In this document: positions 1 to 64,000 of the stretch, one piece after another
Position numbering within the stretch: the stretch's first letter is position 1
Layout: every line of letters begins with the position of its first letter
NCBI GenBank assembly: GCA_041309365.1
Contig: JBFYZU010000103.1
Location: 1,463-65,462, forward strand
Length of the DNA stretch: 64,000 nt
Reading direction: 5' to 3'
Origin: Myxococcota bacterium
GTDB lineage: Bacteria; Myxococcota_A; Polyangia; DRWM01
The notes under the pieces: generated by a model
Databases searched by the model: none
What the model was told of the DNA's origin: nothing
The model's input: only the letters and a program-made list of their open reading frames with translations
Program-made: the position numbers and the translations under genes

Positions 1-9
1 AATGTCCAC

Positions 10-729
10 ATGATCAAGATCGGCTGCGCGGATTTTCCAATCCCTCCATCCAAGTACTTCAAGGAGTGGCGGCTGGTCGAGATCCAGCAGACATTGAGCC
101 GTTTTCCAGGGGAAGGCACTGTACAGAGGTGGCTCGCCGAGGCACCTGCAGGGTTCGAGTTCATTGTCCTTGCATCTCCACTCATCACGACCGAGCCAGG
201 CAGCCCGAACCTCAAGTACCAGGATCTGCCCCGTACCAAGGGTTCCGGCGCATTCGGGGGGTTCCGCATCAACGATATAACGCGCAAGGCCCTGGAGCAG
301 ACGCACGATCTGGCCTCCGACGTCGGAGCGCAACTCGTGCTCTTCCAGACCCCACCCGAGTTCAACTCCTCGAGGGCCCATCTCGAGCAGATGCGCAAGT
401 TCTTCGAAACCGTGGATCGCGGCAAGTTCACCTACGCCTGGGAGCCGGTGGGGAACTGGGCACCAAAGACGGTCCTCAAGGTTTCCGAGAGCCTGGATCT
501 GATCCCCTGCGTCAACCCCCTCGAATTCGAACCGCTCCCCGATGGTCTCACCGCGTACTTCCACCTCAATGGCCCGGCCGGTTTCCGGTCCCGCTACGAG
601 GAGGAGAGCCTGCAGGACCTTGTGCTCGTCTGCCGCCGATACGACGAGGTCTACTGCGTGTTCACCAACATAGACATGCACAACGACACGATGAGGTTCA
701 AGCGGCTCATCGACAAGACTCCCCGCTAG
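10..729 (+). CDS. DUF72 (YecE-like) family protein
   Basis: 239-aa ORF starting at an ATG at 10. N-terminus MIKIG...EWRLVEIQ and FEFIVLASPLIT resemble the DUF72 conserved blocks (IGTSGW / VEINxTFY / FxVKAPRxIT). Confidence 0.55.
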   Translation: MIKIGCADFPIPPSKYFKEWRLVEIQQTLSRFPGEGTVQRWLAEAPAGFEFIVLASPLITTEPGSPNLKYQDLPRTKGSGAFGGFRINDITRKALEQTHDLASDVGAQLVLFQTPPEFNSSRAHLEQMRKFFETVDRGKFTYAWEPVGNWAPKTVLKVSESLDLIPCVNPLEFEPLPDGLTAYFHLNGPAGFRSRYEEESLQDLVLVCRRYDEVYCVFTNIDMHNDTMRFKRLIDKTPR

Positions 730-735
730 CCATCT

Positions 736-1380
736 TCACGAAGAGGGTTCAGAGAACACCTTCCATGTGAGCTCGGCCCTGCCAAGTGCCCCTGTGAAGA
801 GCAGCGAGAACGAACCGATGGATGGATCCAGGACGTCCTGACCTCCGGGCCCGCTGCGAGGGAAGTTGAAGAGAAAAGTGTTCCTGTAGATAGTGATCGT
901 CGTGTAGTAGGCCAACATCTCCGGCCCGGGATCGAGCTTCTCGATGTCCATGGGTGCAACCTCGCCACCCACATCGTTCACCAGGGCGATGGTCCAGGGA
1001 GTGTCCTTTCTCGTGAAGTCCGCCCACTTCGGCTTGTTGGCCGTCGCGGTCACGATAAACTCGTGCGACGAGTCGTGCGCGACCCTCTGCTCCTCGACAA
1101 GCGCCTCGACCTTCTCGGGCGTGAGCCTGTAGTCGTCCGCATAGCGCTGGACCCAGGCCTGCCTGAACTCCCAGGAACGATAGGTCGCACTCACTGTCAG
1201 GGCGTTCTCCAGGGTGTCGAGGTTGTACGCCTGTGCATCTCTCGTCCATCTCTCGAAGATCCGCTCGTAGTCACGACTCCCGAAGCTCTGCTGGGCCTGC
1301 GAGAGGTTGACCGGCAGGGGCTTGCAAGCTGCCAGCACGAGGACAGCCATGGCGGCGAGCTTTTCAGCGCGGCGAGGCAT
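736..1380 (-). CDS. hypothetical lipoprotein
   Basis: 214-aa ORF. N-terminal signal peptide with lipobox (VLVLAAC). No recognisable catalytic motif. The true start may be the internal Met (MAVLVLAAC) near 1350, which would avoid overlap with pyrE. Confidence 0.45.
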   Translation of the reverse strand: MPRRAEKLAAMAVLVLAACKPLPVNLSQAQQSFGSRDYERIFERWTRDAQAYNLDTLENALTVSATYRSWEFRQAWVQRYADDYRLTPEKVEALVEEQRVAHDSSHEFIVTATANKPKWADFTRKDTPWTIALVNDVGGEVAPMDIEKLDPGPEMLAYYTTITIYRNTFLFNFPRSGPGGQDVLDPSIGSFSLLFTGALGRAELTWKVFSEPSS

Positions 1381-1927
1381 CCATGAAGTCTCCGCGCGTG
1401 AACACCGTCACGAGCTTCACGTCGAGGTCTTCGATGACAGCACGGCCCCCCTCGACACGGTCGACGAGAACAGCGGCGCCGACCACGACGAGGCCGGTGG
1501 CACGGGCCTGCTCGATACCGAATACCAGGGAACCACCCGTGGTGAGCACGTCCTCCACCATGACCACCCGGCCGCCCGGTCTGATGCCCTCGAGCCCGTC
1601 GAGCTTCTGCCCCATGCCGTGATCCTTGCGACTCTTGCGCACGTAGAAGGCGTTGAGCTCGATCCCTCGGCCATGGGCGACAGTGCTCACCGCGCTCACC
1701 AGGGGGCAACCTCCGACCGCCACCCCCCCCACACCGTCGAGCGGCCCGAGGCCGGAAATGGCATCGAGCACGATGTTGCCCACGAGATGGTGCGCCTCGG
1801 ATCTGAGAACCGTGGCCTTGCAGTCGATGAAGAAGTCGCTCCGCCTGCCCGAAGCCAGGAGGAACTCGTCTGGCCTCCCGCGCCTGAAGGAGTGCTCCCT
1901 GAGCAGCTCGAGCAATCTCTGCCTCAT
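1364..1927 (-). CDS. pyrE: orotate phosphoribosyltransferase
   Basis: Type I PRTase PRPP-binding motif VMVEDVLTTGGS and the FFIDCK block, in a 187-aa protein typical of PyrE. Confidence 0.85.
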   Translation of the reverse strand: MRQRLLELLREHSFRRGRPDEFLLASGRRSDFFIDCKATVLRSEAHHLVGNIVLDAISGLGPLDGVGGVAVGGCPLVSAVSTVAHGRGIELNAFYVRKSRKDHGMGQKLDGLEGIRPGGRVVMVEDVLTTGGSLVFGIEQARATGLVVVGAAVLVDRVEGGRAVIEDLDVKLVTVFTRGDFMDASPR

Positions 1928-2385
1928 CTGCTCTCCCCGAGGGCCGCCGTTGGCTTCACGATGATCTGCGATCTGTCGCCCGTCACCGCGGGAGGCCTCG
2001 GAGCGGCGGACCTCGACCGCTGGACGGTGACGGGATCCCTGGGAAGGGCTTCACGCTGTGCGGCAATGGTCCGAGGCGCCGTGGCGTCGGGGAGCATGGC
2101 CTCGAACCCGGGGCCCTCGCCCGAGAAATCCAGCGCAGGTGCCATGATCCGGCCAGCCACCACGGCACCCGGATCGACCTGCACCGGACGATCGGAGTGC
2201 AGAACGCCACTCAGGCGGCCCGACAGGTGGCCTCCCGAGCAGGTGGCCTCTCCCGAGATCGCGCCTGATGGACTCACCACGAGGCGCCCCGTGACGAAGA
2301 CCTTTCCTTCGAGCGTGCCCTCGATGACGAGATCGCCATCGACATGGAAGCTGCCCCTGACGGTAACTGATTGCTCGATATTCAA
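1924..2385 (-). CDS. bactofilin (polymer-forming cytoskeletal protein, DUF583)
   Basis: Repetitive beta-helical pattern (GxVxGxL/V... VxG) over about 110 aa with a Pro-rich tail. The stop overlaps the pyrE start by 4 nt (ATGA coupling). Confidence 0.75.
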   Translation of the reverse strand: MNIEQSVTVRGSFHVDGDLVIEGTLEGKVFVTGRLVVSPSGAISGEATCSGGHLSGRLSGVLHSDRPVQVDPGAVVAGRIMAPALDFSGEGPGFEAMLPDATAPRTIAAQREALPRDPVTVQRSRSAAPRPPAVTGDRSQIIVKPTAALGESR

Positions 2386-2524
2386 TGGTCACTCCGATGA
2401 CGGCCGCGCAAGGTCGCTCATGCGGATGCGAGTGTATCCATTCGCCCGTGCATTGACAACCGGCCTGGGAACCCACGCCCCCCGGGGCTGTCGAATGCCC
2501 AGTGAGACGTAAGGAGCGTGAACC

Positions 2525-3043
2525 ATGAAGCGTGACAACGGAATCGGACCCACGACCGGAGAGCCGGACATGATTCCTGTGATGAACCTGGTCTGCCTGC
2601 TCATCCCGTTCATGCTTCTGACCGCCACATTCGTCCAGTACGCCGCCTTGACGGTGACGGCACCCCGTCTCAATCCCGCGGGCCAGCCGGATGGAAGCGA
2701 ACCCCCCCGACTGGGGCTCACAGTGCTCGTCACCGACCGAGGGTTCACTCTCTCGGCCCATGGCAAGGTCCTGGGCCAAAGCGCCCTGGAGGTGGATGCG
2801 CAAGAAACCTATGGGCCAAGCATCCCGGTTCGCGGCAGCGAAGCGTCGGCCGATCTCGACTTCGAAAAGCTCACGCGGATGCTCCGTGACATCAAGGACG
2901 ACAACGAGGGGGAGACGAGCATCATGATAGGCGCCGAGCGCAACGTCGACTTCGGGACGATCGTCAAGGTCATGGACGCGAGCCGCGAGGACCAGAAGGG
3001 GGAGCTGTTTCCCCAGGTGACCTGGCTTTCCGGAGTCATGTGA
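2525..3043 (+). CDS. exbD: ExbD/TolR-family biopolymer transport protein (orphan, no ExbB/TolQ partner in window)
   Basis: 172 aa. N-terminal IPVMNLVCLLIPFMLL single TM helix plus a periplasmic domain typical of ExbD/TolR. AAGGAG RBS 8 nt upstream of the ATG. Confidence 0.75.
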   Translation: MKRDNGIGPTTGEPDMIPVMNLVCLLIPFMLLTATFVQYAALTVTAPRLNPAGQPDGSEPPRLGLTVLVTDRGFTLSAHGKVLGQSALEVDAQETYGPSIPVRGSEASADLDFEKLTRMLRDIKDDNEGETSIMIGAERNVDFGTIVKVMDASREDQKGELFPQVTWLSGVM

Positions 3044-3071
3044 CTGTTCTTCTGCTGAAAGGAGGTCGACC

Positions 3072-4493
3072 ATGGGAACCGGCGAGAGACGTTCGACACC
3101 TGCAGGCCAGGCAGCCGTACCGAGAATCGGGCTCTTGATCGGTGGGCGTCTCATCGAGGAGCACGTCGCGCGTGACGGCGGTCACGTGACCGTGGGGCGG
3201 TCAGGACGGTGCAGCATGACGCTGTCCGGCTCGGACATGCCCTGGAAGCACACGCTGCTCGAGCTTCGGCGGGGCACCTATCACATCAACCTGACGGACT
3301 CCATGACCGGGAGGGTGCACGCGGCTGACGGCGTGGTGGACATCGAGGACACTGCCTCGCGACGTATCGCGCTGGACGATCGGAGCCGGGGACGCATCGG
3401 TTGGGGAGGCGCCACGCTCCTGTTCCACTTCGTACCGGCCAGTGCACCACGTCCCCGCCCCCAGCTCCCCTCGGGCGTGAGGGGCGCCTGGGCGAGCGCC
3501 GTCCTGTCCTTGTTTCTGGCGGCCGAGGGCTTCATCGGCTGGGTGTGGGCCTGCTCGTTCGTGGCGAGCATCGCCATGGTGGCCTTCTTCCACCTCGGCG
3601 ACTGGTCCATCGAGGATCAGGGCTTCAGGGTCGAGACAATCTACGACAGGCTCCTCGTGCAACCTGTGGACCGACCAGAGCCTCTCCAGGGCGAGTCCTC
3701 GTCCGGCAACGCGAAGAGCGTGGCCGCGCAGGACGAGGGGGATCTCCGAAAGGTCGTGGACGAACAGGGCCGGATGCAGCAAGCCGCGCATCACGAGCCT
3801 CGCAAGGGGCCTTCGGGAGTCGAGCAGCGAGCGGCGAGCGAAGCGGCCAGAAAGGCGAGACTCGAGGCGGCCCTGAACGACACCGCGCTGCTCACGGTCC
3901 TCGGTTCCGTCGCTGGCGACCAGGCCGGAACCGGGGGGGACATGCTCAAGGGGGGTGGCGTTTCCACCGACATCGACAACGTGCTGTCCAAGGTCGCCAT
4001 GGTCAAGACCGGTGGGCAGGGCGAGACGACCGATTCTTTGGGCGGTGACCTCTGGCCACAGGGCTCGCAGGATGTGGCTCACATCGGGGGACCCGTCGAC
4101 GTGCAGGCCGTGTCGGGCAAGGTCGACAGCGGCTGGGTGTCGGAGAAGCCGATCAAGGGCATGGCCAGCTCCAAGGGCGGGCAGGATGTGGGGGGTGCCG
4201 GGATCCTGGATACGGGATCCGTGAACAAGGTCGTCAAGGGCAACATGGCGGCACTTCGCAACTGCTACGAGAAGGGTCTCAAGAACGACGAGACGCTCGA
4301 AGGCAAGATCTCCGTGAAGTTCACGATCGGCACCAGCGGCTACGTCACCGGCACTGCGGCCCAGGACGATACGCTGGGGGATCCGGCCGTGGCGACCTGC
4401 GTGCTCGACAAGTTCTCCCACATGAAGTTCGACAAGCCCGCCGGCGGAGAAATCACCTTCGTCTTTCCCATCGTGTTCAAGTCGGCTAGATAG
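3072..4493 (+). CDS. FHA-domain protein with AgmX/PglI-type C-terminal (TonB-C-like) domain (GltG/PglI-like gliding-motor component)
   Basis: N-terminus GRLIEEHVARDGGHVTVGRSGRCSMTL...TGRV fits an FHA fold. A central hydrophobic segment (AVLSLFLAAEGFIGWVWACSFVASIAMVAFF). A Gly/Ser-rich linker. A C-terminal about 90 aa (VVKGNMAALRNCYEKGL...KISVKFTIGTSGYV...GGEITFVFPIVF) matching the AgmX/PglI C-terminal domain. GGAGG RBS. Confidence 0.65.
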   Translation: MGTGERRSTPAGQAAVPRIGLLIGGRLIEEHVARDGGHVTVGRSGRCSMTLSGSDMPWKHTLLELRRGTYHINLTDSMTGRVHAADGVVDIEDTASRRIALDDRSRGRIGWGGATLLFHFVPASAPRPRPQLPSGVRGAWASAVLSLFLAAEGFIGWVWACSFVASIAMVAFFHLGDWSIEDQGFRVETIYDRLLVQPVDRPEPLQGESSSGNAKSVAAQDEGDLRKVVDEQGRMQQAAHHEPRKGPSGVEQRAASEAARKARLEAALNDTALLTVLGSVAGDQAGTGGDMLKGGGVSTDIDNVLSKVAMVKTGGQGETTDSLGGDLWPQGSQDVAHIGGPVDVQAVSGKVDSGWVSEKPIKGMASSKGGQDVGGAGILDTGSVNKVVKGNMAALRNCYEKGLKNDETLEGKISVKFTIGTSGYVTGTAAQDDTLGDPAVATCVLDKFSHMKFDKPAGGEITFVFPIVFKSAR

Positions 4494-4499
4494 ATCCAT

Positions 4500-5552
4500 G
4501 TGAAGCTGCCTGTGACCAGCTGCCTGTGGGTCATCATCGCGGCCAGCGCCTGGACAGGCTGCAGGGCGAGCCCGGCACCATCGAGGGTCGGATCCGCGGA
4601 TGGAACCGGATCGTGCCGCGCGGTGCTGGAAAAGGACGTGCAGGCCTTCCTGTCGAAGAGACAACCCGCCTACATGTCATCGAGGCTGAAGGCCCGGGCA
4701 TGGCTCGATGAATTGAGCGTGGATCCCGAAGAGCTCAGGACCCACGGCATCAAGGGCAAGAAGAAGCTCGTGGAGCTTCTCGACGGCTACGTGTGGATGA
4801 TGCGAAGCCCACTGCCAGGCGAGGAAAAATGGCTTCGCGAGAGGATAGAGCACGTGGTGGCCATCACCCGGACCGACGGCTACAACGACATGGCCGATGT
4901 GGACGACCTCACCTTCAAGCAGGACGCCACGAGCTACATGCGGGCCGCCTACCTCATGGACGGACTGGGCCTGGACACAACGTTCTACCGCGAACAGATG
5001 GAGAAGGTGAAGCCACGATATGACGCTCACATGAGCGGGCGTGGGCCTGCCCAGCAGATGATCTTCCACCTCTACTACCAGCACTTCGGGCTTGCCGAGC
5101 CGTTCCCCCTGGACAGGGCCTTCGAGAAAGGCGTCATCGCCGGCAGGCCAGACCCGGCCGGGCTCGAACGGATGGACATCTATCACCTCACCCACGAGAT
5201 CTTCATGCCCTTTCGCTACGGTGAGGTGCGGGAGACGGATTTCTTCGACGAGAGCGACGTGACGTACCTGACAGGGGCCCTGCCGGTGCTCGTGAAACGT
5301 CGCATCCAGGCCCGCGATCCCGATCTCGTCGCGGAGCTCGTGCTGTGCATGGAGTATCTCGACCTCGAGAACCACTCGGCCTATCTGGACGGGCTCGGAT
5401 ACCTGCTCGAGAACCAGAACGAGGATGGTAGCTGGGGACATTACCCGGACGCGGATCGCAGCTTTGGCGAGTGGGCCAGCTACCACGTGTACCTGCACAC
5501 GACGAAGCTGGCAGCTTCCGCCCTCATCAACGCCTGGCGATGTCCCGATTGA
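4500..5552 (+). CDS. hypothetical lipoprotein
   Basis: Signal peptide with lipobox (SAWTGC). 350 aa with no recognised motifs. Lies 6 nt downstream of the FHA/AgmX-C gene. Confidence 0.45.
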   Translation: MKLPVTSCLWVIIAASAWTGCRASPAPSRVGSADGTGSCRAVLEKDVQAFLSKRQPAYMSSRLKARAWLDELSVDPEELRTHGIKGKKKLVELLDGYVWMMRSPLPGEEKWLRERIEHVVAITRTDGYNDMADVDDLTFKQDATSYMRAAYLMDGLGLDTTFYREQMEKVKPRYDAHMSGRGPAQQMIFHLYYQHFGLAEPFPLDRAFEKGVIAGRPDPAGLERMDIYHLTHEIFMPFRYGEVRETDFFDESDVTYLTGALPVLVKRRIQARDPDLVAELVLCMEYLDLENHSAYLDGLGYLLENQNEDGSWGHYPDADRSFGEWASYHVYLHTTKLAASALINAWRCPD

Positions 5553-5569
5553 GCTGGGCTCCCCCAGCT

Positions 5570-6346
5570 TCAGGTGATGGTGTCCACTCGCACGAGCACA
5601 ACGGTGATGTTGTCCTCGCCGCCGTTCTCGTTGGCCTTCTGCACGAGCATACGGGCAGCGGCGTCCAGATCCGACTCGGCCCTGAGGATCTCCTGCATGG
5701 TGGCATCCTCGATCATCCCGCTCAGCCCATCGGAGCACAGCAAGAAGACGTCGCCCGGCTCCACGGGGACTCGGCTGAGATCCACCTGGACGGTGGCCTG
5801 CATGCCGAGCGCGCGGGTGATGACGTTGGTGGGGATGGCCTGCTTGCGTTCCTCGGTCATGTCCGGCATGGCGTCCAGGTAATCGTTGAGGAGCGAGTGA
5901 TCCCTGGTGACCTGGGAGAGGATTCCACCGCGGTGGAGGTAGCAGCGGCTGTCGCCGACGTGCCCCACGTAACCCAACGCTCCCTGGCCGGAGAAGCAGA
6001 GCGAGACCACCGTGGTCCCCATGCCCTCGGTCGAGGAAGGCTGACTCGATTCGTGGTAGATGGCCTTGTTCGCCACCTGTATCCCGCCGATGAGCCTGTT
6101 CTCCTCGTACGAGAGGTTCGTGTCGAAGTGGAACGGCCAGGTGGTGTCCTCGCTCTCGGTGTGCTTGAAGAAGGAGGAGATCCGCTCCACGGCCATCCTG
6201 GAAGCCACGTCACCGGCGTTATGCCCCCCCATGCCGTCGGCCACGATGGCGAGATCGTACTCGGGCATCAGCAGGTAAGCATCCTCGTTGTGCTCCCGCT
6301 CCTTGCCAACGTCGGTGAGTCCCACCACGACGAGCTTCATGGTCAT
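5570..6346 (-). CDS. PP2C-family Ser/Thr protein phosphatase
   Basis: Motifs VADGMGGH, GTTVV, VGDSRCY and LLCSDGL...GGEDNITVVLV are diagnostic of bacterial PPM/PP2C (Stp1-like). Confidence 0.85.
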   Translation of the reverse strand: MTMKLVVVGLTDVGKEREHNEDAYLLMPEYDLAIVADGMGGHNAGDVASRMAVERISSFFKHTESEDTTWPFHFDTNLSYEENRLIGGIQVANKAIYHESSQPSSTEGMGTTVVSLCFSGQGALGYVGHVGDSRCYLHRGGILSQVTRDHSLLNDYLDAMPDMTEERKQAIPTNVITRALGMQATVQVDLSRVPVEPGDVFLLCSDGLSGMIEDATMQEILRAESDLDAAARMLVQKANENGGEDNITVVLVRVDTIT

Positions 6347-6494
6347 CTCGCCAGCTCATCCTCGCATTGCTACAAGACCAATCTGAACGTTTTTTCCAGA
6401 TGTTAAGGGGGTTGTCAAGACAAGAGGTGAAGCAATCCCAACGTCGAGCCGGGTGGGTTGCACCTCGGACCGCGGGATCATATAGTCGACATCC

Positions 6495-7034
6495 ATGGGA
6501 GTGACAACGTTTTTCATCCCACAACTCAAGATCGACGTCTGGGTCGGGGATGGCCGGATCGACTTCGACGGGACCTCGCTCGGCCTCACGGGCGATTCCC
6601 CCGGCATCGACCTCGAGCCGGCCGTCAGGTTCGTCAGCGAGGTGACGGGCACGGGAGATTCGACCAGCCTCGTGGGCAAGGTGTACTCCATCTCCGACAT
6701 CGCCGAGCTCGGGGCCGACCACTACCGCGACTCGGTGATCATCGGGGATGTGGCATACCAGGTCGTCGAGGGATACATCGCGACTCCGCGCAAGGTCATC
6801 ACCGAGGTTGCCCGGACATCTTACGGCAACGAGCCCGAACCCCAGGCATGGAAGAAGCAGAGGACATCCGTGGCTCCGGAACAGCACTCCGTGAAGCCCA
6901 GAAGCTCGCATCGCCCCAAGGCTCCGGCACCCGTCGAGGCTCCGAGGGAGGATGCGCCTGCCGTTGGCGAAAAGGCGAGCAAGCAGGCAACGGACGCCGA
7001 AGAGCTCGCCCGGCTCCTACTCGAAAAACTCTGA
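6495..7034 (+). CDS. hypothetical protein
   Basis: 179-aa ORF with good codon bias, divergent from the PP2C gene. Basic/Pro-rich C-terminus. No recognisable domain. Confidence 0.35.
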   Translation: MGVTTFFIPQLKIDVWVGDGRIDFDGTSLGLTGDSPGIDLEPAVRFVSEVTGTGDSTSLVGKVYSISDIAELGADHYRDSVIIGDVAYQVVEGYIATPRKVITEVARTSYGNEPEPQAWKKQRTSVAPEQHSVKPRSSHRPKAPAPVEAPREDAPAVGEKASKQATDAEELARLLLEKL

Positions 7035-7055
7035 AAGCACCGGATATCGATCGGA

Positions 7056-7589
7056 TCAGTTGGCGAGTGCGGTGGAGATACGCGCCTTTGCGGCGGCTCG
7101 CTGCAGGGGCTTCTCGATGTCCTTGAGGACCTTCTCCTCGGTACAACCCCGGGCGATGGCGATCTCCTTGACGATGAGGTTTTTTGCAAGCTCGAGCATG
7201 CGGCGCTCACCGAAGCTGAGGGTCTTGCCGCTCTTCAAGAGGCTCAGGTCACGAAAGACCTCGGCAATGTCGAACAGGTTGCCTGTCTTGATCTTCTCCA
7301 TGAACCCCCGGTAGCGGCGGTTCCAGGTCCGATTGTCGTGGGCAGGCGGCGTTTCGCCGATGATGGACATGATGACCTTGATCTGACGTTCCGAGACCAG
7401 CCCTCTCAAGCCAATCGACGAAGCGTTCGTCGTGGGGATCATGACCTTCATGTTGCTGTCAATGATCTTGAGAACATAGAACGACTGCTTGACGCCGGCT
7501 ATCTCCTTCTTGACGATCTCGACGACCTCGGCCACTCCCTGAGCAGGGCAAACGGCCTTGTCACCAACCTTGAACTCCATCTCTTTCAT
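7056..7589 (-). CDS. cdnL: CarD/CdnL-family RNA polymerase-binding transcription factor
   Basis: MKEMEFKVGDKAVCPAQGVAEVVEI... matches the CarD_CdnL_TRCF N-terminal RNAP-interacting domain. GGAGG RBS 5 nt upstream of the chosen ATG. The ORF-track start at 7619 is an upstream in-frame extension. Confidence 0.8.
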   Translation of the reverse strand: MKEMEFKVGDKAVCPAQGVAEVVEIVKKEIAGVKQSFYVLKIIDSNMKVMIPTTNASSIGLRGLVSERQIKVIMSIIGETPPAHDNRTWNRRYRGFMEKIKTGNLFDIAEVFRDLSLLKSGKTLSFGERRMLELAKNLIVKEIAIARGCTEEKVLKDIEKPLQRAAAKARISTALAN

Positions 7590-7644
7590 GGTGCCTCCGA
7601 CCAGCAGGCCGCCTGGCAACTGGATACAACAAGCAGCGCGTTAT

Positions 7645-7673
7645 ATTATGTCGACACAATACGATCCTGTCAA
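7645..7673 (-). promoter_or_regulatory. sigma70-like promoter of cdnL (-35 TTGACA, 17-nt spacer, -10 CATAAT)
   Basis: On the minus strand: TTGACAggatcgtattgtgtcgaCATAAT, in an AT-rich island 30-60 nt upstream of the cdnL RBS. Confidence 0.45.
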
Positions 7674-7715
7674 TCGAATCTTTATTCTCTATAGTATTTG
7701 CCAGGTTAAGCCAGG

Positions 7716-8858
7716 TTAAGCGACCTCGAAGCGCACGATGGCATCGAGTAGCCTGTTTAGTGCAGGCAGGTCGAAGACATCCTCGGCCATCTGAGGCACG
7801 ACATAGAGGGTGTGCTCGTGGCCGACCTTTTGAAGCAGCATTTCGAGGGTGCCAAGCTGGGTGTCGCTCAGGAGCTTCACGTTCTCGAAGTTCTCGTCGA
7901 TCTTTACCATGATCGTGGGCGGTAGCGGATCGGGGGGATCGTCCGTCTGGGGATACCCCGGATCGTTGCGAGGGCAGAGAGGCTCGAGGTGGTGCCCCTG
8001 GCCATCGTATCCCGAGTACAAGAGGACCCTGTTGGCCACGAAGAACTCCTGATCGAACCCCATCTCCTTGAGCATCGAATGGACCCGGATGCATTCAGGG
8101 ACGGTTTCCGGGGATGTGACGACGACGAACCCGATGTCACCGGTCTTGAGAAAGCTTTGCATCTGCAGCGACCGCGCATGGAAGCCCTTGAGCATGTCAC
8201 CGCCCAGGATGAGAAACTGCGCGACCTCCTCCACCAGTCCTTGACCGATGAGCCTCCCTATCACGCGCATCGTCATGCCCGTGCCGAGGCCCACGATACC
8301 ACGCCCCGGCAGCCCGCGGCCTCCCGCATCCATGAACAGGTTCAAGACCGGGCTCGTGACCGTCTTCTCGATGCGGGAAGGAGCCTCGAGGAAGTCCTTG
8401 GCGTGCTGCGATGGCGGAGTGTCCAGGATGATGCTGTCGAACACTCCCCTCTGCACGAGATCGAGAAGCACGTCCATGCACGCGAACTCGTGAAACCCGG
8501 CCAGCGTATGTCGCAGGTAGCGGAAGATGCGGTTCGTCTCGAAGTCAGAACTGGCGCCCGGATCCAGGTGACGGCGGGTGGCCATGTCGACCGCGCTCGT
8601 CGCATCGACCATCATGGCCCAGAGGTTCTCCCTCACGGGCACCTCCACCATGCCCTGCCCGGCCCTGTCCACGATCCCCTTGACCCCGAGGCTCTCGGCA
8701 AGACGCCGGGCAGGATCGATGGTGAGGCAGAGGGTGCGCCTGTCGTGCTGGGCGGCGAGCAGGCCCAGGGCCGAGGTGACCGTGGTCTTTCCGACCCCGC
8801 CAGGACCCAGGCAGACCAGGACCCGGTGAGCGTCTATCCAGTCCAGAAGTGACTTCAA
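7716..8858 (-). CDS. ArsA/GET3-family (anion-transporting-type) ATPase
   Basis: Deviant Walker A CLGPGGVGKTT. ArsA-like 380-aa architecture. Overlaps the upstream ctp gene by 4 nt. Confidence 0.75.
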   Translation of the reverse strand: MKSLLDWIDAHRVLVCLGPGGVGKTTVTSALGLLAAQHDRRTLCLTIDPARRLAESLGVKGIVDRAGQGMVEVPVRENLWAMMVDATSAVDMATRRHLDPGASSDFETNRIFRYLRHTLAGFHEFACMDVLLDLVQRGVFDSIILDTPPSQHAKDFLEAPSRIEKTVTSPVLNLFMDAGGRGLPGRGIVGLGTGMTMRVIGRLIGQGLVEEVAQFLILGGDMLKGFHARSLQMQSFLKTGDIGFVVVTSPETVPECIRVHSMLKEMGFDQEFFVANRVLLYSGYDGQGHHLEPLCPRNDPGYPQTDDPPDPLPPTIMVKIDENFENVKLLSDTQLGTLEMLLQKVGHEHTLYVVPQMAEDVFDLPALNRLLDAIVRFEVA

Positions 8859-10147
8859 TGGGTTCCCTCGAGACCACTGTCCATCTTCATGGCCGAGCGC
8901 AGAACCTGGTAGGCGATGTACAGCTGGTTGTCATCCACCGGCACGGGAGAACCGCCGAGCTGGGAAGTGCCGGTTCCTGCCTCGATGTGGCCGATCAGGT
9001 CCTTCTCCTTGAGCTTGGCTCCCTGCTCGAACAGCTCGGGCTTCAGCGCCGGAACGACGAGGTCTGGCTCGATGCCCTGGGCCTGGACGATGTGGCCCGA
9101 TGGTGTCGCGTAGAGCGCCGTCGTGAGCTTCAGCCCGGATTCGTCGGGCAGCTTGATGATGGTCTGCACGCTTCCCTTGCCGAATGTGGTCATGCCCACG
9201 ACCACGGCCCTCTGGTGGTCCTGCAACGCTCCCACGAACACCTCGGCAGCGGATGCGGTATACTCGTCGACCACGAGCACGATCTTGAAATTCTTGCGGG
9301 TGCCCTTCTTGTGGGCCTTCTCGACGAAAGTGATCTCGTCGCCTCTTCCCCTCGTCGTCATGATGACGCCCGACTCGAGAAACTCGTCCGCCATGTAGAT
9401 GGCCTGGTCGAGCAGACCGCCCGGGTTGCTCCTCAGATCGATGAGGAGTCCATCCAGGCTGCCTCCGCAGCGCGCCTCGAGCCAGTCGAGCTCGTCGCGC
9501 AACTTCGAATACGTACCCTGCTGGAACACCTTGACGCGCACGAGGCCCACACCAGCATCCGAGTCGAGGAGCTCGCTCTCGATGCTGACCATCTTGATGA
9601 TCTCGCGCACCAGCTCGAACTCGAGGATCTCGCTGTCGCCCCTCCGGATCTTGACCTTCACCCCGGTCCCCGGCTCGCCGCGCATCATCTTGATGGCGTC
9701 CTGGATGGTGAGGGTGTAGGCCGGCACGCCGTCGATGACGATGATCTCGTCGCCGGACATGATCCCTGCCTTGTCGGCGGGGCTGCCTGGTAGCGGGGAG
9801 ATGATCATCAGCCTGCCGAACCGTGCATCCACCTCGATGCCGACACCTCCGAACTTGCCCGAGGTGTCGCCCTTGAGCATCTCGAACTCCTCCGGATCGA
9901 GGTATGCGCTGTGCGGGTCCAGCGAGTTGACCATCCCCTTGATGGCGCCGTAGATGAGCCTGTCGGAATCCACCTCCTCGATGTAGCTGGTCTGCACGTG
10001 CGCCAGCACCTTGGAGAAGATCGTCAGCGGGTAGTAGGGCGAATCCTCGGCCTTCGTTGCCGATGCCGTCGTCATCTGCATCGAGAGCGTCGCCATCACT
10101 CCCACGACGACGCCCGCGGCGAGGGTCACTGAGGTGTGTCCGCGCAT
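8855..10147 (-). CDS. S41-family carboxyl-terminal processing protease
   Basis: PDZ plus S41 catalytic blocks (GGVGIEVD..., FKIVLVVDEYTASAAEVF, TFGKGSVQ). Start set at MRGHTSV... (signal/TM AAGVVVGVMATL). The 5' 267 codons of the six-frame ORF are an antisense-driven extension. Confidence 0.8.
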   Translation of the reverse strand: MRGHTSVTLAAGVVVGVMATLSMQMTTASATKAEDSPYYPLTIFSKVLAHVQTSYIEEVDSDRLIYGAIKGMVNSLDPHSAYLDPEEFEMLKGDTSGKFGGVGIEVDARFGRLMIISPLPGSPADKAGIMSGDEIIVIDGVPAYTLTIQDAIKMMRGEPGTGVKVKIRRGDSEILEFELVREIIKMVSIESELLDSDAGVGLVRVKVFQQGTYSKLRDELDWLEARCGGSLDGLLIDLRSNPGGLLDQAIYMADEFLESGVIMTTRGRGDEITFVEKAHKKGTRKNFKIVLVVDEYTASAAEVFVGALQDHQRAVVVGMTTFGKGSVQTIIKLPDESGLKLTTALYATPSGHIVQAQGIEPDLVVPALKPELFEQGAKLKEKDLIGHIEAGTGTSQLGGSPVPVDDNQLYIAYQVLRSAMKMDSGLEGTH

Positions 10148-10210
10148 GCTGCCTCCAGGTCCTTGCATTTCTACTCCAGACGCCTCATTTTTCAAACCGT
10201 GACCGGACCC

Positions 10211-12145
10211 ATGGATAACGATCTTCCAGTGGCGGTGGTGGGCACCGCCGGCCACATCGACCACGGCAAGAGCGCCCTGGTCCGGGCGCTCACGGGGACG
10301 GATCCGGACAGGCTGCCGGAGGAGAAGAAGCGAGGGATCACCATCGAGCTGGGCTACGCGCGGCTCGCCCTTCCTTCGGGAAGGTCGGTGTCCGTGGTGG
10401 ACGTGCCCGGGCACGAACGGTTCATCAAGACCATGGCCTCCGGTGCGGCCGTCATCGATGTGGCGATCCTCGTCGTTGACGCAGGAGAGGGTGTCAAGCC
10501 CCAGAGCGTCGAGCACCTCGGGATCCTGCAGGCCCTGGGAGTGAAGCGCGGGCTGGTGGCACTGACCAAGTGCGACACGGTGGATCCGGACCTCGCCAAC
10601 CTGGCTGCCGAGGAGGTTCGCGAGCTCGTGGCATCGACATTCCTCGAGGGAGCGCCCGTCATCATGACGAGCACCGTCTCGGGTCAGGGCCTGGCCAGCC
10701 TGCGCGAGACGATCGACGCGATCACCGTGGACTTCCGCAAGGAGGCCGTGCGCATGCCCGTGCGCATGCCCGTGGACAGGGTGTTCGTCATGCAGGGGTT
10801 CGGAACCGTGATCACCGGGACCGTCCTGGGTGGCACCATCTCGGTGGCCGACACGGTACAGGTCCTGCCCGCAGGCATCGAGGCGCGAGTTCGCGGCGTG
10901 CAGGTGCATGGCACCGACGCCGGTCTGGTGCACGCCCCGTCGAGGGCGGCCCTCAACCTTGCAGGCGTGGAGATGGATCCTGCACTCAGGGGCCAGTGGG
11001 TCGTCTCACCCGGCGAGTTCGCCACCTCGGGCTCCGTGCTCGCCATGGCCAGCCTCATGGGCTGGGTGAAAAAAACCGTGAAGCTCCCCGCTTCCATGAG
11101 CCTCAATCTGGGTTCGAGCGTGGTCAACTGTGCCGTGCACGGCGTGGCGGACGGACCACGCCAGGAGCCCATGATCCCGGGCACGGCGCATCTGGTGCGC
11201 ATAGAGACGGATCACCCCGTGGTGCCGCGTGCCGGCGACCGCTTCATACTGCGCGTCGGGGGCGGCCTGGGCGCGGGCTTCTCGACGGCCGCGGGCGGAT
11301 GGGTCGTCGACCCGCTCTGGGGCCCAAGGAGAATCTCCACCAGGGTGCAGGATCAGGCTCGAAAGCTCGACGCTTCGGATCCGCAGACATGGCTGGAGTT
11401 CGCCTTGATGGGTGCCGGAGCGAAGGGTCTGGCCACGGCCGAGCTCGTGCAGAGGATACCTGGCCCGCCCGCCTCGGCCCAGCGCATCCTGGATGCGATG
11501 CTCAGGACCCACGCCGCCATCCGGACGGGCAGGGCACGAATCGTCGGCAGCGCAGCGTACGGACGTGCGCTTGCACGCGCCGACCAGTGCCTGAAAACCT
11601 TCCACGCGAGCAACCCGGAGCGGGCGGGCATCAAGCGCGACGCGCTGAGGGACCTGTGCGTGGGCGGCTCGGGAGGGCCCCTGTTCGAGTCGCTGCTCTC
11701 GCGCAGGGTCAAGGAGAAGGCCTGGAAGCTCGACCAGGATCTCGTGGCCGAGGCCGATCACGAGCCACGATCGGCGACGTCGATCGAGGACCTCGCATCG
11801 AGCATCCTCGCATCCATCGCCCGCGACCCGGCCAGCCCACCGAGCCTCAAGGCCCTTGCACAGCAGCACGGCGTCTCCATCGACTGGATATCCAGGGCAG
11901 CGGACCTCATCGTGGCCAGCGGTCGAGGCAGGCTCCTGGACGGCGAGTTCATCTTCTCCACGGGGTTTCTCGATACCCTCAAGGGCAACGTCCGTGCCTT
12001 CTTCGCCAGGAACGAGAAAATGATGGTCACGGACCTGAAGACCATCGCATCGGTGACTCGCAAGCATGCCCTGCCTCTGGCACGATGGCTGGACGACGAG
12101 GGCGTGACGCTGCGTCGCGCGGATCATCGGATCGCCCGCTCCTAG
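10211..12145 (+). CDS. selB: selenocysteine-specific translation elongation factor SelB
   Basis: GTPase motifs [14 protein letters not shown] and TKCD. SelB-specific extended C-terminal winged-helix region. Start at [21 protein letters not shown]. Confidence 0.85.
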
Positions 12146-12199
12146 AGCACCGGTCGGTGCTCTTGCAGGCAAGGGCCGGGGTCGGGATCGAAACGGCCC
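12146..12199. terminator. two GC-rich hairpins between convergent selB and small ORF (putative bidirectional terminator)
   Basis: gagcaccg-gt-cggtgctc (12146-12163) and gggccg...cggccc (12173-12199), immediately after the selB TAG. Confidence 0.4.
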
Positions 12200-12216
12200 T
12201 GCTTCGCCTGGAGGTC

Positions 12217-12414
12217 TCAGCCTGGCGAGCCATCCCCGCCGCCAGGGATACGGTAGGTGCCGTCGAGCCGGGCGACCATCCTCTCGTATCTCTCGTGGAG
12301 CTCCTCGAGGGCCCTGGCGTGCTCGCCAGGGTCCATCTCACCACGCTCCAGCCTGACGTCCAGGAGTGCGCGACGATCCTCGAACCACCGCTGCGGATCG
12401 AAGTTGTAGGTCAT
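12217..12414 (-). CDS. small hypothetical protein (65 aa) translationally coupled to radical SAM gene
   Basis: MTYNFDPQRWFEDRRALLDVRLERGEMDPGEHARALEELHERYERMVARLDGTYRIP. Its ATG overlaps the radical SAM stop as ATGA. Confidence 0.35.
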   Translation of the reverse strand: MTYNFDPQRWFEDRRALLDVRLERGEMDPGEHARALEELHERYERMVARLDGTYRIPGGGDGSPG

Positions 12415-15035
12415 GCCCCCACCTCGGCGTGCAGGGTACGGACCATCCACTCCACCTCGACCCCGTACCCTGCGAGCACCGCCCGCAGCTCGGACGGCCT
12501 TGGCCAGCGGCCATCCAGGGGCCGAGTGATCAGCGTGACGGCCAGAGCGTGCATCTCGGGTACCCGTCCGGCGAGCCATGTCACGTCCGCTACACGTCGG
12601 ACCTCGACGCCGTCGATCATGCCCAGAAGGTCCAGGGTGACGTTTCGCCCGCGATCCGAACGGACCACGGGCATGGCCCCGGCCATATGCAGCTCCTTCA
12701 CGACGCGCTCGACCTCTCGGGGGTCGGTCCCGGGCCCGAGCAGGAAGGCCAGGCCCATGGACCGGGGCCCCCGCGCCAGGGCTCGCGCCTCCCGGGGGTC
12801 CAGCATGCGGGCAAAGCTGAAATCGATCCCTTCCGGCGTCGTCTGCTCGAGCCTATCCAGCAGGGCGCGCTCGCTGCGCAGCGGCGCCGTGACCTCCACC
12901 CGGAGGAGCTCGCCCAGGCCCGCGACTCCCACGGGCATGGCCGCACAGAACACCATGCCTGGCCTGGGGGTGTATCCCTGGCTGTAGCGCAGCGGCACGG
13001 CTGCCCGTCGGAGGCTCTGGCCGATGATGCGCAGGGTATCACGATGGCCGAGCCAGGCGGCCTTGCCAGTCCGGTCGAAGCCGAGAAGCATGAACAGCCT
13101 CTCCTTGGCACCCGAGTCCAGGTCGAAGGCTTCTCTTGCGCTCTCGAGATGCAGCACGATGGCCTCGAGAGCCTCGCCGAGACCGGCTCGTGTGTCGTCT
13201 CCGTGAAACAGCGCCGCGTTCGAGGGATCGCACGGAGCACCGCAGCTTTCGCAGCGTTCTCCCCATGGCGCGTCGCAGCGCGAGGAGGCCTTGCTGGCCC
13301 GTGCGAGCTCGCGCTCGCTGGCGAGGTGCGCAGGGCTGACGTGCGTCTCGATGCCGTCCCAGGGCAGGGGCGCACCGTCCTCGATCTCGGCGCACTGCGC
13401 TGGCACGTCGACGCCTGCCCCAGCGAGCGCGGCGTCCCAGGCCGCTTGCCGGAACATCTCGCTCCAACCGTCGAAGCGACACCCTCCGCGATAGGCGCAA
13501 AGAAGGGCGTCGCCCATCTCCGCTCCTCCACGCGCAAGGAGCGCTTCGACGAGTCTTTGCCTGTGGTCGTGGAACGAGAGCTGCACCGGGCAGTCTTTGA
13601 AAAGCTCCCTGATCCTGTGGGCACGGGCACGAAGCTCGTCCACACCGGCGAAGGCCTCGCGCTCGAACGGTGTGAACGGCTTTGGGACGAAGCCCGAGAC
13701 GGACACCGAGAGCCGGCGCCTCCCTCTGGACCCGAACGTCCTCACCGCTTCCGCCACGAGCCCTGCGATCCCCTCGAGATCGGCGTCGGTCTCCGTCGGC
13801 AGGCCGAACATGAAGTAGAGCTTGGCCTTCTGCCAACCGAGGTCGCGCATGCGGGCCAGGGCATCCAGGAGATCGCCAGGGGTGACGGACTTGTTGATGA
13901 CTGTCCTGAGCCGGTCCGTCCCCGCTTCCGGCGCCAGCGTCATGCCCGTGGCACGGACCCTGCGGATCGCCTCGAGCGCGGCCGCGGGCAACCCGTAGGC
14001 CCTGAGCGAAGCGACGCTGAGGGCGATGCGCCGCTGATCCAGCACCGGCCCGAGCGCTCCTGTCACCTGCAAGAGCGCGGGATAGTCGGCGGTGGAGAGA
14101 CTGGCCAGGCTCACCTCGTCATAGCCGGTGAGCAAAGCTCCCCGGACGGCCTCGCGTACGACCGACCCCGGTGAGCGCTCCCGCACCGGCCTGTAGATCA
14201 CTCCGGCATGACAGAAACGGCATCCTCCTGCGCAGCCGCGCGCTATCTCCACCTGGAAACGGTCGAAGACGGTCTCCACGCTCGGAACGACGGGCAGAGG
14301 CGCGGCTCCCAAGAGCCCGGCAGGCGGCGCCAAGCGCACGGGCCATGGCGGGTGACCCGACGGCGGAGCCACGGGCACGCACCGGCCAGTCCTGGTCGAA
14401 AGGCGTCCGTACAGGGAAGGCACGAAGACGTGTCCGGTCCGGGCGAGTGCGGCGAGCAGGTCCTGCCGTGACGCCCCGTGACGCCGGGCGTCCTTGACGA
14501 GCTCGAGCACCTGTACGAGGATCTGCTCCCCGTCTCCCGGGGTGAAGGCGTCGACGAAGGCAGAGAGCGGCTCGGGGTTGGTGGCACAGGGACCCCCGGC
14601 GATCACGAGCGGATGGCGCGCATCCCTGTCCGCCGAGAGGAGCGGGAGCCTGGCGAGATCGAGCATCCAGAGCACCGTCGTGTAGGTGAGCTCGTGCTGC
14701 AGGGAGAATCCGAGGACATCGAATCCGGCCAGCGAAGCCCCGCTCTCGCGAGTGCCTAGCGGAAGCGAAGAACGAACGAGGGCGTCACCGTAGTCTGGCC
14801 ATGGCGCAAAGACACGCTCCACCCTCACCCAGCCCAGCTGCTGGATCAGCCTGTAGAGGATGGTGAGGCCCAGATTCGAGCATCCCACCTCGTACACGTC
14901 CGGAAAGGCCAGCACGAGGCTCACGTCCGCGCTCGGGTCCGGACGATGGGCCCCATACTCGGGGCCCGCGTAACGCGCTGGTTTCTCCACCTTCTGCAAG
15001 AGATGCCGGTGGGGATGATCGTCGATGACGCTCAC
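12411..15035 (-). CDS. radical SAM protein, TIGR03960-type fused to TIGR03936 (DUF2344)
   Basis: KPARYAGPEYGA N-terminal block. CxxxCxxC cluster CTNPEP...GCRFCHAG. An about 875-aa fusion architecture. GTG start chosen at VSVIDDHP. Confidence 0.7.
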   Translation of the reverse strand: MSVIDDHPHRHLLQKVEKPARYAGPEYGAHRPDPSADVSLVLAFPDVYEVGCSNLGLTILYRLIQQLGWVRVERVFAPWPDYGDALVRSSLPLGTRESGASLAGFDVLGFSLQHELTYTTVLWMLDLARLPLLSADRDARHPLVIAGGPCATNPEPLSAFVDAFTPGDGEQILVQVLELVKDARRHGASRQDLLAALARTGHVFVPSLYGRLSTRTGRCVPVAPPSGHPPWPVRLAPPAGLLGAAPLPVVPSVETVFDRFQVEIARGCAGGCRFCHAGVIYRPVRERSPGSVVREAVRGALLTGYDEVSLASLSTADYPALLQVTGALGPVLDQRRIALSVASLRAYGLPAAALEAIRRVRATGMTLAPEAGTDRLRTVINKSVTPGDLLDALARMRDLGWQKAKLYFMFGLPTETDADLEGIAGLVAEAVRTFGSRGRRRLSVSVSGFVPKPFTPFEREAFAGVDELRARAHRIRELFKDCPVQLSFHDHRQRLVEALLARGGAEMGDALLCAYRGGCRFDGWSEMFRQAAWDAALAGAGVDVPAQCAEIEDGAPLPWDGIETHVSPAHLASERELARASKASSRCDAPWGERCESCGAPCDPSNAALFHGDDTRAGLGEALEAIVLHLESAREAFDLDSGAKERLFMLLGFDRTGKAAWLGHRDTLRIIGQSLRRAAVPLRYSQGYTPRPGMVFCAAMPVGVAGLGELLRVEVTAPLRSERALLDRLEQTTPEGIDFSFARMLDPREARALARGPRSMGLAFLLGPGTDPREVERVVKELHMAGAMPVVRSDRGRNVTLDLLGMIDGVEVRRVADVTWLAGRVPEMHALAVTLITRPLDGRWPRPSELRAVLAGYGVEVEWMVRTLHAEVGA

Positions 15036-15216
15036 GTGTTTTTCGCACCTCTTCTCGTTGGCCCTCGAAGGTTCGAGCGACGGCCGCCTGGACGCGGTAG
15101 CATACGTACCATATAATGAAGATGCATGGGGTCGCGTGGTATTGACACCCAGCGTAACCCCTTGTAACGTGTGCATTCATCGCGTCGTCCACGACGCCAG
15201 CGCCACGGAGTACGAG

Positions 15217-15630
15217 ATGCGCAGATGGAATGTTCTCGTCGCGGCGGCCCTGCTCGTTGCAGCGGCGGCCAGCTGTACCCCCGAAGGGGTGGGTGACCCC
15301 TGCGAGCCAGAGTCCTGCCCGCCGGACGAGGTCAACCCGGAGGTCTGCGACTGGCAGTACGAGGAGGTGTACCTGGAGCACTTCTCGCTGCAGTGCCGCA
15401 CCAGGGTATGCCTGGTCTTCAGGCCCGAGCCCAACGTGTTCGATCCCTACTGCTCGCGTCGCTGCGGGCCGGGAGCCGCTTACACGAAATGCCCTGCCAA
15501 GTTCGCATGCGCCGAGGTCGCCTCGGGAGCCACGGCCGGTGCGGGCTGCTACTGCGTGGACAAGGAGCAGCTCAATCTCGATCCCTTCAGCGGCAGCAAC
15601 GACCTGGACAAGCTGGAAGCCTGCAAGTAG
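15217..15630 (+). CDS. small Cys-rich secreted lipoprotein
   Basis: MRRWNVLVAAALLVAAAASC lipobox. 12 Cys in 137 aa. Confidence 0.45.
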   Translation: MRRWNVLVAAALLVAAAASCTPEGVGDPCEPESCPPDEVNPEVCDWQYEEVYLEHFSLQCRTRVCLVFRPEPNVFDPYCSRRCGPGAAYTKCPAKFACAEVASGATAGAGCYCVDKEQLNLDPFSGSNDLDKLEACK

Positions 15631-15664
15631 CCGAGCCCTTCCGCGCATCTCGCGAGCTCTCACG

Positions 15665-16042
15665 ATGAACGGTCCGTTCAACGATCCACGCGATACCGCC
15701 CGCGCAGGGGAAGACGCCGTGGCGGCATTGCTCGAGCAGCGAGGTTTCACCATCGAGCACCGCAACCTCAGGATCGGAAAGGGCGAGATCGACATCGTGG
15801 CCAGAAAGCAGGACCTCCTGTGCATGGTGGAGGTGAAAGCGAGGCGCACACGGACACGAGGCGCGGGGCACGAGGCCGTGACGCCGGCCAAGGTCCACCA
15901 GCTGAGACGGCTCGGAAAGGCGATGGCGGCCAGAGACCCGTCGCTCCGCTACCGCTTCGACGTCGCCTCGGTGAGCTGGGACGCATCGGGACGTCCCGTG
16001 ATCGTCTATCACGAGAACGCGTTCACGGAGACCGACCTTTGA
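15665..16042 (+). CDS. yraN: YraN-family (UPF0102) endonuclease-like protein
   Basis: EDAVAALLEQRGFTIEHRN...GEIDIVA...VEVKAR is the UPF0102 signature. 125 aa. Confidence 0.7.
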   Translation: MNGPFNDPRDTARAGEDAVAALLEQRGFTIEHRNLRIGKGEIDIVARKQDLLCMVEVKARRTRTRGAGHEAVTPAKVHQLRRLGKAMAARDPSLRYRFDVASVSWDASGRPVIVYHENAFTETDL

Positions 16043-16044
16043 CC

Positions 16045-17100
16045 GTGGACCCTGGCGCCGAGCTGGAGCTGCTGCTTCGCGGTGCCGTGACGTCCGGTGT
16101 GTCCTCGGCCGCGAGCGCCTGGATCTGGCACGACGGCCGCGTGGTCGCGTGCGCGGCAACAGGAGTGACACGTGCGGATTCGGGCCAGCCGGTTTGCCCC
16201 GACACGCTGTTCGATGTGGCGAGCCTCACCAAGCCTCTGGCTGCTGCGGTCGCGGCCCGCCTCGTGGCGGCGTCACTTGCGGACCCGGAGGAGGTCGTCG
16301 TGTCGGACCCGCAGGCGACGCTCACCCAGGTCTTGTCCCACAGGGCTGGGTTCGAGGCCTGGAGACCCATCCACGAGCTCGTGGATGGGCGGCTCGTGGG
16401 GACCGAGCAGGCGCGCCGGGCCGTGATCCGCGAGGCGGGTCTCATCCCGCGCAAGCAGCCCGACACGAGGACCGAGTACAGCGACCTCGGCTTCATCTGT
16501 CTCGCGCACTGGCTGGAGCAGCGGTGCAAGAAAGGCCTGGTCCAGGCCCTTCTCGATGACGTGACAGGTCCACTGGGACTCGTCCACACGCACTACAGGC
16601 CACATGGAAGAACCGGGGACGTTCCGGACGAGGCCGTGGCAGCGACCGAGATCGTGAGCCGCCGTGGTGGCTTGATACAGGGGGCCGTACACGACGACAA
16701 CGCCTTCGCCATGGGGGGAGTGAGCGCCCACGCGGGTCTTTTCTCGACGGCCAGCGACATGGGGCGATTCGCAGTGGCCACGCTCGAAGCCTGCGAGAAG
16801 GGCGGCTGGCTGGAAAGATCGGTAGCCCGCTGGTTCGCGAGGCCGGTCGCGAAGGGGTGTCGGACCCCAGGCTGGGACGTGAAGAGCCCCGAGGGATCGA
16901 GCGCCGGAAACTCCTTTGGAACCAATAGCTTCGGCCATCTCGGATTCACAGGGTGCTCCCTGTGGGTCGATCCGGAGGAGCGCCTCGTTGCCTGTCTGCT
17001 CACCAACCGCATCCATCCGACGAGCACGAACGAGGCCATCAGGACGTTCCGGCCGCTTTTCCACGACCGCGTCCACGAGCTCGCCCTCGAATCTCCCTAG
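16045..17100 (+). CDS. beta-lactamase-family serine hydrolase
   Basis: SxxK motif LFDVASLTKPL with class C/PBP-like downstream blocks (YSDLGF, HAGLFSTASD, GHLGFTGCSLWVD). GTG/TTG start overlapping the yraN stop. Confidence 0.7.
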   Translation: MDPGAELELLLRGAVTSGVSSAASAWIWHDGRVVACAATGVTRADSGQPVCPDTLFDVASLTKPLAAAVAARLVAASLADPEEVVVSDPQATLTQVLSHRAGFEAWRPIHELVDGRLVGTEQARRAVIREAGLIPRKQPDTRTEYSDLGFICLAHWLEQRCKKGLVQALLDDVTGPLGLVHTHYRPHGRTGDVPDEAVAATEIVSRRGGLIQGAVHDDNAFAMGGVSAHAGLFSTASDMGRFAVATLEACEKGGWLERSVARWFARPVAKGCRTPGWDVKSPEGSSAGNSFGTNSFGHLGFTGCSLWVDPEERLVACLLTNRIHPTSTNEAIRTFRPLFHDRVHELALESP

Positions 17101-17183
17101 AGCCTGGGGGAATAATCCTTTCGGGGCAGGCGTCCTGAACCCTGGAGGCACGACGGGGCAGGGACCCTCCGAAGGGTGAGCAG

Positions 17184-18542
17184 ATGACTGAAAGCACGTC
17201 AGCGGACCAGGCCATTACCGCCGGAGACCAGGGGCAGGGCCACGAGTCGCACCAGGACGCGGAGTCGCGACCTGGAAATGACAATCGAGATGGGACGCTC
17301 CTGAAGTACTTCAGGGACATCACGGCACACCCCCTTCTTGATACCGAGCAGGAGCAGAGGCTGGCTCGCCGCATCGTGGAGCTGGAGCTGCGCGAGTGGA
17401 TGGAGTGCCTCGCTCACCCCCCCGTGGCAGCTGCCCTGCTTCCCGTTCTCGGCCATCGATTCCCCGGCCTCAAGCCGCGCATGCGCTTCATTCGCAGGGC
17501 TCATTGCAGATTCCGCGAGCGGCGGGGCAGGCTGAACCTGGCGGAGCTGGCACGCTACAGGCAATCGGTCGAAGAGCTGGCCCACGAGCTCAAGGAGGCG
17601 GACCAGGACCGTATCGTGCTCGACACGACCGAGCAGTGGATCGGGTCTCTTGCCACGGTCACCAGGCGCACTCCCGACGGCGCCGGTGGCAGGAACGGGC
17701 ACCACGGTGGAAACGGAAACACCCACCAGGCCGGGCCTGCTACCGTTCAGGCGGAGGTGACCATGCCCCGGATCCGCTACACCAGGGGAATAGAGGACGT
17801 GCATCGTGCAATGACCCTGGCCATCCGCAAGAGCCGCCTGGAACGGGATCACTTCATCTCGGCCAACCTCAGGCTCGTCATCTCCATCGCCAAGCGCTAC
17901 AGCAGGGGTACCCTGTCGCTCTCCGATCTCATCCAGGAGGGCAACATCGGGCTGATGAAGGCCGTCCAGAGGTACGACCCGGAGCGGGGCTACCGCTTCA
18001 GCACATACGCGAGCTGGTGGATCCGTCACGCCATCAACAGGGCGCTCGCGGACAAGAGCCGCACCGTACGCCTGCCCGTGCACCTCATCGACGCCCACAA
18101 CAGGCTCCAGCGTGCCAGGGCCCAGTACCAGATGCGCGAGGGCAGGACGCCGACGGACCAGGATCTGGCGCGCGAGATGGGGATCAACCTGAAGAAGCTA
18201 CGCAAGCTGCAACGACAGAGCACGGACCCGTCGTTCTCGCTGGACCGCAACGTGGGAGAGGACAATTCCTACAGGTTCATCGACCTCGTGCACGACGAGG
18301 ATGCCCACTCCCCCATGGACTGTGTCTCGTTCAGCGACTGGTGCGAGGAGATACAGAACGTGCTCGCTCAGCTTCCTCCCATCGAGGCACAGATCGTCTG
18401 CTGGCGCTACGGGGTTCGTAACGAGAACGAGCTCACACTCAAGGAGATCGGCGAGCGTTACAACCTGTCGCGCGAGCGCATCCGCCAGCTGCAGCAGCAG
18501 GCCTTGCAGAGGATGCGCCAGAACGTGAAGGGTCTGTACTGA
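17184..18542 (+). CDS. RNA polymerase sigma factor, sigma-70 (RpoD-like) family
   Basis: Region 2 ([15 protein letters not shown]), region 3 and region 4 ([27 protein letters not shown]). A 452-aa group-2-like size. Confidence 0.85.
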
Positions 18543-18602
18543 CCTCGTTTGACCCACACCCTCAGGACCGCTAGAATGTCACCGTTCTCTCGGAGGCATC
18601 AC

Positions 18603-19688
18603 ATGAGTTCTCCTCTGGTGGCGTCATTTGCGCTGGCCTGTGCCTTGCTCGTGGCAGCACCGCAGGTCGCCCTCGGCTACGACGTGGCCGTGGTCCGGTC
18701 CAGCGGCCCGGCAGAGCAGGCCCTTCTCGACGAGCTCGATGCGGCCGTGCTGACCGCGCTCACCGATCAGGGCCACCAGGTGGCGTCAGCGGATGCGGTG
18801 ACGGAGGCCCTGGCGAAGCTCGGATATGCCACGGTGGAGACGCAGAAGCAGGCGGACATGCTCGGGGCCTCCATGGGCACGAGCTTCGTCATCGTACCCT
18901 ACGTTTCTCCTCTCGCAGGCCAGAACAGGATCGAGCTTCTGGCCTATTTCTTGCCGGATGGACGGGCCGAGACCCTGGAGCAGATCGCCATCGAGGGCGA
19001 GCTTGCGTCCGTGGTGGCGGAAATGCTATCGCGGCTCGTGACCAAGCAGGGCCTCCTGGTCACCACCCTGAAACCACCGGTGACGCCGGCCACGCCCCCG
19101 GCCTTGGACGAACCTGGCAGCGGCGAGGATGGACCCACCGATGACGAGAAGCTCCTCGAGAAGCTCGACGAGGTGGCAGATGCCGGCCAGCCCGAACCAC
19201 CCGCGGTGAAAAAGCCAGGTCTCGGGGATCCGTTCCGCCTGCACGTCGTGCTCATGGGCGGCTATACCGTGCTGCTCAACGAGCCGGCCTCGGGGGGTTC
19301 GAGCTACAGGCACGGAGGCCAGCTCTCGGCCACCATCGGGTACGTCGTCCTCGCGAAGATAGGGCTCGAGGTGGCCGGCGACTTTCACGTGTACATGGGC
19401 CGCTCGGGCGTGGGCTTCGGGCTCACGGCCACCACCGGCGTGCACATCCCGGTGGCACGCAGGCTCCTGGCTGGGGCCCGCCTGGGCCTGGGGTTCTTCA
19501 AGGGGGCCACGGGCTCTCAGCGCGCGAGCTTCCTTGTCACCGTCTCGCCCACCATCGAGGTGATCCTGCACGACCGCGTGTTCTTGCGCCTCGCATTGCC
19601 CGAGATCACGGTGCTCGCTGGCGGCGACAAGGACGTGCCGGGGGTCGGGATACTCGGCTTCAACCTCGGTATCGGCGCCCGCTTCTAG
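18603..19688 (+). CDS. secreted protein with C-terminal beta-barrel-like domain (possible OMP)
   Basis: Signal peptide MSSPLVASFALACALLVAAPQVALG. Alternating amphipathic strands in the C-terminal half. Terminal aromatic residue (GIGARF). Confidence 0.4.
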   Translation: MSSPLVASFALACALLVAAPQVALGYDVAVVRSSGPAEQALLDELDAAVLTALTDQGHQVASADAVTEALAKLGYATVETQKQADMLGASMGTSFVIVPYVSPLAGQNRIELLAYFLPDGRAETLEQIAIEGELASVVAEMLSRLVTKQGLLVTTLKPPVTPATPPALDEPGSGEDGPTDDEKLLEKLDEVADAGQPEPPAVKKPGLGDPFRLHVVLMGGYTVLLNEPASGGSSYRHGGQLSATIGYVVLAKIGLEVAGDFHVYMGRSGVGFGLTATTGVHIPVARRLLAGARLGLGFFKGATGSQRASFLVTVSPTIEVILHDRVFLRLALPEITVLAGGDKDVPGVGILGFNLGIGARF

Positions 19689-19729
19689 TTCGCGGTCTTG
19701 GGGGGAGCATCAGCCGAGGCAGCCGCGCT

Positions 19730-20635
19730 TCATGCTGCGTAGCAGTAGCCCAGGGTGGGGTTCGGCGTGTAGGCCGGCGTGAGCGGGTAGCAATTGCCCG
19801 TGGTGCATGGGTGAGTCGAGTCGCAGAACGGCGCGCAGATGATCTCTGTGGCGGAGACCTCCAGGCAGATGTTCCCGGCCACGCAGGTCTCGGACCCGCT
19901 GCAGTCACCCCCCGTGGCAACGGTGCCGTTGGGGAAGCACCAGGAGATGTCGCAGTCGGAGCGGATCCAGCAACCCTCTCCCTCCGCGCAACCAGCGCCG
20001 GTTCCCGTACCACCGAAGGGGTCGCACCCGGCATCGGCCGGGCACGGCAGGGTGCAGGCGTTGAGCGGTGTGTCGATGGGCGTGCCTGCACAGGTGCCGC
20101 TCGAGGGAGTCATGGTCAACGTCACGGTGCAATCGGCGCCCGTGTCGCAGTCGGAGCTTCCCTCGCACCACTTGTAGCAGTGGCCTGCATCCTCTCCCGC
20201 GTAGCGCACGCAGATGGATCCCGGGATGCAGTCCGTGGCGTAGTTGCACTCGGCACCTACAGCGACCGAGCCCGGCGCCGTGGCGATGCAGGTCTCGTAC
20301 ATCTGGCAGGCTTCGGATATGCCGTTGAGCATGCACACCTGACCGGTCTCGCACCCGCACAGGTCCAGCACGCTGCAGGTGCCTCCTGCGGCTGCGGTGG
20401 TGGAAGTGCACCCCGTGGTGTCGGGCATCGTGTCCACGGCCGTGTCATCCGACGTATCCGGCGTGGTGTCGGCCGTGGTGTCGGCCGTGGTGTCGGCCGT
20501 GGTGTCGGCAATCGTGTCCTGGGCAGTGTCGGTGCTGGTGTCCTGCCCGGTTTCCTTCCCGTCGTCGCAACCCGTGAGCCCCATCTGCAGGGCTGCGCAC
20601 AGGATCAGCGCGAGAGGTGCATTTGGCCTGTTCAT
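19730..20635 (-). CDS. Cys-rich lipoprotein with (DTTA)n tandem repeat
   Basis: MNRPNAPLALILCAALQMGLTGC lipobox with GGAGG RBS. TADTTADTTADTT tract. More than 35 Cys in CxxGxC-type spacing. Confidence 0.55.
   Translation of the reverse strand: MNRPNAPLALILCAALQMGLTGCDDGKETGQDTSTDTAQDTIADTTADTTADTTADTTPDTSDDTAVDTMPDTTGCTSTTAAAGGTCSVLDLCGCETGQVCMLNGISEACQMYETCIATAPGSVAVGAECNYATDCIPGSICVRYAGEDAGHCYKWCEGSSDCDTGADCTVTLTMTPSSGTCAGTPIDTPLNACTLPCPADAGCDPFGGTGTGAGCAEGEGCWIRSDCDISWCFPNGTVATGGDCSGSETCVAGNICLEVSATEIICAPFCDSTHPCTTGNCYPLTPAYTPNPTLGYCYAA
20463..20510. repeat. 12-nt tandem repeat (gtggtgtcggcc) x4 inside lipoprotein gene
   Basis: Seen directly in the sequence. It encodes (TTAD)n on the minus strand. 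Confidence 0.8.
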
Positions 20636-20766
20636 CTGTTTTCCTCCGGTTTCGTGACCGCGCCCTTTCGAGCGGCGCGTGGATTCGCCCCGTGGGGTCT
20701 CGCTAATTAATGTCAGATATCGTGCACATGTCAAGAAAGAGCTCCCTGCGAGAGCGGCACCTCGAC

Positions 20767-22428
<1,662 letters not shown>

Positions 22429-22533
22429 CGTCTCTAGAAGAGGCTGGCAAAGGTGTCAAGGTGGCCTGCAGATCCCTCGTGAAAGCCGATAGATGGGTGA
22501 TCGCCCGGGGGAGTCGGGAACGTGATTGTCCGA

Positions 22534-24918
22534 TCAGGCTGCCGGGGCGCTCCGGAGCACCTCCCTGTGGCTCTTGCCCGGGATGGCAGGGCCCACGATG
22601 CCGTCCGTCTCCATCCGCTCGACGATGCGGGCCGCGCGGTTGTAGCCTATCTTGAGCTTGCGCTGCAGGTACGAGATGGACACCTTGCCCTCGCTCGTGG
22701 CGATGGCCACGGCGTCCACGTAACGCGGATCCGCGTCCTCGTCATCCACCTGCAGGGCCCCTTCCTCATCCTCGCCGGCGCGCAGGATCTCCTCCTTGTA
22801 GCTGGGATCGGCCTGGCTGCGCCAGTGATCGGTCACGCGCTGGATCTCCTCGTCCGACACGAAGCCACCATGCATGCGCAGAAGATCCGACTGGCCGGGG
22901 GGCAGGATGAGCATGTCGCCGAGGCCAAGAAGGCACTCTGCACCGTTGGCGTCGAGCATGACGCGGGAGTCCACCTTCGAGGCCACCTTGAAGGCTATGC
23001 GGCAGGGGAAGTTGGACTTGATGAGGCCCGTGACCACGTTCACGCTCGGACGCTGGGTGGCCACGATGAGGTGGATACCGGCCGCACGAGCCTTGGCAGC
23101 GAGACGGGACACGGCGTTCTCCACGTCCCTTGCGGACGTCATCATCAGATCCGCGAACTCGTCGATGACGATGACGACGTAGGGAAGGCGCTCGTGCTGC
23201 AACGCCTCCTTTGTACCGGGGTCGTCGGGATCCATGGTCCCCGTGTCGGGCTGCAAAACCGGTGCCCCAGCCAAGAGCTTCTCGACCTTCCGGTTGTAGC
23301 CTCGGATGTCCCTGACGTTCAGATCCGAGAACATGTGGTAACGCCGCTCCATCTCGTCCACGGCCCACCTCAGGGCGCTCGCTGCGTGCTTCATGTCGGT
23401 GACCACCGGCAGGTACAGGTGCGGTATCCCGTCGTAGGGTTGCAGCTCCACCATCTTGGGATCCACGAGGATCAACCTCATGTCGTCGGGCGTGAACTTG
23501 AACAGAAGACTCATGAGCAGCGTGTTGATGGCCACGCTCTTGCCGCTGCCCGTCGTGCCGGCGATGAGAAGGTGCGGCATGCGGCTCAGATCCATGATGT
23601 AGGGGTTGCCGATGATGTCCTTGCCCACGGCCAGCGGAATGCGGGCGCTCTCCAGGGAGAAGCGTGGGTCATCCATGATCTCGCTCAGCAGCACCGGCTG
23701 CCGAAGGGGGCTCGGCAGCTCGAAGCCCACGGCATTCTTGCCTGGGATGGGCGCAACGATCCGGACCCTGGTCACCTCGAGACTCATGGCGAGATCGTCG
23801 GAGAGGCGCGAGATGGTGGACACCTTCGTTCCCTTCTCGGGCCGCATCTCCAGGGTCGTGACGACGGGTCCTGGATGGATGTCGGTGACCTTGCCCTTCA
23901 CGCCGTAGTTTTCGAGCGTCTCGGAGAGCCTGCTGGCCATGGCCGTGAGCTCGGCCCCGAGCTCTTCGTGCGAGACGTTGGACTCCTGGACGATGGGGCG
24001 CTCGAGCATCGAAAGAGGAGGCAACGTGAACACGCTCGGCGCCGGAGCAGCCGCTCCCCGCTTCCCGGCGGGTCGCCCGTTGGGCCTGGTGGGAGCCACT
24101 TCGGTCTTCGGGTCGAGATGGTGATGAATGACCGGGGTGAGAGTCTCGGCACCTGCATCATCTTCGTCGGGATCCCCCCCGAGAGCTTCGCCTCCATCGT
24201 CTTCGCGATCCTCGATCGGCATGGACAAGACAGGGTCGATCACGATCGTGGCGCTCGAGGCCCGACGGGTGATCCTCGAAACGAGGCCGAGCGCCGACCG
24301 ACCGGCCCTTTGGACGATGGCGATCGCTCGCCGGCCGGCGGCCATGGTCATGGCCAGAAGCACACGCGAGAATGCCCTGGGCCCGAGACCCGAGACGAGC
24401 ACCGCGGCCATGCACAGCCCGGCCGTGAGCAGCAAGAACGAGCCAGGACCGGCGAAAAGCCCCTTCATCCAGTCGCCCAGCAGGGCACCTGTCGCTCCAC
24501 CGGCGAGGTGCCCGCCGAGCACGAGCTCGCCAGCCCAGCCCACGTGCATGAGGGCAGAGGCCAAGACGATGCCCGTGACGGATCCGAGCATCCTGAGAGG
24601 ACCGAAGAAGCTCGTCTTGCGCACGAGAGAAGTCACGGAAGCGACCACGAGCAGCACTGGAACGAGCAGGCCGGCGTGACCCACGAGCTGGTAGAGCGCG
24701 AAGGCCAGATAGGTGCCAGCCGGTCCCGTCCATCCTCCCTGCAACGGGAGCCCGTCCGGGTCCAGCCCTTCGTAGCTCACAAGGCCGAGCATCAGGAACA
24801 CGCCCGCCACGAGCACGAAGGTGAGGCCCACCTCGACGAGCAACGACAGGATGGCGGCCCTGTCCTGCCTCGTCGATACAGAGGCCTCGAGCGTTCGCCT
24901 GTTCTTGGAGCTCGACAT
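22534..24918 (-). CDS. ftsK: DNA translocase FtsK/SpoIIIE
   Basis: N-terminal polytopic membrane domain. Motor domain with Walker A GTTGSGKS. C-terminal gamma winged helix. Confidence 0.9.
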   Translation of the reverse strand: MSSSKNRRTLEASVSTRQDRAAILSLLVEVGLTFVLVAGVFLMLGLVSYEGLDPDGLPLQGGWTGPAGTYLAFALYQLVGHAGLLVPVLLVVASVTSLVRKTSFFGPLRMLGSVTGIVLASALMHVGWAGELVLGGHLAGGATGALLGDWMKGLFAGPGSFLLLTAGLCMAAVLVSGLGPRAFSRVLLAMTMAAGRRAIAIVQRAGRSALGLVSRITRRASSATIVIDPVLSMPIEDREDDGGEALGGDPDEDDAGAETLTPVIHHHLDPKTEVAPTRPNGRPAGKRGAAAPAPSVFTLPPLSMLERPIVQESNVSHEELGAELTAMASRLSETLENYGVKGKVTDIHPGPVVTTLEMRPEKGTKVSTISRLSDDLAMSLEVTRVRIVAPIPGKNAVGFELPSPLRQPVLLSEIMDDPRFSLESARIPLAVGKDIIGNPYIMDLSRMPHLLIAGTTGSGKSVAINTLLMSLLFKFTPDDMRLILVDPKMVELQPYDGIPHLYLPVVTDMKHAASALRWAVDEMERRYHMFSDLNVRDIRGYNRKVEKLLAGAPVLQPDTGTMDPDDPGTKEALQHERLPYVVIVIDEFADLMMTSARDVENAVSRLAAKARAAGIHLIVATQRPSVNVVTGLIKSNFPCRIAFKVASKVDSRVMLDANGAECLLGLGDMLILPPGQSDLLRMHGGFVSDEEIQRVTDHWRSQADPSYKEEILRAGEDEEGALQVDDEDADPRYVDAVAIATSEGKVSISYLQRKLKIGYNRAARIVERMETDGIVGPAIPGKSHREVLRSAPAA

Positions 24919-25281
24919 CGAATCAGTGTCCTCGATGGTGATGTCATTCTAGATCGGGCAGGATGAACCGATCCAAAAACAGGATGGCCTCCTGGACGAG
25001 GATCGCGACCGCTTCTTTCAAAAAAAATGCGCGCCATCCTGCAGGAGTCATGCTGGCAGTATCCTATAGCCGATCACGGGCCGGTCACGGCAAGGGCGCA
25101 CGTCTCATCCGGAGAAACCTCTGGCACACATCGCAGGCGGGCCGGAGCGATCCTGCATCGATGACGGCCGGGGCTCTTGTCACGCTCGTGAAACTCCTGA
25201 CGACGCGTTCGAGAGTGTAGAAAGTGCATTCGATATTTGTAGTTAATTTTACCAAGTTGTATCTAATTATGCATTTTTGAG

Positions 25282-25308
25282 TTGACAACGATCACACTTG
25301 AAGATAAT
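25282..25308 (+). promoter_or_regulatory. candidate sigma70-like promoter (TTGACA-15-GATAAT) for histone-like genes
   Basis: Lies within the 530-bp AT-rich intergenic region upstream of 25449. Confidence 0.35.
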
Positions 25309-25448
25309 CATGCAAGATAACTGAGCGGATCCCGTCGATGGCTGTTGTCGTCATGGGAGCGTGAGGAAGAAGTGAATGGTGGGAGTTGGCTCCCGCCGGG
25401 CAGGTGATCCGGAGGATCACACTGGCAAACCAAAGACAGGAGGAAGTC

Positions 25449-25592
25449 ATGGTAGCCAAGAAGAAGGTCGCCAAGAAGGCAGTGAAGAAGGTCGCCAAGA
25501 AGAAGGTCGCCAAGAAGAAGGTTGCCAAGAAGGCAGCGAAGAAGCCCGCCAAGAAGAAGGTCGCCAAGAAGAAGGTCGCCAAGAAGAAGTAG
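25449..25592 (+). CDS. histone H1-like Lys/Ala-rich DNA-binding protein (47 aa)
   Basis: MVAKKKVAKKAVKKVAKKKVAKKKVAKKAAKK... GGAGG RBS. Built from tandem 18-nt units. Confidence 0.55.
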   Translation: MVAKKKVAKKAVKKVAKKKVAKKKVAKKAAKKPAKKKVAKKKVAKKK

Positions 25593-25615
25593 TCAGTCCC
25601 AAAGGAGGATAAGAC

Positions 25616-25741
25616 ATGCCCTGCGGAACGAAGACGACGGCCAAGAAGGTCGTCAAGAAAGTCGCCAAGAAGACAGCGGCCAAGAAAGTGGCCAAGAAGC
25701 CCGCCAAGAAGGCAGTGAAGAAGGTCGCCAAGAAGAAGTAG
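25616..25741 (+). CDS. second histone H1-like Lys/Ala-rich protein (41 aa)
   Basis: MPCGTKTTAKKVVKKVAKKTAAKKVAKKPAKKAVKKVAKKK. AGGAGG RBS. Followed by hairpin cccgg-atgag-ccggg (25766-25780). Confidence 0.5.
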   Translation: MPCGTKTTAKKVVKKVAKKTAAKKVAKKPAKKAVKKVAKKK

Positions 25742-25843
25742 CCGGCCTCTCGCCTCCCTCCTCTTCCCGGATGAGCCGGGCCATCGCATCGCTTCCCCCC
25801 CTCGAGTGCACGTGATAGGCTTCTGGTCATCGGTCGTACCCGC

Positions 25844-27613
25844 ATGGCAGACCCGCCCAACGTAAAGCCGGAGAACGCAGAACGGCTCACATCAGAGGAG
25901 CTGCGGACGGTTCGCGGCGCAGGACTGTTCGAGCTCTACCTCGGACGGGGCTGGATGAGGCACCTCATCATCTACGGTTTTCCAGGCATCACGGCCATGC
26001 TGATCGCATCCGGCATATTCTGCTCGTTCATCGCGGTGCCAGACACCCTCATGCTCTATGCCCAGCCGGCCTGGGTTCCAGGGGAGAAGACCGGGGCTCG
26101 CGTGGGAGTCATGGACGAAAAGGGCGAGTTCGTGCCCATCACCCGGATGCGCGTGACACTGCTCGACAAGGCTTTCGACCGCGATCGGATCCTGTTCGAC
26201 GGGAAGTCCCATGGGACGGTCGCAAGCCTCACGATCGACGTCCCGTCCTGGCCGGCCGGCGAATACGAAATGGTTGTACGCGCCACCACCATGAAAAACA
26301 CGAGAGAGGGCATTCTCACCGTGAGGCTCGACCCCGGATACGACGGCGAGAAACCCGTCATCACCCACGAGATGAGAGCCTGGCGCGAGCGGTTCGACGA
26401 CGAGGACTTCATGAAACCAGGGTCCCCTCTCGATGTGGAGCTGTTCGCCGAGTCGGGAATGATCGCCTCCAGCCTGCCCAACATCCTCTACGTGCGCTGC
26501 ACCGACCGCAGAGGCGTCCCGGTGCGGGCCACCGTGTCTCTGGCCCTTGCGCAAGGTTTCATCTCGGGCGAGCTTCCCGATTCGGTCGAGACCGACGCAC
26601 TGGGTCTGGCCGCACTGATCGTCTACCCCACGTACAACTCGCTCGTCCTCGACGTGTCCGCGCAAGAACACGGTCATGGACCGGGCTTCACCACGGCCGG
26701 CGAAGGCCTTGGAGCAGGCGAGGGCATCGACGCCGGTCCTGATGACCTTTCACACGACGCACCACCTGCAAGCGAGGGACGGGTCATCGTCCCCATCGGA
26801 CCCCAGGGAATACGGCTTCGAGCCCTGGTGCCGGCTCCTTTCGTGGGTGAACCCATCTCGCTGCGGGTGTACTCCGTGGGCAAGGACATGAACATGTTCA
26901 CGGACCTGTACCGGGAGAGCAGGTGGATCGCGGCCTTTGATGCCCAGGTCGACGGACAGAGCTTCGAGGTCGCCGCCCCTGCGGCGCTCGGACCCGGGCT
27001 CCACGTGGTGCAGGCCTACAGCTCGCCCGTGCCCGCCATCTTCCAGAAGCTCCCCGGGCTTACGCCAGAGCTTCTGAGCGCGAGCATGTCAGCCGCCCAC
27101 GTCTGGGTCAGAGATCGGGCCGAATCCGACCAAGACACCGTCCTCACCCTGGCGGGGATCCTCGCGACCCGGGGAGTGGACGTGGATTACGTGTCGCAGC
27201 TCACACCGCAGAGGATCGAGCAGGAGGGCGTCAACCTCGGGCTCGCAACGGCCTTTCTGCTATCGCGGCTGGACGGGGCGCTATTCCCTCCTCTCGTGGC
27301 CTCGTCATCCAGGGATCACGACACGAGCTCCGCGGCCACTTTGAGAAATTCCATCCGCACCACGGTCATCGTTGCGCTCGTCATCGTGTGCGCAGTCGTC
27401 GTGCTCGCCCTGGGGATATTGACCTATTTCACCTGGCGAGCCGGACGGGGGGGTGCCTCTTCGGAGGTCGCCTGCGAGACCCCCATGAGCAGCGCGGACG
27501 CCAGGTGGCTGCGTCATCAGGTCTTCCAGATGAGCATGCTCATCGCGGTCGTCGTGGGCATGTTCGGGCTTCTCGCGATCCTCGTCGCCTACCTCCGCTG
27601 GCAGATGAGCTGA
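25844..27613 (+). CDS. hypothetical membrane protein (N- and C-terminal TM helices, large extracytoplasmic beta-rich middle)
   Basis: TM helices LIIYGFPGITAMLIASGIFCSFIAV, VIVALVIVCAVVVLALGILTYF and MLIAVVVGMFGLLAILVAYL. No catalytic motif. Confidence 0.4.
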   Translation: MADPPNVKPENAERLTSEELRTVRGAGLFELYLGRGWMRHLIIYGFPGITAMLIASGIFCSFIAVPDTLMLYAQPAWVPGEKTGARVGVMDEKGEFVPITRMRVTLLDKAFDRDRILFDGKSHGTVASLTIDVPSWPAGEYEMVVRATTMKNTREGILTVRLDPGYDGEKPVITHEMRAWRERFDDEDFMKPGSPLDVELFAESGMIASSLPNILYVRCTDRRGVPVRATVSLALAQGFISGELPDSVETDALGLAALIVYPTYNSLVLDVSAQEHGHGPGFTTAGEGLGAGEGIDAGPDDLSHDAPPASEGRVIVPIGPQGIRLRALVPAPFVGEPISLRVYSVGKDMNMFTDLYRESRWIAAFDAQVDGQSFEVAAPAALGPGLHVVQAYSSPVPAIFQKLPGLTPELLSASMSAAHVWVRDRAESDQDTVLTLAGILATRGVDVDYVSQLTPQRIEQEGVNLGLATAFLLSRLDGALFPPLVASSSRDHDTSSAATLRNSIRTTVIVALVIVCAVVVLALGILTYFTWRAGRGGASSEVACETPMSSADARWLRHQVFQMSMLIAVVVGMFGLLAILVAYLRWQMS

Positions 27614-27705
27614 GAGCCTCTCCTATCGATCGTCGAGTCCCCCTGGACATTTTCGACAAAAAGTTGAGCATCCCCTGCCGATCACCTACTCTCGCCCGAA
27701 GTCGA

Positions 27706-29895
27706 ATGAAGAAGCTCAGGGTGAGAAGGGCGGGGTTCGGCAGGGCCGCTGGTGCGGCTGGGCTCTGGGTCGCACGTCACGTCCTTCCCTTCCTGCTCAG
27801 CGGGGCGGCCGCAGGGCTGGCGCACCTTGGAATGCTTCGCCTCGATACCGTGGGGATCGCGCTCGTTTCGTGCAGCTCGGCCCTGCTCGTGGCCCTGGTC
27901 GTGCGGGAGATCCTGATGGGTCGCAAGGAGAAGCTCCAGGGCGCACGCAAGGTCATGCGCGAGCTCAGGATGCTCGTGCCCGCCGCGGCCGTGCTCCAGC
28001 TCTGGACCATCATGGCCCGGAGCTCGAATCTCGAGCTTGGAGCACTGAATTACCTGTTCACACTCGTTGCCGTGACGTTTTTTTCTCGCGGGGCCTCGAT
28101 CCCTGCCGTGCTGGCGGATTGCGCCATCGAGTGGGTCGCGATCGGAGGGCCCGACGTGCAGGGAACGGACTTCAACCGGAGGCTCGCCGCGTCCACTTTC
28201 CTGATGTTCTTCGCGATCTTCGGCATAGCGTTCCTCAGGACCGAGATCGTGAGGCTCAGGGCCAAGGGCCGCGAGCGCATCGAGGAGCAGCTCGACAGGA
28301 TCACGCAGCTCGCGCGCGACTACAGGCTCATGAGTGCACCGTCCTCGCAGATCTCGGAGGAGTCGCCGGAGGAGCGTGACGACGAGGAGGAGAGAAGGCG
28401 GGCACTGCAGAGCGTCACCGCATCGCTTAACGAGATCCATTCGACCATCTTCGCCATGCTCGACGTGGTCCGGCGTTCGATGAGGCTGCACACCTGCGTG
28501 CTATTGTGGAAGGAAGACACGGGGGAGTACCTCAGGATCCTGGAGGCGGCCACCGATTCGACGCTGCTGGCAGAATCGTCGATTCCCGTCCAGTTCGGTG
28601 TGACGGGTGTGGTGGCCAGCCATGGCAAGCACGTGAGCTTTTGTCCCTTCAACGCATCGACCACGCCTCTGCCCTATTACCACCGGCCCGAGCCCGTGAT
28701 GAGCTTCTGCGCCCTGCCAGTCATCGAGGATCGCGTGGTACGGGGTGTTCTGTGTGCCGACCGGCTCACCGAGGATCCCTTCACGGACCAAGACAGGGAG
28801 ATCCTGGAAGCCGTTGCGGCACAGGCCATCCGGATCGTCAACAACGAGCGGGTCTTTTTACAGCTCGCCAAGAGCAAGACCGAGCAGTCCCGTCTGTACC
28901 GGGCGAGCACGAGGCTCAGGGCGGCGAACAGCTGCGACGAGGTCCTGTCCGCCGCGTTCGAAAGCGCCAGGAGCATCGTGGCCTTCGAGCTGGCCGTCGC
29001 CACGAGCTACGATCCCGAGTCCCGCCGCCACACCGTGATCAGGGCCGACGGCCTGTGGGCCGAGCAGCTATCCGGGCTCGCGTTCGGCGACAACGACGGG
29101 CTCGTGGCCCAGTCGGTCCGCATGCGCTATCACCTGCCCTACAAGGGTCAGTACGACCCGGTCAACATGTCGGTGTTCACGCGCCGCGTCAAGTTCAAGG
29201 GAGCCCGATCGCTGCTCGTGATGCCGCTCGTCGTGCGGGATCGCGCCGTGGGCACACTCGTGCTGGCCTCGAAGCGCGAGCGCGTCTTCAGCCTGCAGGC
29301 CAGGCCTCTTCTGCTGGTCATCGCGGACCAGACGGCTCTCTCCTACCAGAATGCGCTCATGGTCAGCAGGCTCGAGGAGCTGGCAACGACCGACGGGCTG
29401 ACGGGGCTTCACAACAAGAGGGTCTTCATCGATGCACTGGGGCGAAAGCTTTTGGCCGCATTGAGATTCGACAAGAAGCTCTCGCTCATCATGACGGACC
29501 TGGACAGGTTCAAGTCCGTCAACGACACCTATGGCCACCAGGTGGGCGACGAGGTGCTTCGCAGGTTCGCCAGCGTGCTCGCCCGCAACGCACGCCAGGT
29601 GGACATGGCGTGCCGGTATGGAGGAGAGGAGTTCGTCATCATCTGCGAGGAGACGGACGCCGAGGGTGCCTGGATGCTGGCCGAACGAATCCGGATGGAC
29701 ATGCAGCGGGAGTCCTTCTCGAGCGACAAGGGGGCGTTCGCGGTCACCTGCTCGCTGGGAGTCGCCACGGCGCCAGCCCAGGGCGACACGCCGGACGAGC
29801 TCATCCGCAACGCGGACGAAGCGCTCTACCAGGCGAAGCACTCGGGCAGAAACTGCGTGGTCACCTCCCAGGCAGGACTGAGGAAGACCGGCTGA
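27706..29895 (+). CDS. membrane-anchored GAF-GAF-GGDEF diguanylate cyclase
   Basis: Intact active site RYGGEEF. Mg-binding MTDLDRFKSVND. I-site RxxD (RIRMD) present. The N-terminus has about 5 TM helices. Confidence 0.8.
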   Translation: MKKLRVRRAGFGRAAGAAGLWVARHVLPFLLSGAAAGLAHLGMLRLDTVGIALVSCSSALLVALVVREILMGRKEKLQGARKVMRELRMLVPAAAVLQLWTIMARSSNLELGALNYLFTLVAVTFFSRGASIPAVLADCAIEWVAIGGPDVQGTDFNRRLAASTFLMFFAIFGIAFLRTEIVRLRAKGRERIEEQLDRITQLARDYRLMSAPSSQISEESPEERDDEEERRRALQSVTASLNEIHSTIFAMLDVVRRSMRLHTCVLLWKEDTGEYLRILEAATDSTLLAESSIPVQFGVTGVVASHGKHVSFCPFNASTTPLPYYHRPEPVMSFCALPVIEDRVVRGVLCADRLTEDPFTDQDREILEAVAAQAIRIVNNERVFLQLAKSKTEQSRLYRASTRLRAANSCDEVLSAAFESARSIVAFELAVATSYDPESRRHTVIRADGLWAEQLSGLAFGDNDGLVAQSVRMRYHLPYKGQYDPVNMSVFTRRVKFKGARSLLVMPLVVRDRAVGTLVLASKRERVFSLQARPLLLVIADQTALSYQNALMVSRLEELATTDGLTGLHNKRVFIDALGRKLLAALRFDKKLSLIMTDLDRFKSVNDTYGHQVGDEVLRRFASVLARNARQVDMACRYGGEEFVIICEETDAEGAWMLAERIRMDMQRESFSSDKGAFAVTCSLGVATAPAQGDTPDELIRNADEALYQAKHSGRNCVVTSQAGLRKTG

Positions 29896-29970
29896 ACCAG
29901 GCTTCCCCCCTCTTACCATCTGCCGGTTTTGAGTCTAAGATCCGCTCTGCCCCGGCGATGGGGCACCGAC

Positions 29971-31430
29971 GACGGAGAACCATGAGCTATTCGAATGCAC
30001 GTGCGCTGTGCGCCATCACCTTCGCCACCCTGATGCTCGGTCCCGGGGTCGGACGGGCCTCGGGCGACAAGATATGGAACGACCCGGACCCTTCCACGTC
30101 CAAGGCGGAGATCCCCAGCTTCGCACCGCTGAGCACGAAGCTCATGCCCGCGGTGGTGAGCATCGTGGTGACCCAGGAGATGGACGAGGCCGCGCTCGAT
30201 CCCATGCTGAAGTTCTTCAAGGACTTCTTCGGAGACGGGCTGCCGGAGAGCTTCGAGAACAAGGGCGTCGGCTCCGGCGTGATCATCAACGCCGACGGCT
30301 ACATCGTCACGAACCATCACGTGGTCGCAAGCGCCACATCCATCCTGGTGACCCTGCACGACGGCACGGAGCACGAAGCCCACGTGGTCGGCTCGGATCC
30401 GGACACGGACGTGGCGCTCATCAAGATAGAAACCACGGGGTTGCCCACCGTGGCTCTGGGCGACAGCGACTCGGTGCAGGTCGGTGACTGGGTCCTCGCC
30501 ATCGGAAATCCCTTCGGCCTGAGCGCGACCATCACGGCCGGCATCGTGAGCGCCAAGGGCCGGCACGAGGTGGGCCCCTACAAGGAGCACAAGTACCAGG
30601 ACTTCATCCAGACCGACGCACCCATCAATCCGGGAAGCTCGGGAGGACCGCTGTTCGACCTGGCCGGCAACGTGGTCGCCATCAACACGGCCATCAACGC
30701 AGCAGGCCAGGGAATCGGCTTCGCCATACCCATCAACATGATAAAGCCCATCCTACCCCAGCTCGTGGAGCACGGCACGGTCCTGCGCTCCTGGCTTGGG
30801 GTGAGCATCCAGGGAGTCACACCGTCACTCGCCAAGGCCTTCGGACTGCCCGGATCGCCCAGAGGTGCGCTCGTGGCGGACGTGGTGGGGGGCTCGCCGG
30901 CTGCCAAGGCAGGCATCACGGTGGGGGACATCATCCTCGCATTCGACGGCGAGTCCATCGACAGCGTCGACGAGCTGTCGTGGCTCGCCTCGACGAAGGG
31001 GCAGGGCATGAAGGCCAAGCTCCAGGTCTTCTCGGATGGCAAGACCAAGACCGTCAAGGTGAGCCTCGCGAGCCTGCCCGGCAAGAAGGAGGCACCGGCT
31101 GTGAGCGGGAAGAAGGGTCCCGGGAAGAAAGCTGCCCCCGACGACCTCGGCATCGCCCTCTCGAAGGTGGATCCGCAGTCGGCTGCAGCACTCGGTATCG
31201 ATCCCGTCGATGGCGAGATCCCCGGCGCTCTGGTGAGCGCGCTCGAGGTGGACTCCCCTCTGGCGGCCGCCGGCCTCGACCGGGGTGACGTCATACTGAA
31301 GCTGGACGGAAACCTCGTGAAGTCGCCTTCGGAGACGCTCGAGGCACTCGAGAAGACCGGGAAGGGTGAACTGGTTCTTTTGTACGTGATAAGCGGTCAG
31401 AGCAAGGGATTCGTGACCTACCAGCCCTGA
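29971..31430 (+). CDS. htrA: periplasmic serine endoprotease DegP/HtrA (Do family, two PDZ domains)
   Basis: Catalytic triad context TNHHVV, DVALIK and GNSGGPL-like GSSGGPL. Two PDZ segments. Signal peptide. Confidence 0.85.
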
Positions 31431-31441
31431 GACGAGGCAAC

Positions 31442-32095
31442 GTGTCACTCGCCGCTCTTTCTCTCGAAGCAGTGCTCGCATACCTGGTCGCCATGGCGGC
31501 CAGGCTCATCGGGCTGACTCTGAGGGTGAGACTGCGCGTCCGGTCGAGGATGGCCAAGGGACCGGTCATCTATGCATTCCTCCACGGACAGCAGATGGCG
31601 CTTCTGCGCTACCCTCGCCCGCGCGCCACGGCGGCGCTCGTGAGCCTGAGCCAGGATGGAGCCCTGCAGGCAAGGGTCCTCTCGCACCTGGGCCTGGACA
31701 TCATACGAGGATCCACGAGCACGGGCGGCGCAGCCGCTCTGAGCGCCTCTCTGAGCTGGCTGGCATCAGGACGGGACCTCGCCGTGGCGGTCGACGGACC
31801 GAGAGGACCGGCCGGACGATCCAAGCCCGGCACCATCTGGCTGTCGCAGAAGGCACGGGCACCCATCATACCCGTGGCCTGCGCCGCGTCGACGGCCCAC
31901 AGGCTGCGAGGAGCGTGGGACTCCTTCATGATCCCCGTGCCCTTCGCGCGTGTTCCCATCCACTCGGGTGAGCCCTTTCGTCCCTGGGAAATGGACTGGA
32001 CAGATCAGCGCAAGCTCTCCTATCTTGATTCGCTGCTCTCGGATCTGAGCGCCCGAGCGCAGGGCGAGGTCCGGACAGAGGGAGCGTCCCATTAG
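31442..32095 (+). CDS. DUF374 lysophospholipid acyltransferase-like family protein
   Basis: Resembles the DUF374 domain found next to Kdo transferase genes. About 217 aa. Confidence 0.5.
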   Translation: MSLAALSLEAVLAYLVAMAARLIGLTLRVRLRVRSRMAKGPVIYAFLHGQQMALLRYPRPRATAALVSLSQDGALQARVLSHLGLDIIRGSTSTGGAAALSASLSWLASGRDLAVAVDGPRGPAGRSKPGTIWLSQKARAPIIPVACAASTAHRLRGAWDSFMIPVPFARVPIHSGEPFRPWEMDWTDQRKLSYLDSLLSDLSARAQGEVRTEGASH

Positions 32096-32972
32096 CACCA
32101 AGGTCAACATCGACGGCAGGATCGTCGGACCCGGGGACGCGGTCATCCCCGTATTCGACAGGGGGTTCCTCTACGGCGACAGCGTCTACGAGGTGATGCG
32201 CACCTATCACGGCGAGCCCTTCGCACTCGAGGAGCACCTCGGCCGGCTCGAGCGAAGCGCCGGGCTCATCGGCATCGAGCTGCCGGTGCCGGGAAGCCTG
32301 ATCGCCGACAGGATACGTCAGACACTGGCCAGCGCAGGCAACACCGAGTCGTACATCAGGGTCATCCTCACACGGGGCGAGGGCGAGATCGATCTCGACC
32401 CCGCCGCGGCAAGAGACCCGCACCTCGTCGTCATCGTCAGGCCCCGCCGCCCCCTTGTCGCCGAACTGGTCCAGCAGGGGGCCTCCGTACTCCTGGTACC
32501 GTCGGGCAGGGCCGGGTTCGGGGCCGTACCCGACGGGAGCAAGACCGGCAACTACCTTGCCAACATCATGGCCCTCGGACGTGCCCGCCAGGCAGGTCAC
32601 CACGAGGCCATCATGGTGGAGGCCGGAGGCCTCATCACCGAAGGGGCGTCGAGCAACATCTTCGTGGTCACCCAGGGCCGCGTCAGGACCCCTTGCCTGT
32701 CCACCGGCATCCTGCCCGGGATCACCCGCGGGCTGGTGATCGGGTTGTGCCGCGACCTGGGGATGGAGGTGACGGAGACCGACCTCGTGCCGTCGGATCT
32801 TCTCGGCGCGCAGGAGGCCTTCCTCACGAGCACCCTCAGGGAGGTGCTGCCCGTGGTCCGCGTAGGTGGCGACAGGATAGGAGATGGTCGACCCGGCCCC
32901 GTCTGTTCACGCATCCGGGAGGCCTTCCTTGCCATGGTGGCCGCAGGTGGACCAAAAAACCGGGACGCTTGA
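32091..32972 (+). CDS. aminotransferase class IV (branched-chain / D-amino-acid aminotransferase or aminodeoxychorismate lyase-like); start codon uncertain
   Basis: Conserved fold-type IV N-terminal block IDGRIVGPGDAVIPVFDRGFLYGDSVYE lies upstream of the first ATG (32193). It is in frame right after an in-frame TGA at 32046. Candidate non-canonical start ATT at 32091 overlaps the upstream TAG. Confidence 0.6.
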   Translation: MSTKVNIDGRIVGPGDAVIPVFDRGFLYGDSVYEVMRTYHGEPFALEEHLGRLERSAGLIGIELPVPGSLIADRIRQTLASAGNTESYIRVILTRGEGEIDLDPAAARDPHLVVIVRPRRPLVAELVQQGASVLLVPSGRAGFGAVPDGSKTGNYLANIMALGRARQAGHHEAIMVEAGGLITEGASSNIFVVTQGRVRTPCLSTGILPGITRGLVIGLCRDLGMEVTETDLVPSDLLGAQEAFLTSTLREVLPVVRVGGDRIGDGRPGPVCSRIREAFLAMVAAGGPKNRDA

Positions 32973-33038
32973 CATTTCCCCCCCAGTCCTATCAAACATC
33001 TAAGGATCCAGCGACCCCGCGAGGGAGGCCAGAGACCA

Positions 33039-34490
33039 ATGACCACGGATAATCGGACACAGGGCGCCAGGAGCCGGGCAACGCTCGTGCTGGGAATCGT
33101 CTGCGCGTTCGGGGCAGGCATGCTGACGGGCTACCTCATAGGTCTCGGCGGTGCCGCCAGCGAGATGGATATCCCGGTGCCCGTCTATGACGTGCAGATA
33201 GGCAACTCCCCCCGTCTCGGGCCCGACAGCGCGCCGGTGACCATCGTGCTCTTCACGGACTTCTCCTGTCCACACTGCCGCAAGGCATCGGGAATCATCG
33301 AGAAGCTCCGGGAGCGCCACGGCGACGACGTGCGCATCGCATTCAAGCACTTTCCGATGACCACCCTTCACCCGACGGTCATGATGGCCCACGAGGCGGC
33401 CGTGGCCGCCATGGTCCAGGGCAACTTCTGGGCCTACCACGACCGGCTGTTCACCCACACCGGGCCTTTCGAGCGTCCCGTCCTGACGACAATCGCTGCG
33501 GAAATGGGCATGGACCCTGCCAGGCTGGGCGCGGAGATCGACCGGCACGCGCACCGGGCAGTGGTGGAACGGGACATTGAGCTCGGCCGCGCTCTCGGAG
33601 TGCAGGGCACTCCCACGTTCTTCATCAACGGAAGGAAGGTGGTGGGAGCCAACGAGCGTCGCATCGAGCACGTGATCGTCCACGAGCTGGACCACGCCAA
33701 AGAGCTCGTGTCCGCAGGTGTGCCGGCCGACAAGGTCTACGAGAAGATCATGAGCGAGGCGGTCAAGCCTCTGGGCCAGGATGCCTTGCCGAAACCTCCA
33801 TCCGTGATCCCGCCACGGCCGCCTTTGCCGGACGATCCGGACACCGTCTACCGGGTCGAACTGCTCAACTCCACCCTCGTGGGCAAGCCCGATGCCACGA
33901 TCACGCTCGTGCTGTTCATGGACTACCAGTGTGCCTTCAGTGCCAATGCAGAGGCCAACATCGGCAAGCTCATGCAGAGCATGGGGGACAACCTCAGGGT
34001 CGTGTACAAGAACAACCCGCAACCACGTCACGAGAACGCCATGCTGGCAGCCGAGGCCGCCCTGGCCGCAGGGGCGCAGGGGAAGTTCAAGGAGATGCAC
34101 GACAAGCTGTTCGCCAACCGCGAGAAGCTCGATCGCGAGGTCATCGACGGGCTGGCCAGGGAGCTCACGCTGGACATGACTGCCTTCGCCCAGTCACTCG
34201 ACGAGCACCGCTTCGCGCCCATCATCAAGCAGGAGCAGACCATGGCGGCCCAGCTCGGCGCCACATCGACGCCCACCTACTTCATCAACGGAAAAAAGCT
34301 CAAGGGCGACCAGCCCCTGGAGGTGCTCGAGCTGGCCCTTCAGAAGGCCGCCCAGGAAGCCACGGAGCACCTCTCCAAGGGCGTCGAGGCCAAGGATCTC
34401 TACCAGAAGATCATCGAGAAAGGGTTCACGGGCGCACCGATCTCGACTCCCATCGCTCCACCCCCGTCGAATCCGTCCGCACCATACTGA
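33039..34490 (+). CDS. tandem DsbA-like thioredoxin-domain protein
   Basis: Domain 1 has CPHC. Domain 2 has CAFS, a degenerate CxxS. Both show the GTPTFFING/YFINGKK DsbA-type motif. N-terminal TM anchor. Confidence 0.7.
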   Translation: MTTDNRTQGARSRATLVLGIVCAFGAGMLTGYLIGLGGAASEMDIPVPVYDVQIGNSPRLGPDSAPVTIVLFTDFSCPHCRKASGIIEKLRERHGDDVRIAFKHFPMTTLHPTVMMAHEAAVAAMVQGNFWAYHDRLFTHTGPFERPVLTTIAAEMGMDPARLGAEIDRHAHRAVVERDIELGRALGVQGTPTFFINGRKVVGANERRIEHVIVHELDHAKELVSAGVPADKVYEKIMSEAVKPLGQDALPKPPSVIPPRPPLPDDPDTVYRVELLNSTLVGKPDATITLVLFMDYQCAFSANAEANIGKLMQSMGDNLRVVYKNNPQPRHENAMLAAEAALAAGAQGKFKEMHDKLFANREKLDREVIDGLARELTLDMTAFAQSLDEHRFAPIIKQEQTMAAQLGATSTPTYFINGKKLKGDQPLEVLELALQKAAQEATEHLSKGVEAKDLYQKIIEKGFTGAPISTPIAPPPSNPSAPY

Positions 34491-34494
34491 CGGC

Positions 34495-36249
34495 TCAACC
34501 ACTTCTTCCGAACCGCCTCTCGATCTCCGCTCGCGGCAAGACGAGGCTCACCGGACGTCCGTGGGGACAGTGATTGGCCCAGTCCACCGTGTCGAGGCTC
34601 TCGAGCAACGCTCGTGCACCGGGCCCATCGATGGCGTCGCCCCCACGCAAGGACGCATGGCAGGCCATCGTGGCGAGCACGTCCTCGGTGAGCGAGACGA
34701 CGCGCCCCCATGGTGCCTCGAGCCTGTCGAGGACATCTCCAAGGAGCCTCTCGGGGCTCACGCCACCCAGAAGCGCGGGAACCTCGCGGACCGTGACACT
34801 GCCGGGGCCCGTGAGGTCTGCACAAAGACCCAACCCCGAGAGCAGCCCCTCGTTCTCCAGCACGAGCGCGGCTTGTTCTTCCTGCACGTCGCACCGCACC
34901 GGGACGAGCAGAAGCTGCCTTTGCACGCCACCTGCTCGCAGCTGGGAGCGGAGCCTCTCGTAGGTGACACGTTCCGCGGCCGCGTGCTGGTCCACCAAAA
35001 CGAGCGCATCGTCATCCTGGCACACCAGGTAGGTGCCCAGGGCCTGACCCAGCACCCTGAGCGACGAGAAGCGGCTCGCCCGCGTCGGTCGTGACGTGAC
35101 CGTGAGACCAGACAGGGTCTGGTCATCGCGCGGATCTCCGTCGCGGACGCGATCCGTCCCGGCTCCCTCGGACCAGCTCGCTGCGAGAAGCCCCTGTTCG
35201 GGATCGAGGCCTGGGCGCCTTGCAGCGGCGCCGGCCGCCTCCAGGTCCATCGCGACGGGGACGCCTCGCGTCCAGGGCGCCTGACGGGCCCAGCCAGAGA
35301 CGGCACCGAACAGCGCGGACGTGACCGTGCGCGGGCTGGCGAAGCGGACCTCCCTCTTCTGGGGATGCACGTTCACATCGACGCCCGTGGCCGGCACCTT
35401 CACCATGACCACGCCCTGCGGGTAACGGCCTGCAGGCAGCAACCCCTCGTGGCCGGCGGCGATGGCCCCGGACAGGGATCTGTCCAGGACGACACGCCCG
35501 TTGACCACGAGCACAAGCCCCGCTGTCGAGACCCGGCACTGCTCGGGAGCCGTGAGAAGGGCCCGCAGGGAGACCTCGCCTGCGTCATGCACGATCTCGT
35601 GGAGCGTCAGGCGTCCCATGAGCGAGCGAGCACGCACCGCGAGATCCTGGCCCGCCGGGCAGGAGAACACCTCCACTCCGTCGTGGTGCAGGGATATCGC
35701 CACATCGGGTCGAGTGAGAGCAAGGTGGCGCACCACGTCCGTCACGTGAGCAGTCTCGGTGCGCTCGGTCTTGAGAAACTTGAGCCTTGCCGGCGTGTTG
35801 AAGAAAAGATCCTGCACCCGGACCCGCGTCCCGGGGGGCAGCCCGGCTGGCGAGCACTCTCTCACCTCGCCTCCCTCGACGAGCACCCTCGTCCCCGCCT
35901 GAGCGCCCGCGGGCTTCGAGAGCAGCGTCAGACGGCTGACGGAGGCGATGGACGGCAGCGCCTCTCCCCTGAACCCGTACGATCGAACACCCAGCAGATC
36001 CCGCTCGGTCTCGATCTTCGAGGTGGCGTGACGCTCGAGAGCCAGGATAGCCTCATCGGGCGACATGCCTGCACCGTCGTCGGCCACCTCGATGCGCTCC
36101 ACCCCACCGCCCGAGAACTCCACGACTATCTCGCCTGCACCTGCGTCGAGAGCGTTCTCGACCAGCTCCTTGACGACGCTGGCCGGGCGCTCGACCACCT
36201 CGCCCGCGGCTATCCGGTTGACCACCTCGGGTGCCAGAATCCGTATCAT
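34495..36249 (-). CDS. mutL: DNA mismatch repair protein MutL
   Basis: GHKL ATPase N-terminus MIRILAPEVVNRIAAGEVVERPASVVKELVENALDAGA. C-terminal dimerisation domain. Confidence 0.9.
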   Translation of the reverse strand: MIRILAPEVVNRIAAGEVVERPASVVKELVENALDAGAGEIVVEFSGGGVERIEVADDGAGMSPDEAILALERHATSKIETERDLLGVRSYGFRGEALPSIASVSRLTLLSKPAGAQAGTRVLVEGGEVRECSPAGLPPGTRVRVQDLFFNTPARLKFLKTERTETAHVTDVVRHLALTRPDVAISLHHDGVEVFSCPAGQDLAVRARSLMGRLTLHEIVHDAGEVSLRALLTAPEQCRVSTAGLVLVVNGRVVLDRSLSGAIAAGHEGLLPAGRYPQGVVMVKVPATGVDVNVHPQKREVRFASPRTVTSALFGAVSGWARQAPWTRGVPVAMDLEAAGAAARRPGLDPEQGLLAASWSEGAGTDRVRDGDPRDDQTLSGLTVTSRPTRASRFSSLRVLGQALGTYLVCQDDDALVLVDQHAAAERVTYERLRSQLRAGGVQRQLLLVPVRCDVQEEQAALVLENEGLLSGLGLCADLTGPGSVTVREVPALLGGVSPERLLGDVLDRLEAPWGRVVSLTEDVLATMACHASLRGGDAIDGPGARALLESLDTVDWANHCPHGRPVSLVLPRAEIERRFGRSG

Positions 36250-36258
36250 GTGGGCACA

Positions 36259-37218
36259 CTACACGACGGCCGCCGACGCGTCGAGTCGGTCCACGACGCT
36301 TGCGAGGATCGAGCCCGCCGGCACGGTACGCGAGACGGCGAGCCCGCAGAGGAGATGGTCCTCGACGAGGCCTCTCGAGTCGAACTCGACCACCTCGCCG
36401 GTGGAGCGCAGGTTGCCGGCCGGGGCCAGACAGACCCTGTGGGCCCAGCGTGAGCACGCCTCGAGAGCCGAGCCGAGAGCACGTCTGGATTTCTCGGGAT
36501 CGGCGAGAGGGTCTACCATGACGGATCCCGCCGGGCGAAAGGAACCATCGACGAAAGCCTCGAACCGCAGCTCCAGGGGCTGGGCGATCGACCCGGCGAG
36601 GAGCGAGAGCGACAGGTGCTGCGAGGCGAGGATGTCCGGATCGAGGAACGACACGACGGCCGTGTCGGCCACAGCCAGCCGCTCGAGATCGGCCGGCGTG
36701 AGCGGGGCATGGGCCCTTCGCCCTATCCTTCCATCGAACCCCGCTGCCAGGACCCAGCCATAATGGGAGGTGACCTCGGCCATGAGCTCCTCCATCCCGC
36801 CGATATCGACGAGGTTGCCACTGCAAAATGCGCTGCGCACGACCGGACCTGGTGATCGGACGGCGAGCTCGAAGAGCCCACGCTCGATGAGCTGGCGGCT
36901 CCCCCGGGGAGGCGTGCAGAAGCCGACATAGGCCACCTCGGGCGCACCGGGGAGCACCTGGCGGACGAGATCCACGATTGCCATGGCGCCCCCGCATGAC
37001 TGCAGATCGAGCACCAGCACGCCCCCTCGCAGAGGCTCTCTTGTCCGGGCGCGGCGAGCTACAGCCTCGCCGATGATGCTCGTGACCACCTTTCGCTCCA
37101 GGGACAGCCCCCTGAAGAGGTGATCGGCCCAGTGAACGACCCGGTCGCGCTCGAACGTGTCCATGATCCCGAGGTGCTCCGCGAGCCTCGCGAAAACGTC
37201 CTGGGAGCGATGGGGCAC
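36259..37218 (-). CDS. hypothetical protein co-operonic with mutL
   Basis: 319-aa ORF ending 10 nt before the mutL start. No recognised motif. Confidence 0.35.
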   Translation of the reverse strand: MPHRSQDVFARLAEHLGIMDTFERDRVVHWADHLFRGLSLERKVVTSIIGEAVARRARTREPLRGGVLVLDLQSCGGAMAIVDLVRQVLPGAPEVAYVGFCTPPRGSRQLIERGLFELAVRSPGPVVRSAFCSGNLVDIGGMEELMAEVTSHYGWVLAAGFDGRIGRRAHAPLTPADLERLAVADTAVVSFLDPDILASQHLSLSLLAGSIAQPLELRFEAFVDGSFRPAGSVMVDPLADPEKSRRALGSALEACSRWAHRVCLAPAGNLRSTGEVVEFDSRGLVEDHLLCGLAVSRTVPAGSILASVVDRLDASAAVV

Positions 37219-37326
37219 GAGTGAAGGCTATCCGGTCGCACCGGGTGAGACAAGTCGCAGGCTGTCACGGTCGAACGCTGCCACGCGCTGTTGCCCGCCG
37301 ACATGGGAGGGGAGTAGTCTTGGCAC

Positions 37327-38406
37327 ATGACGCGAGACGAATTCGAGAAGCTCCTTGGCTGGGCCGTGGAGAGTGGTGCCAGCGATGTCCACCTCAAGGT
37401 CGCGAGCAGACCTCTCGTGCGCATCGACGGGGTGCTCAGGCCGGTCAAGACCCCCGTGCTCACGCCGGAGGACACCAACGTGTGTGTCCAGCGTGTGCTC
37501 GAGGGCCGCCTGGCCAAGCACTCGCCGTCCGAGATCGACGACCTGGATGTCCCGTTCTCGCTGCCCAATGTTTCGCGCTTCAGGGTGAACATCTTCAGGC
37601 AGCGCCAGACGCTGTCTTTGGTGCTCAGGACCATCCCCACGGAGGTTCCGACGTTCGACAAGCTGGGTCTGCCGCCCGTCATGAAGAAGGTCTCGGAGGA
37701 GACGCGTGGCCTCATCCTCGTCACCGGCGCCACGGGCAGCGGCAAGAGCTCGACCCTTGCAGCCATCATCCGCCACATCAACGCCACGAGGCCCGTGCAC
37801 ATCGTCACCATCGAGGACCCCATCGAGTTCATCCACCGCGACGAGAAGGCGACCGTGAGCCAGAGGGAGGTGGGCGCGGACACCGCGGGATTCAACACGG
37901 CGCTGCGGGCCGCGCTGCGCCAGGATCCCGACGTGATCCTGGTGGGCGAGATCCGCGATCACGAGACCATCGACATCGCACTCAAGGCAGCAGAGACGGG
38001 CCACCTCGTGCTCAGCACGGTGCACACGCCCGACGCGGCCAAGACCATCCGCCGGCTCATGGCCCTGTTCCCCCCGGAAGAGCAGGAGCTGGTGCGCCAA
38101 AGGCTCGCGGACAACCTGCGGGCCACCATCTCGCAGCGGCTCCTGGCACGAGCGGACGGAAAGGGGCGCGTGGCAGCGCTGGAGATCATGGTCGTCACGG
38201 GTACCGTGCAGGAGTGGCTCCTGGAGATGGAGAAGCCCTCCACCATCCGCGACATCATCGAGAAGAGCCGCGACCAGTACGGCATGCTGAGTTTCGACCA
38301 GTGCCTCACGGACCTCTACAAGGGAGGCCTCGTGACGCTCGACGTGGCCAAGGCCGCTGCCTCTCACCCCGCGGACTTCGTCCGAGCACTGCACTTCGAC
38401 ACCTGA
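37327..38406 (+). CDS. pilT: type IV pilus retraction ATPase PilT
   Basis: Walker A GATGSGKSST. PilT-specific AIRHIN and HxxTIEDPIEF blocks. 359 aa. Confidence 0.85.
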   Translation: MTRDEFEKLLGWAVESGASDVHLKVASRPLVRIDGVLRPVKTPVLTPEDTNVCVQRVLEGRLAKHSPSEIDDLDVPFSLPNVSRFRVNIFRQRQTLSLVLRTIPTEVPTFDKLGLPPVMKKVSEETRGLILVTGATGSGKSSTLAAIIRHINATRPVHIVTIEDPIEFIHRDEKATVSQREVGADTAGFNTALRAALRQDPDVILVGEIRDHETIDIALKAAETGHLVLSTVHTPDAAKTIRRLMALFPPEEQELVRQRLADNLRATISQRLLARADGKGRVAALEIMVVTGTVQEWLLEMEKPSTIRDIIEKSRDQYGMLSFDQCLTDLYKGGLVTLDVAKAAASHPADFVRALHFDT

Positions 38407-38478
38407 CATCCCGGAGGCTTATCGAACCTCGACCTGCCCCACCCGTGTCCTTGCCAGCCTCTTTCCTGATCACCCGGC

Positions 38479-39045
38479 TCAGAGCACGGGCGGCGGCAGG
38501 TTGGCATTCCAGGCCAGATCGGCCATGCGTGCGGACAGGTTGGCATGCCGGGCGGCCGCGAACAGGAGATCGGAGGCCCTGTTGAGGAACCTCAGCAGGC
38601 CGGGATCGACCGGCTCGAGCCGCGACAGGGCAACGACTTCCCTCTCTGCGCGTCTCACGACGGTCCTGGCCACGTGCAAGAGCCCTGCTTGGTGACAACC
38701 GCCCGGCAGGATGAAACGATCGATGGGGCCCGTGTCCGCCTCGAGCCGATCGATCGCCTTCTCGAGAAAGACCACATCACGATCCGTGGGAACCGGCACG
38801 CGGCACGAGGTGCCCGCCGGCGCGGCAAGACACGAGGAGCAGTTGTAGAGCCTGTGCTGCAAGAACTCGAGCGCCATGGCAAGACAGGCATCCTCGACCC
38901 TGCTGCGTGCCGCGCCGACGTACGAGCACGCCTCGTCCACGGTGCCGCATGCTCGCACGCGCGCGTCGTCCTTGCCCACCCTGGTCCCGTCGAGAAGCGA
39001 GGTCTGGCCGCCGTCACCGCCTTTTGTGTAGATGTGCGAGCCCAT
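38479..39045 (-). CDS. PduO-type ATP:cob(I)alamin adenosyltransferase
   Basis: N-terminal TKGGDGGQTSLLDGTRVGKDDARV matches the PduO/MMAB signature. 188 aa. Confidence 0.75.
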   Translation of the reverse strand: MGSHIYTKGGDGGQTSLLDGTRVGKDDARVRACGTVDEACSYVGAARSRVEDACLAMALEFLQHRLYNCSSCLAAPAGTSCRVPVPTDRDVVFLEKAIDRLEADTGPIDRFILPGGCHQAGLLHVARTVVRRAEREVVALSRLEPVDPGLLRFLNRASDLLFAAARHANLSARMADLAWNANLPPPVL

Positions 39046-39108
39046 GTCGCTTCCTTTTCTACTGGTTCGACCACACTAGCATCCCTCGAGGGCAGACGGT
39101 ACCGGGGC

Positions 39109-39363
39109 TCAGAAGAACAACTGCAGAGGATCGAGCCCTCTCATGGCCGCACGCGTCAGGCCGAAGTCGTACTTCGCGGGATCTTCCGAGTTGGCCACGA
39201 GCGCCACGATCTCCCTGTCCGCCACGTCCCAAAAGCGACGCACGAACATGAGCGGATCGGGATCGACGTATTCGGGCCTGTTGAAGCGCTCGTAGAGCGC
39301 ATCGAGCTCGAGACGCAGTGCAGCGGTGTTGCCCACGTGAACGATACAGTCGCCGCGGTCCAT
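39109..39363 (-). CDS. small hypothetical protein (84 aa) between cysE and adenosyltransferase
   Basis: Compact ORF 12 nt after the cysE stop. Its TGA stop is followed by 9 in-frame sense codons before a TAG. Confidence 0.3.
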   Translation of the reverse strand: MDRGDCIVHVGNTAALRLELDALYERFNRPEYVDPDPLMFVRRFWDVADREIVALVANSEDPAKYDFGLTRAAMRGLDPLQLFF

Positions 39364-39375
39364 TCCGGCACCTCT

Positions 39376-40338
39376 TCAGATGCCTGAGCCGGCGGCGAAC
39401 TCCTCGCGCCTGTACTGGGCCTGGGTGACGCGGCTCGCGGGGGGAACGGAGCGCGTGAGCCACACGTTTCCACCGATGACGGATCCGCGCCCGATCGTGA
39501 CATGCCCGAGGATGGTGGCACCCGAGTAGATGATGACGTCGTCCTCGACGACGGGGTGGCGGATGACGCCCTTGACCGGCCGTCCATCCTCGTCGAGCGG
39601 AAAGCTCAGCGCTCCCAGGGTCACGCCCTGGTAGATGCGGACGTTCAGCCCGATGCGGGCGGTCTCTCCGACGACCACGCCCGTTCCGTGATCGATGAAC
39701 AGTCCCTGCTCGATCCGTGCACCGGGATGGATATCGATGCCCGTGATCCCGTGCGCATGCTCTGCGATCATCCTCGGGATGAGCGGGACGCCCAGCAGTT
39801 GCAGCTCGTGGGCGATCCTGTGGCTCGTGATGGCGAGGATGCCGGGGTAGCAGAAGATGGCCTCGTCGGTGCTGCCGGCCGCTGGATCTCCCTCGTAGGC
39901 GGCTCTCACGTCGTGCGCGAGCATGTCCTGCACCTTCGGCAAACTCCCGAGAAAGCTCTCGGTCATTGTCCTGGATCGGCTCTCGCACTCCGGGCAACGT
40001 CCCGGATCGTCCTTTTCGCAGAAGAAGCACAAGCCCCGCTTGACCTGCTCGGTGAGCATGCGCACGACCCTGTCGAGGGTGGACCCCACGTGAAAGCGCA
40101 TGCTCTCCGTGCTCATCTCGGAGACGCCGAAGTAGCCGGGGAACAGGACTGATCTCAGATCCTCGACGATCTGCACGACACGATCCCTGGAAGGAAGCTC
40201 CTGGGCGCGACTGCTCCTGGTCAGGGGGCTCGGCTCGCCGTTGCCGTATCCGCACAGCGCCTCGACCACGCCCGACAGGGTCTGGTCCCCGGATCCCGAC
40301 GTCGAGAAAAACCGCTCGCCTGGATGGTCGTGTCGCAT
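39376..40338 (-). CDS. cysE: serine O-acetyltransferase (long form)
   Basis: Left-handed beta-helix hexapeptide repeats and the CysE catalytic block DIHPGARIEQGLFIDHGTGVVVGETA. Confidence 0.85.
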   Translation of the reverse strand: MRHDHPGERFFSTSGSGDQTLSGVVEALCGYGNGEPSPLTRSSRAQELPSRDRVVQIVEDLRSVLFPGYFGVSEMSTESMRFHVGSTLDRVVRMLTEQVKRGLCFFCEKDDPGRCPECESRSRTMTESFLGSLPKVQDMLAHDVRAAYEGDPAAGSTDEAIFCYPGILAITSHRIAHELQLLGVPLIPRMIAEHAHGITGIDIHPGARIEQGLFIDHGTGVVVGETARIGLNVRIYQGVTLGALSFPLDEDGRPVKGVIRHPVVEDDVIIYSGATILGHVTIGRGSVIGGNVWLTRSVPPASRVTQAQYRREEFAAGSGI

Positions 40339-40339
40339 G

Positions 40340-41263
40340 TCACTTCTCGAACAGCCACGTGCTGAGGTAGCGCTCTCCCGAGTCGGGCAGGACCACTACG
40401 ACGACCTTGCCCGCATTCTCGGGCCTGCCCGCCACCTGAACGCCCGCCCAGAGGGCCGCGCCGGATGAGATCCCGGCGAGAATGCCCTCCTCGCGGGCGA
40501 GACGTCGCGACATCTTTTTTCCATCATCGTGGTCGACCACGATGATCTCGTCGATCAGGCTGGTGTCGAGCACGTCGGGCACGAAGCCGGCACCGATGCC
40601 CTGGATCTTGTGCGGCCCGGGTGCTCCTCCCGAGAGGACCGGAGAGCCCGCCGGCTCCACTGCCACTGCCCTGAAAGAAGGCTTTCTCTTCTTGAGCACC
40701 TTGCTCACTCCTGTGATGGTGCCGCCCGTCCCCACGCCCGAGATCAGGAAATCGATCGTGCCGTTCGTGTCGGTCCAGATCTCCTCGGCCGTCGTCATCA
40801 TGTGGGCCTGCGGATTGACCGGGTTTTTGAACTGCTGGGGCATGAAGGCCCCGGGCGTGTTTCCGACAATCTGTTCGGCCCTGCGGATGGCACCGGGCAT
40901 TCCCTCGGAGCCGGGCGTGAGCACGAGCTCGGCACCGAACATCCCCAGGATCTGACGGCGCTCGACGCTCATGGTCTCGGGCATGGTGAGCAACAGTCGG
41001 TACCCCCTGGCCGCGCAAACGAACGCCAGCGCTATTCCGGTGTTGCCACTCGTCGGCTCCACCACGAGCCCACCCGGCTCGAGCGATCCGTCACGCTCGG
41101 CGGCCTCTATCATCGCGAGCCCGATGCGATCCTTGACACTGGAGCAGGGATTGAACGACTCGAGCTTGACGACGAGATCCGCGCCGAGATCCTTTCCGAG
41201 GCGGTTGAGCTTGACCAGCGGCGTCCTTCCCACGAGCTCGGTGATGCTGCTGGCGATGGGCAT
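40340..41263 (-). CDS. cysK: cysteine synthase A (O-acetylserine sulfhydrylase)
   Basis: PLP-lysine block [25 protein letters not shown]. Confidence 0.9.
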
Positions 41264-41379
41264 GACTCATGCTTTCCGTGAATGGTGCACCATTTGAGTA
41301 CACCTAGTTCCGACCCGGACCCAGTCAACCCCTGCCCAGGCTCGCTCCTTGTCCGCGATCGGCGAAACCTTGCGGACGA

Positions 41380-42360
41380 TCAGATCCGGGTGGCCGAGAT
41401 GACGGTTGACTGATTGACGCACCCGGACCCGAAGCACCCGTACGGGGTGGAAGGAGTGAACGTGGCTGTCCACAGGCCATCGAAGTGGTCCACGTCCGTA
41501 AAGTCGCCTGTGATGTTGTAGTACTCGTTACAGGCCCCGGACACGGTCTGGCTCACCGAGAAATGGAGATCTCCGGGCACCGGAACCTGCGTGAGCCGCA
41601 GGGTCCCCGCTGTGACCTCCAGGCTCATGCCCACCACATCGAAGCAGATCTGGCTGAAGTCATAGTTCACGTGCCCCAGCGCGCAGGTCTGTGTGATGGC
41701 GGCAGAGAGCGAGAAACAGCCCGAGTAGGGGTTCACCGGGCATTCGTCGGCACAACCGGTGATCGTGGGATCGCAAACGAAGGTGCACATGTTCTCCACC
41801 GTGTCGCAGGAGTCCACGGTGCACGGATCGGAGTCTGCGCACTCGCGCGGGCCAGAGGGCGGCATGCAGCCGAACTCGGGGTCGCATCTCTCCTCGCCGT
41901 TGCAAAAATCGTCGTCCTGGCAGTCCTCGTTGGTCGTGCACTCCACCGCGTCGAGCACGCACCCGGTTTCCTCGCAGTGCTCTCCCACCGGGCAGGTATC
42001 CTCGTGGTTGCAGGTGTGATCGATAAGGCAGGTGTCTTCCGTGCAGGCCAGGGAATCGTCGCATTCGCCGTCGCTCATGCACTCGTACGACAAGCAGCCC
42101 AGCAACGGGTCACAGGTCTGCCCGTAGGGGCACTCGTCGTCGTCGGGCTCGAACAGGCAGCAGCCACCGAAGACGCAGGTATCGCGCGTGCAGTCCACGC
42201 CGTCGTCGCACTCGTCGATGCCGGAGCAGACCTGCGTCTCGCACGTGATCTCGGCCACGTCCTGGTCCGTGGCCGTGTCCATGCCGGGCACGCCTCTGGC
42301 CGTACTGCACCCCACGAGCAGAGAGGCGAAGATCGCGAACACCCAGAAGTTTCTTCTCAT
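41380..42360 (-). CDS. Cys-rich repeat lipoprotein (myxobacterial cysteine-rich repeat type)
   Basis: Lipobox SLLVGC. About 45 Cys in DxxxCxxDxC-type repeats. C-terminal Cys-poor beta-rich domain. Confidence 0.55.
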   Translation of the reverse strand: MRRNFWVFAIFASLLVGCSTARGVPGMDTATDQDVAEITCETQVCSGIDECDDGVDCTRDTCVFGGCCLFEPDDDECPYGQTCDPLLGCLSYECMSDGECDDSLACTEDTCLIDHTCNHEDTCPVGEHCEETGCVLDAVECTTNEDCQDDDFCNGEERCDPEFGCMPPSGPRECADSDPCTVDSCDTVENMCTFVCDPTITGCADECPVNPYSGCFSLSAAITQTCALGHVNYDFSQICFDVVGMSLEVTAGTLRLTQVPVPGDLHFSVSQTVSGACNEYYNITGDFTDVDHFDGLWTATFTPSTPYGCFGSGCVNQSTVISATRI

Positions 42361-42387
42361 GGCTGCGTTCCTCCGGACGAAGGCTCT

Positions 42388-43242
42388 CTAGTGCCGCACC
42401 CCTCCGATGGTGATGGTCTGGGGAGAGCACAAGCAGGACGACACCTTGACCTCGGACCAGGTCGCGATGAGGTTGTCCGAATTGACGAAGTTGCCACTGA
42501 GGGTGGCCTGTATGCAGCTGTATGTGCCGGTCACGCTGAAGCTCGCGTCGGCGGGCGAACTGCCTGTGAGCGTGAATGGTCCGGCCTGGACCGTGAGAGC
42601 TCCTCCGTAGTTCGTGAAGCTCAGCTGGAGCACGTGATAGGAAACGGATCCGCACTCCTGGGCAATGGTCGGGCTGGTGTCGAACAGGCCGTTGTAGTGC
42701 ACTGCAGGATCGAAGACATCACCGGTCAACGTGTCCGTCGGTGCGTCCGACTCGCACTCCGGGTGGGTCTCGTACTCGCACGAGTCGGTGTCCTCGTTGC
42801 AGTAATCGATGGTGCAGCTGTTGCCGTCGTCGCATGAACGCGGCGTGGACGAGGGCACGCAGGTGATCCCGAAGCAGTTCTCCACGCCGTTGCACCACAG
42901 GCCGTCGTCGCAGTCCGCATCGGAGCTGCACCCGCTGATGCAGCCTTCCATGAGCGAGCAGTGCTGGCCATCGGGGCAATCGTCGTCGTCGGGGTTGTGA
43001 GAGCAGGTTCCTGCCACGGTGCACAGATCCGTGGTGCACTCGATGCCGTCGTCGCACTGCGCGTGGCTCGTGCAGGTGACAGGGGACGTGTCCACCCCCA
43101 TGTCCGAGCTGTCACCTGGAACATCCACGGCTTCGGCCGGCGCGTCGGTCACGGCGTCCAGGTCGATGCCGGGTGTCTCGCCTGGAGAGCAACCGAGCAC
43201 GGCGAGAACCGCGAACACGGTGGCGTTGTGCCGCCGGCCCAT
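42388..43242 (-). CDS. Cys-rich repeat lipoprotein, paralog of the upstream gene
   Basis: Lipobox AVLGC. Same architecture: Cys-rich DxxxC repeats plus a C-terminal beta-rich domain. Start chosen at MGRRHNATVF. Confidence 0.5.
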   Translation of the reverse strand: MGRRHNATVFAVLAVLGCSPGETPGIDLDAVTDAPAEAVDVPGDSSDMGVDTSPVTCTSHAQCDDGIECTTDLCTVAGTCSHNPDDDDCPDGQHCSLMEGCISGCSSDADCDDGLWCNGVENCFGITCVPSSTPRSCDDGNSCTIDYCNEDTDSCEYETHPECESDAPTDTLTGDVFDPAVHYNGLFDTSPTIAQECGSVSYHVLQLSFTNYGGALTVQAGPFTLTGSSPADASFSVTGTYSCIQATLSGNFVNSDNLIATWSEVKVSSCLCSPQTITIGGVRH

Positions 43243-43316
43243 GATTTCACCAATGATATTCATGAGTAAGAAGTAGCACGGAATCGTGCATCGGGCAACC
43301 GAACAGGAGATCCTGC

Positions 43317-44807
43317 TCATGCCCTGCGCAGGATGGATCCGAAGCCCACGATGAAGTAGCCGAACAAAAACAGGAGAAGAAACGGCACGGCGCTGAAATG
43401 GCCCCCCTCGAGGGCGAGGTACAGTGTCAGTGCGAAGTACAGGCCGAACAGGATCTCGAACAGGCTGATGGCGCTCTTGACCGGCCTGTACATGTGCTGC
43501 GGCCTCGTGGCCGGCACCGTGGCCGGCTGGGTATCGGTTCCCGTCTTGGGCGTGCGGACGAACTCCGCCTTGGTTCCGAACATGCCCTCGAGAACCGCGC
43601 GGGCGTTGTTGAGGCTGATGCCGATGCCCACCATCATCAGCGCTGGCAATAAGAGGAGGCCTCCGAGCCAGCGGCCGTGCACGACCCTGTGAGTGACGAG
43701 GTAGAACATGGCAATGGCGCAGGTGGTGCTAAAAAACAGCGGCATGTCCACGAGGAGGACTTCCTTGAGCCCTTGCTCGGTGCGAAACATGATGGTGGGC
43801 AAAATCAGGATGGCCAGCGGCACCATGAGCACGTAGGCCACGTTGTTCGTCAGGTGAAAGAAGGCCTCGATCTTGACCTTGAGCGGGAGGTCCGCCCTGA
43901 GCACGGGCCACAGAAGCTTGCGCGCCGTCTGCATCGAGCCCTTGGCCCAGCGGAACTGCTGCGCCTTGAAGCTGTTGAAGTCCTGGGGCAGCTCCGCGGG
44001 CGAGATCACGTCCGGGCGATAGACGAACCGCCAACCGCGCATCTGCGCCCTGAAGCTCAGGTCCATGTCCTCCGTGACCGTGTCGTGCTGCCAGCCTCCG
44101 GCATCCTCGATGGCCGCCTTGCGCCAGATGCCAGCTGTTCCGTTGAAGTTGAAGAAGCGTCCCGTGCGGTAGCGGGCGTTGTGCTCGATGAAGAAATGGC
44201 CGTCGAGCATGAGCGCCTGCACGCGAGTGAGCAGGCTCTGGTCCTGGTTGATGTGGCCCCAGCGGGTCTGCACGACAGCCACCTTCGGGTCCGTGAAGTA
44301 GTGGACGACCTCTCGGAGCATCTGCGGGGCAGGGACGAAGTCCGCATCGAAGATGGCGATGAAGTCGCCCCTGCAGCTCCTCATACCGTGCTCGAGGGCC
44401 CCGGCCTTGTAACCCGTCCGGTCCGCCCTGTGGATGTAGCGGATGTCGATTCCCTGCTCCGAGAAACGCCTCACGAGCCTGCGCACGATGTGCTGGGTCT
44501 CGTCCGTGGAGTCGTCGAGGACCTGGATCTCCAGCCTGTCCCTGGGATAGTCGAGCTTTGTGGCCGCCTCGATGAGCCTCTCGGCCACGAACTTCTCGTT
44601 GTACATGGGCAGCTGCACAGTCACCACGGGCAGCTTCTCGAACCGGGCCGGCTCGGGCTCCACGTAATTGCGGGACCTCCAGAACAGGTACATGAGCCCT
44701 GCCCTGTGGACTCCGTAGAGGGAAAGCAACCCGAGCACCGCAAGGTAGCCCATGATGAAGACATCATCGATCCCGATACTGTCGATCATGATCCCTAAAC
44801 TCCTCAC
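43317..44807 (-). CDS. family 2 processive glycosyltransferase (cellulose/chitin/hyaluronan synthase-like)
   Basis: D, DxD (FDADF), TED and QxxRW (QQFRWAKG) motifs. Multiple C-terminal TM helices. Confidence 0.8.
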   Translation of the reverse strand: MRSLGIMIDSIGIDDVFIMGYLAVLGLLSLYGVHRAGLMYLFWRSRNYVEPEPARFEKLPVVTVQLPMYNEKFVAERLIEAATKLDYPRDRLEIQVLDDSTDETQHIVRRLVRRFSEQGIDIRYIHRADRTGYKAGALEHGMRSCRGDFIAIFDADFVPAPQMLREVVHYFTDPKVAVVQTRWGHINQDQSLLTRVQALMLDGHFFIEHNARYRTGRFFNFNGTAGIWRKAAIEDAGGWQHDTVTEDMDLSFRAQMRGWRFVYRPDVISPAELPQDFNSFKAQQFRWAKGSMQTARKLLWPVLRADLPLKVKIEAFFHLTNNVAYVLMVPLAILILPTIMFRTEQGLKEVLLVDMPLFFSTTCAIAMFYLVTHRVVHGRWLGGLLLLPALMMVGIGISLNNARAVLEGMFGTKAEFVRTPKTGTDTQPATVPATRPQHMYRPVKSAISLFEILFGLYFALTLYLALEGGHFSAVPFLLLFLFGYFIVGFGSILRRA

Positions 44808-44932
44808 CCCCGGCTGATCGCACCGCCAGAAAACTGCTGCACATCCTATTTTGTAGACCCCTGGAAATTGTCACGGGAATGTAAATATTTGTCCCGAAAT
44901 GTATAATATGTCATTGATATCAACGAGTTGCC

Positions 44933-45979
44933 ATGATACCGCCACGGCCGCTCGGGCACAAGTTTTCTGCACTTGCTCCTGCCCACACCTTGGCTAGAAT
45001 GGACGCCGGATCGACACCCATGACAACCGCCTTTCTCATTGGCCGGGTCCGGGGCGTGAAGCGCTGGATCCAGCTTCTGTGGCTGCTCGTGCCTGCACTT
45101 GCGCTGGTTGAGGTGGGCCACCATGTCTGGATCGAATCCAGGGTGCCGGACAGTCGTGACTGGCAGCAAGCGACTCGGCTTGTGGAAGCGGGCCGCCAGG
45201 CTGGAGATCTCGTCGTGATCTCGCCGTGGTGGGCCTCGCAGGGCTTCATCTGGCTGGGTCGGTTCGTGACCGTCGAGCAGATGGCCCGAGAGGATGACGA
45301 GGGATATGGCCGGATCTGGGAGGTGGCCCTGCCTGGACACCGCCAGGAAGGTTACGAGAAGAAGGGCAAGCTCCTCAAGGAGGACAGGGCGGGGTGCCTG
45401 ACCGTGAGGCTCTGGTCGTTTCCACGAACGCCAGCAACTCTTTTCGACTTCGTCGAGCAAGTTGAAACGAGGGCCAGGGTGTCCATGGTGCCCTCGGCTG
45501 GCGGGCCCGAGGAACCCTGCGTGTTCAGGGCCAACCCCAAGACCGGCTTGGTGCCAAATGCCGCTGTTCAAGGAGGAAAGTTCCGCTGCGACCAGAGGCT
45601 TGCATGGAACTACGTAGCGCGCGAGGTCATCGCCGACCTCGACAACAGGCCCCGTCTCTGCCTCTGGGCTCACCCCATCGACGGCAAGCGCATCGTCATC
45701 GAGTTCTCGGGCGTCCCGGAGGGCGGCGTGATCGAAGGGCACACGGGCAAGAAGTACGAGGCCGACAGGGAGCACGTCGAGCGCCCGCCGATCCTGCTCC
45801 AGGTGAACGCGGCAGGCAAGACCGTGGGTACGGCCATGCACGTGCAGGGCGGTGGCTGGATGCCCTACAGCTTCGATCTGGGGCCAGAGGGTACTGCTGG
45901 CAAGGTCACGTTCGAGGTCTCGAGCGCACAGGCCGGGATGGCCCATTTCTGCTTCACGGCCAAGCTGAGGGACGAGTGA
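44933..45979 (+). CDS. hypothetical membrane-anchored protein
   Basis: One N-terminal TM (WIQLLWLLVPALALV) then a soluble domain. Its stop overlaps a GTG of the downstream GT39 gene. Confidence 0.4.
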   Translation: MIPPRPLGHKFSALAPAHTLARMDAGSTPMTTAFLIGRVRGVKRWIQLLWLLVPALALVEVGHHVWIESRVPDSRDWQQATRLVEAGRQAGDLVVISPWWASQGFIWLGRFVTVEQMAREDDEGYGRIWEVALPGHRQEGYEKKGKLLKEDRAGCLTVRLWSFPRTPATLFDFVEQVETRARVSMVPSAGGPEEPCVFRANPKTGLVPNAAVQGGKFRCDQRLAWNYVAREVIADLDNRPRLCLWAHPIDGKRIVIEFSGVPEGGVIEGHTGKKYEADREHVERPPILLQVNAAGKTVGTAMHVQGGGWMPYSFDLGPEGTAGKVTFEVSSAQAGMAHFCFTAKLRDE

Positions 45980-46002
45980 CGGCTGGCCTGGCACCGGGCC
46001 CC

Positions 46003-47703
46003 ATGCCCGGACGCACCCGGATCGCGGCGCATGCCCTGGGATTGGCCATCGGCACGCTGTACGTGGTCTTGCTGGTCGCAACGGCTTCCGACGTGGGGTT
46101 CGCAAGGGACGAGGGCTTCTACTTCACGGCCGCGGAGCAGTACATGCGCTGGTTCGACTTCATGCGTGAGGACCGGGCCGCGGCCATGACGCAGGAAGGA
46201 GTCGACCGGTTCTGGCGTATCAACAGCGAGCACCCGCCGCTGATGAAGGTGCTCTTCGGCCTGAGCCACAAGCTTTTCGCCGAGAAGCTGGGGTGGATGC
46301 TCGAGTCCACGGCCTACCGATTCCCCGGCATGATCATGGGAGGGCTGCTCCTCTATCTCGTGGTACTGTTCGGAACCTCCATCGGCGGTCTCAGGACGGG
46401 TGTGGCCGCCGCGATCGCCCTCGCCCTCATGCCCAGGTTCTTCTACCACGCGCACCTGGACTGCTTCGATGTGCCCATCACCACCATGTGGTTCGCGGTC
46501 GTGTATGCGTTCTACCGGTCGCTGCGCTCGTGGGCATGGGGCATCGTCACTGGGCTATTGTGGGGGCTGGCCCTGGCCACCAAGCTCAACTCGTTCTTCA
46601 TCCCGGTCACGCTGCTCGTTTTCTGGGTCGTGCTGTACGTGAGGGAGTTCGGGCTCGAAGGGCATGGAGACGCTCCGGGCAGGGGCAGGCTCAGGCTACC
46701 CGGCATCCCCGTGGCCTTCGTGTCCATGGTCACCCTGGGACCGCTGGTACTCTTCGCCATGTGGCCCTGGCTCTGGCACGACACGTTGGAGCGCTTCGGC
46801 GGCTACATGGGATTTCACCGGCACCACCCGTACTACAACATCGAGTATCTCGGTTACACCTACTTCGAGCCCCCGTTCCCCTTCTCCTATCCTTTTGTCA
46901 TGACCCTCGTCACGATCCCCCTGGTGACCACGGTGCTGGCGCTGACGGGCATGGCAGGCAGGCTCGTGACCTCCACACGGCGCATCCTGGGAGGGATCTC
47001 GCCTCTTGCGCTCGAGACCCTCGTGCACGAGCGGACACAGCGAGGCATCACTCTTCTCCTGTTCCTCAACATGCTCGTGCCCATGCTCATCATCGCCTGG
47101 CCGAGCACCCCCATCTTCGGTGGCACAAAGCACTGGATGCCGGCCTGGCCCTTCATCGCCCTGTTCACAGGCCTGGGCTTTGGCATGGCGGCCGACGGTG
47201 TGACCGGGCTCATGGAACGGGCGCCCGCGTGGTTGCGCGCCGGCGCGGGAGGCAAGCGCGTCGTCGCGGCCGGCCTGGGGCTCCTGCTCTTGGCACCGGC
47301 CGCCCAGCAGACACAGGCGAGCCACCCCTTCGGTCTGGCCCACTACACGATGCTCATCGGCGAGACACCGGGAGCCGCGGACGCCGGCATGTGCCGCCAG
47401 TTCTGGGGCTACACCACGGGAAGCGCCCTGGGATGGCTCAACGAGAACGTACCCGAGCGTGGCAGGACGTTCTTTCACGACACGGCCTGGGACAGCTACA
47501 ACATGTACAAGAAGGATGGGATGCTCAGGAACGACATCCTTTGGCACGGGCAGGTGGAAGGCTCGGACGTGGCCATGGTGCACTGGGAGCAGCACATGGC
47601 TGGCTACGAGTATGCCATCTGGACATCCTATGGCACGGTCACACCGGCGTTCGTGGTGACCCACCAGGGAGTCCCCATACTGCCCATCTACGTGTCTCGT
47701 TGA
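46003..47703 (+). CDS. GT39/ArnT/PMT-like membrane glycosyltransferase
   Basis: Polytopic membrane protein with DE motif in the first loop (ARDEGFYF), typical of GT-C PMT_2 family enzymes. Alternative GTG start at 45976. Confidence 0.65.
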   Translation: MPGRTRIAAHALGLAIGTLYVVLLVATASDVGFARDEGFYFTAAEQYMRWFDFMREDRAAAMTQEGVDRFWRINSEHPPLMKVLFGLSHKLFAEKLGWMLESTAYRFPGMIMGGLLLYLVVLFGTSIGGLRTGVAAAIALALMPRFFYHAHLDCFDVPITTMWFAVVYAFYRSLRSWAWGIVTGLLWGLALATKLNSFFIPVTLLVFWVVLYVREFGLEGHGDAPGRGRLRLPGIPVAFVSMVTLGPLVLFAMWPWLWHDTLERFGGYMGFHRHHPYYNIEYLGYTYFEPPFPFSYPFVMTLVTIPLVTTVLALTGMAGRLVTSTRRILGGISPLALETLVHERTQRGITLLLFLNMLVPMLIIAWPSTPIFGGTKHWMPAWPFIALFTGLGFGMAADGVTGLMERAPAWLRAGAGGKRVVAAGLGLLLLAPAAQQTQASHPFGLAHYTMLIGETPGAADAGMCRQFWGYTTGSALGWLNENVPERGRTFFHDTAWDSYNMYKKDGMLRNDILWHGQVEGSDVAMVHWEQHMAGYEYAIWTSYGTVTPAFVVTHQGVPILPIYVSR

Positions 47704-47792
47704 CGCGTCGACCGGTTCCCATTACATTTACAACTTAGTTGGAATCCCGACGCACGGACATTCAGTGACCCCCACAAGGGGAGGAGCCAGCA

Positions 47793-49436
47793 ATGATACG
47801 AACTCTCGTGGCAACAGCCGCCATCTCCTTGTTGTCCCTGATGGCAGGGCGCGTCGAGGCAGGCGATCCCATGGACATCGAGGCCATCAACGCAGCCATA
47901 GAAGCGTCAGGGGCGAACTGGGTAGCCGGCCCCACCTCGCGAACAGGGATGGACCCTGCCGAGAGGTCCTTGCCCAGCCTCGAGCAGGTGCTCGCCGGCA
48001 TGGCCCCTCCCTGGACCCCGGCGCCGCCCTCGGGCCTGCCACCAGCACCGCCCCCACCCACCCCCGACCCGGATGCCGTGCGTCTCGCCTGGAACGACTA
48101 CGAGGGCGCGGACTGGATGACCGAGATCAGGGACCAGGGCATGTGCGGAGGGTGCTGGGCCTTCGCCTCGCTGGCCGCGGTGGAAGGGTGCTACAACGTG
48201 GCTCTGGGCACACCCTATGCGGACATCGACCTTTCCGAGCAGGTCATCATCTCGTGTACCACGGGCGGATGCAGCGGCGGAATGCCCGAGCCCGTCGTGC
48301 AGTACCTGCGCACCACAGGCGTGCCGGACGAGCAGTGTTACCCCTACACGGCAACGGACGGCGACTGCGACAGCAAGTGCGCCGACTGGGTCGAGCGCTC
48401 GTTCACCATCTCTCGCTGGGGCTGGGTCTTCGACCTCTACGGCCAGGAGCAGGCAATCAAGAACCGCTTGCTCACAGGCCCCGTGTACTCCTCCATGACG
48501 GTGTACTCGGACTTCAATGCCTACACCACGGGCGTCTACGAGCACGTGACGGGCGCCGAGGAGGGAGCCCACGCCGTGACCATCGTGGGTTGGGACGACG
48601 ACCACGACAGCTGGATAGTCAAGAACTCGTGGGGGACGTTCTGGGGAGACGAGGGGTACTTCGAGATCAAGAGAGGCGATTCCGACATCGGTATGCACGT
48701 TGTTTACGTAGAGGTCAACCCTGCGGATCTTCCAGGGCACCCCTGCATCCTGCCCCAGAGTCGGTCGATCGAGGTTGTGAGCGGCGGCGATCCCGTGACC
48801 CTGGAGTTCTCCATGACAAACTGCGGCGGGACCACCCTCGACTGGACCGCCACACCGGATCCCACAACGGGATGGCTGTCGGTCACGCCGGAGTCGGGGA
48901 CGCTCCTCATCGGTGCAGGCACGGTGCTGACCGCGACCGTGGATCCGGAGACGCTCACGAGGCTCGGCCCGTGGGCCGGTTCGGTGGTCGTGCACGGAGG
49001 CGTGAGCGACGCACGCGGCCACATCGACATCGAGGTGGTGAGCACACCTTCCGAGGCGGACTTCACGGCCACGCCCACGAGCGGCCCCGTGCCTCTCGAG
49101 GTGGATTTCACGAACACGTCCACGGGCACGTTCTTCACCTCGAACTGGACATTCGGTGATGGAGGCATACTCAACGGACGCAACGCGACGCACCTGTACG
49201 AGGAGGAAGGGGTGTACACGGTCTCCTTGAGCATCACCGGGCCGGACGGCACGGACACCGAGACCAAGGAGGAGTACATCACCGTGCTCCCACCCGCGCC
49301 GGACCCCCTTCCGGACGAGGTCGCGGACGAACCGGCGGACGTGGAACCGGACGTCGCGACCGATGCGCCGCAGGACACCACGGAGACACCCGGTACAGGC
49401 GCCGATCCCGGATGCGGCTGTGCCATGGTGCACTGA
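47793..49436 (+). CDS. secreted papain-like (C1A) cysteine protease with PKD domain
   Basis: Catalytic QGMCGGCWAFAS. His block (HAVTIVGWDDD) and NSWG block. PKD signature WTFGDG...GVYTVSLSITG. Signal peptide. Confidence 0.8.
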   Translation: MIRTLVATAAISLLSLMAGRVEAGDPMDIEAINAAIEASGANWVAGPTSRTGMDPAERSLPSLEQVLAGMAPPWTPAPPSGLPPAPPPPTPDPDAVRLAWNDYEGADWMTEIRDQGMCGGCWAFASLAAVEGCYNVALGTPYADIDLSEQVIISCTTGGCSGGMPEPVVQYLRTTGVPDEQCYPYTATDGDCDSKCADWVERSFTISRWGWVFDLYGQEQAIKNRLLTGPVYSSMTVYSDFNAYTTGVYEHVTGAEEGAHAVTIVGWDDDHDSWIVKNSWGTFWGDEGYFEIKRGDSDIGMHVVYVEVNPADLPGHPCILPQSRSIEVVSGGDPVTLEFSMTNCGGTTLDWTATPDPTTGWLSVTPESGTLLIGAGTVLTATVDPETLTRLGPWAGSVVVHGGVSDARGHIDIEVVSTPSEADFTATPTSGPVPLEVDFTNTSTGTFFTSNWTFGDGGILNGRNATHLYEEEGVYTVSLSITGPDGTDTETKEEYITVLPPAPDPLPDEVADEPADVEPDVATDAPQDTTETPGTGADPGCGCAMVH

Positions 49437-49448
49437 GGAACAAGGCAC

Positions 49449-50804
49449 ATGAAACCGCAAGATCTCGTCACGGTCGTCACGCTGCTGTGCATGGGATGCG
49501 GAGGAACCGTGAGCACGGCCGGCGATGCGGGTGCGGACTGGACGAACGATATCGCGATGGACATCGGGCATGACGGCATCCTCGTATGCGGAGACGAGCG
49601 TACGCCTCCGGGGGGCGGCTCGTGGCCCATCGTCAACGGAAGCCTCGTTTGGGATACGGCGGTCGTGGATCTCGCGGACGGTCAGGCGCTCGCCGTGGGT
49701 GCGCTCATGTCACAGGGATACGGCGGCGAGTGGGACAATATCTGCACGGCCACGCTCGTGGCTCCGGCCCTCGTGCTCACGGCAGCTCACTGCGTGCGAG
49801 GCTGGAGCGGCGACGAGCCCGCGTCCTCTTTCCGGTTCGCCGTGGGAGACGACGTGGCTTCGCCCGTGCACATGTATGCGCCCATTCTCGCCCAGTCCAA
49901 CCCCAGCTACGCCGGAAGCTGGGGTGGAAGCGCCGAATGGGACGTGGCCGTGCTCGTGCTCGGCGAGCCCGCCATGACGGCCGTGCCTGCCATCGAGCCC
50001 ATCCCCATGAACTGCGAGGTCATCGAGTCCACCGCGTTCGTTGGACAGGATGTGCAGAACGTCGGGTACGGGATCACGGACACCGACTGGGGCGCTTTGC
50101 CCAACACGCTCAGGTGGTGGACAGTGGAGGAGGTCGTGGCGCTCGGCGCGTACGACTTCACAGTGGACGGTCACGGTGTGAGCAGCGTGTGCAACGGCGA
50201 TTCTGGTGGACCCAGCCTGTGGACCATGCCGGACGGCACGATCCGGGTCATGGGCACCGTGAGCTGGGGCGCACCCGACTGCGTGAGCGAGGATCACTTC
50301 GCCCGCGTGGACTACAACTGCGGTTTTATTTCTGGATTCCTCGAGAGCTGCGGTGAAGTCACGCCGGAGGGGTTCTGCGACGGCGACCAGGCCGTCTGGT
50401 GCGAGGGTGGCTCGCTCACTCGCGTAGACTGCGCGGCCTCGGGCCGCATCTGCGCCGACGACGGTACGGGACACATGCGGTGCATCGACCTTTCCGACCC
50501 CTGCGGCGATGTCACGGAGCAGGGCACCTGCGAGGGCAACACGGCCGTCTGGTGCGAGGCAGGGGCGCTGATGAGCCTGGACTGCGCCTTGACGGGGCTT
50601 GTCTGCGGTGACGATGGCACGGGTCGCATGCGCTGCCTCGAGGAGGATCCCTGCTTTGGCCTGGGATGGGAAGGCGCCTGTGAGGGCAACGACGCGATAT
50701 GGTGCGAGGATGGAAACATCCGCCGCCGCCTGTGCACGGACTGCGGCCAGATCTGCGGCTTCGACACGGACATGGGTGCCTACTACTGTATTGACCCGGC
50801 CTGA
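49449..50804 (+). CDS. trypsin-like (S1) serine protease lipoprotein with four C-terminal Cys-rich repeats
   Basis: TAAHC, DVAVLVL and GDSGGP triad blocks. Lipobox LLCMGC. 4 x about 40-aa CxGxxAVWCExGxLxxxxCxxxGxxCxDDGTGxMRC. Confidence 0.8.
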   Translation: MKPQDLVTVVTLLCMGCGGTVSTAGDAGADWTNDIAMDIGHDGILVCGDERTPPGGGSWPIVNGSLVWDTAVVDLADGQALAVGALMSQGYGGEWDNICTATLVAPALVLTAAHCVRGWSGDEPASSFRFAVGDDVASPVHMYAPILAQSNPSYAGSWGGSAEWDVAVLVLGEPAMTAVPAIEPIPMNCEVIESTAFVGQDVQNVGYGITDTDWGALPNTLRWWTVEEVVALGAYDFTVDGHGVSSVCNGDSGGPSLWTMPDGTIRVMGTVSWGAPDCVSEDHFARVDYNCGFISGFLESCGEVTPEGFCDGDQAVWCEGGSLTRVDCAASGRICADDGTGHMRCIDLSDPCGDVTEQGTCEGNTAVWCEAGALMSLDCALTGLVCGDDGTGRMRCLEEDPCFGLGWEGACEGNDAIWCEDGNIRRRLCTDCGQICGFDTDMGAYYCIDPA

Positions 50805-50828
50805 GGCTTTCCCTTACACACGTAGATC

Positions 50829-51494
50829 ATGAGCGCAGGATATCCAGGCGGGTACGGGCAGCCCGGTTTTCCGGGATCCCACGCCCCTGGCCAGGCCCCG
50901 TTCCCCCAGCAGGGCCCAAACCTCGAGCCGGGGCCTGCTTCTCCCGAGGGAATGGGAACCGGTGCCAAGGTGGGCATCGGCATAGCAATCGGTTGTGCGA
51001 CTGCAATCCTCGTGCTTCTTGTCGTGATGCTGGCCGCGGGTGCCTGCACCTGCCAGGCCTGCTCGAGCTGCTGCAGCCAGATGAACGATCTCGCACAGAA
51101 GTCGCGAGAGATGGAGGAAAGAGAATCCGCCCGGATCAACGCCGTGGGGGAGACTGTCCACGTTTCCACCTTCGCCGTCATGGTGTCCGAGGCTCAGAGA
51201 CAGGAGTCCACGGTGGTGGTCAGCCTGGACATCGAGAACACGTCCTCCATCGAGGAAGAGCTCGACCCCACGCAGTTCATCCTCGAGGACTCGGCCGGGA
51301 AGCGTTACGCCGTGGATCGGGAGAAGGCCAGGCTCACGATGGACGGCGTGCAGGCCGGTGACACCATCCCGGCGCAGAGCACGAGGACCGTGAGGGCCGT
51401 CTTCTCCGTCGCGCCCGAGGCCAAGGGCCTCGTCCTGCAGTTCAAGACACCCGCACCATCCACCTACAGCCGGCGCTTCGGCCTGGGGATCTGA
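50829..51494 (+). CDS. DUF4352-like membrane protein
   Basis: Gly/Pro-rich N-terminus, one TM, then a beta-sandwich region (VVVSLDIENTS...FILEDSAGKRY) resembling DUF4352. Confidence 0.45.
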   Translation: MSAGYPGGYGQPGFPGSHAPGQAPFPQQGPNLEPGPASPEGMGTGAKVGIGIAIGCATAILVLLVVMLAAGACTCQACSSCCSQMNDLAQKSREMEERESARINAVGETVHVSTFAVMVSEAQRQESTVVVSLDIENTSSIEEELDPTQFILEDSAGKRYAVDREKARLTMDGVQAGDTIPAQSTRTVRAVFSVAPEAKGLVLQFKTPAPSTYSRRFGLGI

Positions 51495-51496
51495 GC

Positions 51497-52216
51497 ATGA
51501 AAGCCAGCCCCATGTCCGCAGCGCTTCACCTGGTCTCCCGGGCAATGGGCCGCGGATCGCCGGCATCGCTCGCACCCTGGCTCGAGGGAGAGCTCGTGAG
51601 CGCGGCCCTCGCGCAGGCAGGCGGTCCGGAACGAGAGGCCGCATCGTTCGCGCCCCTTCACCCGACGTGGGTCACGAAACCTCTTCTCGACCTGCCCGGG
51701 GCAGCGAGGGCCGGCTTGCTGATGATCCTCGGTCAGGAACTGGCCCGGTACGCGGCCCTGGCGCTGGAAGCACGAGGCCTGGAACCCCTCCAGACGGTGG
51801 GGTGCTCGCCGCCAGCGGCCGCCTCGGCAACAGGACTCGTGCGGTCCCTGTTCGCCATCCCTCAGGCGACAGCCGACGATCCGCGCGAGGATCCGGCACG
51901 CTTCCTCACACGGGATGCCGATCGCGTTCCGGTGTCCACCGTCTTCGAGCGCTGGCCAACGGTCGCAAGAGAAGTCGAGGCGGATATCCAGGCCGCGCTG
52001 CCACCCGGTCTTGCGGGGATGGACAGAGTCATGACGGCAATGGCCGCCTGTCTGAGCGACCGCGAGGACCTGGCCGGATCGGTGGCGCGAGGACTGCCCC
52101 GACACATCGGACTCACGTTCATGCGGGCACGCAACCGGTGGTGGCTCGCTCTGAAGCCTGGTGAGCCTGCAATGCTGCTCGCCGCTCTTGGAATGGAGGG
52201 ACGATGGGACGCGTGA
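51497..52216 (+). CDS. hypothetical protein (precedes and overlaps FliH/SctL-like gene)
   Basis: 239-aa Ala/Leu-rich ORF. Start is 2 nt after the upstream stop. Overlaps the next gene by 13 nt. Confidence 0.4.
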   Translation: MKASPMSAALHLVSRAMGRGSPASLAPWLEGELVSAALAQAGGPEREAASFAPLHPTWVTKPLLDLPGAARAGLLMILGQELARYAALALEARGLEPLQTVGCSPPAAASATGLVRSLFAIPQATADDPREDPARFLTRDADRVPVSTVFERWPTVAREVEADIQAALPPGLAGMDRVMTAMAACLSDREDLAGSVARGLPRHIGLTFMRARNRWWLALKPGEPAMLLAALGMEGRWDA

Positions 52217-52752
52217 TCAAGGGGCAGGGCCGCTTCGAGGCAGAGGAGCTGGCCTCGGTGGGCACGGCGCGAGAGATGCTCGCACAGGTCGAGCGGTTGA
52301 GGGAGCGTGCACGCCAGGAGGGGTTCGAGGAGGGCACGGCACGAGCGGCCGCGTTGCTCGTTCTGGCCGAGCAGATCAGGCGAGGCGCCGTCGAACGGGC
52401 CATGGAGGATGTCGTAGATCTGAGCCTGAACGTGGCCGGCGCACTGCACGAGCGCGCGGCACGCGAGGATCCTGCCATTGTGATGTCGGTTGCGAAGGAG
52501 GCCCTGGAGAGGATGGGCAATGCACGGCCGGTCATCTTGCGTGTAGCCCCCACCGAGGCCCTCGCTGCAGAGGATCTCGTCGTGCGGTGCTCGGGCTGCG
52601 TGAAGGTCGTTGCCGAAGATGGCATCGAGGCCGGCGGCTGCATCGTCGAGTCGAGCACGGGCACGGTGGACGCAAGGGTGCCCACGAGGCTCGAGGCCCT
52701 GCGCAGGGCCCTCATCCTGTCACGAGGATCGAAGAACGGCGGCGACGCTTGA
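52204..52752 (+). CDS. FliH/SctL (YscL/HrpE)-like protein
   Basis: Coiled-coil N-half and a C-terminal block AGGCIVESSTGTVDARVPTRLEAL resembling the FliH/SctL GGCxxET..G.VDAS/A signature. Confidence 0.5.
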   Translation: MGRVIKGQGRFEAEELASVGTAREMLAQVERLRERARQEGFEEGTARAAALLVLAEQIRRGAVERAMEDVVDLSLNVAGALHERAAREDPAIVMSVAKEALERMGNARPVILRVAPTEALAAEDLVVRCSGCVKVVAEDGIEAGGCIVESSTGTVDARVPTRLEALRRALILSRGSKNGGDA

Positions 52753-53768
52753 AGGACGATCCCGCACGGGACGCGCCTCGACGGCCGGGCTCCATCGCGA
52801 GGCGGCTGCTCGGCACCAACCCCTACAGCCCAGGCCGCATAGTCTTCCATCTCGCCCTCTTCGCAGTCACCGTGGCAACCACGCTCTGGGTCGGCGCAGG
52901 ATACAACCCAGAGGCATTCGTGGCCGCGCCGAACCCCGGCCTGTGGGACCTTTTGCGCGCGGGTATCCCCTACTCGGCAACACTGATGGCCATCCTTCTG
53001 TGTCACGAGATGGGCCACTTCGTGGCCGGCCGTATCCACCATGTCCGCCTCAGCCTCCCGTTCTTCATCCCCATCCCCTTTGCGCTAGGGACCATGGGGG
53101 CCATCATCGCCATGCCGCCCCTCGAGTCGCGAAAGAAGCTGCTGGACGTGGGGGCGGCAGGCCCTCTGGCCGGGCTCGTGGTGTCCACCATCACGATGAT
53201 CGTGGGGCTTTCCCTCTCGACCGTCACCGATCTGCGCGACCTGCCACAGGGAACGGTCGTATTCCAGGAAGGTCAGAGCCTCTACTACATGCTGCTCAAG
53301 TGGGTCGTCCTCGGCTCCATGCCCGAGGGTCACGACGTCATGCTCCACCCCGTGGCCTGGGCCTCCTGGATAGGCTTTCTGGTCACCATGCTCAACCTGC
53401 TTCCCGTAGGACAGCTGGACGGCGGTCACGTGGCATACGCGATTCTCGGAGAGAGGCAGAACCGTGTCTCCGGCCGCCTGCACCTGGGCCTCGTGGCGCT
53501 GGGCCTTGCAGTGAGCGCCTACCACGGTATGGGTGCCTGGCTGGCTGGCGCACCGTCGGATCAGATCTGGACGCAGGCCCAGTCCGGCCTGTCGTGGTTC
53601 GTGTGGGCCTTCGTGCTGGGCATCATCCGCAGGCTCTCGAGAGGATATCATCCCCCTGCCCCGGATCTCACACCCCTGGGAGCTGGCCGCATGAGCGTCG
53701 GGATAGCATGTCTGGTCATGTTCGTGCTGCTCTTCATGCCCGTGCCGCTGCAGGTCATGGAGATCTGA
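52749..53768 (+). CDS. M50-family site-2 protease-like membrane metalloprotease
   Basis: HExxH in TM (LLCHEMGHFVAG) and LDG motif (LNLLPVGQLDGGHV). TTG start overlapping the upstream stop (TTGA). Confidence 0.7.
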   Translation: MKDDPARDAPRRPGSIARRLLGTNPYSPGRIVFHLALFAVTVATTLWVGAGYNPEAFVAAPNPGLWDLLRAGIPYSATLMAILLCHEMGHFVAGRIHHVRLSLPFFIPIPFALGTMGAIIAMPPLESRKKLLDVGAAGPLAGLVVSTITMIVGLSLSTVTDLRDLPQGTVVFQEGQSLYYMLLKWVVLGSMPEGHDVMLHPVAWASWIGFLVTMLNLLPVGQLDGGHVAYAILGERQNRVSGRLHLGLVALGLAVSAYHGMGAWLAGAPSDQIWTQAQSGLSWFVWAFVLGIIRRLSRGYHPPAPDLTPLGAGRMSVGIACLVMFVLLFMPVPLQVMEI

Positions 53769-53863
53769 TCATCCGGTCATGTCACCCGACTGTATCCTTT
53801 CAAGATCATTGCGATCTTCCGGGTTGCGCCGGTATCCTGGTTCTGGTAGCTTTTTAGAAATTC

Positions 53864-54148
53864 ATGATGATCTTCGATAAAAGTGTTCAATTGCTAAAAT
53901 TGCTCGCGGACAACACGCGATTCAAGATCATCTGCATGCTCGCCGAGCGCCCGCACTTCGTGCACGAGATCGTGAAGAACACCGGCGTGTCGTCATCGGC
54001 GGTGAGCCAGCAACTCAGGCTGCTCAAGACCGCGGGCCTGGTCAAGGATCAACGCTTCGGCCAGAGCGTACAGTACGAGTTGACCGACGAGCACGTCTTC
54101 CAGATCCTGGACGCCGTCTTCGAGCACGTGCGCGATCAGGAACGCTAG
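53864..54148 (+). CDS. ArsR/SmtB-family transcriptional regulator
   Basis: LLKLLADNTRFKIICML...HFVHEIVKNTGVSSSAVSQQLRLLKTAGLV winged HTH. Lower-GC leader. Confidence 0.85.
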   Translation: MMIFDKSVQLLKLLADNTRFKIICMLAERPHFVHEIVKNTGVSSSAVSQQLRLLKTAGLVKDQRFGQSVQYELTDEHVFQILDAVFEHVRDQER

Positions 54149-54328
54149 ATCGTTGCCGCCTTGAGATGACCCCTTCACGCGATCTCGGCGTCAGCCTTCG
54201 GGTTTGCTCGACCTCGCGCGAGATTCCTCATTTCGTGACAGGCAACCGACCGTGCTCCCACCTCCTTTCCGGGATGGGAGCTTTCTACCTTCTTCCCTGC
54301 CTCGTTGACGGTGGAGCCGGCAGGGACG

Positions 54329-55588
54329 TCAGATGGGGATTTCCACGATCGAGAGCTGGAAGCCGGTCATGTCCGAGTAGGTGTAGGGACCCATACCGAT
54401 GGGATGACTCTCCACGTCGTAGGTGGCGGGGTTGATCTTGAGCGCCGCGTTGCCGCCCTGGGAAACGGCCCAGACGAAGCCCTGGTGGTCGATGGCCACT
54501 CCCACGATGTCCGCAGGGCCTGCGGCGAACTGGTGGATGAGGCCCACCGAGTCCTCCGAGATTCGCACCACGTCGCCGTGCGTGACCGCGGCCCACACCG
54601 AACCCTCGTTGTCCACGGCGATGCCGCGGTTGAACTGCGAGAATCCGGAGTTGTAGGTCCTGTTCTCACCCGTCGACGGATCGTGACGGTTGATGCACCC
54701 GAGGCCTGCGGTCCAGACGCGGCCCAACCTGTCGACGCTGATGCCGTAGCCGCATGGCACGTTGACGATCTCGTAGGTCATGGTGGCCATGTCCATCTTG
54801 GAGAGCCGGCAAAGGCCCACCGTGCATCCCATTGCAACGGTCCAGAAGTGGCCGCGCCCATCCATGGCTCCGCCGTAGGTTCCGATGCCGGCTGGCGCCT
54901 GGTCCAGGATCGCACCCGAGTCGCCGTCGAGCACGTAGATGGTCTGGTTGTTCATGCAGCCGATCCAGACGTTGCCTCCAAGGCCGCTGTCCGGATCCTC
55001 GTTGCCTTCCCAGGCCGTGGCCCTGCAACCCGTGCTCATCGAGGGGTTGCCCAGGACCGTGTTCCAGATCATGCACTCGTCCTCACCCCAGGGCAGGACG
55101 TCGGTTGCGCCCGTGGAAGTCTGAATGTCGCCGTCACCACTAATATCCACGCACTCGGACTTCTCGGCCGCGAACTTGGTGACGGAGGAAGGGCCGCTCG
55201 CAGGATCGCGATTGGTCACCACCATGTCTCCGTGAAGGTTGACCGAGGTCCGGGAGGGATCTCCCGAGGCTTCCTGTGGGCTCGTGTAGTACCGGCCCAT
55301 CTCGACGCCGGTGATCGTGCAGAGCTTCGAGAGGGTGCCTTCTGCCGAGTTGGCTATCCAGATATAGGACTTCTCGGGACATCCGGGCGGCGGCGTCACG
55401 TCGGAGACCGTGTCCGTCGCATCGGGTGGCGGCGTGTAGTCCCAGTCGGCGTACGTATCGTCCGCCGAGGGATCGCCAATGGTGTCCGCGATTCCGTCCC
55501 AGGGATTGTAATCGGGCCCATCGTGCGCGCCGCAGGTCCCAAGGCATGGTGCGAGCAGCACCACGCATACCATGGTCAATCGCTGCAT
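54329..55588 (-). CDS. secreted beta-propeller-like protein
   Basis: Signal peptide with LAPCLGTCG. Repeated G..W.A/G..VW motifs reminiscent of NHL/Vgb-type propeller blades. Confidence 0.4.
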   Translation of the reverse strand: MQRLTMVCVVLLAPCLGTCGAHDGPDYNPWDGIADTIGDPSADDTYADWDYTPPPDATDTVSDVTPPPGCPEKSYIWIANSAEGTLSKLCTITGVEMGRYYTSPQEASGDPSRTSVNLHGDMVVTNRDPASGPSSVTKFAAEKSECVDISGDGDIQTSTGATDVLPWGEDECMIWNTVLGNPSMSTGCRATAWEGNEDPDSGLGGNVWIGCMNNQTIYVLDGDSGAILDQAPAGIGTYGGAMDGRGHFWTVAMGCTVGLCRLSKMDMATMTYEIVNVPCGYGISVDRLGRVWTAGLGCINRHDPSTGENRTYNSGFSQFNRGIAVDNEGSVWAAVTHGDVVRISEDSVGLIHQFAAGPADIVGVAIDHQGFVWAVSQGGNAALKINPATYDVESHPIGMGPYTYSDMTGFQLSIVEIPI

Positions 55589-55673
55589 GTGTATCTCCTG
55601 TGCATGAAATGATATGCCACATGCCCGGATCCCGCAACCCCGCGCCTGACCCCGCGCCTGACAACACGCGGGA

Positions 55674-56414
55674 TCACCAACCCAGGATGAGCCTCAGGGC
55701 AAAGTTCGCATCCCCGCGCGCTTCGTTGATCCTGTCGGAGGCCGACTCGATGTCGTACTCGACACGGATGAACGTTATCCGCCTCTCGTCCGAATCCAGA
55801 AGCACCCAGCTCGACCGGTTGTCCAGATCGCGCGGCTGGCCCACGCTGCCCACGGATATGATGTAGCGCGGCCCATCCAGACTGTACACGAAGTCGCGCT
55901 CTGACATCTCGTGCACGTCGTAATCCCGGACCATGTAGACCTTGCACAGGTGGGAGTGTCCGAGGAATGTGAGCCTCGGCAACCTGTCGATGATGGAGAA
56001 CAGCTTCTGGACGTGATCGAGCTCGAAGATGTAGTCGAAGTTCTCGGGGTGCAGTGGCGACCCGTGGGTGAGAAGAACGTCCAGCTCCGGCACGCGCCTC
56101 GTGTAGGGAATGTCCCTGAGCCAGGCCATGCTGTCCGGTGCCAGGATGCGACTGTGCTGGTCGAGAACGTTGCGCGCGGAGTCGTAGTAGTAATCGTAGT
56201 TCATGCGGCCAGAAACGGCCGCGTCGTGGTTTCCGAGCACCGTGGCGTCCACCATGCGCCGCACGACCCTGCAGCACTCGTTGGGCCAGCCGCCGTAGCC
56301 CACCGTGTCGCCCAGGCAGAACACCTTGTCCACGCGTCGCTCCTCGATGGACGCCTTGACCGACAGCAGTGCGTCGAGGTTGGCGTGCACATCGCTGATG
56401 AGCGCTACTCTCAT
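55674..56414 (-). CDS. metallophosphoesterase (YfcE/MJ0936-like)
   Basis: ISDVHAN, GDTVGYGG, GNHD and GHSH motifs. Confidence 0.8.
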   Translation of the reverse strand: MRVALISDVHANLDALLSVKASIEERRVDKVFCLGDTVGYGGWPNECCRVVRRMVDATVLGNHDAAVSGRMNYDYYYDSARNVLDQHSRILAPDSMAWLRDIPYTRRVPELDVLLTHGSPLHPENFDYIFELDHVQKLFSIIDRLPRLTFLGHSHLCKVYMVRDYDVHEMSERDFVYSLDGPRYIISVGSVGQPRDLDNRSSWVLLDSDERRITFIRVEYDIESASDRINEARGDANFALRLILGW

Positions 56415-56423
56415 GTCGACTCT

Positions 56424-59078
56424 CTAGTCACGGAGCAATCTGGTGTGGACATCCCGGAAAAACAGCAGTGCCGGATCGTCGGTCTCCGCCTTGAGCAGGG
56501 CGTCGAGCTCGGACTGCACCTGGTGACGCCTGTCCCATCCGCGACGGGCGAGCGCGGCGAGAGTGAGGTCCTGCTCGGCCGCCATCTCCTTGACCTGGGC
56601 CTCGCATCCTGACTGAGCCAGGGCGCCTGTCAGAAAGGCCATCCTCTCGTCGCAACCGTGCGGGTTGCGAAGGAACTGCTCGACGGTTCTCGTGGCTGCC
56701 GAGCCGTAACGTGCGAGCACGAAGGCCATGATCTTCCACTCGGGTTCGTCGCGCTCGCACAGCGCATTGATGAGCGGTACCACGGCGGTGCGTATCCTGA
56801 GCTTGCCCAGGGCCACGGCCGAGGCGAGTCGAACCAGCGGGGCGTTCGACTTCAACCCGTCCAGAAAGAAGCTCTCGCCAGCCTCGTCGAGCTGCATGAT
56901 GTACGGGATGAGCTCGAGGATGTCGGCGGGCGCCATGCATTCCATTGCCACCGCGATCTCGGCGAGTCCCTGAGGGCCCCCACGACGCAGGATCTCCACT
57001 GCGGCCGCCGCCCTGCGGGATGGCCTGAAGAGCCAGCGGGAGAGCACGTCTCCTTGCAGGTCCGGAAGCGGTGTGGCGTCAAGGGCGGCCACCTTCTCGA
57101 CGCCCGGGACCTTCAGATCCGAGACGCCCAGGAAATCGAGGGCCATCTCCGCCACCTCCAGGCTCACGGGCACGCCGTGCCTGCCGACCGCGTCCAGGAG
57201 GCGGCGCCAGTTGTCCGTCATCTGCTCGTGCGAGAGATCCGTGCCTGCGCGACAGATGGCGAGGAATGCGCCCAAGGAATGCATGAGCAGGGCCGGAACG
57301 TCATCTGCCAGCCCCATGGACACGGCGTCCTCGGGCAGAGCGCCGGGCAGATCCAGGCCTGCCGAGACCGCCCGCGTGAGGATGCGCCTCTTGATTGTAG
57401 CGATGCCCTCCAGGGGGAATGAGTAGATGCGTACGAGCCGTCGGACGTTCTCCTGTGCCCCCCACTCGTCGAGATCCGACAGGGCCTCGACCAGGCCAGC
57501 GTGGCTCACGTGATCCTCGACGTACCTGGCGTGAAACGGGAATGGCTTCTTGAGCTCATCGAGAAGCCTGCCCATGATGTACGGCTCGTCCACGGCATCC
57601 TGGCTCTGCATGTCGGGATTGTCGAGGAAGATCCTCTCCACGTCCGCGGCGATGCTCTTGACGTTGCCCTCGATGCGATTGGCCGCTTTGAACGTCGCTT
57701 CACGCCCCATATCCGGCGTCACGAGCGTGACGAGCGCCGAGCAGCTCTCGCCGAGCTTGCCCACGATGCGCCGGTGCACCCTTACCTTGTAGTCCAGAAG
57801 CCAGGGGAAAAGATGCGCCTTGCCCGAAAGGGGCCTCACGGCCAAGCTCAGCACGATCCATGTGTAACCGGACCTGTCCTCGACCTGATGCACCCTGAAG
57901 CGGACTGACGTCTTCCCGACGTCACGGAACATGGAATCGTCCCCGGAGACCGCGAACAGCTCGACGCGATCTCCGTCGAGACGCACGAACCGTCTGTCCC
58001 TGCCCGAGAGCGCCTCGCGCGCCTCTGCATCGAGTCCCCTCGGCGAGGGTCCCGTCTTTCGAGGCACCGCGGCCGGGCTGGCGGCCCTGGCCCTCGTCGG
58101 ACGTGCGGTCGCCAGTGCAGGCTTCGGTGCCGTTACGGGTGCCCTGTCCTCGACCTCAGCCTCCTCGTCGAGGAGGTCCGTCTCCTCGATGACGTCGTCA
58201 TCGGAAACGGCGTATTCCGCTGGACGGCCTGCGGTCCGCGAGGCAGGGGCCTTCGGCAGCGCCTGCTCGATGCTCCTCTCGAGCGTCGATGCAGGCGACG
58301 AGATCTCCTCGAAAATGGCTGCAGGCCTGGCCTGGGTCACGACTTCCGCAGGAAACCTGCCGGGTAGAGGGCCGTCAGGCTCACGGACGGTGAAGGTGCG
58401 GTCGCGCGTCTCGATCTGCCGGGCGAACTCCTCCACCTCGATCCGCCGCCGCTCGATCTCCTGGGACTGGCGCGAGAGCGCGACCCTGAACTCCTCGACC
58501 TCCTGCATCTTGCGGTCGACCTCGACGAGCCTGGCCTCGATGTCTGCCGTTCGGGCGGCGATCTTTTGCTCTCTCGAGCGCACGTCCCGGGCCTCGGCCT
58601 CGAGTGCCTCCTTGAGTCGGGCGAGATCCATGTTGACAGCGGCGTGACCTGGAGCCGACAGTGCGGGACGCAGGTTCGCGTGACCATGGACGACCCCGAA
58701 ATCGACGACGTGCTCGGGCAGGCCTCCCGCGGCTGCCGACAACGACTCGAGAAGCCCGACCAGGGGATCTGTCTCCTCGTGCCTCTCGCAATCAGGAATA
58801 TAAAGGACGAGCCTCTTCGAGGCGGGATCGTGAAGGACGCATCGGGCATCGACCACGGCCCTGACACCGCAACCCGGGCAGATGCCCTGGTTGAGATTGC
58901 CATCGAGCAAGCGTTGCAACAGATCCGCACGCTCGGAAACGTCTATGGATGTGTGCAGGTCCATGGGGTAGCGATCGCCGCAGGGGCATGCATAGAGGGT
59001 CACCCGTGTGCTCGACCTCGTGTCCTTCGTCGATCTTGCAGTCATCGGCCACTCTCCCCGGGGCAAAAAGACTAGCAC
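56424..59078 (-). CDS. CpXC-domain zinc-ribbon / coiled-coil / HEAT-like repeat protein
   Basis: N-terminus YACPCGDRY ... GICPGCG (two CxxC pairs). Long charged coiled-coil (EARDVRSREQKIAARTADIEARLVEVDRKMQE...). Acidic/Pro-rich linker. C-terminal alpha-solenoid. Confidence 0.45.
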   Translation of the reverse strand: MLVFLPRGEWPMTARSTKDTRSSTRVTLYACPCGDRYPMDLHTSIDVSERADLLQRLLDGNLNQGICPGCGVRAVVDARCVLHDPASKRLVLYIPDCERHEETDPLVGLLESLSAAAGGLPEHVVDFGVVHGHANLRPALSAPGHAAVNMDLARLKEALEAEARDVRSREQKIAARTADIEARLVEVDRKMQEVEEFRVALSRQSQEIERRRIEVEEFARQIETRDRTFTVREPDGPLPGRFPAEVVTQARPAAIFEEISSPASTLERSIEQALPKAPASRTAGRPAEYAVSDDDVIEETDLLDEEAEVEDRAPVTAPKPALATARPTRARAASPAAVPRKTGPSPRGLDAEAREALSGRDRRFVRLDGDRVELFAVSGDDSMFRDVGKTSVRFRVHQVEDRSGYTWIVLSLAVRPLSGKAHLFPWLLDYKVRVHRRIVGKLGESCSALVTLVTPDMGREATFKAANRIEGNVKSIAADVERIFLDNPDMQSQDAVDEPYIMGRLLDELKKPFPFHARYVEDHVSHAGLVEALSDLDEWGAQENVRRLVRIYSFPLEGIATIKRRILTRAVSAGLDLPGALPEDAVSMGLADDVPALLMHSLGAFLAICRAGTDLSHEQMTDNWRRLLDAVGRHGVPVSLEVAEMALDFLGVSDLKVPGVEKVAALDATPLPDLQGDVLSRWLFRPSRRAAAAVEILRRGGPQGLAEIAVAMECMAPADILELIPYIMQLDEAGESFFLDGLKSNAPLVRLASAVALGKLRIRTAVVPLINALCERDEPEWKIMAFVLARYGSAATRTVEQFLRNPHGCDERMAFLTGALAQSGCEAQVKEMAAEQDLTLAALARRGWDRRHQVQSELDALLKAETDDPALLFFRDVHTRLLRD

Positions 59079-59173
59079 AGTGATGCCCCCGGCGTCGACG
59101 GATGATCCCTCGCTGGCCGGGACGCTCGCACTTCCCCCTGCACTCCTCCTTGGCGGCGGAGACGGTCACAAGG

Positions 59174-59917
59174 TCAGTCGCGCCTCGAGCCCCCGAAAAG
59201 ACCCAGCCTCATCAAGTAGTAAAGGAGGGTGAGAAGCCCGGTCACTGCCGCTGCCACGTAGGTCAGTGCGGCCGCGTCGAGGACGGCCTTCACGCCCGGC
59301 ACCTCATCGGGACGGATGAGTCCAGAGGCGAGCAGTCCTTCCCGAGCACGGCGTGATGCGTTCAGCTCCACTGGCAGCGTGACGAGCTGGAACGCGACGA
59401 CCGCGGCAAATCCCATCACGCCCGCCCACAAGAGGAAGGGGGTCCACTGAAGGTAGGCCGGGTTTTTCGTGAAAGCACCGAGCATGATACCTGCACCGAT
59501 GAGCACCCAGGAGAGCTTCGAGCCGAGGCTCGCCACGGGCACGGCCATCGAGCGCAGCATCAGCGGGCCGTATCCGTCGCGATCCTGCAGGGCATGTCCA
59601 GCCTCGTGGGCGGCAACGGCCACCGATGCGATGCTCCGTCCCTGGAACACCTGCGCGCTGAGCCTGAGCACCTTTGAACGAGGATCGTAGTGGTCCGAGA
59701 GCCCGCCTCCGGCAGACTGCTCTATCCGCACCCCTGCCGCTCCGTACGACATCAGCAGTTTCCCGGCCGCCTGCGCGCCGCTCATCCCGCTTCCCACCGG
59801 AACCCTGGACCAGCGGGCAAACGTGGAGCGGACCTTGAAGCTGGCCCAGATGCCCAGGATCAGGCCAGGGGCCACGATGACGAGGTACATCGGATCGAAG
59901 AATGCGAACAGCTGCAC
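59174..59917 (-). CDS. membrane zinc metallopeptidase (PF04298-type)
   Basis: HEAGHALQ motif between TM segments. Confidence 0.7.
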   Translation of the reverse strand: MQLFAFFDPMYLVIVAPGLILGIWASFKVRSTFARWSRVPVGSGMSGAQAAGKLLMSYGAAGVRIEQSAGGGLSDHYDPRSKVLRLSAQVFQGRSIASVAVAAHEAGHALQDRDGYGPLMLRSMAVPVASLGSKLSWVLIGAGIMLGAFTKNPAYLQWTPFLLWAGVMGFAAVVAFQLVTLPVELNASRRAREGLLASGLIRPDEVPGVKAVLDAAALTYVAAAVTGLLTLLYYLMRLGLFGGSRRD

Positions 59918-59982
59918 ATTTCACCTCTGCGGCAATACAGACTGACGATAAATCCGAGGCTGCAAGAGTCAACGGCCAGCCA

Positions 59983-61701
59983 TCAGAAGCGGAACAGGGC
60001 GCCGAGCCTCTTGCCGAGGATCTGCGCAGCCACCAGGATGGTACCAGCGAGGAGCAGCATTCCCCACACGCCCAGCGCCGATGCCAGGGCCTCGCCGTGC
60101 TGCAGCCTGAAGCCCAGCTCCCAGATGGCCTTGGTGACCGGGTAATCTTCGGGCCAGTAGGCCAGTATGAGGCTGTCGGAGACCTCGAGCACCGCGAAGG
60201 AGAAGGCGAGCAGGGCGGCAGCGACCAGGTTGGCTGCCACGAGGGGCATGGTGACGCTCCGAAGCGTCCTTGCGACTCCCGCGCCGAGGTTCTGGGCGGC
60301 CTCCTCGAGCGCGACGCTCGTCTGTTGAAGCCCGGCTGCGGCGGCGCGAACCACGTAGGGCATCCTGCGGATGGCATAGGCGATGACCAGGAGGATGGTG
60401 GGATCCGTGGTGCGCGGGTCCAGGGGCGAGAGCAGGTTGCCAGGTCGGGTCAGAGCCACGTAGCCGAAGGCCATGACGATGCCGGGGACGGCCAGCGGGA
60501 GCATGCTCAAGGCATCCAGAACCGTGCGTCCCACGGCCCGCGTCCGGACGACGACGTAGGCCACGGCAAATCCCAGCACGAGATCCACGACCGTGCTCAT
60601 GGAGGCGTATCCGAGGCTGTTGATCACCGCGGGCAGGCTGACGGGGCTCGTGAGGGCCTCGTGGTGATGCGCCAGGGTCCAGCCGGTTGGTATAATAGTA
60701 CCTTGCCAGCGCTCCGCCAGGCTCAGAAGGACCACTCCCACGTGCGGGATGACGGCGAGGCAGAACACGGCGAGAAACGGCGCTGCGGCTGCCATGGACC
60801 CCAGGGGACCGAGCACCCTGGTGCGCGCCGCGGCCCCTGCCTTGACCACCATGGCGTGCGAGGACCTGCCCAGCACGAGCTTGCCAACGACGTACGCGAG
60901 GACCGAGGAGACGAGCATGATCACGATGAGAGCGTAGGGTTGCGGCCGGATGTCGATGTCGCTCAATCCGCGGAAGACCTGCACGGAGGTTATCTGGTTG
61001 AAATCGAACATGAGAGGCGTGCCGAGCTCGGTGAAGCTCCAGATGAAGACGATCGATGCGCCGGCGAAGATCCCTGGCCGCATGAGAGGCAAGGTCACGC
61101 TGCGAAGCACGCGCACGGGCGAGCCCCCCAGGTTGGTGGCGGCCTGCTCCAGGGTCGGATCCACGTTCGCCAGCGCTGCCTGAACATTGAGAAGGAAGAT
61201 GGGGTAAAGGTGCAGGGCCTCGAGAAGAACGATGGCCGCGAATGCGTGATCTCCGAGCCAGTTCGGTGCGAAACGCGGATCCACGAGCCCGAGATTCTCG
61301 AGGAGCAGGTTGATGGGACCGTCCATCCGGGCGAGCATCCTGCGCAGGCCGATGGCCCCCACGAACGGTGGGAGGATCATTGGCACCAGCACGAGCGCAG
61401 AAACGATCTTCTTGCCGGTGAAGTCAAGCCGGCTCGCGATAAGGGCCAGAGGAACGGCGATGAGGCCGCAAAGGAGCGTGACGCAGCCGCCGATGGCCAG
61501 CGAGTTGACGAGGCCCTGGCGGTACACTTCCCGGGAAAAGGCGTTGAAGACGAAGAACAGGGTCGGCTCCCCGTTCACCACGAACCCCGAGGCCACCACT
61601 CGCACGATGGGCATGACCAGCAGCGCACCTAGCACGGCGATGAGGGCGGCGCACAGGGACTGCTCGGCGGCTCGCCTATCCATCGTCAGCCTCGCGTGCA
61701 A
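59983..61701 (-). CDS. Fe3+/thiamine-type ABC transporter permease (two fused transmembrane domains)
   Basis: Duplicated 6-TM permease with two EAA-like loops. 572 aa, typical of FbpB. Confidence 0.75.
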   Translation of the reverse strand: MHARLTMDRRAAEQSLCAALIAVLGALLVMPIVRVVASGFVVNGEPTLFFVFNAFSREVYRQGLVNSLAIGGCVTLLCGLIAVPLALIASRLDFTGKKIVSALVLVPMILPPFVGAIGLRRMLARMDGPINLLLENLGLVDPRFAPNWLGDHAFAAIVLLEALHLYPIFLLNVQAALANVDPTLEQAATNLGGSPVRVLRSVTLPLMRPGIFAGASIVFIWSFTELGTPLMFDFNQITSVQVFRGLSDIDIRPQPYALIVIMLVSSVLAYVVGKLVLGRSSHAMVVKAGAAARTRVLGPLGSMAAAAPFLAVFCLAVIPHVGVVLLSLAERWQGTIIPTGWTLAHHHEALTSPVSLPAVINSLGYASMSTVVDLVLGFAVAYVVVRTRAVGRTVLDALSMLPLAVPGIVMAFGYVALTRPGNLLSPLDPRTTDPTILLVIAYAIRRMPYVVRAAAAGLQQTSVALEEAAQNLGAGVARTLRSVTMPLVAANLVAAALLAFSFAVLEVSDSLILAYWPEDYPVTKAIWELGFRLQHGEALASALGVWGMLLLAGTILVAAQILGKRLGALFRF

Positions 61702-63034
61702 GCTCTACGATCCGCAGGTATCGTTGTTTGAAGAAGCGATACCAGCGCTCCTCGAGCTTTTCCGCCTCGATGGGATCGTCCATCAGATCCGCGTTCGCGA
61801 GGATCTGCCCATCATCGAACGGGGGTTCGTCGAAGAGCTTGGCGAGCCTCGTGTCCGAGGGGTTTTCGCATATGGCCTTCCATGCCTTGCCCATGAGGGC
61901 ATCGAGCTGGATGCAGGAAGTCTTGATGAGCGGCCCGATGAGCCGGGAGCGCATCTCGAACAGCCCCTCGTCCAGGATGAACCCCTGACCGTCCAGGAAG
62001 GGACGCGACTCGATGATGAGCCGCTCGCCCGGCTCGTACAGCTTGGTCAGTATGGGTGGCCTGAACAGCTCGTGCTTGACCGGTCCGCCGGGAGAACCCC
62101 TGGGCGAGGCCCAGAGCCTCTGCCCCTTCTCGGACAGGACGAACTCGACGAAGCGGACAGCCAGCTCTTTGCGTGGAGTGCCCCTGATGACGGCTATCGG
62201 ATCGGGAGTGTACGCCGTTCCGCCTCTGGGGACGTTGAACCCGAGGATGTCCGACCCGCTGTGCGAGATCTGGGTATAGGCATAGAAGTCGATGGCCATC
62301 CCGGCCAGCGCCTGGCCGGCACTCACGTCGCGCACCACGTCGGAGCTGGACCTGGGGAACGAGGAGGAGTTGGCCGCGATCCTGTGCAGCAGCGGCCAGC
62401 CATCACACCAGCCGTGCTGCTGGAGGATCATTTCGTAGGCGGCCTGGGCACTGCCACTCTCGGTGGCATCTGCGAGCTCGATGTTGCCTGCGTACCTCGG
62501 GTGCGCGAGGTCATCCCACCTGACGGGCTCCGGCCATCCCCTCTCGACGTGGCTTTTGCGGTGAAAGAGGATGCCGAAGCCGTTGACCGTGGTGCCGTAC
62601 CAGTTACCCTGCAAGTCGCGGTACCTGATGCCGGAGAAGCTGGCGGGGATGCCGTCGAGCAGGGCGGGATCGACGTCTATCGGCTCGAGGTAGCCGGCCT
62701 CGCGCGCCTTCTCGAAGGCCGGAGTGCCACCGCCGAACATCACGTCGACTCCCACCGGTCGCCCCTCGCGGGCGGCCGCGAACTCCGACTCCAGCATCCT
62801 CATGATATTGCCGGTACCTCTTGCAGGCTGCCACCTGATGACTCCCCTGTACCCGCTCTCCCTTTCGTGCTTCTCGAACGCCAGGGTGAATTCCTCACGG
62901 ATGGCCTCGTCGTGAGGCGAGACCACCACGAGCGTGTCAGGATCCGACCGGACCGCGCCGCGGTTGCTGCATCCCCCGACGAGGGAAGCGACCAACGTGA
63001 GGCAGGCTATCCGGCACGAACCTGCCACCTTCAC
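61676..63034 (-). CDS. ABC transporter periplasmic substrate-binding lipoprotein (FbpA/iron(III)-type family)
   Basis: Lipobox LVGGC. SBP-type fold. Lies between the ATPase and permease genes. Confidence 0.65.
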   Translation of the reverse strand: MKVAGSCRIACLTLVASLVGGCSNRGAVRSDPDTLVVVSPHDEAIREEFTLAFEKHERESGYRGVIRWQPARGTGNIMRMLESEFAAAREGRPVGVDVMFGGGTPAFEKAREAGYLEPIDVDPALLDGIPASFSGIRYRDLQGNWYGTTVNGFGILFHRKSHVERGWPEPVRWDDLAHPRYAGNIELADATESGSAQAAYEMILQQHGWCDGWPLLHRIAANSSSFPRSSSDVVRDVSAGQALAGMAIDFYAYTQISHSGSDILGFNVPRGGTAYTPDPIAVIRGTPRKELAVRFVEFVLSEKGQRLWASPRGSPGGPVKHELFRPPILTKLYEPGERLIIESRPFLDGQGFILDEGLFEMRSRLIGPLIKTSCIQLDALMGKAWKAICENPSDTRLAKLFDEPPFDDGQILANADLMDDPIEAEKLEERWYRFFKQRYLRIVELAREADDG

Positions 63035-64000
63035 GGCTCCCCGTCCGGGAGGATCACGAGGCAGTCAGGGACCACGGTCACGCACACCTCGTCGCCCGGC
63101 CGAAGCTCGGGTGAACGGCCCTGCGTGACCGTGATGGTCGTGTCGCCGGCCTCTACCTTCACCTCGGTACGCTCGCCGAGGAACGTCACGCTCTTCACCG
63201 TGCCCCCGACCCCTGCGCCGACACCGTGCGACAGGGTGACGCAAGCGGGACGCACGGAGCACGTCACCCTGTCACCCGGACGTGCACCCTCATGGAGCCT
63301 TGCGGCGGGCAGGATACCAAACGCGCTATCCACACTGGCAGCCATTCCGACCTCGTGGATGCGTGCCGCGAACAGGTTGGTATCTCCCATGAACCTCGCG
63401 GCGAAATGGCTCGCTGGCCGATCGTAGATCTCTCGCGGAGAGCCCACCTGCTCGATACGACCGTCGCGCATGAGCGCAATCCTGTCCGCGATGGCCATGG
63501 CCTCGTGCTGATCATGCGTGACGTAGAGTGCGGTGAGCCCCGCTTCTCGGCAAAGGCCCCTTATCTCGTCGCGCATCTCGATGCGCAGGCCCGCGTCCAG
63601 GTTGCTCAGCGGCTCGTCAAGGAGCAGCACCCTGGGCTTGACCACGAGGGCCCGGGCCAGTGCCACTCGCTGCTGCTGGCCACCGGAGAGCTGGCCGGGC
63701 TTGCGCCCGGCCAGGTCGGAGAGCTTCACCTGCTCGAGTGCAAGAGCCACTGCGGCTCGGCGCTCGCGAGACGGCACCCCCCGCACATCGAGCCCGAACC
63801 CCACGTTCTTCTCCACGCTCATGTGCGGCCAGAGGGCATAGCCCTGGAAGACCATGACCGCTTCGCGCAGGCGTGCGGGCATACGCGTCACGTCCCTGTC
63901 TCCCAGCAGGATCCTGCCCCTGTCGGCCATCTCCAGACCGGCCACGATACGGAGGAGGGTCGTCTTCCCGCAACCGCTCGGGCCGAGCAAGAAAAAGACC
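63031..64000 (-). CDS. ABC transporter ATP-binding protein (FbpC/PotA-like), 5' end beyond window
   Basis: Walker [10 protein letters not shown]. Signature LSGGQQQRV. Walker B LLLDEP. C-terminal TOBE-like domain. Truncated by the window edge. Confidence 0.85.

Follow-up and report, generated by a model that had tools for sequence, protein, structure and literature searches.

Does the short run of lysine codons lying between ftsK and a membrane-protein gene encode two separate proteins, and if so, with which of the known basic proteins might they be grouped? A first-pass annotation of the 64-kb window (by which we mean the whole stretch of DNA analysed here) had read two consecutive tiny genes for histone H1-like products at this spot, and a six-frame scan confirms that the Lys-rich stretches of the window are these two only. 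Lys-rich, H1-like proteins are a known, and poorly understood, class of bacterial organisers of chromatin and other polyanions. To this class the locus adds a very small, domain-less form, encoded by a two-gene operon with unusually well-kept expression signals.

Two mini-genes beside ftsK

ORF1 occupies positions 25449-25592 of the plus strand, reading from ATG to TAG as a protein of 47 aa (MVAKKKVAKKAVKKVAKKKVAKKKVAKKAAKKPAKKKVAKKKVAKKK), and ORF2, also on the plus strand and also running from ATG to TAG, occupies 25616-25741 and encodes 41 aa (MPCGTKTTAKKVVKKVAKKTAAKKVAKKPAKKAVKKVAKKK). The 23-nt intercistronic spacer between them (25593-25615, plus strand) contains the Shine-Dalgarno sequence of ORF2, GGAGG at 25604-25608, which leaves a gap of 7 nt to the second ATG; ORF1 has AGGAGG at 25438-25443, 5 nt ahead of the first. 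Both reading frames were re-read from the sequence and the ORF list, and the two lengths originally given, together with a GGAGG ribosome-binding site before each ORF, stand as described. The ORF1 product is 55% Lys, with a net charge of +26 and a pI of 11.4; that of ORF2 is 44% Lys, with a net charge of +18, a pI of 10.9 and the N-terminus MPCGTK; neither has a single acidic residue. Taken together with the copies in relatives, these proteins are 44-64% Lys+Arg, with Ala, Val and Pro and no Asp or Glu, a composition resembling the H1 tail and in keeping with the earlier description of H1-like, Lys/Ala-rich products. That description also called for tandem repeats, which are present, and for an 18-nt unit, which is not: for ORF1 the periods reported by TRF are 15 and 54 nt (2.5 copies of the 54-nt unit, 92% match, score 237), and for ORF2 they are 12 and 39 nt (score 119), so that the arrays mix units of 4 and 5 codons (KKVA / KKKVA) nested in higher-order repeats.

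Small proteins of this kind are not directly searchable, since composition-bias correction drops every match, and the neighbouring 589-aa protein (25844-27613, plus strand; predicted to be a membrane protein, and assigned to no family in Pfam or NCBIfam) was therefore used as the anchor for finding related loci. It has 14 relatives among 5.8 billion proteins, at 51-55% identity, and a metagenome scan with the same protein gave one further locus only. The pair is conserved in marine deltaproteobacteria, a small uncultured group known from metagenome assemblies alone, and wherever a related assembly extends far enough upstream it lies between a divergent ftsK (22534-24918 of the window, minus strand; NF007615, E = 1e-150) and a gene for a membrane protein of 570-595 aa. 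Two related loci, L003 and L005, are spanned completely, besides that of the window. The order in L003 is ftsK (minus strand), a 94-aa ORF1, a 62-aa ORF2, a 575-aa protein, GAF-GGDEF, HtrA, DUF374 and aminotransferase IV, and the downstream genes of the window are the same set; L005 has an ORF1 of 94 aa and an ORF2 of 55 aa. The gene for the 589-aa protein is always followed by those for GAF-GGDEF, HtrA/DegP, DUF374 and class IV aminotransferase proteins, a lineage-specific orphan at the head of a conserved cluster. On the other side, a sigma-70 family factor of 452 aa with regions 1.2-4 (17184-18542) and CTP synthase (20767-22428) are both encoded just upstream of ftsK, so that the twin genes lie in a housekeeping chromosomal neighbourhood rather than in a mobile element.

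Comparison of these loci speaks to coding. All three complete copies of ORF1 (window, L003 and L005) encode MVAKKK at their start, and in L003 and L005 an in-frame stop precedes this ATG with no possible start codon in between. ORF2 begins M-(P/S/R)-C-G-(T/A)-K in the window and in L001, L003, L005, L006 and L008; C3, G4 and K6 are invariant across seven orthologues, most copies end in KKKR, and a truncated copy in L004 reads SCGKCGKK, which is a CxxC. The codons at this N-terminus carry synonymous third-position changes (ACG/ACC, AAG/AAA), and the layout of a TAG, 23-24 nt with (A/G)GGAGG or GGGG, and an ATG is kept in L001, L003, L005, L006 and L008. Together, the conserved N-terminus with its synonymous changes and the kept layout are strong evidence that the Lys frame is translated. 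The identical ORF2 protein has, in addition, been called on an independent Logan contig. We consider it very probable that both mini-genes are real and expressed.

That the AAG repeats are instead a DNA or RNA element, or that the true gene lies antisense, strikes us as extremely improbable. AAG repeats do leave all three plus frames open, and antisense frames as well; a 165-aa antisense ORF (FFLATFFLA..., 25292-25789, minus strand) runs across the pair, and a public call by one gene caller places a 68-aa protein on the minus strand of L007 (2-205). The antisense ORFs, however, differ in extent, start and frame between the window, L003 and L005, and are thus by-products of the CTT repeats, the L007 call being a sign that automatic annotation mishandles these genes. 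A conserved ATG that follows a consensus Shine-Dalgarno sequence by 5-7 nt is peculiar to the Lys frame, the start of ORF2 is conserved at the protein level, the promoter described below is directed along the plus strand, and Rfam gives no match at its gathering threshold across the window.

Nor is the pair a single gene divided by the assembly. The first-pass annotation had itself raised the case of a collapsed single ORF, and comparison of related assemblies contradicts it: every related assembly long enough to include this point shows again the stop, the 23-nt spacer containing a Shine-Dalgarno sequence, and the M-x-C-G-T-K start, and this recurrence, with the distinct N-terminus of ORF2, points to a conserved two-gene unit. 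The other part of that account, a locus prone to length variation and troublesome to assemble, is amply borne out. ORF1 has 47 aa in the window as against 94 aa in L003 and L005, complete copies of ORF2 have 34-63 aa, and the truncated copy in L004 has at least 80. The contigs L001, L002, L004, L006, L007, L008 and L011-13, and that of P0004, all start within the Lys repeats, and just L003 and L005 span the locus; with most related contigs starting there, we conclude that short-read assemblers routinely break at this point. Repeats beside ftsK thus break short-read assemblies, fragment MAGs and make copy number unreliable. The window itself contains an exact 37-nt tract common to ORF1 and ORF2, at 25469 and 25702, and L005 one of 49 nt, which we take as evidence of ongoing gene conversion between the paralogues.

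These same features lend some colour to an artefact, with one longer gene read as two ORFs, or with the repeat array mis-built: the exact repeat tracts run from 37 nt in the window to at least 60 nt in L003, the related short-read contigs mostly begin within the repeats, and ORF1 of the window is half as long as that of L003 and L005. We nonetheless judge such an artefact very unlikely. The stop, spacer, Shine-Dalgarno sequence and second start are found in at least seven independent assemblies from different samples, and an independent Logan contig, L002 (SRR28346262), is 100% identical to positions 25560-26639 of the window, 1080 nt that include, and so independently confirm, the end of ORF1, the spacer and ORF2. 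It follows that the architecture of two genes is genuine, and doubt is confined to the copy number within ORF1, whose 47 aa in the window reflect the number of 54-nt copies as assembled and may represent an under-assembled repeat.

Expression signals and flanking leaders

The spacer from ftsK to ORF1 measures 530 bp (24919-25448), and had been described as an AT-rich leader. In fact a GC content of 0.35-0.40 is confined to about 110-140 bp of it (approximately 25200-25340), the spacer elsewhere having 0.49-0.65; the window as a whole computes to 64.6% GC, rather than the 67% first quoted for the genome. Within the AT-rich part lies a conserved promoter block (25228-25311, plus strand), low in GC against the 0.646 of the window, which begins with an UP-element-like A/T tract (25228-25281) and continues with a perfect -35 hexamer, TTGACA, at 25282-25287. 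This is the sole promoter-like match in 24800-25950, where 0.3 are expected from shuffles. The -10 hexamer first proposed, GATAAT, is present at 25303-25308 and aligns with TATAAT in L003 and L005, but its 15-nt distance from the -35 is short, and the promoter scan prefers AATCAT at 25306-25311, with a spacer of 18 nt. The assignment thus involves either an unusually short spacer or a weaker hexamer. In an alignment of the three complete spacers the block is 73-87% identical to L003 and L005, as against 30-60% for the remaining spacer. A GATC site at 25291-25294, between the two hexamers, is invariant in the window, L003 and L005.

From this promoter a probable 5' UTR of about 130-140 nt (25318-25448, plus strand; the start site is predicted) would lead into ORF1, with three hairpins in the fold prediction (25321-25366, 25378-25397 and 25399-25426) followed by the AGGAGG. 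The fold has an MFE of -58.4 kcal/mol and a z of -4.47, and none of 200 shuffles is as good. Its central GGGAG/CUCCC stem is invariant among the window, L003 and L005, the loops being variable, and the third hairpin is kept in place with another stem sequence in L003 and L005. Covariation here is read from three sequences, two of them nearly identical: the UTRs of L003 and L005 are 93-100% identical, and their loci overall 84% over 7.4 kb. Promoter, UTR and Shine-Dalgarno signals are all near consensus and better conserved than the adjacent coding DNA.

Downstream of ORF2 the relatives carry the stronger signal. The hairpin noted there, CCCGG-atgag-CCGGG (25766-25780, plus strand), is present with a 5-bp stem, but it is weak in the window, where the region folds no better than shuffles (z = +0.96). 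At the same position six relatives have a far stronger, 11-pair stem-loop, CCCGGTCCCTGC-loop-GCAGGGACGGG, with 90.8% of cells paired, a share that falls to 39-55% in controls with a slid partner, and with two compensatory pairs; L011 has CCCGGCC-N12-GGCCGGG. The hairpin is likely a terminator or a 3' stabiliser lacking a U-tract. Beyond it, about 25 nt before the 589-aa gene, an extended -10-like element of the form TGnTAnnCT (TGATAGGCT, 25813-25821 in the window) is kept as TGCTAGTCT, TGATAGGCT or TGATACGCT in L001, L003, L005, L006, L008 and L011, from which we conclude that the downstream gene has its own promoter and that the twins form their own transcription unit.

The leader of ftsK, on the minus strand of the same spacer (24919-25075), has conserved features of its own. 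Blocks invariant in the window, L003 and L005 comprise ATACTGCCA, within the -10-like GATAGGATACT, and GCGCGCATTTTTTTT, together with an invariant hairpin, CAGGAGGCCATCCTG, that is followed by TTTTTGGATC and was flagged by the scan as terminator-like. These blocks could be an attenuator or some other regulatory leader. A match to sX12 on the minus strand of this leader scored 24.4 bits against a threshold of 106 and was dismissed as chance.

Relation to known basic proteins

Sequence searches with the twin proteins against Pfam, NCBIfam, PHROGs and the PDB gave no match at threshold. HC2 (PF07382) is the only Pfam model to give any signal, at 7.4 bits for ORF1 (E = 5.6) and 13.0 and 11.1 bits for longer orthologues, all below its gathering threshold of 40 bits, with no match for ORF2. 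Comparison with chlamydial Hc1 had been proposed from the outset; its model, PF07432, has no match at E <= 10 among the window ORFs and five orthologues, and the H1 globular domain, PF00538, likewise finds nothing in the same set. A word-seeded HMMER search with ORF1 yielded 6282 candidates, none significant; a profile of seven ORF2 orthologues retrieved only unrelated Lys-rich proteins at E >= 0.0035, none with an M-x-C-G-T-K start; phmmer found 0 matches to ORF2 among 1.84 billion representatives; and by exact look-up the small proteins of the window, L003 and L005 are absent from a collection of 15 billion proteins. Profile searches do not see genes such as the twins, and large catalogues lack them, so that surveys of nucleoid-associated proteins will miss them. 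Searches of the literature on small stand-alone Lys-rich proteins in delta- and myxobacteria, and on the peptide motifs, turned up no account of the family. Low-complexity sequence of this kind cannot establish homology to any characterised DNA-binding protein, and the comparisons below are therefore of composition and architecture.

The closest parallel is Hc2, a DNA-binding protein of variable size, built of Lys-rich pentamers that vary in number (PMC2848022). Like Hc2, the twin proteins consist entirely of short Lys/Ala-rich repeats with no folded domain, and tandem repeats in the DNA change their length: TRF arrays extend over both ORFs, and the proteins range over 47-94 and 34-63 aa. Unlike Hc2, a single gene product of 165-237 aa made late in the chlamydial developmental cycle, they are of 34-94 aa and come from two genes in one bicistronic unit, and the ORF2 product keeps a Cys-Gly at its N-terminus. 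Similar reasoning applies to the C-terminal tail of H1 and to the kinetoplast KAP proteins, which are also rich in Lys, Ala and Pro, free of acidic residues and predicted to be disordered or a single helix; by this analogy, neutralisation of DNA charge would be the expected mechanism, and the composition fits that of the H1 tail, DNA binding itself being a prediction. The winged-helix globular domain of H1 is, by contrast, absent here, AlphaFold giving one helix only, and the twin proteins, at up to 64% Lys, are denser in lysine than H1 and much shorter.

Among other bacterial proteins termed H1-like, BpH1 of Bordetella and Hc1 are both longer than 100 aa, and the twin proteins lack the conserved N-terminal domain of Hc1. 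The size of BpH1 varies through repeat deletion. Sperm protamines, too, are very small polycations without domains, and the cysteines of mammalian protamines make inter-chain cross-links; they are, however, Arg-rich and eukaryotic, unlike the Lys-rich twins, and cross-linking through the single Cys of ORF2 is speculative. AlgP and PhaF are bacterial polycations of Lys/Ala/Pro tandem repeats, and the KPAA tail of AlgP binds DNA in vitro, is associated with polyP granules, has been likened to the H1 tail and is a mutational hot spot (PMC9239181). Yet AlgP/PhaF has a 124-aa helical N-terminal domain, a strict KPAA unit and 25% Lys, whereas the twin proteins have no N-terminal domain, units of KK(K)VA / KK(K)PA and about 50-64% Lys (AlgP as described in PMC9239181).

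By composition and likely mechanism, then, the twin proteins would belong with the bacterial H1-like proteins; by the defining features compared here, they appear to be members of none of the Hc1, Hc2, H1 or AlgP/PhaF families. They are set apart by their very small size, by the absence of a folded domain, by a conserved bicistronic arrangement whose two genes evolve in concert, and by the M-x-C-G-T-K with which the ORF2 product begins.

Proposed function

Overall, we think it reasonably probable, going by composition, that the twin proteins are abundant polycations resembling the H1 tail and Hc2, acting on DNA or another polyanion. The locus would work as a self-contained bicistronic operon, in which promoter, structured 5' UTR, ORF1, 23-nt spacer, ORF2 and hairpin together direct the synthesis of what appear to be two paralogous, domain-less polycationic proteins. 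As read from the sequence, the promoter is of consensus type and includes an UP-like tract, the Shine-Dalgarno sequences also match consensus, and the 5' UTR is predicted to fold stably; the proteins would presumably be made in large amounts. Once made, they would act by bulk electrostatics, as do the C-terminal tail of H1, Hc2 and the KPAA tail of AlgP, probably being disordered when free and helical along a polyanion. In AlphaFold models built from single sequences, each protein is a single unbroken helix (pLDDT 88.6 and 84.2) that lacks any tertiary fold, and a modelled helix bearing a charge of +18 to +26 would need a polyanion in order to form. H1 tails are known to behave likewise, their helix forming with the polyanion. 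The most likely target would be chromosomal DNA, whose charge would be neutralised and whose nucleoid would be compacted or bridged, with RNA or polyphosphate as possible co-targets.

At the same time, the evidence is compatible with DNA, RNA, ribosomes or polyphosphate as the target. It is an appreciable possibility, albeit an unlikely one, that the proteins act mainly on a polyanion other than DNA, whether by tethering or organising polyP granules in the manner of AlgP or by associating with RNA and the ribosome in the manner of bS22, bL37 and bTHX. Very small, very basic ribosomal proteins do occur in some phyla, and the argument from composition is valid for any polyanion; AlgP, with its H1-like Lys-rich tail, associates with polyP granules (PMC9239181). 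On the other hand, the folded N-terminal domain of AlgP/PhaF is absent from the twin proteins, no genes for polyP or ribosomal functions are linked to them, the neighbours being ftsK and a membrane protein, and a twofold difference in length (47 vs 94 aa for ORF1; 34-63 aa for ORF2) fits a fixed binding site poorly. Such free variation in length would tie function to composition, not to a fixed fold or a pocket such as that of the ribosome. Assignment as a ribosomal protein of the bS22/bL37/bTHX type was rejected, with length varying twofold among close relatives and no NCBIfam match.

Two further roles for small cationic peptides, secretion as a leaderless two-peptide pair resembling bacteriocins, or service as Lys-codon leader peptides that attenuate the downstream membrane-protein and GGDEF genes, seem to us highly improbable. 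The twins are small, cationic and helical, without signal sequences, as such a secreted pair would be, and a hairpin does lie between ORF2 and the next gene, as attenuation would call for. Against secretion, they have no large hydrophobic residues and about 50% Lys, and there is no adjacent transporter or immunity gene. Their hydrophobic periodicity peaks at 75-85 degrees, with a moment at 100 degrees of only 0.03-0.25, and a peak away from 100 degrees disfavours an amphipathic, membrane-active helix. Against attenuation, reading frames of 41-94 codons, and paired ones, are atypical of leader peptides, nothing links the downstream genes to lysine metabolism, and the first of them has its own conserved extended -10-like element.

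Returning to polycations that act on DNA, two additional features of the locus invite speculation. The AT-rich promoter island might be a preferred binding site for the proteins, and so a means of autoregulation; and the invariant Cys of ORF2 might form disulfide or metal-mediated cross-links, as in protamines. Consider, for example, a two-component, protamine-like chromatin system in which ORF1 would serve as the bulk condenser and the Cys of ORF2 (a CxxC in L004) would then lock the DNA through disulfide or metal bridges. We regard such a system as doubtful. Were DNA binding and the role of the Cys nonetheless both true, the pair would offer a compact model for charge-driven DNA compaction, and would bear on the proposed bacterial origin of the H1 tail. 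The same protamine-like reading suggests that a polycation joined to a cysteine may be a recurrent, undescribed class of bacterial nucleoid mini-proteins, because L009 and L010 carry unrelated Lys-rich proteins of about 40 aa that end in CCCK. Such proteins would be largely overlooked by gene callers and protein databases.

This separate family (L009 5071-5192, L010 5074-5195) has the form (M)AKKKAAKKVAKK...KKMAKCCCK, with a C-terminal Cys cluster, and is also represented by P0021, P0023, P0025 and P0035. Its members, which belong to other metagenomic lineages, start with GTG after a GGAGG and follow a Peptidase_M50 gene; gene callers extend them upstream, apparently wrongly. Proteins that combine a Zn-ribbon with a Lys tail were found as well (P0016-18, P0020, P0022 and P0024).

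Follow-up and report, generated by a model that had tools for sequence, protein, structure and literature searches.

Three probably separate modules lie side by side in a 6.3-kb stretch of Myxococcota DNA

On balance, the 6.3-kb stretch described here probably consists of three juxtaposed modules with separate histories and does not form one lipoprotein-glycosylation system. The modules are a pair of lipoproteins (lipoB and lipoA), a membrane-integrated glycosyltransferase (GT2), and a bitopic membrane protein (p348) encoded next to a second glycosyltransferase (GT-C). The earlier note on this DNA had proposed a surface polysaccharide or protein-glycosylation locus, with the lipoproteins as possible substrates or adhesins. 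A glycan locus built on GT2 and GT-C is plausible, but the lipoproteins as a part of it, in either role, are unsupported: because only the GT2 and p348/GT-C modules stay linked elsewhere, nothing marks the lipoproteins as substrates of the enzymes. The three-module result thereby keeps an unsupported "lipoprotein glycosylation locus" annotation from spreading. The features are listed below, with coordinates in the window, which is the whole 64-kb stretch of DNA that was analysed.

41380-42360, minus strand: lipoA, 326 aa, the downstream, A-type member of a conserved pair
42388..43242, minus strand: lipoB, about 284 aa, the upstream, B-type member; the ORF reaches 43320
43317..44789, minus strand: GT2, membrane-integrated; the ORF opens with GTG at 44807
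44868..44907, plus strand: array of phased direct repeats, operator-like, between the divergent genes
44933-45979, plus strand: p348, bitopic membrane protein, conserved upstream partner of GT-C
46003-47703, plus strand: GT-C, 566 aa, PMT_2 family, GT-C fold

An ORF check recovered every gene of the earlier description at the same coordinates. The lipoproteins had been placed upstream of GT2, and this order is reversed: the coding strand is the minus strand, with GT2 as the first gene and the lipoproteins downstream of it. The lipoB ORF has an ATG at 43320 that overlaps the GT2 stop codon; the start is most likely M27 (43242), because the signal peptide begins there and relatives are called at 285-289 aa. 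In the public annotation of the same DNA, GT2 has 490 aa and starts at 44789. Homologues of p348 are about 300 aa long and span no more than about 86% of its 348-aa ORF, suggesting that its true start probably lies near 45000-45020. In the window and in close relatives, GT2, lipoB and lipoA share a strand and are spaced by about 75 and 27 nt, and terminator-like hairpins showed no excess over chance in this stretch. The pair is probably co-transcribed with GT2 in the window's lineage, which could reflect a lineage-specific functional recruitment and is no demonstration of shared function.

The separation into modules comes from comparative synteny. Conserved linkage of the glycosyltransferase genes to the lipoproteins in related genomes had been expected, and the comparison went the other way. 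At 78 loci carrying GT2 orthologues of 45-55% identity, neither tblastn nor profile HMMs detected a homologue of the lipoproteins, of p348 or of GT-C within 10 kb. The GT2-lipoB-lipoA linkage was found only in relatives whose GT2 is 75-79% identical, with the order kept in L001, L003 and L007; because about 20 kb is collinear in those relatives, function and recent common descent are inseparable as explanations of it. The distant lipoprotein loci were sampled sparsely (about seven independent loci, several with short flanks), and within that sample the neighbourhoods of pairs at about 40% identity are unrelated and contain no glycosyltransferase. No GT2, GT-C or p348 lies near the pairs in L087, L088, L095 and L097 or near the solitary lipoA of L005. 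The association of GT2 with GT-C, in contrast, held up: GT2, p348 and GT-C are divergently linked in L089 and L175 despite changes in both flanks, with GT2 about 61% and p348 51-53% identical, and neither locus has the lipoproteins. Linkage of GT2 to p348/GT-C with shared operator-like repeats is seen in one clade, in which GT2 is at least 61% identical. These distributions suggest an insertion of the lipoprotein pair downstream of GT2 that is particular to the window's immediate lineage.

The region between the two enzyme modules had been described as an AT-rich divergent promoter (44808-44932), and the 125-nt gap is indeed the regional GC minimum (0.54 over 400 nt). It contains the repeat array TTGTCAC-gggA-ATGTAAA-tatt-TGTCCC-gaaa-TGTATAAT, with TGT cores at 44869, 44880, 44890 and 44900, the last of which overlaps a TATAAT at 44902-44907. 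The string TGTCA-N5-ATGTAA is unique within the 64-kb window, where 0.15 occurrences are expected. The operator-like repeats are kept at the same place in L001, L003, L007, L008, L089, L174 and L175, whose genomes range from 38 to 70% GC. More widely, TGTCA-N6-TGT(C/A)A with 11-bp phasing occurs 5' of GT2 in L043, in L071/L072 and in the clade of the window; with at most one mismatch allowed, it is present at seven loci against 0.7 expected, a count that comes from only about three independent lineages.

GT2 matched Pfam Glyco_tranf_2_3 (6e-32), and its catalytic motifs D98, D154xD156, T244ED and Q283QFRW align with those of BcsA, which is also its nearest solved structure by sequence (6e-25). 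One N-terminal and about five C-terminal transmembrane segments place the GT-A domain in the cytoplasm. The enzyme had been called a processive GT2 on account of QxxRW; the motif is present as QQFRW, but QxxRW alone is no proof of processivity. The check for a BcsA-like PilZ domain or gating loop that had been proposed gave a divided answer. The Pfam scan found no PilZ match, and the protein ends at residue 496, right past the last transmembrane segment, whereas F416-V-R-T-P-K421 precedes the last two transmembrane segments and matches the BcsA gating loop FxVTxK at F, T and K, with V replaced by R. GT2 shares with the BcsA, PgaC and NodC synthases a GT-A domain with D, DxD, TED and QxxRW and transmembrane helices after the catalytic domain, and it carries a gating-loop-like F-x-R-T-x-K, but it has only 496 aa and lacks PilZ, a BcsB- or PgaD-type partner and outer-membrane export genes. 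Two specific identities were rejected. A BcsA-type cellulose synthase equivalog is contradicted by scores far below cut-off (CelA, NCBIfam TIGR03030, 140.6 bits against 699.1, E = 4.8e-41), by the missing PilZ, and by the absence of a BcsB-like gene among the called genes of the locus and its relatives; a PgaC/IcaA PNAG synthase equivalog fails at 126.7 bits against 422.3 (TIGR03937, E = 1e-36). The score against NF008558 was 106.5 with a cut-off of 992. The GT2 family is found at 45-55% identity in Myxococcota, Planctomycetota and Spirochaetota, and the recurrent neighbours at the 78 loci are apparent ribosomal proteins, RpoA, a HIT-family protein and PrmC, which look housekeeping as far as identities read off cluster representatives, not from a family search, can tell. 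Judged by sequence, GT2 is a stand-alone, membrane-embedded beta-glycosyltransferase of the BcsA/PgaC/NodC type whose orthologues are single genes in predicted housekeeping neighbourhoods of three phyla.

The same features allow a different assignment, which we consider possible and still rather unlikely: GT2 could be a membrane-lipid glycosyltransferase of the MgdA, Pgt or ceramide-glucosyltransferase type that makes a glycolipid and not a polysaccharide, and it might be induced by phosphate limitation through PhoB-like direct repeats. The stand-alone occurrence in apparently housekeeping neighbourhoods of three phyla, with no export partners, is consistent with this idea, as are a passed Pfam GT21 (ceramide glucosyltransferase) threshold (53.4 bits against 21.7) and the phased TGTCA-N6-TGT(C/A)A repeats, the enrichment of which is tempered by the few lineages behind it. 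Synechocystis MgdA (Sll1377) and Pgt-type enzymes, compared by architecture only, are similar to GT2 in size and layout and in being a stand-alone gene, with transmembrane helices at the N- and C-terminal ends of MgdA flanking a cytoplasmic glycosyltransferase domain (PMC3916417). However, GT2 is closer to the polysaccharide synthases, since its matches to CelA, BcsA and PgaC are far better than those to ceramide glucosyltransferase (3e-7) and HpnI (5e-16), and polymer-translocating synthases typically have about six transmembrane segments together with an FxRTxK loop, as GT2 does.

The lipoproteins had been described as paralogues with a lipobox, Cys-rich repeats and a beta-rich C-terminal domain, and each of these points was borne out. 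Pairwise BLASTP aligned the two across both the Cys-rich region and the C-terminal domain (E = 2e-30, 31% identity). Lipidation is predicted from the signal peptide, with lipoboxes LLVGC18 in lipoA and AVLGC18 in lipoB and a lipobox cysteine that is nearly invariant among 53 homologues; Ser at +2 suggests that both proteins are probably sorted to the outer membrane. Past the lipid-anchor cysteine, the linkers contain Ser, Thr and Pro (that of lipoA is short and Ser/Thr-containing) and could serve as O-glycosylation sites. LipoA has 31 cysteines in residues 40-207, forming a disulfide-rich stalk of two type-1 repeats and one "DGDFCNG...PEFGC" module, and lipoB has 17 in residues 57-163; it lacks one of the repeats and ends in the same barrel. 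The C-terminal domain was modelled by AF2 at a pLDDT of about 96 and is, in lipoA (about 208-326), an 8-stranded calycin-like barrel. The Cys-rich repeats of both proteins matched no NCBIfam family at E<=0.01, including the TraA repeat model TIGR04201. Against Pfam Dicty_CTDC, lipoB reached 20.3 bits with a cut-off of 27 and lipoA had no match; some homologues carry a precomputed match to PF00526.

The avidin biotin pocket is Trp-rich. In the avidin-family comparison the 8-stranded barrel fold was present in the lipoproteins, but identity to avidins was 8-11% (8-13% to avidin and lipocalin barrels together), and the Pfam scan matched the barrels to neither avidin nor lipocalin. The barrel residues conserved in the family are G214, C226, F267, G275, E279, Y281, G285, F287, F293 and C314; because no Trp is among these columns, the barrel looks unlike an avidin-type biotin pocket. 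With no Pfam match, 8-11% identity and no conserved Trp, we rejected membership in the avidin family by sequence. Avidin, streptavidin and the bacterial lipocalin Blc also differ in that the lipoprotein barrel is fused to a Cys-rich stalk. A related design is TraA of Myxococcus xanthus, a PA14 domain on a Cys-rich stalk with a MYXO-CTERM anchor (PMC3325183). Both systems hold a binding domain on an envelope-attached stalk of repeats that resemble Pfam Dicty_CTDC (PMC3325183), but the lipoproteins reverse the polarity, with an N-terminal lipid anchor and a C-terminal calycin barrel in place of PA14, and they occur as two paralogues, B and A, and lack a TraB-like OmpA partner.

The pair is ancient. 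LipoB precedes lipoA in all eight loci with enough upstream sequence, and a neighbour-joining tree split all upstream (B-type) barrels, a clade of their own across 8 loci, from all downstream (A-type) barrels, so the duplication is older than these lineages. We conclude that lipoB and lipoA are an ancient paralogous pair, always together and in the order B then A.

Actinobacterial PMTs mannosylate lipoproteins. That precedent favours a reading, unlikely in our view, in which GT2-lipoB-lipoA is a functional operon in this lineage only and the PMT_2 GT-C O-glycosylates the lipoproteins, or they serve as surface anchors or adhesins for the GT2 product. The shared strand, short gaps and kept order would fit it, as would the Ser, Thr and Pro of the linkers and the myxobacterial example of a glycan-binding domain on a Cys-rich stalk, TraA (PMC3325183). 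However, the linkage is gone where the flanks had time to change, as in L089 and L175, and distant B-A pairs have no glycosyltransferase nearby. The barrel looks like the small-molecule-binding avidins and lipocalins and not like lectins or CBMs; the CBM-like domain of the locus is on p348, and GT-C scores below the Pfam PMT threshold and showed no MIR domain in the Pfam scan.

GT-C had been labelled GT39/PMT-like. The broader part of this label stands, since the protein matched PMT_2 (PF13231) above threshold (1e-10, 42.5 bits against a gathering score of 26.1). GT39 is not supported: Pfam PMT (PF02366) gave 17.8 bits against 22.7, the Pfam scan found no MIR domain, and searches with a single sequence or a profile detected no solved GT-C relative, including PMT or ArnT, among PDB chains at E<=1. 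The protein has multiple transmembrane segments and ends in a soluble domain of about 120 aa. Just after TM1, R35-D36-E37-G38 is invariant in 7 homologues; it provides the acidic DE motif of the first outward-facing loop, a motif common to many GT-C families and therefore not diagnostic of GT39. The partner of GT-C, p348, is anchored by an N-terminal transmembrane helix and continues into a periplasmic alpha/beta domain, with a CBM-like beta-sandwich at the C-terminus. The two genes were found side by side in six independent contexts, at identities as low as 30%, and the 150 listed p348 representatives are all too short to be fusions with GT-C. Mycobacterial EmbC/AftD and PMT_2 enzymes of the ArnT/PMT type share the multi-transmembrane GT-C architecture, an acidic DE motif in the first loop facing outward and the association with a CBM-like beta-sandwich, but here that domain is unfused, on a separate bitopic protein encoded just upstream.

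To our knowledge, GtrB-type enzymes lack QxxRW. A classical three-component periplasmic glycosylation system, in which GT2 would charge polyprenyl phosphate and GT-C would transfer the sugar outside the cytoplasm, has the hallmark pairing of such systems (PMC11127046) and the linked modules with a shared operator in one clade on its side, but is improbable given a GT2 with about six transmembrane segments, QQFRW and a gating-loop-like motif where GtrB-type enzymes have a 1-2 helix anchor (PMC11127046), no GtrA-like flippase among the called genes of the locus or its relatives, most GT2 orthologues lacking GT-C nearby, and p348-GT-C pairs occurring without a GT2 of this family.

Under the three-module reading, GT2 would draw on a UDP-sugar from the cytoplasmic side and deliver a beta-glycan or glycolipid through or into the inner membrane. 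p348 and GT-C would form a two-subunit, periplasm-facing glycosyltransferase, with a polyprenyl-phosphate sugar as the likely donor and the CBM-like ectodomain of p348 holding the glycan acceptor. The two enzyme modules are probably co-regulated through the shared operator in one myxobacterial clade, and they may act on the same glycan. LipoB and lipoA would each be a lipid-anchored, rigid, disulfide-knotted Cys-rich stalk holding an 8-stranded calycin (avidin/lipocalin-like) barrel. The two would act jointly, and probably as a heteromer, to bind a small or amphipathic ligand at the envelope or cell surface. It seems a long shot that they form a heterodimeric avidin/lipocalin-like receptor on disulfide-knotted stalks, a new myxobacterial class of envelope binder, and that this lineage brought it into the GT2 operon, where it captures or anchors whatever glycan or glycolipid the co-regulated GT2 and p348/GT-C machinery makes.

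Each module is a unit that can be studied by itself. The order-conserved pair of stalked calycin-barrel lipoproteins is so far uncharacterised and belongs to a family of 58 clusters without a Pfam or NCBIfam model; the cellulose-synthase-like GT2, conserved at 45-55% across the three phyla, is a second testable unit. The p348 family comprises about 1900 unannotated representatives at 50% clustering, CBM-like bitopic partners of PMT_2 GT-C enzymes, and suggests a split design of enzyme plus acceptor-binding subunit for bacterial GT-C transferases. Separately, a GT2 homologue (P0018, 62%) and a p348 homologue (P0202, 45%) both list a longest contig of 3326 nt, which hints at a possible further linked case.

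All five genes that the earlier note had gathered into a single surface polysaccharide or protein-glycosylation locus, with the lipoproteins as possible substrates or adhesins, were present in the ORF list.

Features of the five-gene stretch (genes from the ORF list, repeats from the sequence)
41380-42360, minus strand, lipoA, the downstream (A-type) Cys-rich lipoprotein, 326 aa
42388-43320, minus strand, lipoB ORF, the upstream (B-type) Cys-rich lipoprotein
43317-44807, minus strand, GT2, a stand-alone cellulose-synthase-like enzyme
44868-44907, operator-like phased direct repeats within the 125-nt gap between GT2 and p348
44933-45979, plus strand, p348, a 348-aa ORF for a bitopic membrane protein
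46003-47703, plus strand, GT-C, a PMT_2-family enzyme

CysK/CysE flank the stretch at one end; at the other lie a papain-family protease that carries PKD domains and a second, trypsin-like protease. Because GT2 and both lipoprotein genes lie on the minus strand, they are transcribed in the order GT2, lipoB, lipoA, which places the lipoproteins downstream of GT2 and not upstream as had been proposed. The AT-rich divergent gap between GT2 and p348 was found as described, at the GC minimum of the region (0.54). Three start codons, those of lipoB, GT2 and p348, probably need adjusting. The first ATG of lipoB overlaps the GT2 stop codon, the signal peptide begins 26 codons on, at M27 (43242), and relatives are called at 285-289 aa. 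The public record of the window starts GT2 at 44789, giving 490 aa. Homologues of p348 are ~300 aa long and cover ~86% of the ORF, with ~30-45 N-terminal residues of the public 348-aa call absent from them. We consider it probable that the lipoB (43242-43320) and p348 (44933-45020) start codons are placed too far upstream. Scans for sigma-70 promoters and terminators returned sites no commoner than in shuffled sequence, so the operon boundaries are putative, and an Rfam scan of 41000-48000 gave nothing beyond one chance sub-threshold match.

The proposal of one locus proved half right: GT2 and the p348/GT-C pair are linked in one clade, whereas the lipoproteins are an independent module. The closest loci in other genomes (L001, L003 and L007; GT2 75-79% identical) keep a neighbourhood of ~20 kb whole, in the order FliH, DUF4352, trypsin, C1 peptidase, GT-C, p348, GT2, lipoB, lipoA, a collinearity that is uninformative on function. 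Scanning 185,579 species genomes for GT2 orthologues yielded 80 loci. Within 10 kb of the 78 loci at 45-55% identity, which come from Myxococcota, Planctomycetota and Spirochaetota, neither tblastn nor profile HMMs detected a lipoprotein, p348 or GT-C homologue; the recurrent neighbours look like housekeeping genes, as judged by reading cluster representatives. At two loci, L089 and L175, GT2 is divergent to p348-GT-C in flanks unlike those of the window and without the lipoproteins. Two others (L090, L091) carry p348-GT-C without GT2, and L092 carries a 60% identical GT2 without the pair. Taken together, these arrangements indicate that the linkage of GT2 to p348-GT-C is real but confined to one clade, within which a co-regulated glycan module of GT2 and p348/GT-C is plausible. 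Linkage of the lipoproteins to GT2 is limited to the window's nearest relatives. We also considered L093 and L174, contigs from the same sample, as halves of one split locus and rejected this, because their ends do not overlap and their GC contents differ.

The two lipoproteins are paralogous, as had been suggested (E=2e-30, 31% identity), their C-terminal domains included; one ~47-aa repeat of lipoA is missing from lipoB. Both carry a lipobox with Ser at +2. Across 53 aligned family members the Cys spacing is invariant within two module types, one reading 'C-x5-C-DDG-x2-C-T-x-D-x-C...' and the other 'DGDFCNG-x-E-x-C-x-PEFGC', and a C-terminal domain of ~120 aa is conserved. Searches of curated families gave nothing in NCBIfam and, in Pfam, Dicty_CTDC at 20.3 against a cut-off of 27. 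The C-terminal barrel shares only 8-13% sequence identity with avidin and lipocalin barrels; it is thus like them in predicted fold but does not belong to those sequence families. We found no described counterpart of the lipoproteins in the literature. In architecture the closest precedent is M. xanthus TraA, whose binding domain is mounted on a Cys-rich stalk (PMC3325183); the lipoproteins have the opposite polarity and another kind of head domain.

Lipoprotein homologues of ~40% identity occur at L005, L087/L094, L088 and L095-L098, and no GT2, GT-C or p348 gene is present in the available flanks of these loci. With a barrel-only HMM, a B-type gene was found directly ahead of its A-type partner in 8/8 loci with sufficient upstream sequence. 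In a neighbour-joining tree the upstream barrels form one clade and the downstream barrels the other grouping. Conserved order and tree separation together show that the A/B duplication is ancient and that the pair is the conserved unit; its adjacency to GT2 is lineage-specific. Such a pair could act as a heteromeric ligand-binding device. In a metagenome scan with a subset of the lipoprotein alignment, most hits were unrelated Cys-rich-repeat proteins and the only true family members were L094-L099.

Several observations concern the surroundings of the pair. In a marine (TARA) Polyangiaceae contig (L005/L006, 9753-10001), the B-type barrel before the A-type gene is reduced to an 83-aa fragment, which may reflect a frameshift in the B gene or its decay. 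A conserved secreted protein of 336/338 aa precedes the pair in the distant loci L005 (8322-9332) and L087 (8087-9103), 51% identical between the two and ending in a GCGC-hydrophobic-Arg-rich segment that resembles MYXO-CTERM. We rejected it as a third conserved partner, since the window encodes no homologue of it and it resembles an unrelated protein of the MYXO-CTERM type. Both loci also have a UDP-glucose pyrophosphorylase (UDPGP) gene 4-9 kb downstream. The A-type gene is followed by cysK in the window, in L099 (31-690, 772-1689; cysK 67% identical) and in L003 (11066-12920, with cysE besides), whereas in L001 it directly adjoins a PilT-like T2SSE gene, indicating local rearrangement at this border even among close relatives.

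GT2 has D98, DxD, TED and, as the QxxRW motif of the earlier note, QQFRW, along with ~six TM segments. An FVRTPK loop is present and a PilZ domain is absent. The best-scoring models were those of cellulose synthase and PgaC, yet far under their equivalog cut-offs, and the nearest solved structure was BcsA (6e-25). GT2 does not match the GtrB type of polyprenyl-phosphate transferase. It does exceed the threshold of the Pfam GT21 model. Its layout is that of the glycolipid synthase MgdA, so a lipid acceptor is possible. GT2 may be a beta-glycan or a glycolipid synthase. Literature searches returned no described counterpart of this family; like the lipoprotein and p348 families, it is uncharacterised and built from known folds.

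The gap between GT2 and p348 contains the repeats TTGTCAC-N4-ATGTAAA-N4-TGTCCC-N4-TGTATAAT, that is, four TGT(C/A)(A/C/T) direct repeats with TGT cores 11, 10 and 10 nt apart. Within the 64-kb window the core pattern occurs once (0.15 expected), and it is conserved at the equivalent place in L001, L003, L007, L008, L089, L174 and L175, with GC contents from 38% to 70%. Phased direct repeats of this type are typical of OmpR/PhoB-family binding sites, and those at 44868-44907 look like a putative operator of that type. Pho-box-like TGTCA-N6-TGTCA direct repeats also precede distant GT2 orthologues in a Myxococcales MAG (L043) and in Leptospira-like Spirochaetota (L071/L072). With <=1 mismatch allowed, 7 loci from only ~three independent lineages carry such repeats, against 0.7 expected from shuffles.

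In 6/6 independent contexts examined, p348 lies immediately upstream of a PMT_2 GT-C, with homologues in L089, L175 and L174 (50-53% identity), L091 (35%) and L090 (30%). It matches no Pfam or NCBIfam model and has a CBM-like periplasmic beta-sandwich. Clustered at 50%, the family comprises 1906 representatives. Most of the 150 listed measure ~300 aa, and none of them has the length that a p348-GT-C fusion would need. GT-C carries an invariant RDEG motif after TM1. It passes PMT_2 but not PMT, and neither single-sequence nor profile searches found a solved relative, so its assignment to GT39 is not established. In having a separate CBM-like partner, GT-C appears closer to polysaccharide-directed enzymes such as EmbC and AftD than to protein mannosyltransferases, and we infer that it would act with p348 as an acceptor-binding subunit. 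Two proteases follow GT-C in the window (47793-50804): a papain-family (C1) enzyme that combines BACON and PKD domains, and a trypsin-like one with three Cys-rich repeats at its C-terminus. A C1/BACON/PKD protease also lies 1.4 kb downstream of GT-C at the more distant locus L174 (4530-6155), so a loose association of this protease with the GT-C module is possible.

Follow-up and report, generated by a model that had tools for sequence, protein, structure and literature searches.

A FliH/SctL-like gene recurrently paired with a site-2 protease gene in uncultured Myxococcota

Within a tight run of six genes in a Myxococcota genome, the stable unit is not the whole run but a set of three: a fast-evolving helical ORF, a gene for a FliH/SctL-like protein, and a gene for an M50 site-2 protease (S2P) that has neither PDZ nor CBS domains. 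This three-gene core, linked by overlapping starts and stops or with its genes set a few nt apart, turns up in numerous Myxococcota MAGs and in metagenome contigs, with housekeeping genes and never type III secretion genes beside it. We lean toward the view that the FliH-like and helical proteins were exapted from flagellar or type III secretion system (T3SS) hardware and now serve the site-2 protease as partners in the cytoplasm. The locus lies in a 64,000-nucleotide stretch of contig JBFYZU010000103.1 (assembly GCA_041309365.1), referred to here as the window.

The six genes (g1 to g6; Table 1) follow one another at spacings of +12, +24, +2, -13, and -4 nt, the negative values being overlaps of g4 with g5 and of g5 with g6, so the close same-strand packing described in the initial annotation stands, and HMM searches reproduced every one of its domain calls, including the lack of a match for g4. 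The called frames have GC3 values of 0.73-0.84. The start of g6 is a TTG that overlaps the g5 stop (TTGA), which corrects an earlier call, and for g4 the longer start (51497) is favored because residues 5' of the NCBI-annotated start are conserved. The conserved same-strand block exceeds the six genes, taking in two genes upstream, the first of which overlaps the start of the second with its stop (GTGA), and an ArsR-type regulator gene downstream. Orthologs of the first of these proteins, 65-69% identical, occupy the same position in loci L002 and L140, where the PMT_2 gene is also syntenic. Promoter and terminator scans at the locus gave results at chance level, with one sigma-70-like site found before g1 against 1.1 expected in shuffled sequences. 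A riboswitch or other RNA element was considered and rejected, as an Rfam search of the window returned no matches; an anti-phage defense system was likewise rejected, as PADLOC models matched none of the six proteins and matched the ArsR protein only as a generic wHTH.

Table 1. Features of the six-gene locus and its flanks, with positions in the window
Feature	Position	Strand	Basis
Conserved protein, 348 aa, without Pfam match; member of the collinear block, outside the core	44933..45979	+	
PMT_2 (GT-C type) glycosyltransferase directly 5' of the six genes, GTG start	45976..47703	+	Pfam PMT_2 1.5e-10
Weak sigma-70-like promoter match in the 89-nt gap 5' of g1	47700..47728	+	TTGACG-17-TACATT, 9/12
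g1: secreted C1 (papain-family) cysteine protease with BACON/Ig and PKD domains	47793..49436	+	Pfam, N-terminal segment, motifs
g2: S1 (trypsin-like) serine protease with three Cys-rich C-terminal repeats	49449..50804	+	Pfam, motifs
g3: single-pass membrane protein with DUF4352 domain	50829..51494	+	Pfam, TM scan, alignment
g4: all-helical cytoplasmic protein, two helical domains and a disordered linker, fast-evolving	51497..52216	+	Weak FliG/MgtE_N-like fold similarity
g5: FliH/SctL-family protein, 182 aa, cytoplasmic	52204..52752	+	Pfam, NCBIfam, PDB profile, hhalign
g6: M50 site-2 protease, 339 aa	52749..53768	+	Pfam, motifs, TM scan
ArsR-type wHTH regulator, 94 aa, 95 nt 3' of g6	53864..54148	+	Pfam HTH_5 5.8e-15

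FliH/SctL proteins (YscL and HrpE among them) are the stator-tether of the ATPase of flagellar and injectisome T3SSs, and to our knowledge they are known only as tethers or regulators of T3SS ATPases, with distant kin in the stalks of rotary ATPases. Judged by its sequence, g5 is a genuine homolog of this family, as first proposed: the Pfam FliH profile (PF02108) matches it at 4.9e-15 and 56 bits, well above the cutoff of 24.1, over profile positions 8-127 of 128, and its length is close to that of SctL. A profile of the g5 family matches the FliH chain 5b0o_E in the PDB at 8.8e-10 (entry 5B0O, FliH-FliI); hhalign gives 95.5% for g5 against Escherichia coli FliH; and the protein keeps both an N-terminal ...RVIKG... 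start and the C-terminal GGC-IE-x-G-x-DA motif. Twelve NCBIfam models of the FliH/SctL family, including HrpE/YscL, also match g5, all below their cutoffs (the best, PRK06937, at 52.5 bits vs. 159), and since these equivalog scores fall so far short, g5 is not an ortholog of either FliH or SctL. Neither g4 nor g5 has a TM segment or a signal peptide. Word-indexed homolog searches with g5 or g4 alone returned almost no matches, and relatives were reached with a profile built from seven orphan FliH-like proteins and an exhaustive search. The FliH-like family numbers at least 419 members at E<1e-5 and has conserved motifs.

None of the usual partners of a FliH/SctL protein accompany g5. Searches with tblastn found no homologs of a FliI-type ATPase, of FliF/G/M/N/P/Q/R, or of FlhA/B in the window, in keeping with the original remark that no flagellar or T3SS ATPase and no other T3SS gene lies nearby. 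When 12 E. coli flagellar proteins were searched against the window plus 146 loci (tblastn, 1.6 Mb), no core gene lay beside any FliH-M50 pair; the sole matches were in the control locus L001, to Gemmatimonadota ATPases unassociated with FliH-like genes, and weak FliH matches on the FliH-like ORFs themselves. In L054-L059, L148, and L149, the 6-10 kb around the pair contained no FliI homolog, and neither the window nor any related locus has the export apparatus (SctV/FlhA, SctU/FlhB, SctRST/FliPQR, SctN/FliI), SctQ, or SctD. In contrast to known FliH/SctL genes, g5 overlaps an M50 gene, and a FliI/SctN ATPase, a C-ring, and an export gate are encoded neither in the window nor in the flanks of related loci.

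One could suppose that g5 is a moonlighting or spare SctL/FliH paralog whose ATPase, of T3SS type or of another RecA type, is encoded at another place in the genome, with co-regulation and not partnership explaining why g5 lies next to the M50 gene. Among the nearest relatives of g5 that are not orphans (35-41% identity) there is at least one true FliH encoded next to FliI, and g5 has kept the C-terminal motif through which FliH contacts FliI in 5B0O. Some Myxococcales also have early-branching, reduced non-flagellar T3SS (NF-T3SS) loci with an ATPase; these "Myxo" loci keep the export apparatus, the ATPase, and inner-ring proteins and lack FliG (Abby and Rocha 2012, PMC3459982). However, they were described in Cystobacterineae and not in the Polyangia-type lineages considered here (PMC3459982), and in very divergent lineages and settings alike the FliH-like gene stays tied to M50 by an overlap or a short gap, with T3SS genes never within 6-10 kb. 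We regard a spare paralog as rather improbable, the part of this genome covered being the 64-kb window. Both the Myxo loci (PMC3459982) and that of the window have T3SS-derived genes kept in non-flagellated Myxococcota without needle or secretin, but the window locus has no apparatus at all, and its FliH-like gene is paired with a protease.

The gene upstream of g5 is harder to place. No Pfam profile matches g4, and among the profiles tried FliG_N, FliG_M, and FliG_C gave nothing, while MgtE_N was matched by one of nine family members at E 0.17. A structural model of moderate quality (pLDDT 70; AlphaFold2 from the single sequence gave 39) had its best fold matches in PDB libraries to FliG/MgtE_N-type helical domains, at a weak, sub-significant Foldseek E of 0.7, and hhalign against E. 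coli FliG was also sub-significant (E 0.17), aligning LHPTW with EHPQ. Searches of PDB sequences with g4 profiles and with the M50 protein found no matches, nor did a metagenome scan with the g4 alignment find relatives. The modeled protein may therefore be called weakly FliG/MgtE_N-like, and given that best match the g4-g5 order would echo fliG-fliH. In E. coli (b1939-b1940, in the fliFGHIJK operons) fliG likewise immediately precedes fliH and overlaps it; however, g4 has 239 aa against 331 aa for FliG, and fliF upstream and fliI downstream have no counterpart at the g4-g5 locus.

The initial annotation had instead noted that g4 occupies the position of sctK before sctL, and had offered as one explanation a module that serves the two proteases in secretion or maturation. 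Such a module would be a minimal T3SS-like sorting platform in which g4 is SctK and g5 is SctL. The position of g4 (as sctK or fliG relative to sctL/fliH) and the real homology of g5, encoded just 3' of the protease genes, are consistent with such a platform. We rejected the SctK assignment, as g4 has no sequence or fold match to SctK and its best fold matches are FliG/MgtE_N. The missing ATPase, SctV/FlhA, SctRSTU, SctQ, and SctD, the ordinary N-terminal signal-type sequences of both proteases, and the occurrence of the core without proteases in most lineages largely refute the module as a whole, which we consider very unlikely.

The third member of the core, g6, matches Pfam Peptidase_M50 at 2.5e-22 (79.8 bits vs. 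a cutoff of 27.2), the sole domain found, and has at least five TM segments by TM scan. The family signature, HExxH together with NxxPxxxxDG/LDG in TM helices, is represented by HEMGH (in LLCHEMGHF), NLLPVGQLDGGH and MLNLLPVGQLDGGH, in hydrophobic segments. Among well-known site-2 proteases, RseP carries PDZ domains and acts after site-1 cleavage of RseA by DegS, and SpoIVFB carries a CBS domain and is held by the inhibitors BofA and SpoIVFA. Although g6 shares the M50 fold signature with these proteases, and proteases that could make a site-1 cut are encoded in the operon together with a bitopic membrane protein, Pfam detects no PDZ or CBS domain in g6, which places it outside the RseP and SpoIVFB types (RseP model TIGR00054, 15.8 bits vs. 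a cutoff of 147), and the locus encodes neither an anti-sigma or pro-sigma substrate nor anything resembling BofA/SpoIVFA. Conserved alongside the protease are, instead, soluble FliH-like and helical proteins.

A FliH-like ORF lies directly 5' of the M50 gene in the window and in L002, L003, L006, L007, L008, L011, L060, L064, L065, L066, L068, L069, L091, L133, and L140/141. When loci were anchored on the FliH-like protein, the order small ORF-FliH-M50 was found in all five. In relatives, the FliH-like and M50 genes either overlap by 4-11 nt or are separated by 1-91 nt, and the upstream small ORF encodes 62-149 aa in other lineages; since hhalign of g4 against upstream ORFs of 74 and 149 aa detected no homology, we do not claim that these are homologs of g4. 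The settings differ: SAICAR synthase and thiolase genes upstream and a CTP_transf_like gene downstream in the Polyangiaceae-type neighborhood, and a PP2C/cNMP gene upstream in L008. The association is nonetheless patchy, and in an unfiltered HMM search the FliH-like gene was absent near comparably distant M50 relatives (L004 and L009 of the Kofleriaceae; L005, L041, and L061-63). The neighbor-joining tree of M50 proteins behind this comparison is crude and was used solely to assess patchiness.

Patchiness of this kind would fit a decaying relic or a chance juxtaposition, with g4 and g5 left over, without function, from a flagellar or T3SS cluster that has been lost, as would the pace of their evolution, two to four times faster than that of their neighbors (36-39% vs. 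61-77% identity to L140). Against it, both ORFs are intact in more than 20 loci, the dN/dS ratios of g4 and g5 (0.55 and 0.42, at saturated dS >1) indicate fast evolution under purifying selection, and the FliH-like family conserves its motifs and overlaps. We disfavor decay and give it scarcely any weight.

The three remaining genes behave differently from the core. The g1 protein matches Peptidase_C1 (Pfam, 4e-50) as well as BACON/PKD, begins with a hydrophobic, signal-like segment (residues 1-19), shows the Q/C/H/N catalytic motifs, and ends in a conserved DPGCGC motif; its orthologs are 58-71% identical. The g2 protein matches Trypsin (8.5e-15), with TAAHC, DVAVL, and GDSGGP motifs, a signal- or lipoprotein-like N terminus, and tandem C-terminal repeats of ∼150 nt (∼50 aa) each. 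The g3 protein matches DUF4352 (4.8e-9) and crosses the membrane once (residues 44-82). In an alignment of five orthologs its glycine-zipper TM segment is conserved, as is a cysteine cluster (MGACTCxACSSCC), while its Pro/Gly-rich, low-complexity N-terminal tail is variable and is missing in L143. The order S1-DUF4352-g4-FliH-M50 is found in L002, L140, L141, L143, and L144, and the DUF4352-g4 spacing of 1-3 nt is kept; the two genes are adjacent in L143 and L144 too. The gene order is thus conserved in relatives, as the initial annotation had anticipated, but all six genes keep their order only where the genomes share collinearity over 25 kb or more. Because the surrounding sequence is collinear as well, six-gene synteny proves little, and we rejected it as proof of a six-gene device. 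Beyond the clade of the window, neither proteases nor DUF4352 or ArsR genes neighbor the FliH-M50 core; the C1 and S1 proteases and the DUF4352 protein join it only within that clade.

A complete device for regulated intramembrane proteolysis has nonetheless to be weighed, in which the S1 and/or C1 protease would cut the DUF4352 ectodomain, M50 would cut the TM stub, the FliH-like and FliG-like proteins would handle the cytoplasmic product, and the ArsR protein would read the output. All of these part types lie on one strand with gaps of 2-24 nt or overlaps, the order from S1 to M50 recurs in the five loci just named, and the TM segment of the bitopic g3 protein is Gly-rich and helix-destabilizing. 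Within this clade the ArsR gene, whose tie to the operon is putative, comes after M50 without exception, and the constraint on it is extreme, with 97-100% amino-acid identity to L002 and L140 despite pS = 0.54 (dN/dS 0.01). However, the core occurs elsewhere without these neighbors, the variable cytoplasmic tail of g3 leaves no conserved domain to be released, and g1 and g2 resemble typical myxobacterial exoenzymes with adhesion-type domains. Pfam and NCBIfam searches of the operon and its neighbors detected neither sigma nor anti-sigma domains, and hence neither the bitopic substrate with a cytoplasmic anti-sigma domain nor the cognate ECF sigma gene of an RseA/RsiW-type cascade. On this evidence the complete device is unlikely.

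Returning to the reading that we favor, the FliH-like protein and the helical protein upstream of it would be cytoplasmic hardware exapted from a flagellum or T3SS. The FliH-like protein may dock on the cytoplasmic face of the M50 protease as a scaffold or gate, where it would control substrate access or stability and replace the PDZ or CBS domains of other S2Ps. A narrower version, which we hold only tentatively, is that the FliG-like/FliH-like pair is a fragment of the rotor/ATPase-tether interface, forming an ATPase-independent cytoplasmic cap that gates or scaffolds the S2P in Polyangia-type Myxococcota. More speculatively, the clade of the window may have joined the core to the bitopic DUF4352 protein and the secreted S1 and C1 proteases, a combined set that would amount to a parts list for regulated intramembrane proteolysis, with cleavage outside followed by cutting of the TM stub by M50. 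The DUF4352 protein could then be a substrate or a membrane regulator; its variable cytoplasmic tail makes release of a signaling domain unlikely.

The pairing of a FliH-like protein with an M50 protease in uncultured myxobacteria seems undescribed, in agreement with the initial impression that this is not a described system; in the literature searched, we found no report of the pairing or of FliH-like or helical companions of any S2P. For annotation, the label "FliH/SctL family protein" in Myxococcota MAGs implies neither a flagellum nor an injectisome. If the narrower version is correct, S2P regulation would gain a new mode and the FliH/SctL family its first function outside T3SS/ATPase complexes. 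A large family of FliH-like proteins conserved with an intramembrane protease, in non-flagellated bacteria and away from secretion genes, would supply a candidate regulator for the many S2Ps without PDZ or CBS domains, whose control is not understood. It would also mean that T3SS cytoplasmic parts are reusable for an unrelated membrane machine, which bears on the modularity of flagella and injectisomes.

All six open reading frames that the initial annotation had placed at 47793-53768 are real, open, and on the plus strand, and every domain call it made for them was reproduced by Pfam (g1 to g6 in the table). The genes are spaced at +12, +24, +2, -13, and -4 nt, with g6 starting at a TTG that overlaps the stop of g5 (cTTGA); ribosome-binding sites of the GGAGG/GAGGA type precede g1, g2, and g5, and GC3 is 0.73-0.84 (window GC ~65%). 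Catalytic motifs of the C1, S1, and M50 peptidases are all visible in the translations of g1, g2, and g6. Both g1 and g2 carry hydrophobic signal-type N-terminal segments, and the Cys-rich repeats of g2 are present in three copies, a ~150-nt tandem triplication. One strong transmembrane (TM) segment was found in g3, at least five in g6, and none in g4 or g5, which are predicted to be cytoplasmic. The surrounding genes encode glycosyltransferases, an ArsR-type regulator, and unrelated enzymes.

Features of the window and of related loci (L handles), with Pfam matches (E-values in parentheses) and dN/dS between the window and L140
Feature	Coordinates	Strand	Annotation	dN/dS
348-aa protein	44933-45979	+	no Pfam match	
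Glycosyltransferase	45976-47703	+	PMT_2/GT-C	
g1 (C1)	47793-49436	+	Peptidase_C1 (4e-50) with BACON/Ig and PKD	0.24
g1 C-terminus	49380-49436	+	ends ADPGCGCAMVH	
g2 (S1)	49449-50804	+	Trypsin (8.5e-15)	0.22
g3	50829-51494	+	DUF4352 (4.8e-9)	0.28
g3 TM, residues ~44-85	50960-51080	+	GAKVGIGIAIGC	
g4	51497-52216	+	no Pfam match	0.55 (dS ~1.4)
g5	52204-52752	+	FliH (4.9e-15; 56 bits vs cutoff 24.1; nearly entire profile aligned)	0.42
g6	52749-53768	+	Peptidase_M50 (2.5e-22)	0.14
ArsR-type wHTH, 94 aa	53864-54148	+	ArsR-type	0.01
884-aa protein	56424-59078	-	N-terminal CpXC zinc-ribbon-like, sole annotated domain	
72-74-aa ORF	L054:9780-10004; L011:4173-4397; L006:589-810; L148:5786-6004; also L057, L058		no Pfam family on record	
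P0134, 278 aa	L142:173-1009		g4 family	
M50 frame	L005:9023-10918		M50	

Homology of g5 to FliH/SctL is solid at the level of sequence, and the protein is a genuine member of the FliH family. In an alignment of seven orphan FliH-like proteins (family members without T3SS or flagellar genes nearby), an N-terminal R(I/V)IK(A/G) motif and the C-terminal GGC-IE-x-G-x-DA...L block are both kept, and an orphan profile matches the FliH of Salmonella as crystallised with FliI (5B0O; 8.8e-10) as well as E. coli FliH (hhalign probability 95.5%). Scores against the NCBIfam equivalogs all fall far under their cutoffs, with the FliH and SctL models about equal, which excludes g5 as an orthologue of any curated FliH or SctL. 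Its nearest non-orphan relative that was placed, P0003 (35% identical), adjoins a FliI ATPase. In line with what had been noted from the sequence, no FliI-type ATPase is detectable across the entire 64 kb of the window, nor are homologues of FliF/G/M/N/P/Q/R or FlhA/B; with 64 kb of the genome in view, a distant ATPase partner of g5 encoded elsewhere is possible.

The suggestion that g4 is the counterpart of SctK fared less well, since neither list of PDB fold matches to its predicted structure includes an SctK chain. As a gene g4 is real, with an N-terminus that is conserved upstream of the start annotated by NCBI, a dN/dS of 0.55 against L140 and, among 1.84 billion representatives searched exhaustively, eight clusters of relatives and nothing further. 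AF2 gave a pLDDT of 39 from the single sequence and, from a 9-sequence alignment, an all-helical, two-domain model (70 overall, 82-96 at residues 140-230, disordered linker at 100-129). Foldseek placed FliG at ranks 1-4, 6, 9, 10, and 20, with non-significant E-values (0.7-6.5) and low global TM-scores; in the top hhalign stretch with E. coli FliG, also non-significant (E 0.17), LHPTWVTKPLLDLPGAARAGLL of g4 lines up with the EHPQ motif region, and one family member grazes Pfam MgtE_N at E 0.17. There is moderate evidence, then, that g4 carries FliG/MgtE_N-type armadillo-like helical domains, a weak assignment with homology unproven. The fliG and fliH genes overlap in E. coli, and if the assignment is right, g4-g5 would mirror them. 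Downstream of the most distant family member, P0134 (26-31% identity), there is no FliH-like gene and the adjacent gene lies on the opposite strand, so the g4 family can exist apart from the FliH-M50 pair.

With one genome taken from each GTDB species, a scan anchored on M50 gave 52 loci, and L140 and L141 were found through the g4 family. The order in L002, a Deltaproteobacteria MAG, is unknown-PMT_2-C1-S1-DUF4352-g4-FliH-M50-ArsR, and that of L140 is identical; L003 (Myxococcales MAG), whose contig begins inside the block, has DUF4352-g4-FliH-M50-ArsR, L143 has S1-DUF4352-g4, and L144 has DUF4352-g4-FliH. Conservation of gene order thus holds for the whole block in close relatives. It is not specific evidence for a six-gene device, however, because collinearity reaches well past g1-g6, taking in a GT2 and an unknown gene upstream and SGL-like, metallophosphatase, CpXC, and two more genes downstream.

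The 348-aa protein, whose stop overlaps the glycosyltransferase start (GTGA), and the glycosyltransferase that immediately precedes the protease genes keep their position in L002 and L140; the pair may glycosylate the Pro/Thr-rich secreted proteases g1 and g2. DPGCGC, four residues ahead of the g1 stop, is kept in L140 (ending ADPGCGCQVVS) and looks like the opening of a C-terminal sorting or lipidation signal with a Cys, but no TM segment follows. The 884-aa CpXC protein has 47% identity and a kept position in L002 and L003. The ArsR-type protein downstream of g6 is 100% identical to that of L140 and 97% to that of L002 with about half of its synonymous sites substituted (pS 0.54), while neighboring proteins are just 36-77% identical; such constraint is exceptional for so small a regulator.

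What recurs outside this clade is a smaller unit. Using an HMM built from orphan FliH-likes, we found FliH-like ORFs that run up to or into the start of the M50 gene in Polyangiaceae-labelled MAGs (L006, L007, L011) and a Sandaracinaceae MAG (L008, with a PP2C/cNMP-binding protein as upstream neighbor), and at the M50 start in 8 of 80 metagenome loci, including six of the 10 with the M50 closest to that of the window. At E<1e-5 the orphan family, named at source "FliH/SctL family protein", numbers 419 members or more. All five FliH-anchored loci, from one subfamily only, carry the cassette 72-74-aa ORF, FliH-like, M50 with 4-11-nt overlaps among housekeeping genes (SAICAR synthase and thiolase upstream, CTP_transf_like downstream), with no T3SS genes within 6-10 kb. 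At the FliH-like/M50 junction g5 overlaps g6, and relatives range from 4-11-nt overlaps to 1-91-nt gaps. With HMMER filters off, no FliH-like ORF was found in some loci of M50 relatives, namely those of Kofleriaceae, L005, L041, L061-63, and Planctomycetota, Gemmatimonadota, and other loci, and FliH-linked M50s are scattered patchily over a crude NJ tree; most loci being M50-anchored, the sample is biased in the FliH-to-M50 direction. Recurrence in several settings identifies the stable unit as [small fast-evolving ORF]-[FliH-like]-[M50].

The small ORF differs between lineages: the 72-74-aa type (P.FQRAF.A.SY..GRR...RLAHPERERRAE.LAREL.R.A.AL) invariably overlaps the beginning of FliH-like genes of the Polyangiaceae type, a 149-aa type occurs in L008 and L065, and neither has detectable similarity to g4. 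In L005, a Polyangiaceae MAG, the M50 frame is open for ~370 codons ahead of the M50 domain; this part has no Pfam match and could represent a long extension of the N-terminus or merely an open frame in high-GC DNA.

The window-L140 comparison is old, as dS is 1.0-1.45 across all genes. Both g4 and g5 are fast-evolving, in step with each other, yet constrained, as would suit interacting adaptor proteins but not pseudogenes.

In its usual role FliH anchors a soluble complex at a membrane machine, and FliG attaches to the membrane protein FliF by way of FliF's cytoplasmic tail; by analogy, docking of FliH- and FliG-like proteins onto the M50 is mechanistically plausible. The FliH-like and upstream helical proteins, perhaps exapted flagellar/T3SS cytoplasmic parts, would act at the cytoplasmic face of the site-2 protease (PDZ-less and CBS-less in g6) as scaffold or gate. 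In the window's clade this core is accompanied by g3, a bitopic DUF4352 protein, and by the two secreted proteases, so that all the components for a site-1/site-2 proteolytic cascade are present. Regulated proteolysis, raised in the initial annotation, is possible; we consider the cascade unlikely because the added genes are clade-specific, because the N-terminal (cytoplasmic) tail of g3 is variable and missing in L143, and because Pfam finds no sigma or anti-sigma domain among the operon genes and neighbors. The conserved glycine-zipper TM of g3 is directly followed by a six-cysteine cluster, MGACTC(Q/S)ACSSCC, invariant among five orthologues, and a role for g3 in regulating the M50 within the membrane is just as possible.

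All parts belong to known families (C1, S1, DUF4352, FliH/SctL, M50). The locus is not a T3SS, and no T3SS hardware lies nearby. Nor does it belong with the flagellar remnant clusters known as the Myxo NF-T3SS type (PMC3459982), with the RseP/DegS and SpoIVFB/BofA systems, or with any catalogued defence system. The early impression that this is not a described system agrees with full-text searches, whose coverage excludes most subscription journals and which returned no paper linking FliH/SctL to M50/site-2 proteases or DUF4352 to site-2 proteases. We class the new element as a site-2 protease with a hitherto undescribed T3SS-derived accessory pair. The FliH-like/M50 pairing is of moderate interest, a robust and testable comparative-genomic association with a proposed mechanism.

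Follow-up and report, generated by a model that had tools for sequence, protein, structure and literature searches.

A large multidomain protein genetically linked with a metallophosphoesterase in myxobacteria

Background

The stretch of DNA analysed here, 64,000 nucleotides of a Myxococcota contig (the window), encodes on its reverse strand a large protein of several dissimilar domains, followed almost immediately by a metallophosphoesterase (MPE). The question raised by this arrangement is whether the two products function together, and if so, what the large protein contributes. The genetic linkage of a large non-enzymatic protein with a phosphoesterase is well supported by the evidence presented below. 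Our preferred reading, to which we assign a probability of about one half, is that the locus is a two-gene myxobacterial module, in which an adaptor and the MPE are co-expressed and assemble into a complex.

The gene pair

The locus comprises the following two genes.

56424..59045, minus strand: gene for the large adaptor-like protein, from the open reading frame list (873 aa when read from the ATG at 59045)
55674..56414, minus strand: gene for the MPE (246 aa), downstream of the large gene

An earlier, sequence-only reading gave the large protein a length of 884 aa, which is indeed the length of the maximal open reading frame listed, beginning at a GTG at 59078 (56424..59078, minus strand). 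Translation is likely to start at the ATG at 59045 instead, with a product of 873 aa, because a Shine-Dalgarno-like sequence, GGGGAGAG (59052..59059), is located 6 nt upstream of it, the equivalent methionine is the start of all homologues, and the public copy of the protein (P0001) is 873 aa long. The stop codon of the large gene precedes the ATG of the MPE gene by 9 nt, as had been reported, and both reading frames are on the same strand and in the same frame. No promoter-like or terminator-like sites were found between the two genes in a promoter and terminator scan, and Rfam and tRNA scans of the window returned no matches.

The metallophosphoesterase

By its sequence the MPE qualifies as a member of the calcineurin-like metallophosphoesterase superfamily, with Pfam scores of 58.9 bits for Metallophos (cut-off 21.5) and 52.9 bits for Metallophos_2. 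Its metal-ligand motifs are complete (D8xH10, G35D36, G61N62H63D64 and G152H153xH155), and it aligns end to end (residues 1-243, E 1e-35) with a protein of solved structure, PDB 3RQZ, with which it has in common the motifs ISDVHANL, LGDxVGYG, GNHD, HGSP (the histidine being aligned), GHxH and GxVGQPRD. The best explanation of these features is that the MPE is a dinuclear, catalytically intact enzyme of the 3RQZ type. The 3RQZ structure has no assigned function or partner; the likeness places the MPE in a subfamily and does not indicate a substrate. Entries 1NNW, 2GJU and 3QFM are more distant relatives. The enzyme had previously been called YfcE-like, a description that is correct at the level of the superfamily but not of the YfcE family, for which the score (TIGR00040, 23.3 bits) is below the cut-off of 56.25. 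Scores for ApaH were also below the cut-offs (19.6 bits against 222.85 for TIGR00668, and 28.4 against 176 for PRK00166). A search of the literature on myxobacterial metallophosphoesterases found none on the present family.

Domain architecture of the large protein

The large protein was divided into the following regions, listed from the N-terminus to the C-terminus.

58656..59018, minus strand: CpXC-type domain, residues ~10-130 (Pfam PF14353, AF2 model, cysteine positions)
58392..58640, minus strand: coiled-coil stalk, residues 136-218 (high in Arg and Glu, modelled by AF2 as one long helix)
58038..58391, minus strand: disordered linker rich in Pro, Ala and acidic residues, residues 219-336 (pLDDT below 50, composition)
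57606..58037, minus strand: family-specific alpha/beta domain, residues ~337-480 (conserved, predicted with pLDDT 94)
57336..57605, minus strand: helical connector, residues 481-570 (conserved, with motifs PFPFH, YSFPLEG and RAV..G.DLP)
56427..57335, minus strand: HEAT-like alpha-solenoid, residues 571-873 (pLDDT 85-90, alphaRep matches)

No enzyme family of Pfam, NCBIfam, PADLOC or PHROGs was matched by this protein, no function-suggesting matches were obtained from PADLOC or PHROGs, and no transmembrane segment was found in it.

Both the N-terminal and the C-terminal domain assignments of the sequence-only reading were upheld by domain searches. The Pfam CpXC profile (PF14353) matches residues 19-92 of the 873-aa form at 54.6 bits (E 1.4e-14), above the gathering cut-off of 25.4, and 21 of a diverse set of 31 family members match it as well. 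The AF2 model of the domain consists of beta strands and helices (pLDDT 70-80). The domain had been described as a double-CxxC zinc ribbon, but only the second cysteine pair (C56-x-x-C59) has this spacing, the first (C20-x-C22) being CxC. The four cysteines are candidate zinc ligands, invariant in 9 close homologues, and in the lineage of the window the domain reads as a zinc ribbon. All four are kept in just 60 of 152 family members, and zinc ligands are absent from 76 of the 152. The Pfam CpXC family is a small, uncharacterised zinc-ribbon family, which the present domain resembles in its profile match and in having four cysteines in two pairs; here, however, the domain heads a multi-domain protein of 873 aa and its first pair is CxC, and half of the adaptor family lacks the cysteines yet retains H72, P110 and Y112, which are invariant or nearly so family-wide. 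A literature search for the function of CpXC (PF14353) found none.

The long charged coiled coil described previously is supported by the helix predicted for residues 136-218 and by heptad statistics: in the best register, Leu, Ile, Val, Met or Phe occupies 67% of the a and d positions, compared to 10% elsewhere. The stalk has weak matches to coiled-coil proteins. Its length is highly variable in the family, the longer members differing only by longer coils, and no adaptor-enzyme fusions were found. The Pro-rich, acidic linker that follows was likewise correctly recognised from the sequence; residues 219-336 are predicted to be disordered and are high in Ala, Pro and Glu. Within the linker is a conserved acidic-hydrophobic motif, VSDDDVIEE..L.DEE, with D284, V285, E287, E288 and E294 invariant among the close family.

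Because a Foldseek search with the whole protein gave matches to the solenoid alone, the central alpha/beta domain was modelled on its own. No convincing relative of residues 337-480 was found among solved structures, and this domain is a candidate for a fold without a solved representative. A PilZ identity was considered and rejected, as inspection revealed that the RxxxR-like motif is not conserved. The domain was absent from the earlier list of domains. The connector was modelled poorly (AF2 with a shallow alignment, pLDDT 30-50); in an alignment of 31 sequences, its residues S542, P544, A559 and G563 are invariant or nearly so.

The C-terminal alpha-solenoid is predicted with pLDDT 85-90 and is similar to alphaRep proteins in sequence (phmmer E 4e-15, or E 9e-62 with the family profile) and in predicted fold (Foldseek E 4.5e-4, with additional matches to AP2 and importin). 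Of 31 family members, 21 match HEAT_2. The protein of the window, searched singly, scores 13.5-13.9 bits with Pfam HEAT_2 and HEAT, below the cut-offs of 23.5-27.7. The repeats are like those of HEAT-like proteins of the PBS-lyase/alphaRep type (HEAT_2, HEAT_PBS; PDB 3LTJ, 6FT5 and others) in sequence and predicted fold, but unlike in being confined to the last third of the protein and in scoring below the Pfam HEAT cut-offs for the single protein.

Distribution of the family and conservation of the pairing

A word-indexed homologue search returned only 9 relatives of the large protein, and a rerun with a 31-sequence profile added none. This number reflects the limit of the index and not the size of the family, since an exhaustive profile search gave 1370 matches; at E ≤ 1e-30, the profile search identified at least 234 cluster representatives. 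All of the family members whose annotation was checked are hypothetical or unnamed, and the organism labels seen are all myxobacterial or broader metagenome-assembled genome names.

In all eight close relatives (adaptor 46-54% identical), the MPE gene is adjacent and on the same strand, the measured gaps being 4-12 nt. The enzyme is far better conserved than the adaptor (70-84% identity). Among more divergent homologues, the gene of one that is 24% identical overlaps the enzyme gene by 4 nt, and another that has no cysteines, matched to the family with an hhalign probability of 100% (E 2e-65), is adjacent to the enzyme as well. A search of metagenomes with a 12-sequence alignment of the Cys-less subgroup alone found adjacency in 28 of 34 assessable distant loci; in the ~6 others, the gene that comes next is a LuxR-type, SnoaL or DUF2252 gene. 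The pair holds down to ~21-24% adaptor identity, in at least four flanking contexts, marked by an ABC transporter together with Zn_peptidase_2 and ArsR; by a DNA methylase and a MiaB-like gene; by PEGA proteins and LuxC/LuxE; and by a gene with a Lon-substrate-binding domain and a histidine kinase. Since the flanking genes differ between groups, the pair is the constant unit. The expectation that the two genes would be adjacent elsewhere is therefore borne out in close and distant relatives alike and, the pair being conserved across uncultured myxobacteria, the two proteins probably work together.

The alternative that survives best, although doubtful, is that the two genes share a transcription unit, side by side, without a joint function, the large protein acting by itself as one of the structural or polar scaffold proteins common in the myxobacterial cytoplasm and the MPE as a housekeeping hydrolase of nucleotides or Ap4A. 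Consistent with this, closely related enzymes ~51-52% identical to the MPE are found alone at three loci (some with kinase genes nearby), no residue beyond one I/V position cleanly distinguishes enzymes on the solo side of the enzyme tree from the paired ones, adjacency is broken at some loci, and distant lineages have gaps (53-240 nt) that leave room for separate promoters. Against it are the persistence of the pair while all flanking genes change, the gaps of -4 to 12 nt, which suggest translational coupling in several lineages, and the phylogeny of the enzymes. In an unbootstrapped neighbour-joining tree of 145 enzymes, all paired enzymes are on one side and the three known solo enzymes on the other. 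The tree also correctly predicted the neighbour of an enzyme whose locus had yet to be inspected: P0094, which falls within the paired group, does have a member of the adaptor family encoded upstream.

Other roles considered for the pair

The sequence-only reading had also suggested that the large protein is a nucleic-acid-associated factor. Such a module, in which the zinc ribbon or the central domain would bind DNA or RNA and the MPE would be a nuclease, an end-processing enzyme or a hydrolase of RNA 5' ends (Np4N caps), loosely resembling Mre11-Rad50 or ApaH-type decapping, is unlikely. It has in its favour the four cysteines of the CpXC domain and the activity of ApaH-family enzymes, which are able to act on nucleotide caps. 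The data do not support nucleic-acid binding, as the family-wide median net charge is -3 for the N-terminal domain, -6 for the central domain and -11 for the C-terminal 300 residues, and the zinc ligands have been lost from about half of the family. Furthermore, no ATPase head was found in the protein, its similarity to Rad50 is in the coil only (E 0.44), and the MPE is below the ApaH cut-offs.

Slightly less probable again is a relationship of enzyme and substrate, in which the Ser/Thr/Pro-rich linker of the large protein would be phosphorylated by myxobacterial Ser/Thr kinases and reset by the MPE. The linker contains several SP and TP sites, kinase genes are located near some of the solo enzymes, the JGI label of the enzyme family is "ApaH/PP2A family protein phosphatase", and the MPE matches a PHROG of NinI-like Ser/Thr phosphatases (E 4.6e-9). 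However, the linker sequence is poorly conserved except for its acidic motif, and of the PPP signature motifs GDxHG, GDxxDRG and GNH[ED] (PMC535813), the MPE has only GNHD, with SDVHAN and GDTVGYG in place of the first two.

An anti-phage defence or mobile-element module is very improbable: the large protein matches PADLOC-DB solely through its coil (PbeC, E 0.005) and the MPE not at all, the locus is conserved, is inherited vertically and keeps stable neighbours of housekeeping type, its GC content (~64%) is that of the rest of the window, and a scan of the window for tRNA genes was negative.

A possible adaptor-phosphoesterase complex

According to the preferred reading of the pair as an adaptor-MPE module, the large protein would be an elongated adaptor without a recognisable catalytic domain, probably dimeric via its coiled coil, in which a conserved CpXC-type head is followed by the stalk and the acidic and Pro-rich linker, each variable in length, and then by the alpha/beta domain and the HEAT-like solenoid. 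The genes would most likely be co-expressed, with translational coupling in the lineage of the window. One conserved domain of the adaptor would hold or gate the phosphoesterase within the complex, the solenoid being the leading candidate by analogy with other HEAT-scaffolded enzymes, and the remaining conserved domains would set the site or the target of enzyme action. Correlations between the distance matrices of adaptor domains and enzyme are high for all domains (r 0.77-0.93), the highest being that of the N-terminal domain and not the solenoid; they are attributable to shared phylogeny, so that no binding domain is singled out. We infer the interaction, the binding domain and the dimerisation, as well as the substrate, which may be a phosphoprotein, a dinucleoside polyphosphate or other nucleotide, or another phosphoester. 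An alpha-solenoid, a coiled coil and a disordered linker are typical elements of scaffolds. The earlier proposal of a scaffold with a partner phosphoesterase thus stands as regards genetic linkage and conserved adjacency, and we infer its physical part, the scaffold role of the large protein.

In PP2A A-C and in retromer Vps35-Vps29, HEAT or other solenoid scaffolds are bound to subunits with a metallophosphoesterase fold. The present locus resembles these in the genetic linkage of an alpha-solenoid protein with one of calcineurin fold, a likeness by analogy only. The MPE is not PP2A-like, because the PPP motifs are missing, and it differs from Vps29 in retaining all of the metal ligands. As in Mre11-Rad50 (SbcCD), an MPE gene is found beside that of a long coiled-coil protein with cysteine motifs, but the adaptor lacks an ABC ATPase head, its cysteines belong to a globular N-terminal domain and not to a mid-coil hook, the gene order is reversed, the MPE is much smaller, and the sequence similarity is coiled-coil noise. 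A more specific proposal, possible but tentative, is that a dimeric adaptor made up of a coiled coil, HEAT-like repeats and a new fold binds and targets a 3RQZ-type MPE, forming a holoenzyme not described previously, which would be a convergent bacterial counterpart of PP2A A-C and Vps35-Vps29 with the CpXC-derived head as a targeting or sensing module.

If the complex forms, it would provide the first functional context for the CpXC domain, and a functional context both for a widespread myxobacterial family (at least 234 clusters) and for phosphoesterases of the 3RQZ type; it would also be an instance of scaffold regulation of a phosphoesterase among bacteria known for eukaryote-like signalling. 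The central alpha/beta domain, with its candidate new fold, is a reasonable target for structure determination.

A putative adaptor gene linked to a phosphoesterase gene

A large protein and a metallophosphoesterase are encoded consecutively in the window:

56424..59078, minus strand: open reading frame of the large protein in its maximal form (GTG start, 884 aa)
55674..56414, minus strand: phosphoesterase (246 aa)

The stop codon of the large gene lies 9 nt from the ATG of the enzyme gene, as an earlier reading made without database searches (the sequence-only reading) had stated, and the two genes share a reading frame. Translation of the large gene most likely begins at the ATG at 59045 (product 873 aa, the form used for residue numbers), because GGGGAGAG is located 6 nt upstream, the equivalent methionine is the first residue in all homologues, and P0001, a public protein of identical sequence, has 873 aa.

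The best-supported interpretation is that the large protein serves the phosphoesterase as an adaptor or regulatory partner, which fits its scaffold-type building blocks, the tight and deep gene linkage, and the much stronger conservation of the enzyme. Such an adaptor would lack catalytic activity, have an elongated shape and probably form dimers; that it binds the enzyme, through which domain, and on what substrate the enzyme acts are matters that we infer. Of the scaffold with a partner phosphoesterase that had been proposed, the gene linkage and the scaffold-type elements are borne out, and physical binding is presumed.

Architecture of the large protein

Regions of the large protein in an AlphaFold2 model built on a 9-sequence alignment (mean pLDDT 67.8)
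Residues 10-130: alpha/beta head, pLDDT 70-80
Residues 136-218: one long helix
Residues 219-336: disordered stretch, pLDDT <50
Residues 340-475: alpha/beta domain, pLDDT about 80
Residues 497-570: weakly modelled helices, pLDDT 30-50
Residues 571-873: alpha-solenoid, pLDDT 85-90

Residues 19-92 match Pfam CpXC (PF14353) with 54.6 bits, the cut-off being 25.4. Zinc could be bound by C20-x-C22 and C56-x-x-C59; of the double-CxxC ribbon proposed earlier the CpXC assignment and the second pair thus stand, but the first pair is CxC. The long coiled coil, the Pro/acidic linker and the C-terminal solenoid of the sequence-only reading were all recovered. The single modelled helix has a clear heptad pattern (best register 67% L/I/V/M/F at a/d versus 10% elsewhere), and the disordered linker is enriched in Ala, Pro and Glu and carries a conserved acidic-hydrophobic motif. 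The solenoid matches HEAT-like alphaRep chains by sequence (E 4e-15), with the family profile (E 9e-62) and in Foldseek; the large protein alone scores below Pfam HEAT cut-offs, and 21 of 31 relatives match HEAT_2. An alpha/beta domain at residues 337-480, missed earlier, goes unmatched in Pfam even at E 10, was found in 133 family sequences, and modelled alone (71-sequence alignment) reaches pLDDT 94.4 and pTM 0.88. The large protein has no transmembrane segment and no enzyme-family match in Pfam, NCBIfam, PADLOC or PHROGs.

Family size and variation

Only 9 relatives of the large protein were found by a word-indexed search; an exhaustive profile search, run against 1.84 billion representatives, gave 1370 hits at E <=1e-3, 499 at E <=1e-10 and 234 at E <=1e-30. 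Most hits are 800-1100 aa long, and their matched stretches jointly span the head at the N-terminus and the solenoid at the C-terminus. Every source name seen is "hypothetical protein", and all organism labels are metagenome-assembled genomes of Myxococcales, Sandaracinaceae, "Deltaproteobacteria" or "Proteobacteria".

Among 152 N-terminal domains, the four cysteines are complete in 60, partly present in 16 and absent from 76, while H72 never varies and P110 and Y112 persist in 149; zinc binding is thus dispensable for the family role, and this pattern suggests that the head has a conserved zinc-independent site. The CpXC model is matched by 21 of the 31 members of a diverse family alignment despite frequent cysteine loss (P0135, P0137 and others), about two thirds of which are Cys-less on inspection of the N-termini. 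Coil and linker lengths differ widely, long members having longer coils only. In P0180, a family member of 1347 aa, a 14-residue unit (ELAGQQDELAQGQA) is repeated many times in tandem and so enlarges the coiled-coil region; stalk length is therefore free to vary.

Conservation of the gene pair

In all eight close relatives the enzyme gene is directly downstream on the same strand (gaps of 4-12 nt where measured), with identities of 46-54% for the adaptor and 66-84% for the enzyme. The pairing persists at locus L011, where adaptor identity is down to 24% and the two genes share 4 nt, and at L050 and L051, where the adaptor is Cys-less and short-coiled (hhalign probability 100%, E 2e-65 against the family). 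In the distant Cys-less subgroup the enzyme gene follows in 28 of 34 assessable metagenome loci (gaps 2-240 nt). The synteny check set by the sequence-only reading thus came out in its favour. The flanking genes vary from group to group, which marks the pair as the conserved unit. The exceptions are about six loci with a LuxR-type, SnoaL or DUF2252 gene after the adaptor, and three solo enzymes about 51-52% identical to that of the window. An unbootstrapped neighbour-joining tree of 145 enzymes separates all paired enzymes from the three known solo ones; P0094 sits among the former, and its upstream partner, predicted from the tree, was then confirmed.

In a subgroup that lacks the phosphoesterase, the gene after the adaptor codes for a helix-turn-helix protein of the LuxR/GerE type, about 175 aa long (L023 7717..9290, L046 7939..8457), adjoined in L023 by a CarH-like MerR plus B12-binding regulator. 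In L009 (8642..9284), one of the close relatives, the enzyme gene beside the adaptor is broken: it is divided between two frames, and the part corresponding to residues 103-134 is missing, through either pseudogene formation or faulty assembly.

The phosphoesterase and alternative roles

The enzyme matches both Metallophos and Metallophos_2, keeps the metal-ligand motifs (D8xH10, G35D36, G61N62H63D64, G152H153xH155), and can be aligned over its whole length with PDB 3RQZ, a metallophosphoesterase whose deposition carries no functional name. Membership of PPP, ApaH or YfcE was tested and rejected: the enzyme scores under the ApaH and YfcE family cut-offs, contrary to its earlier description as YfcE-like, and lacks the PPP signatures GDxHG and GDxxDRG (as defined in PMC535813). 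Nor does the pair qualify as SbcCD; no ATPase head was found.

A nucleic-acid role, also proposed from sequence, is disfavoured because the N-terminal domain, the central domain and the last 300 residues are acidic across the family, zinc ligands are frequently lost, and profile searches found no nucleic-acid-binding family or ATPase head. A role in anti-phage defence is likewise disfavoured, by the PADLOC result and the stable, vertically inherited locus context. Searches for adaptor-enzyme fusions, clade-specific enzyme residues and mirror-tree correlations did not separate the readings.

In PP2A A-C and Vps35-Vps29, phosphoesterase-fold subunits are scaffolded by solenoids; these are the closest analogies to the putative adaptor and its enzyme, in organisation only. 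The parts (CpXC, coiled coil, HEAT-like repeats, calcineurin-fold enzyme) are known, but no description of their combination, the central domain or the conserved pairing was found in the searchable literature. The pair is a solid, widespread and uncharacterised module of a putative scaffold and a phosphoesterase, and not so much a surprising mechanism.

Neighbouring genes

49449..50804, plus strand: secreted trypsin-family protease
51497..52216, plus strand: unannotated 239-aa ORF
52204..52752, plus strand: 182-aa protein with FliH domain (E 4.9e-15)
54329..55588, minus strand: 419-aa protein with signal-peptide-like N-terminus

The beta-propeller matches of the 419-aa protein (SGL, Vgb lyase) are weak and below cut-off. 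In most close relatives, L002 and L003 excepted, the gene after that of the phosphoesterase encodes a homologue of about 415-420 aa without a Pfam match. The 239-aa ORF, the FliH-domain gene and a downstream Peptidase_M50 (site-2-protease-like) gene are kept together in L001, L002, L003, L005 and L010, and genes for flagella or type III secretion were not seen near the FliH-domain gene. The C-terminal third of the trypsin-family protease carries four Cys-rich modules in tandem, each about 40 aa long, with the pattern C.G..AVWCE.G.L...DC...G..C.
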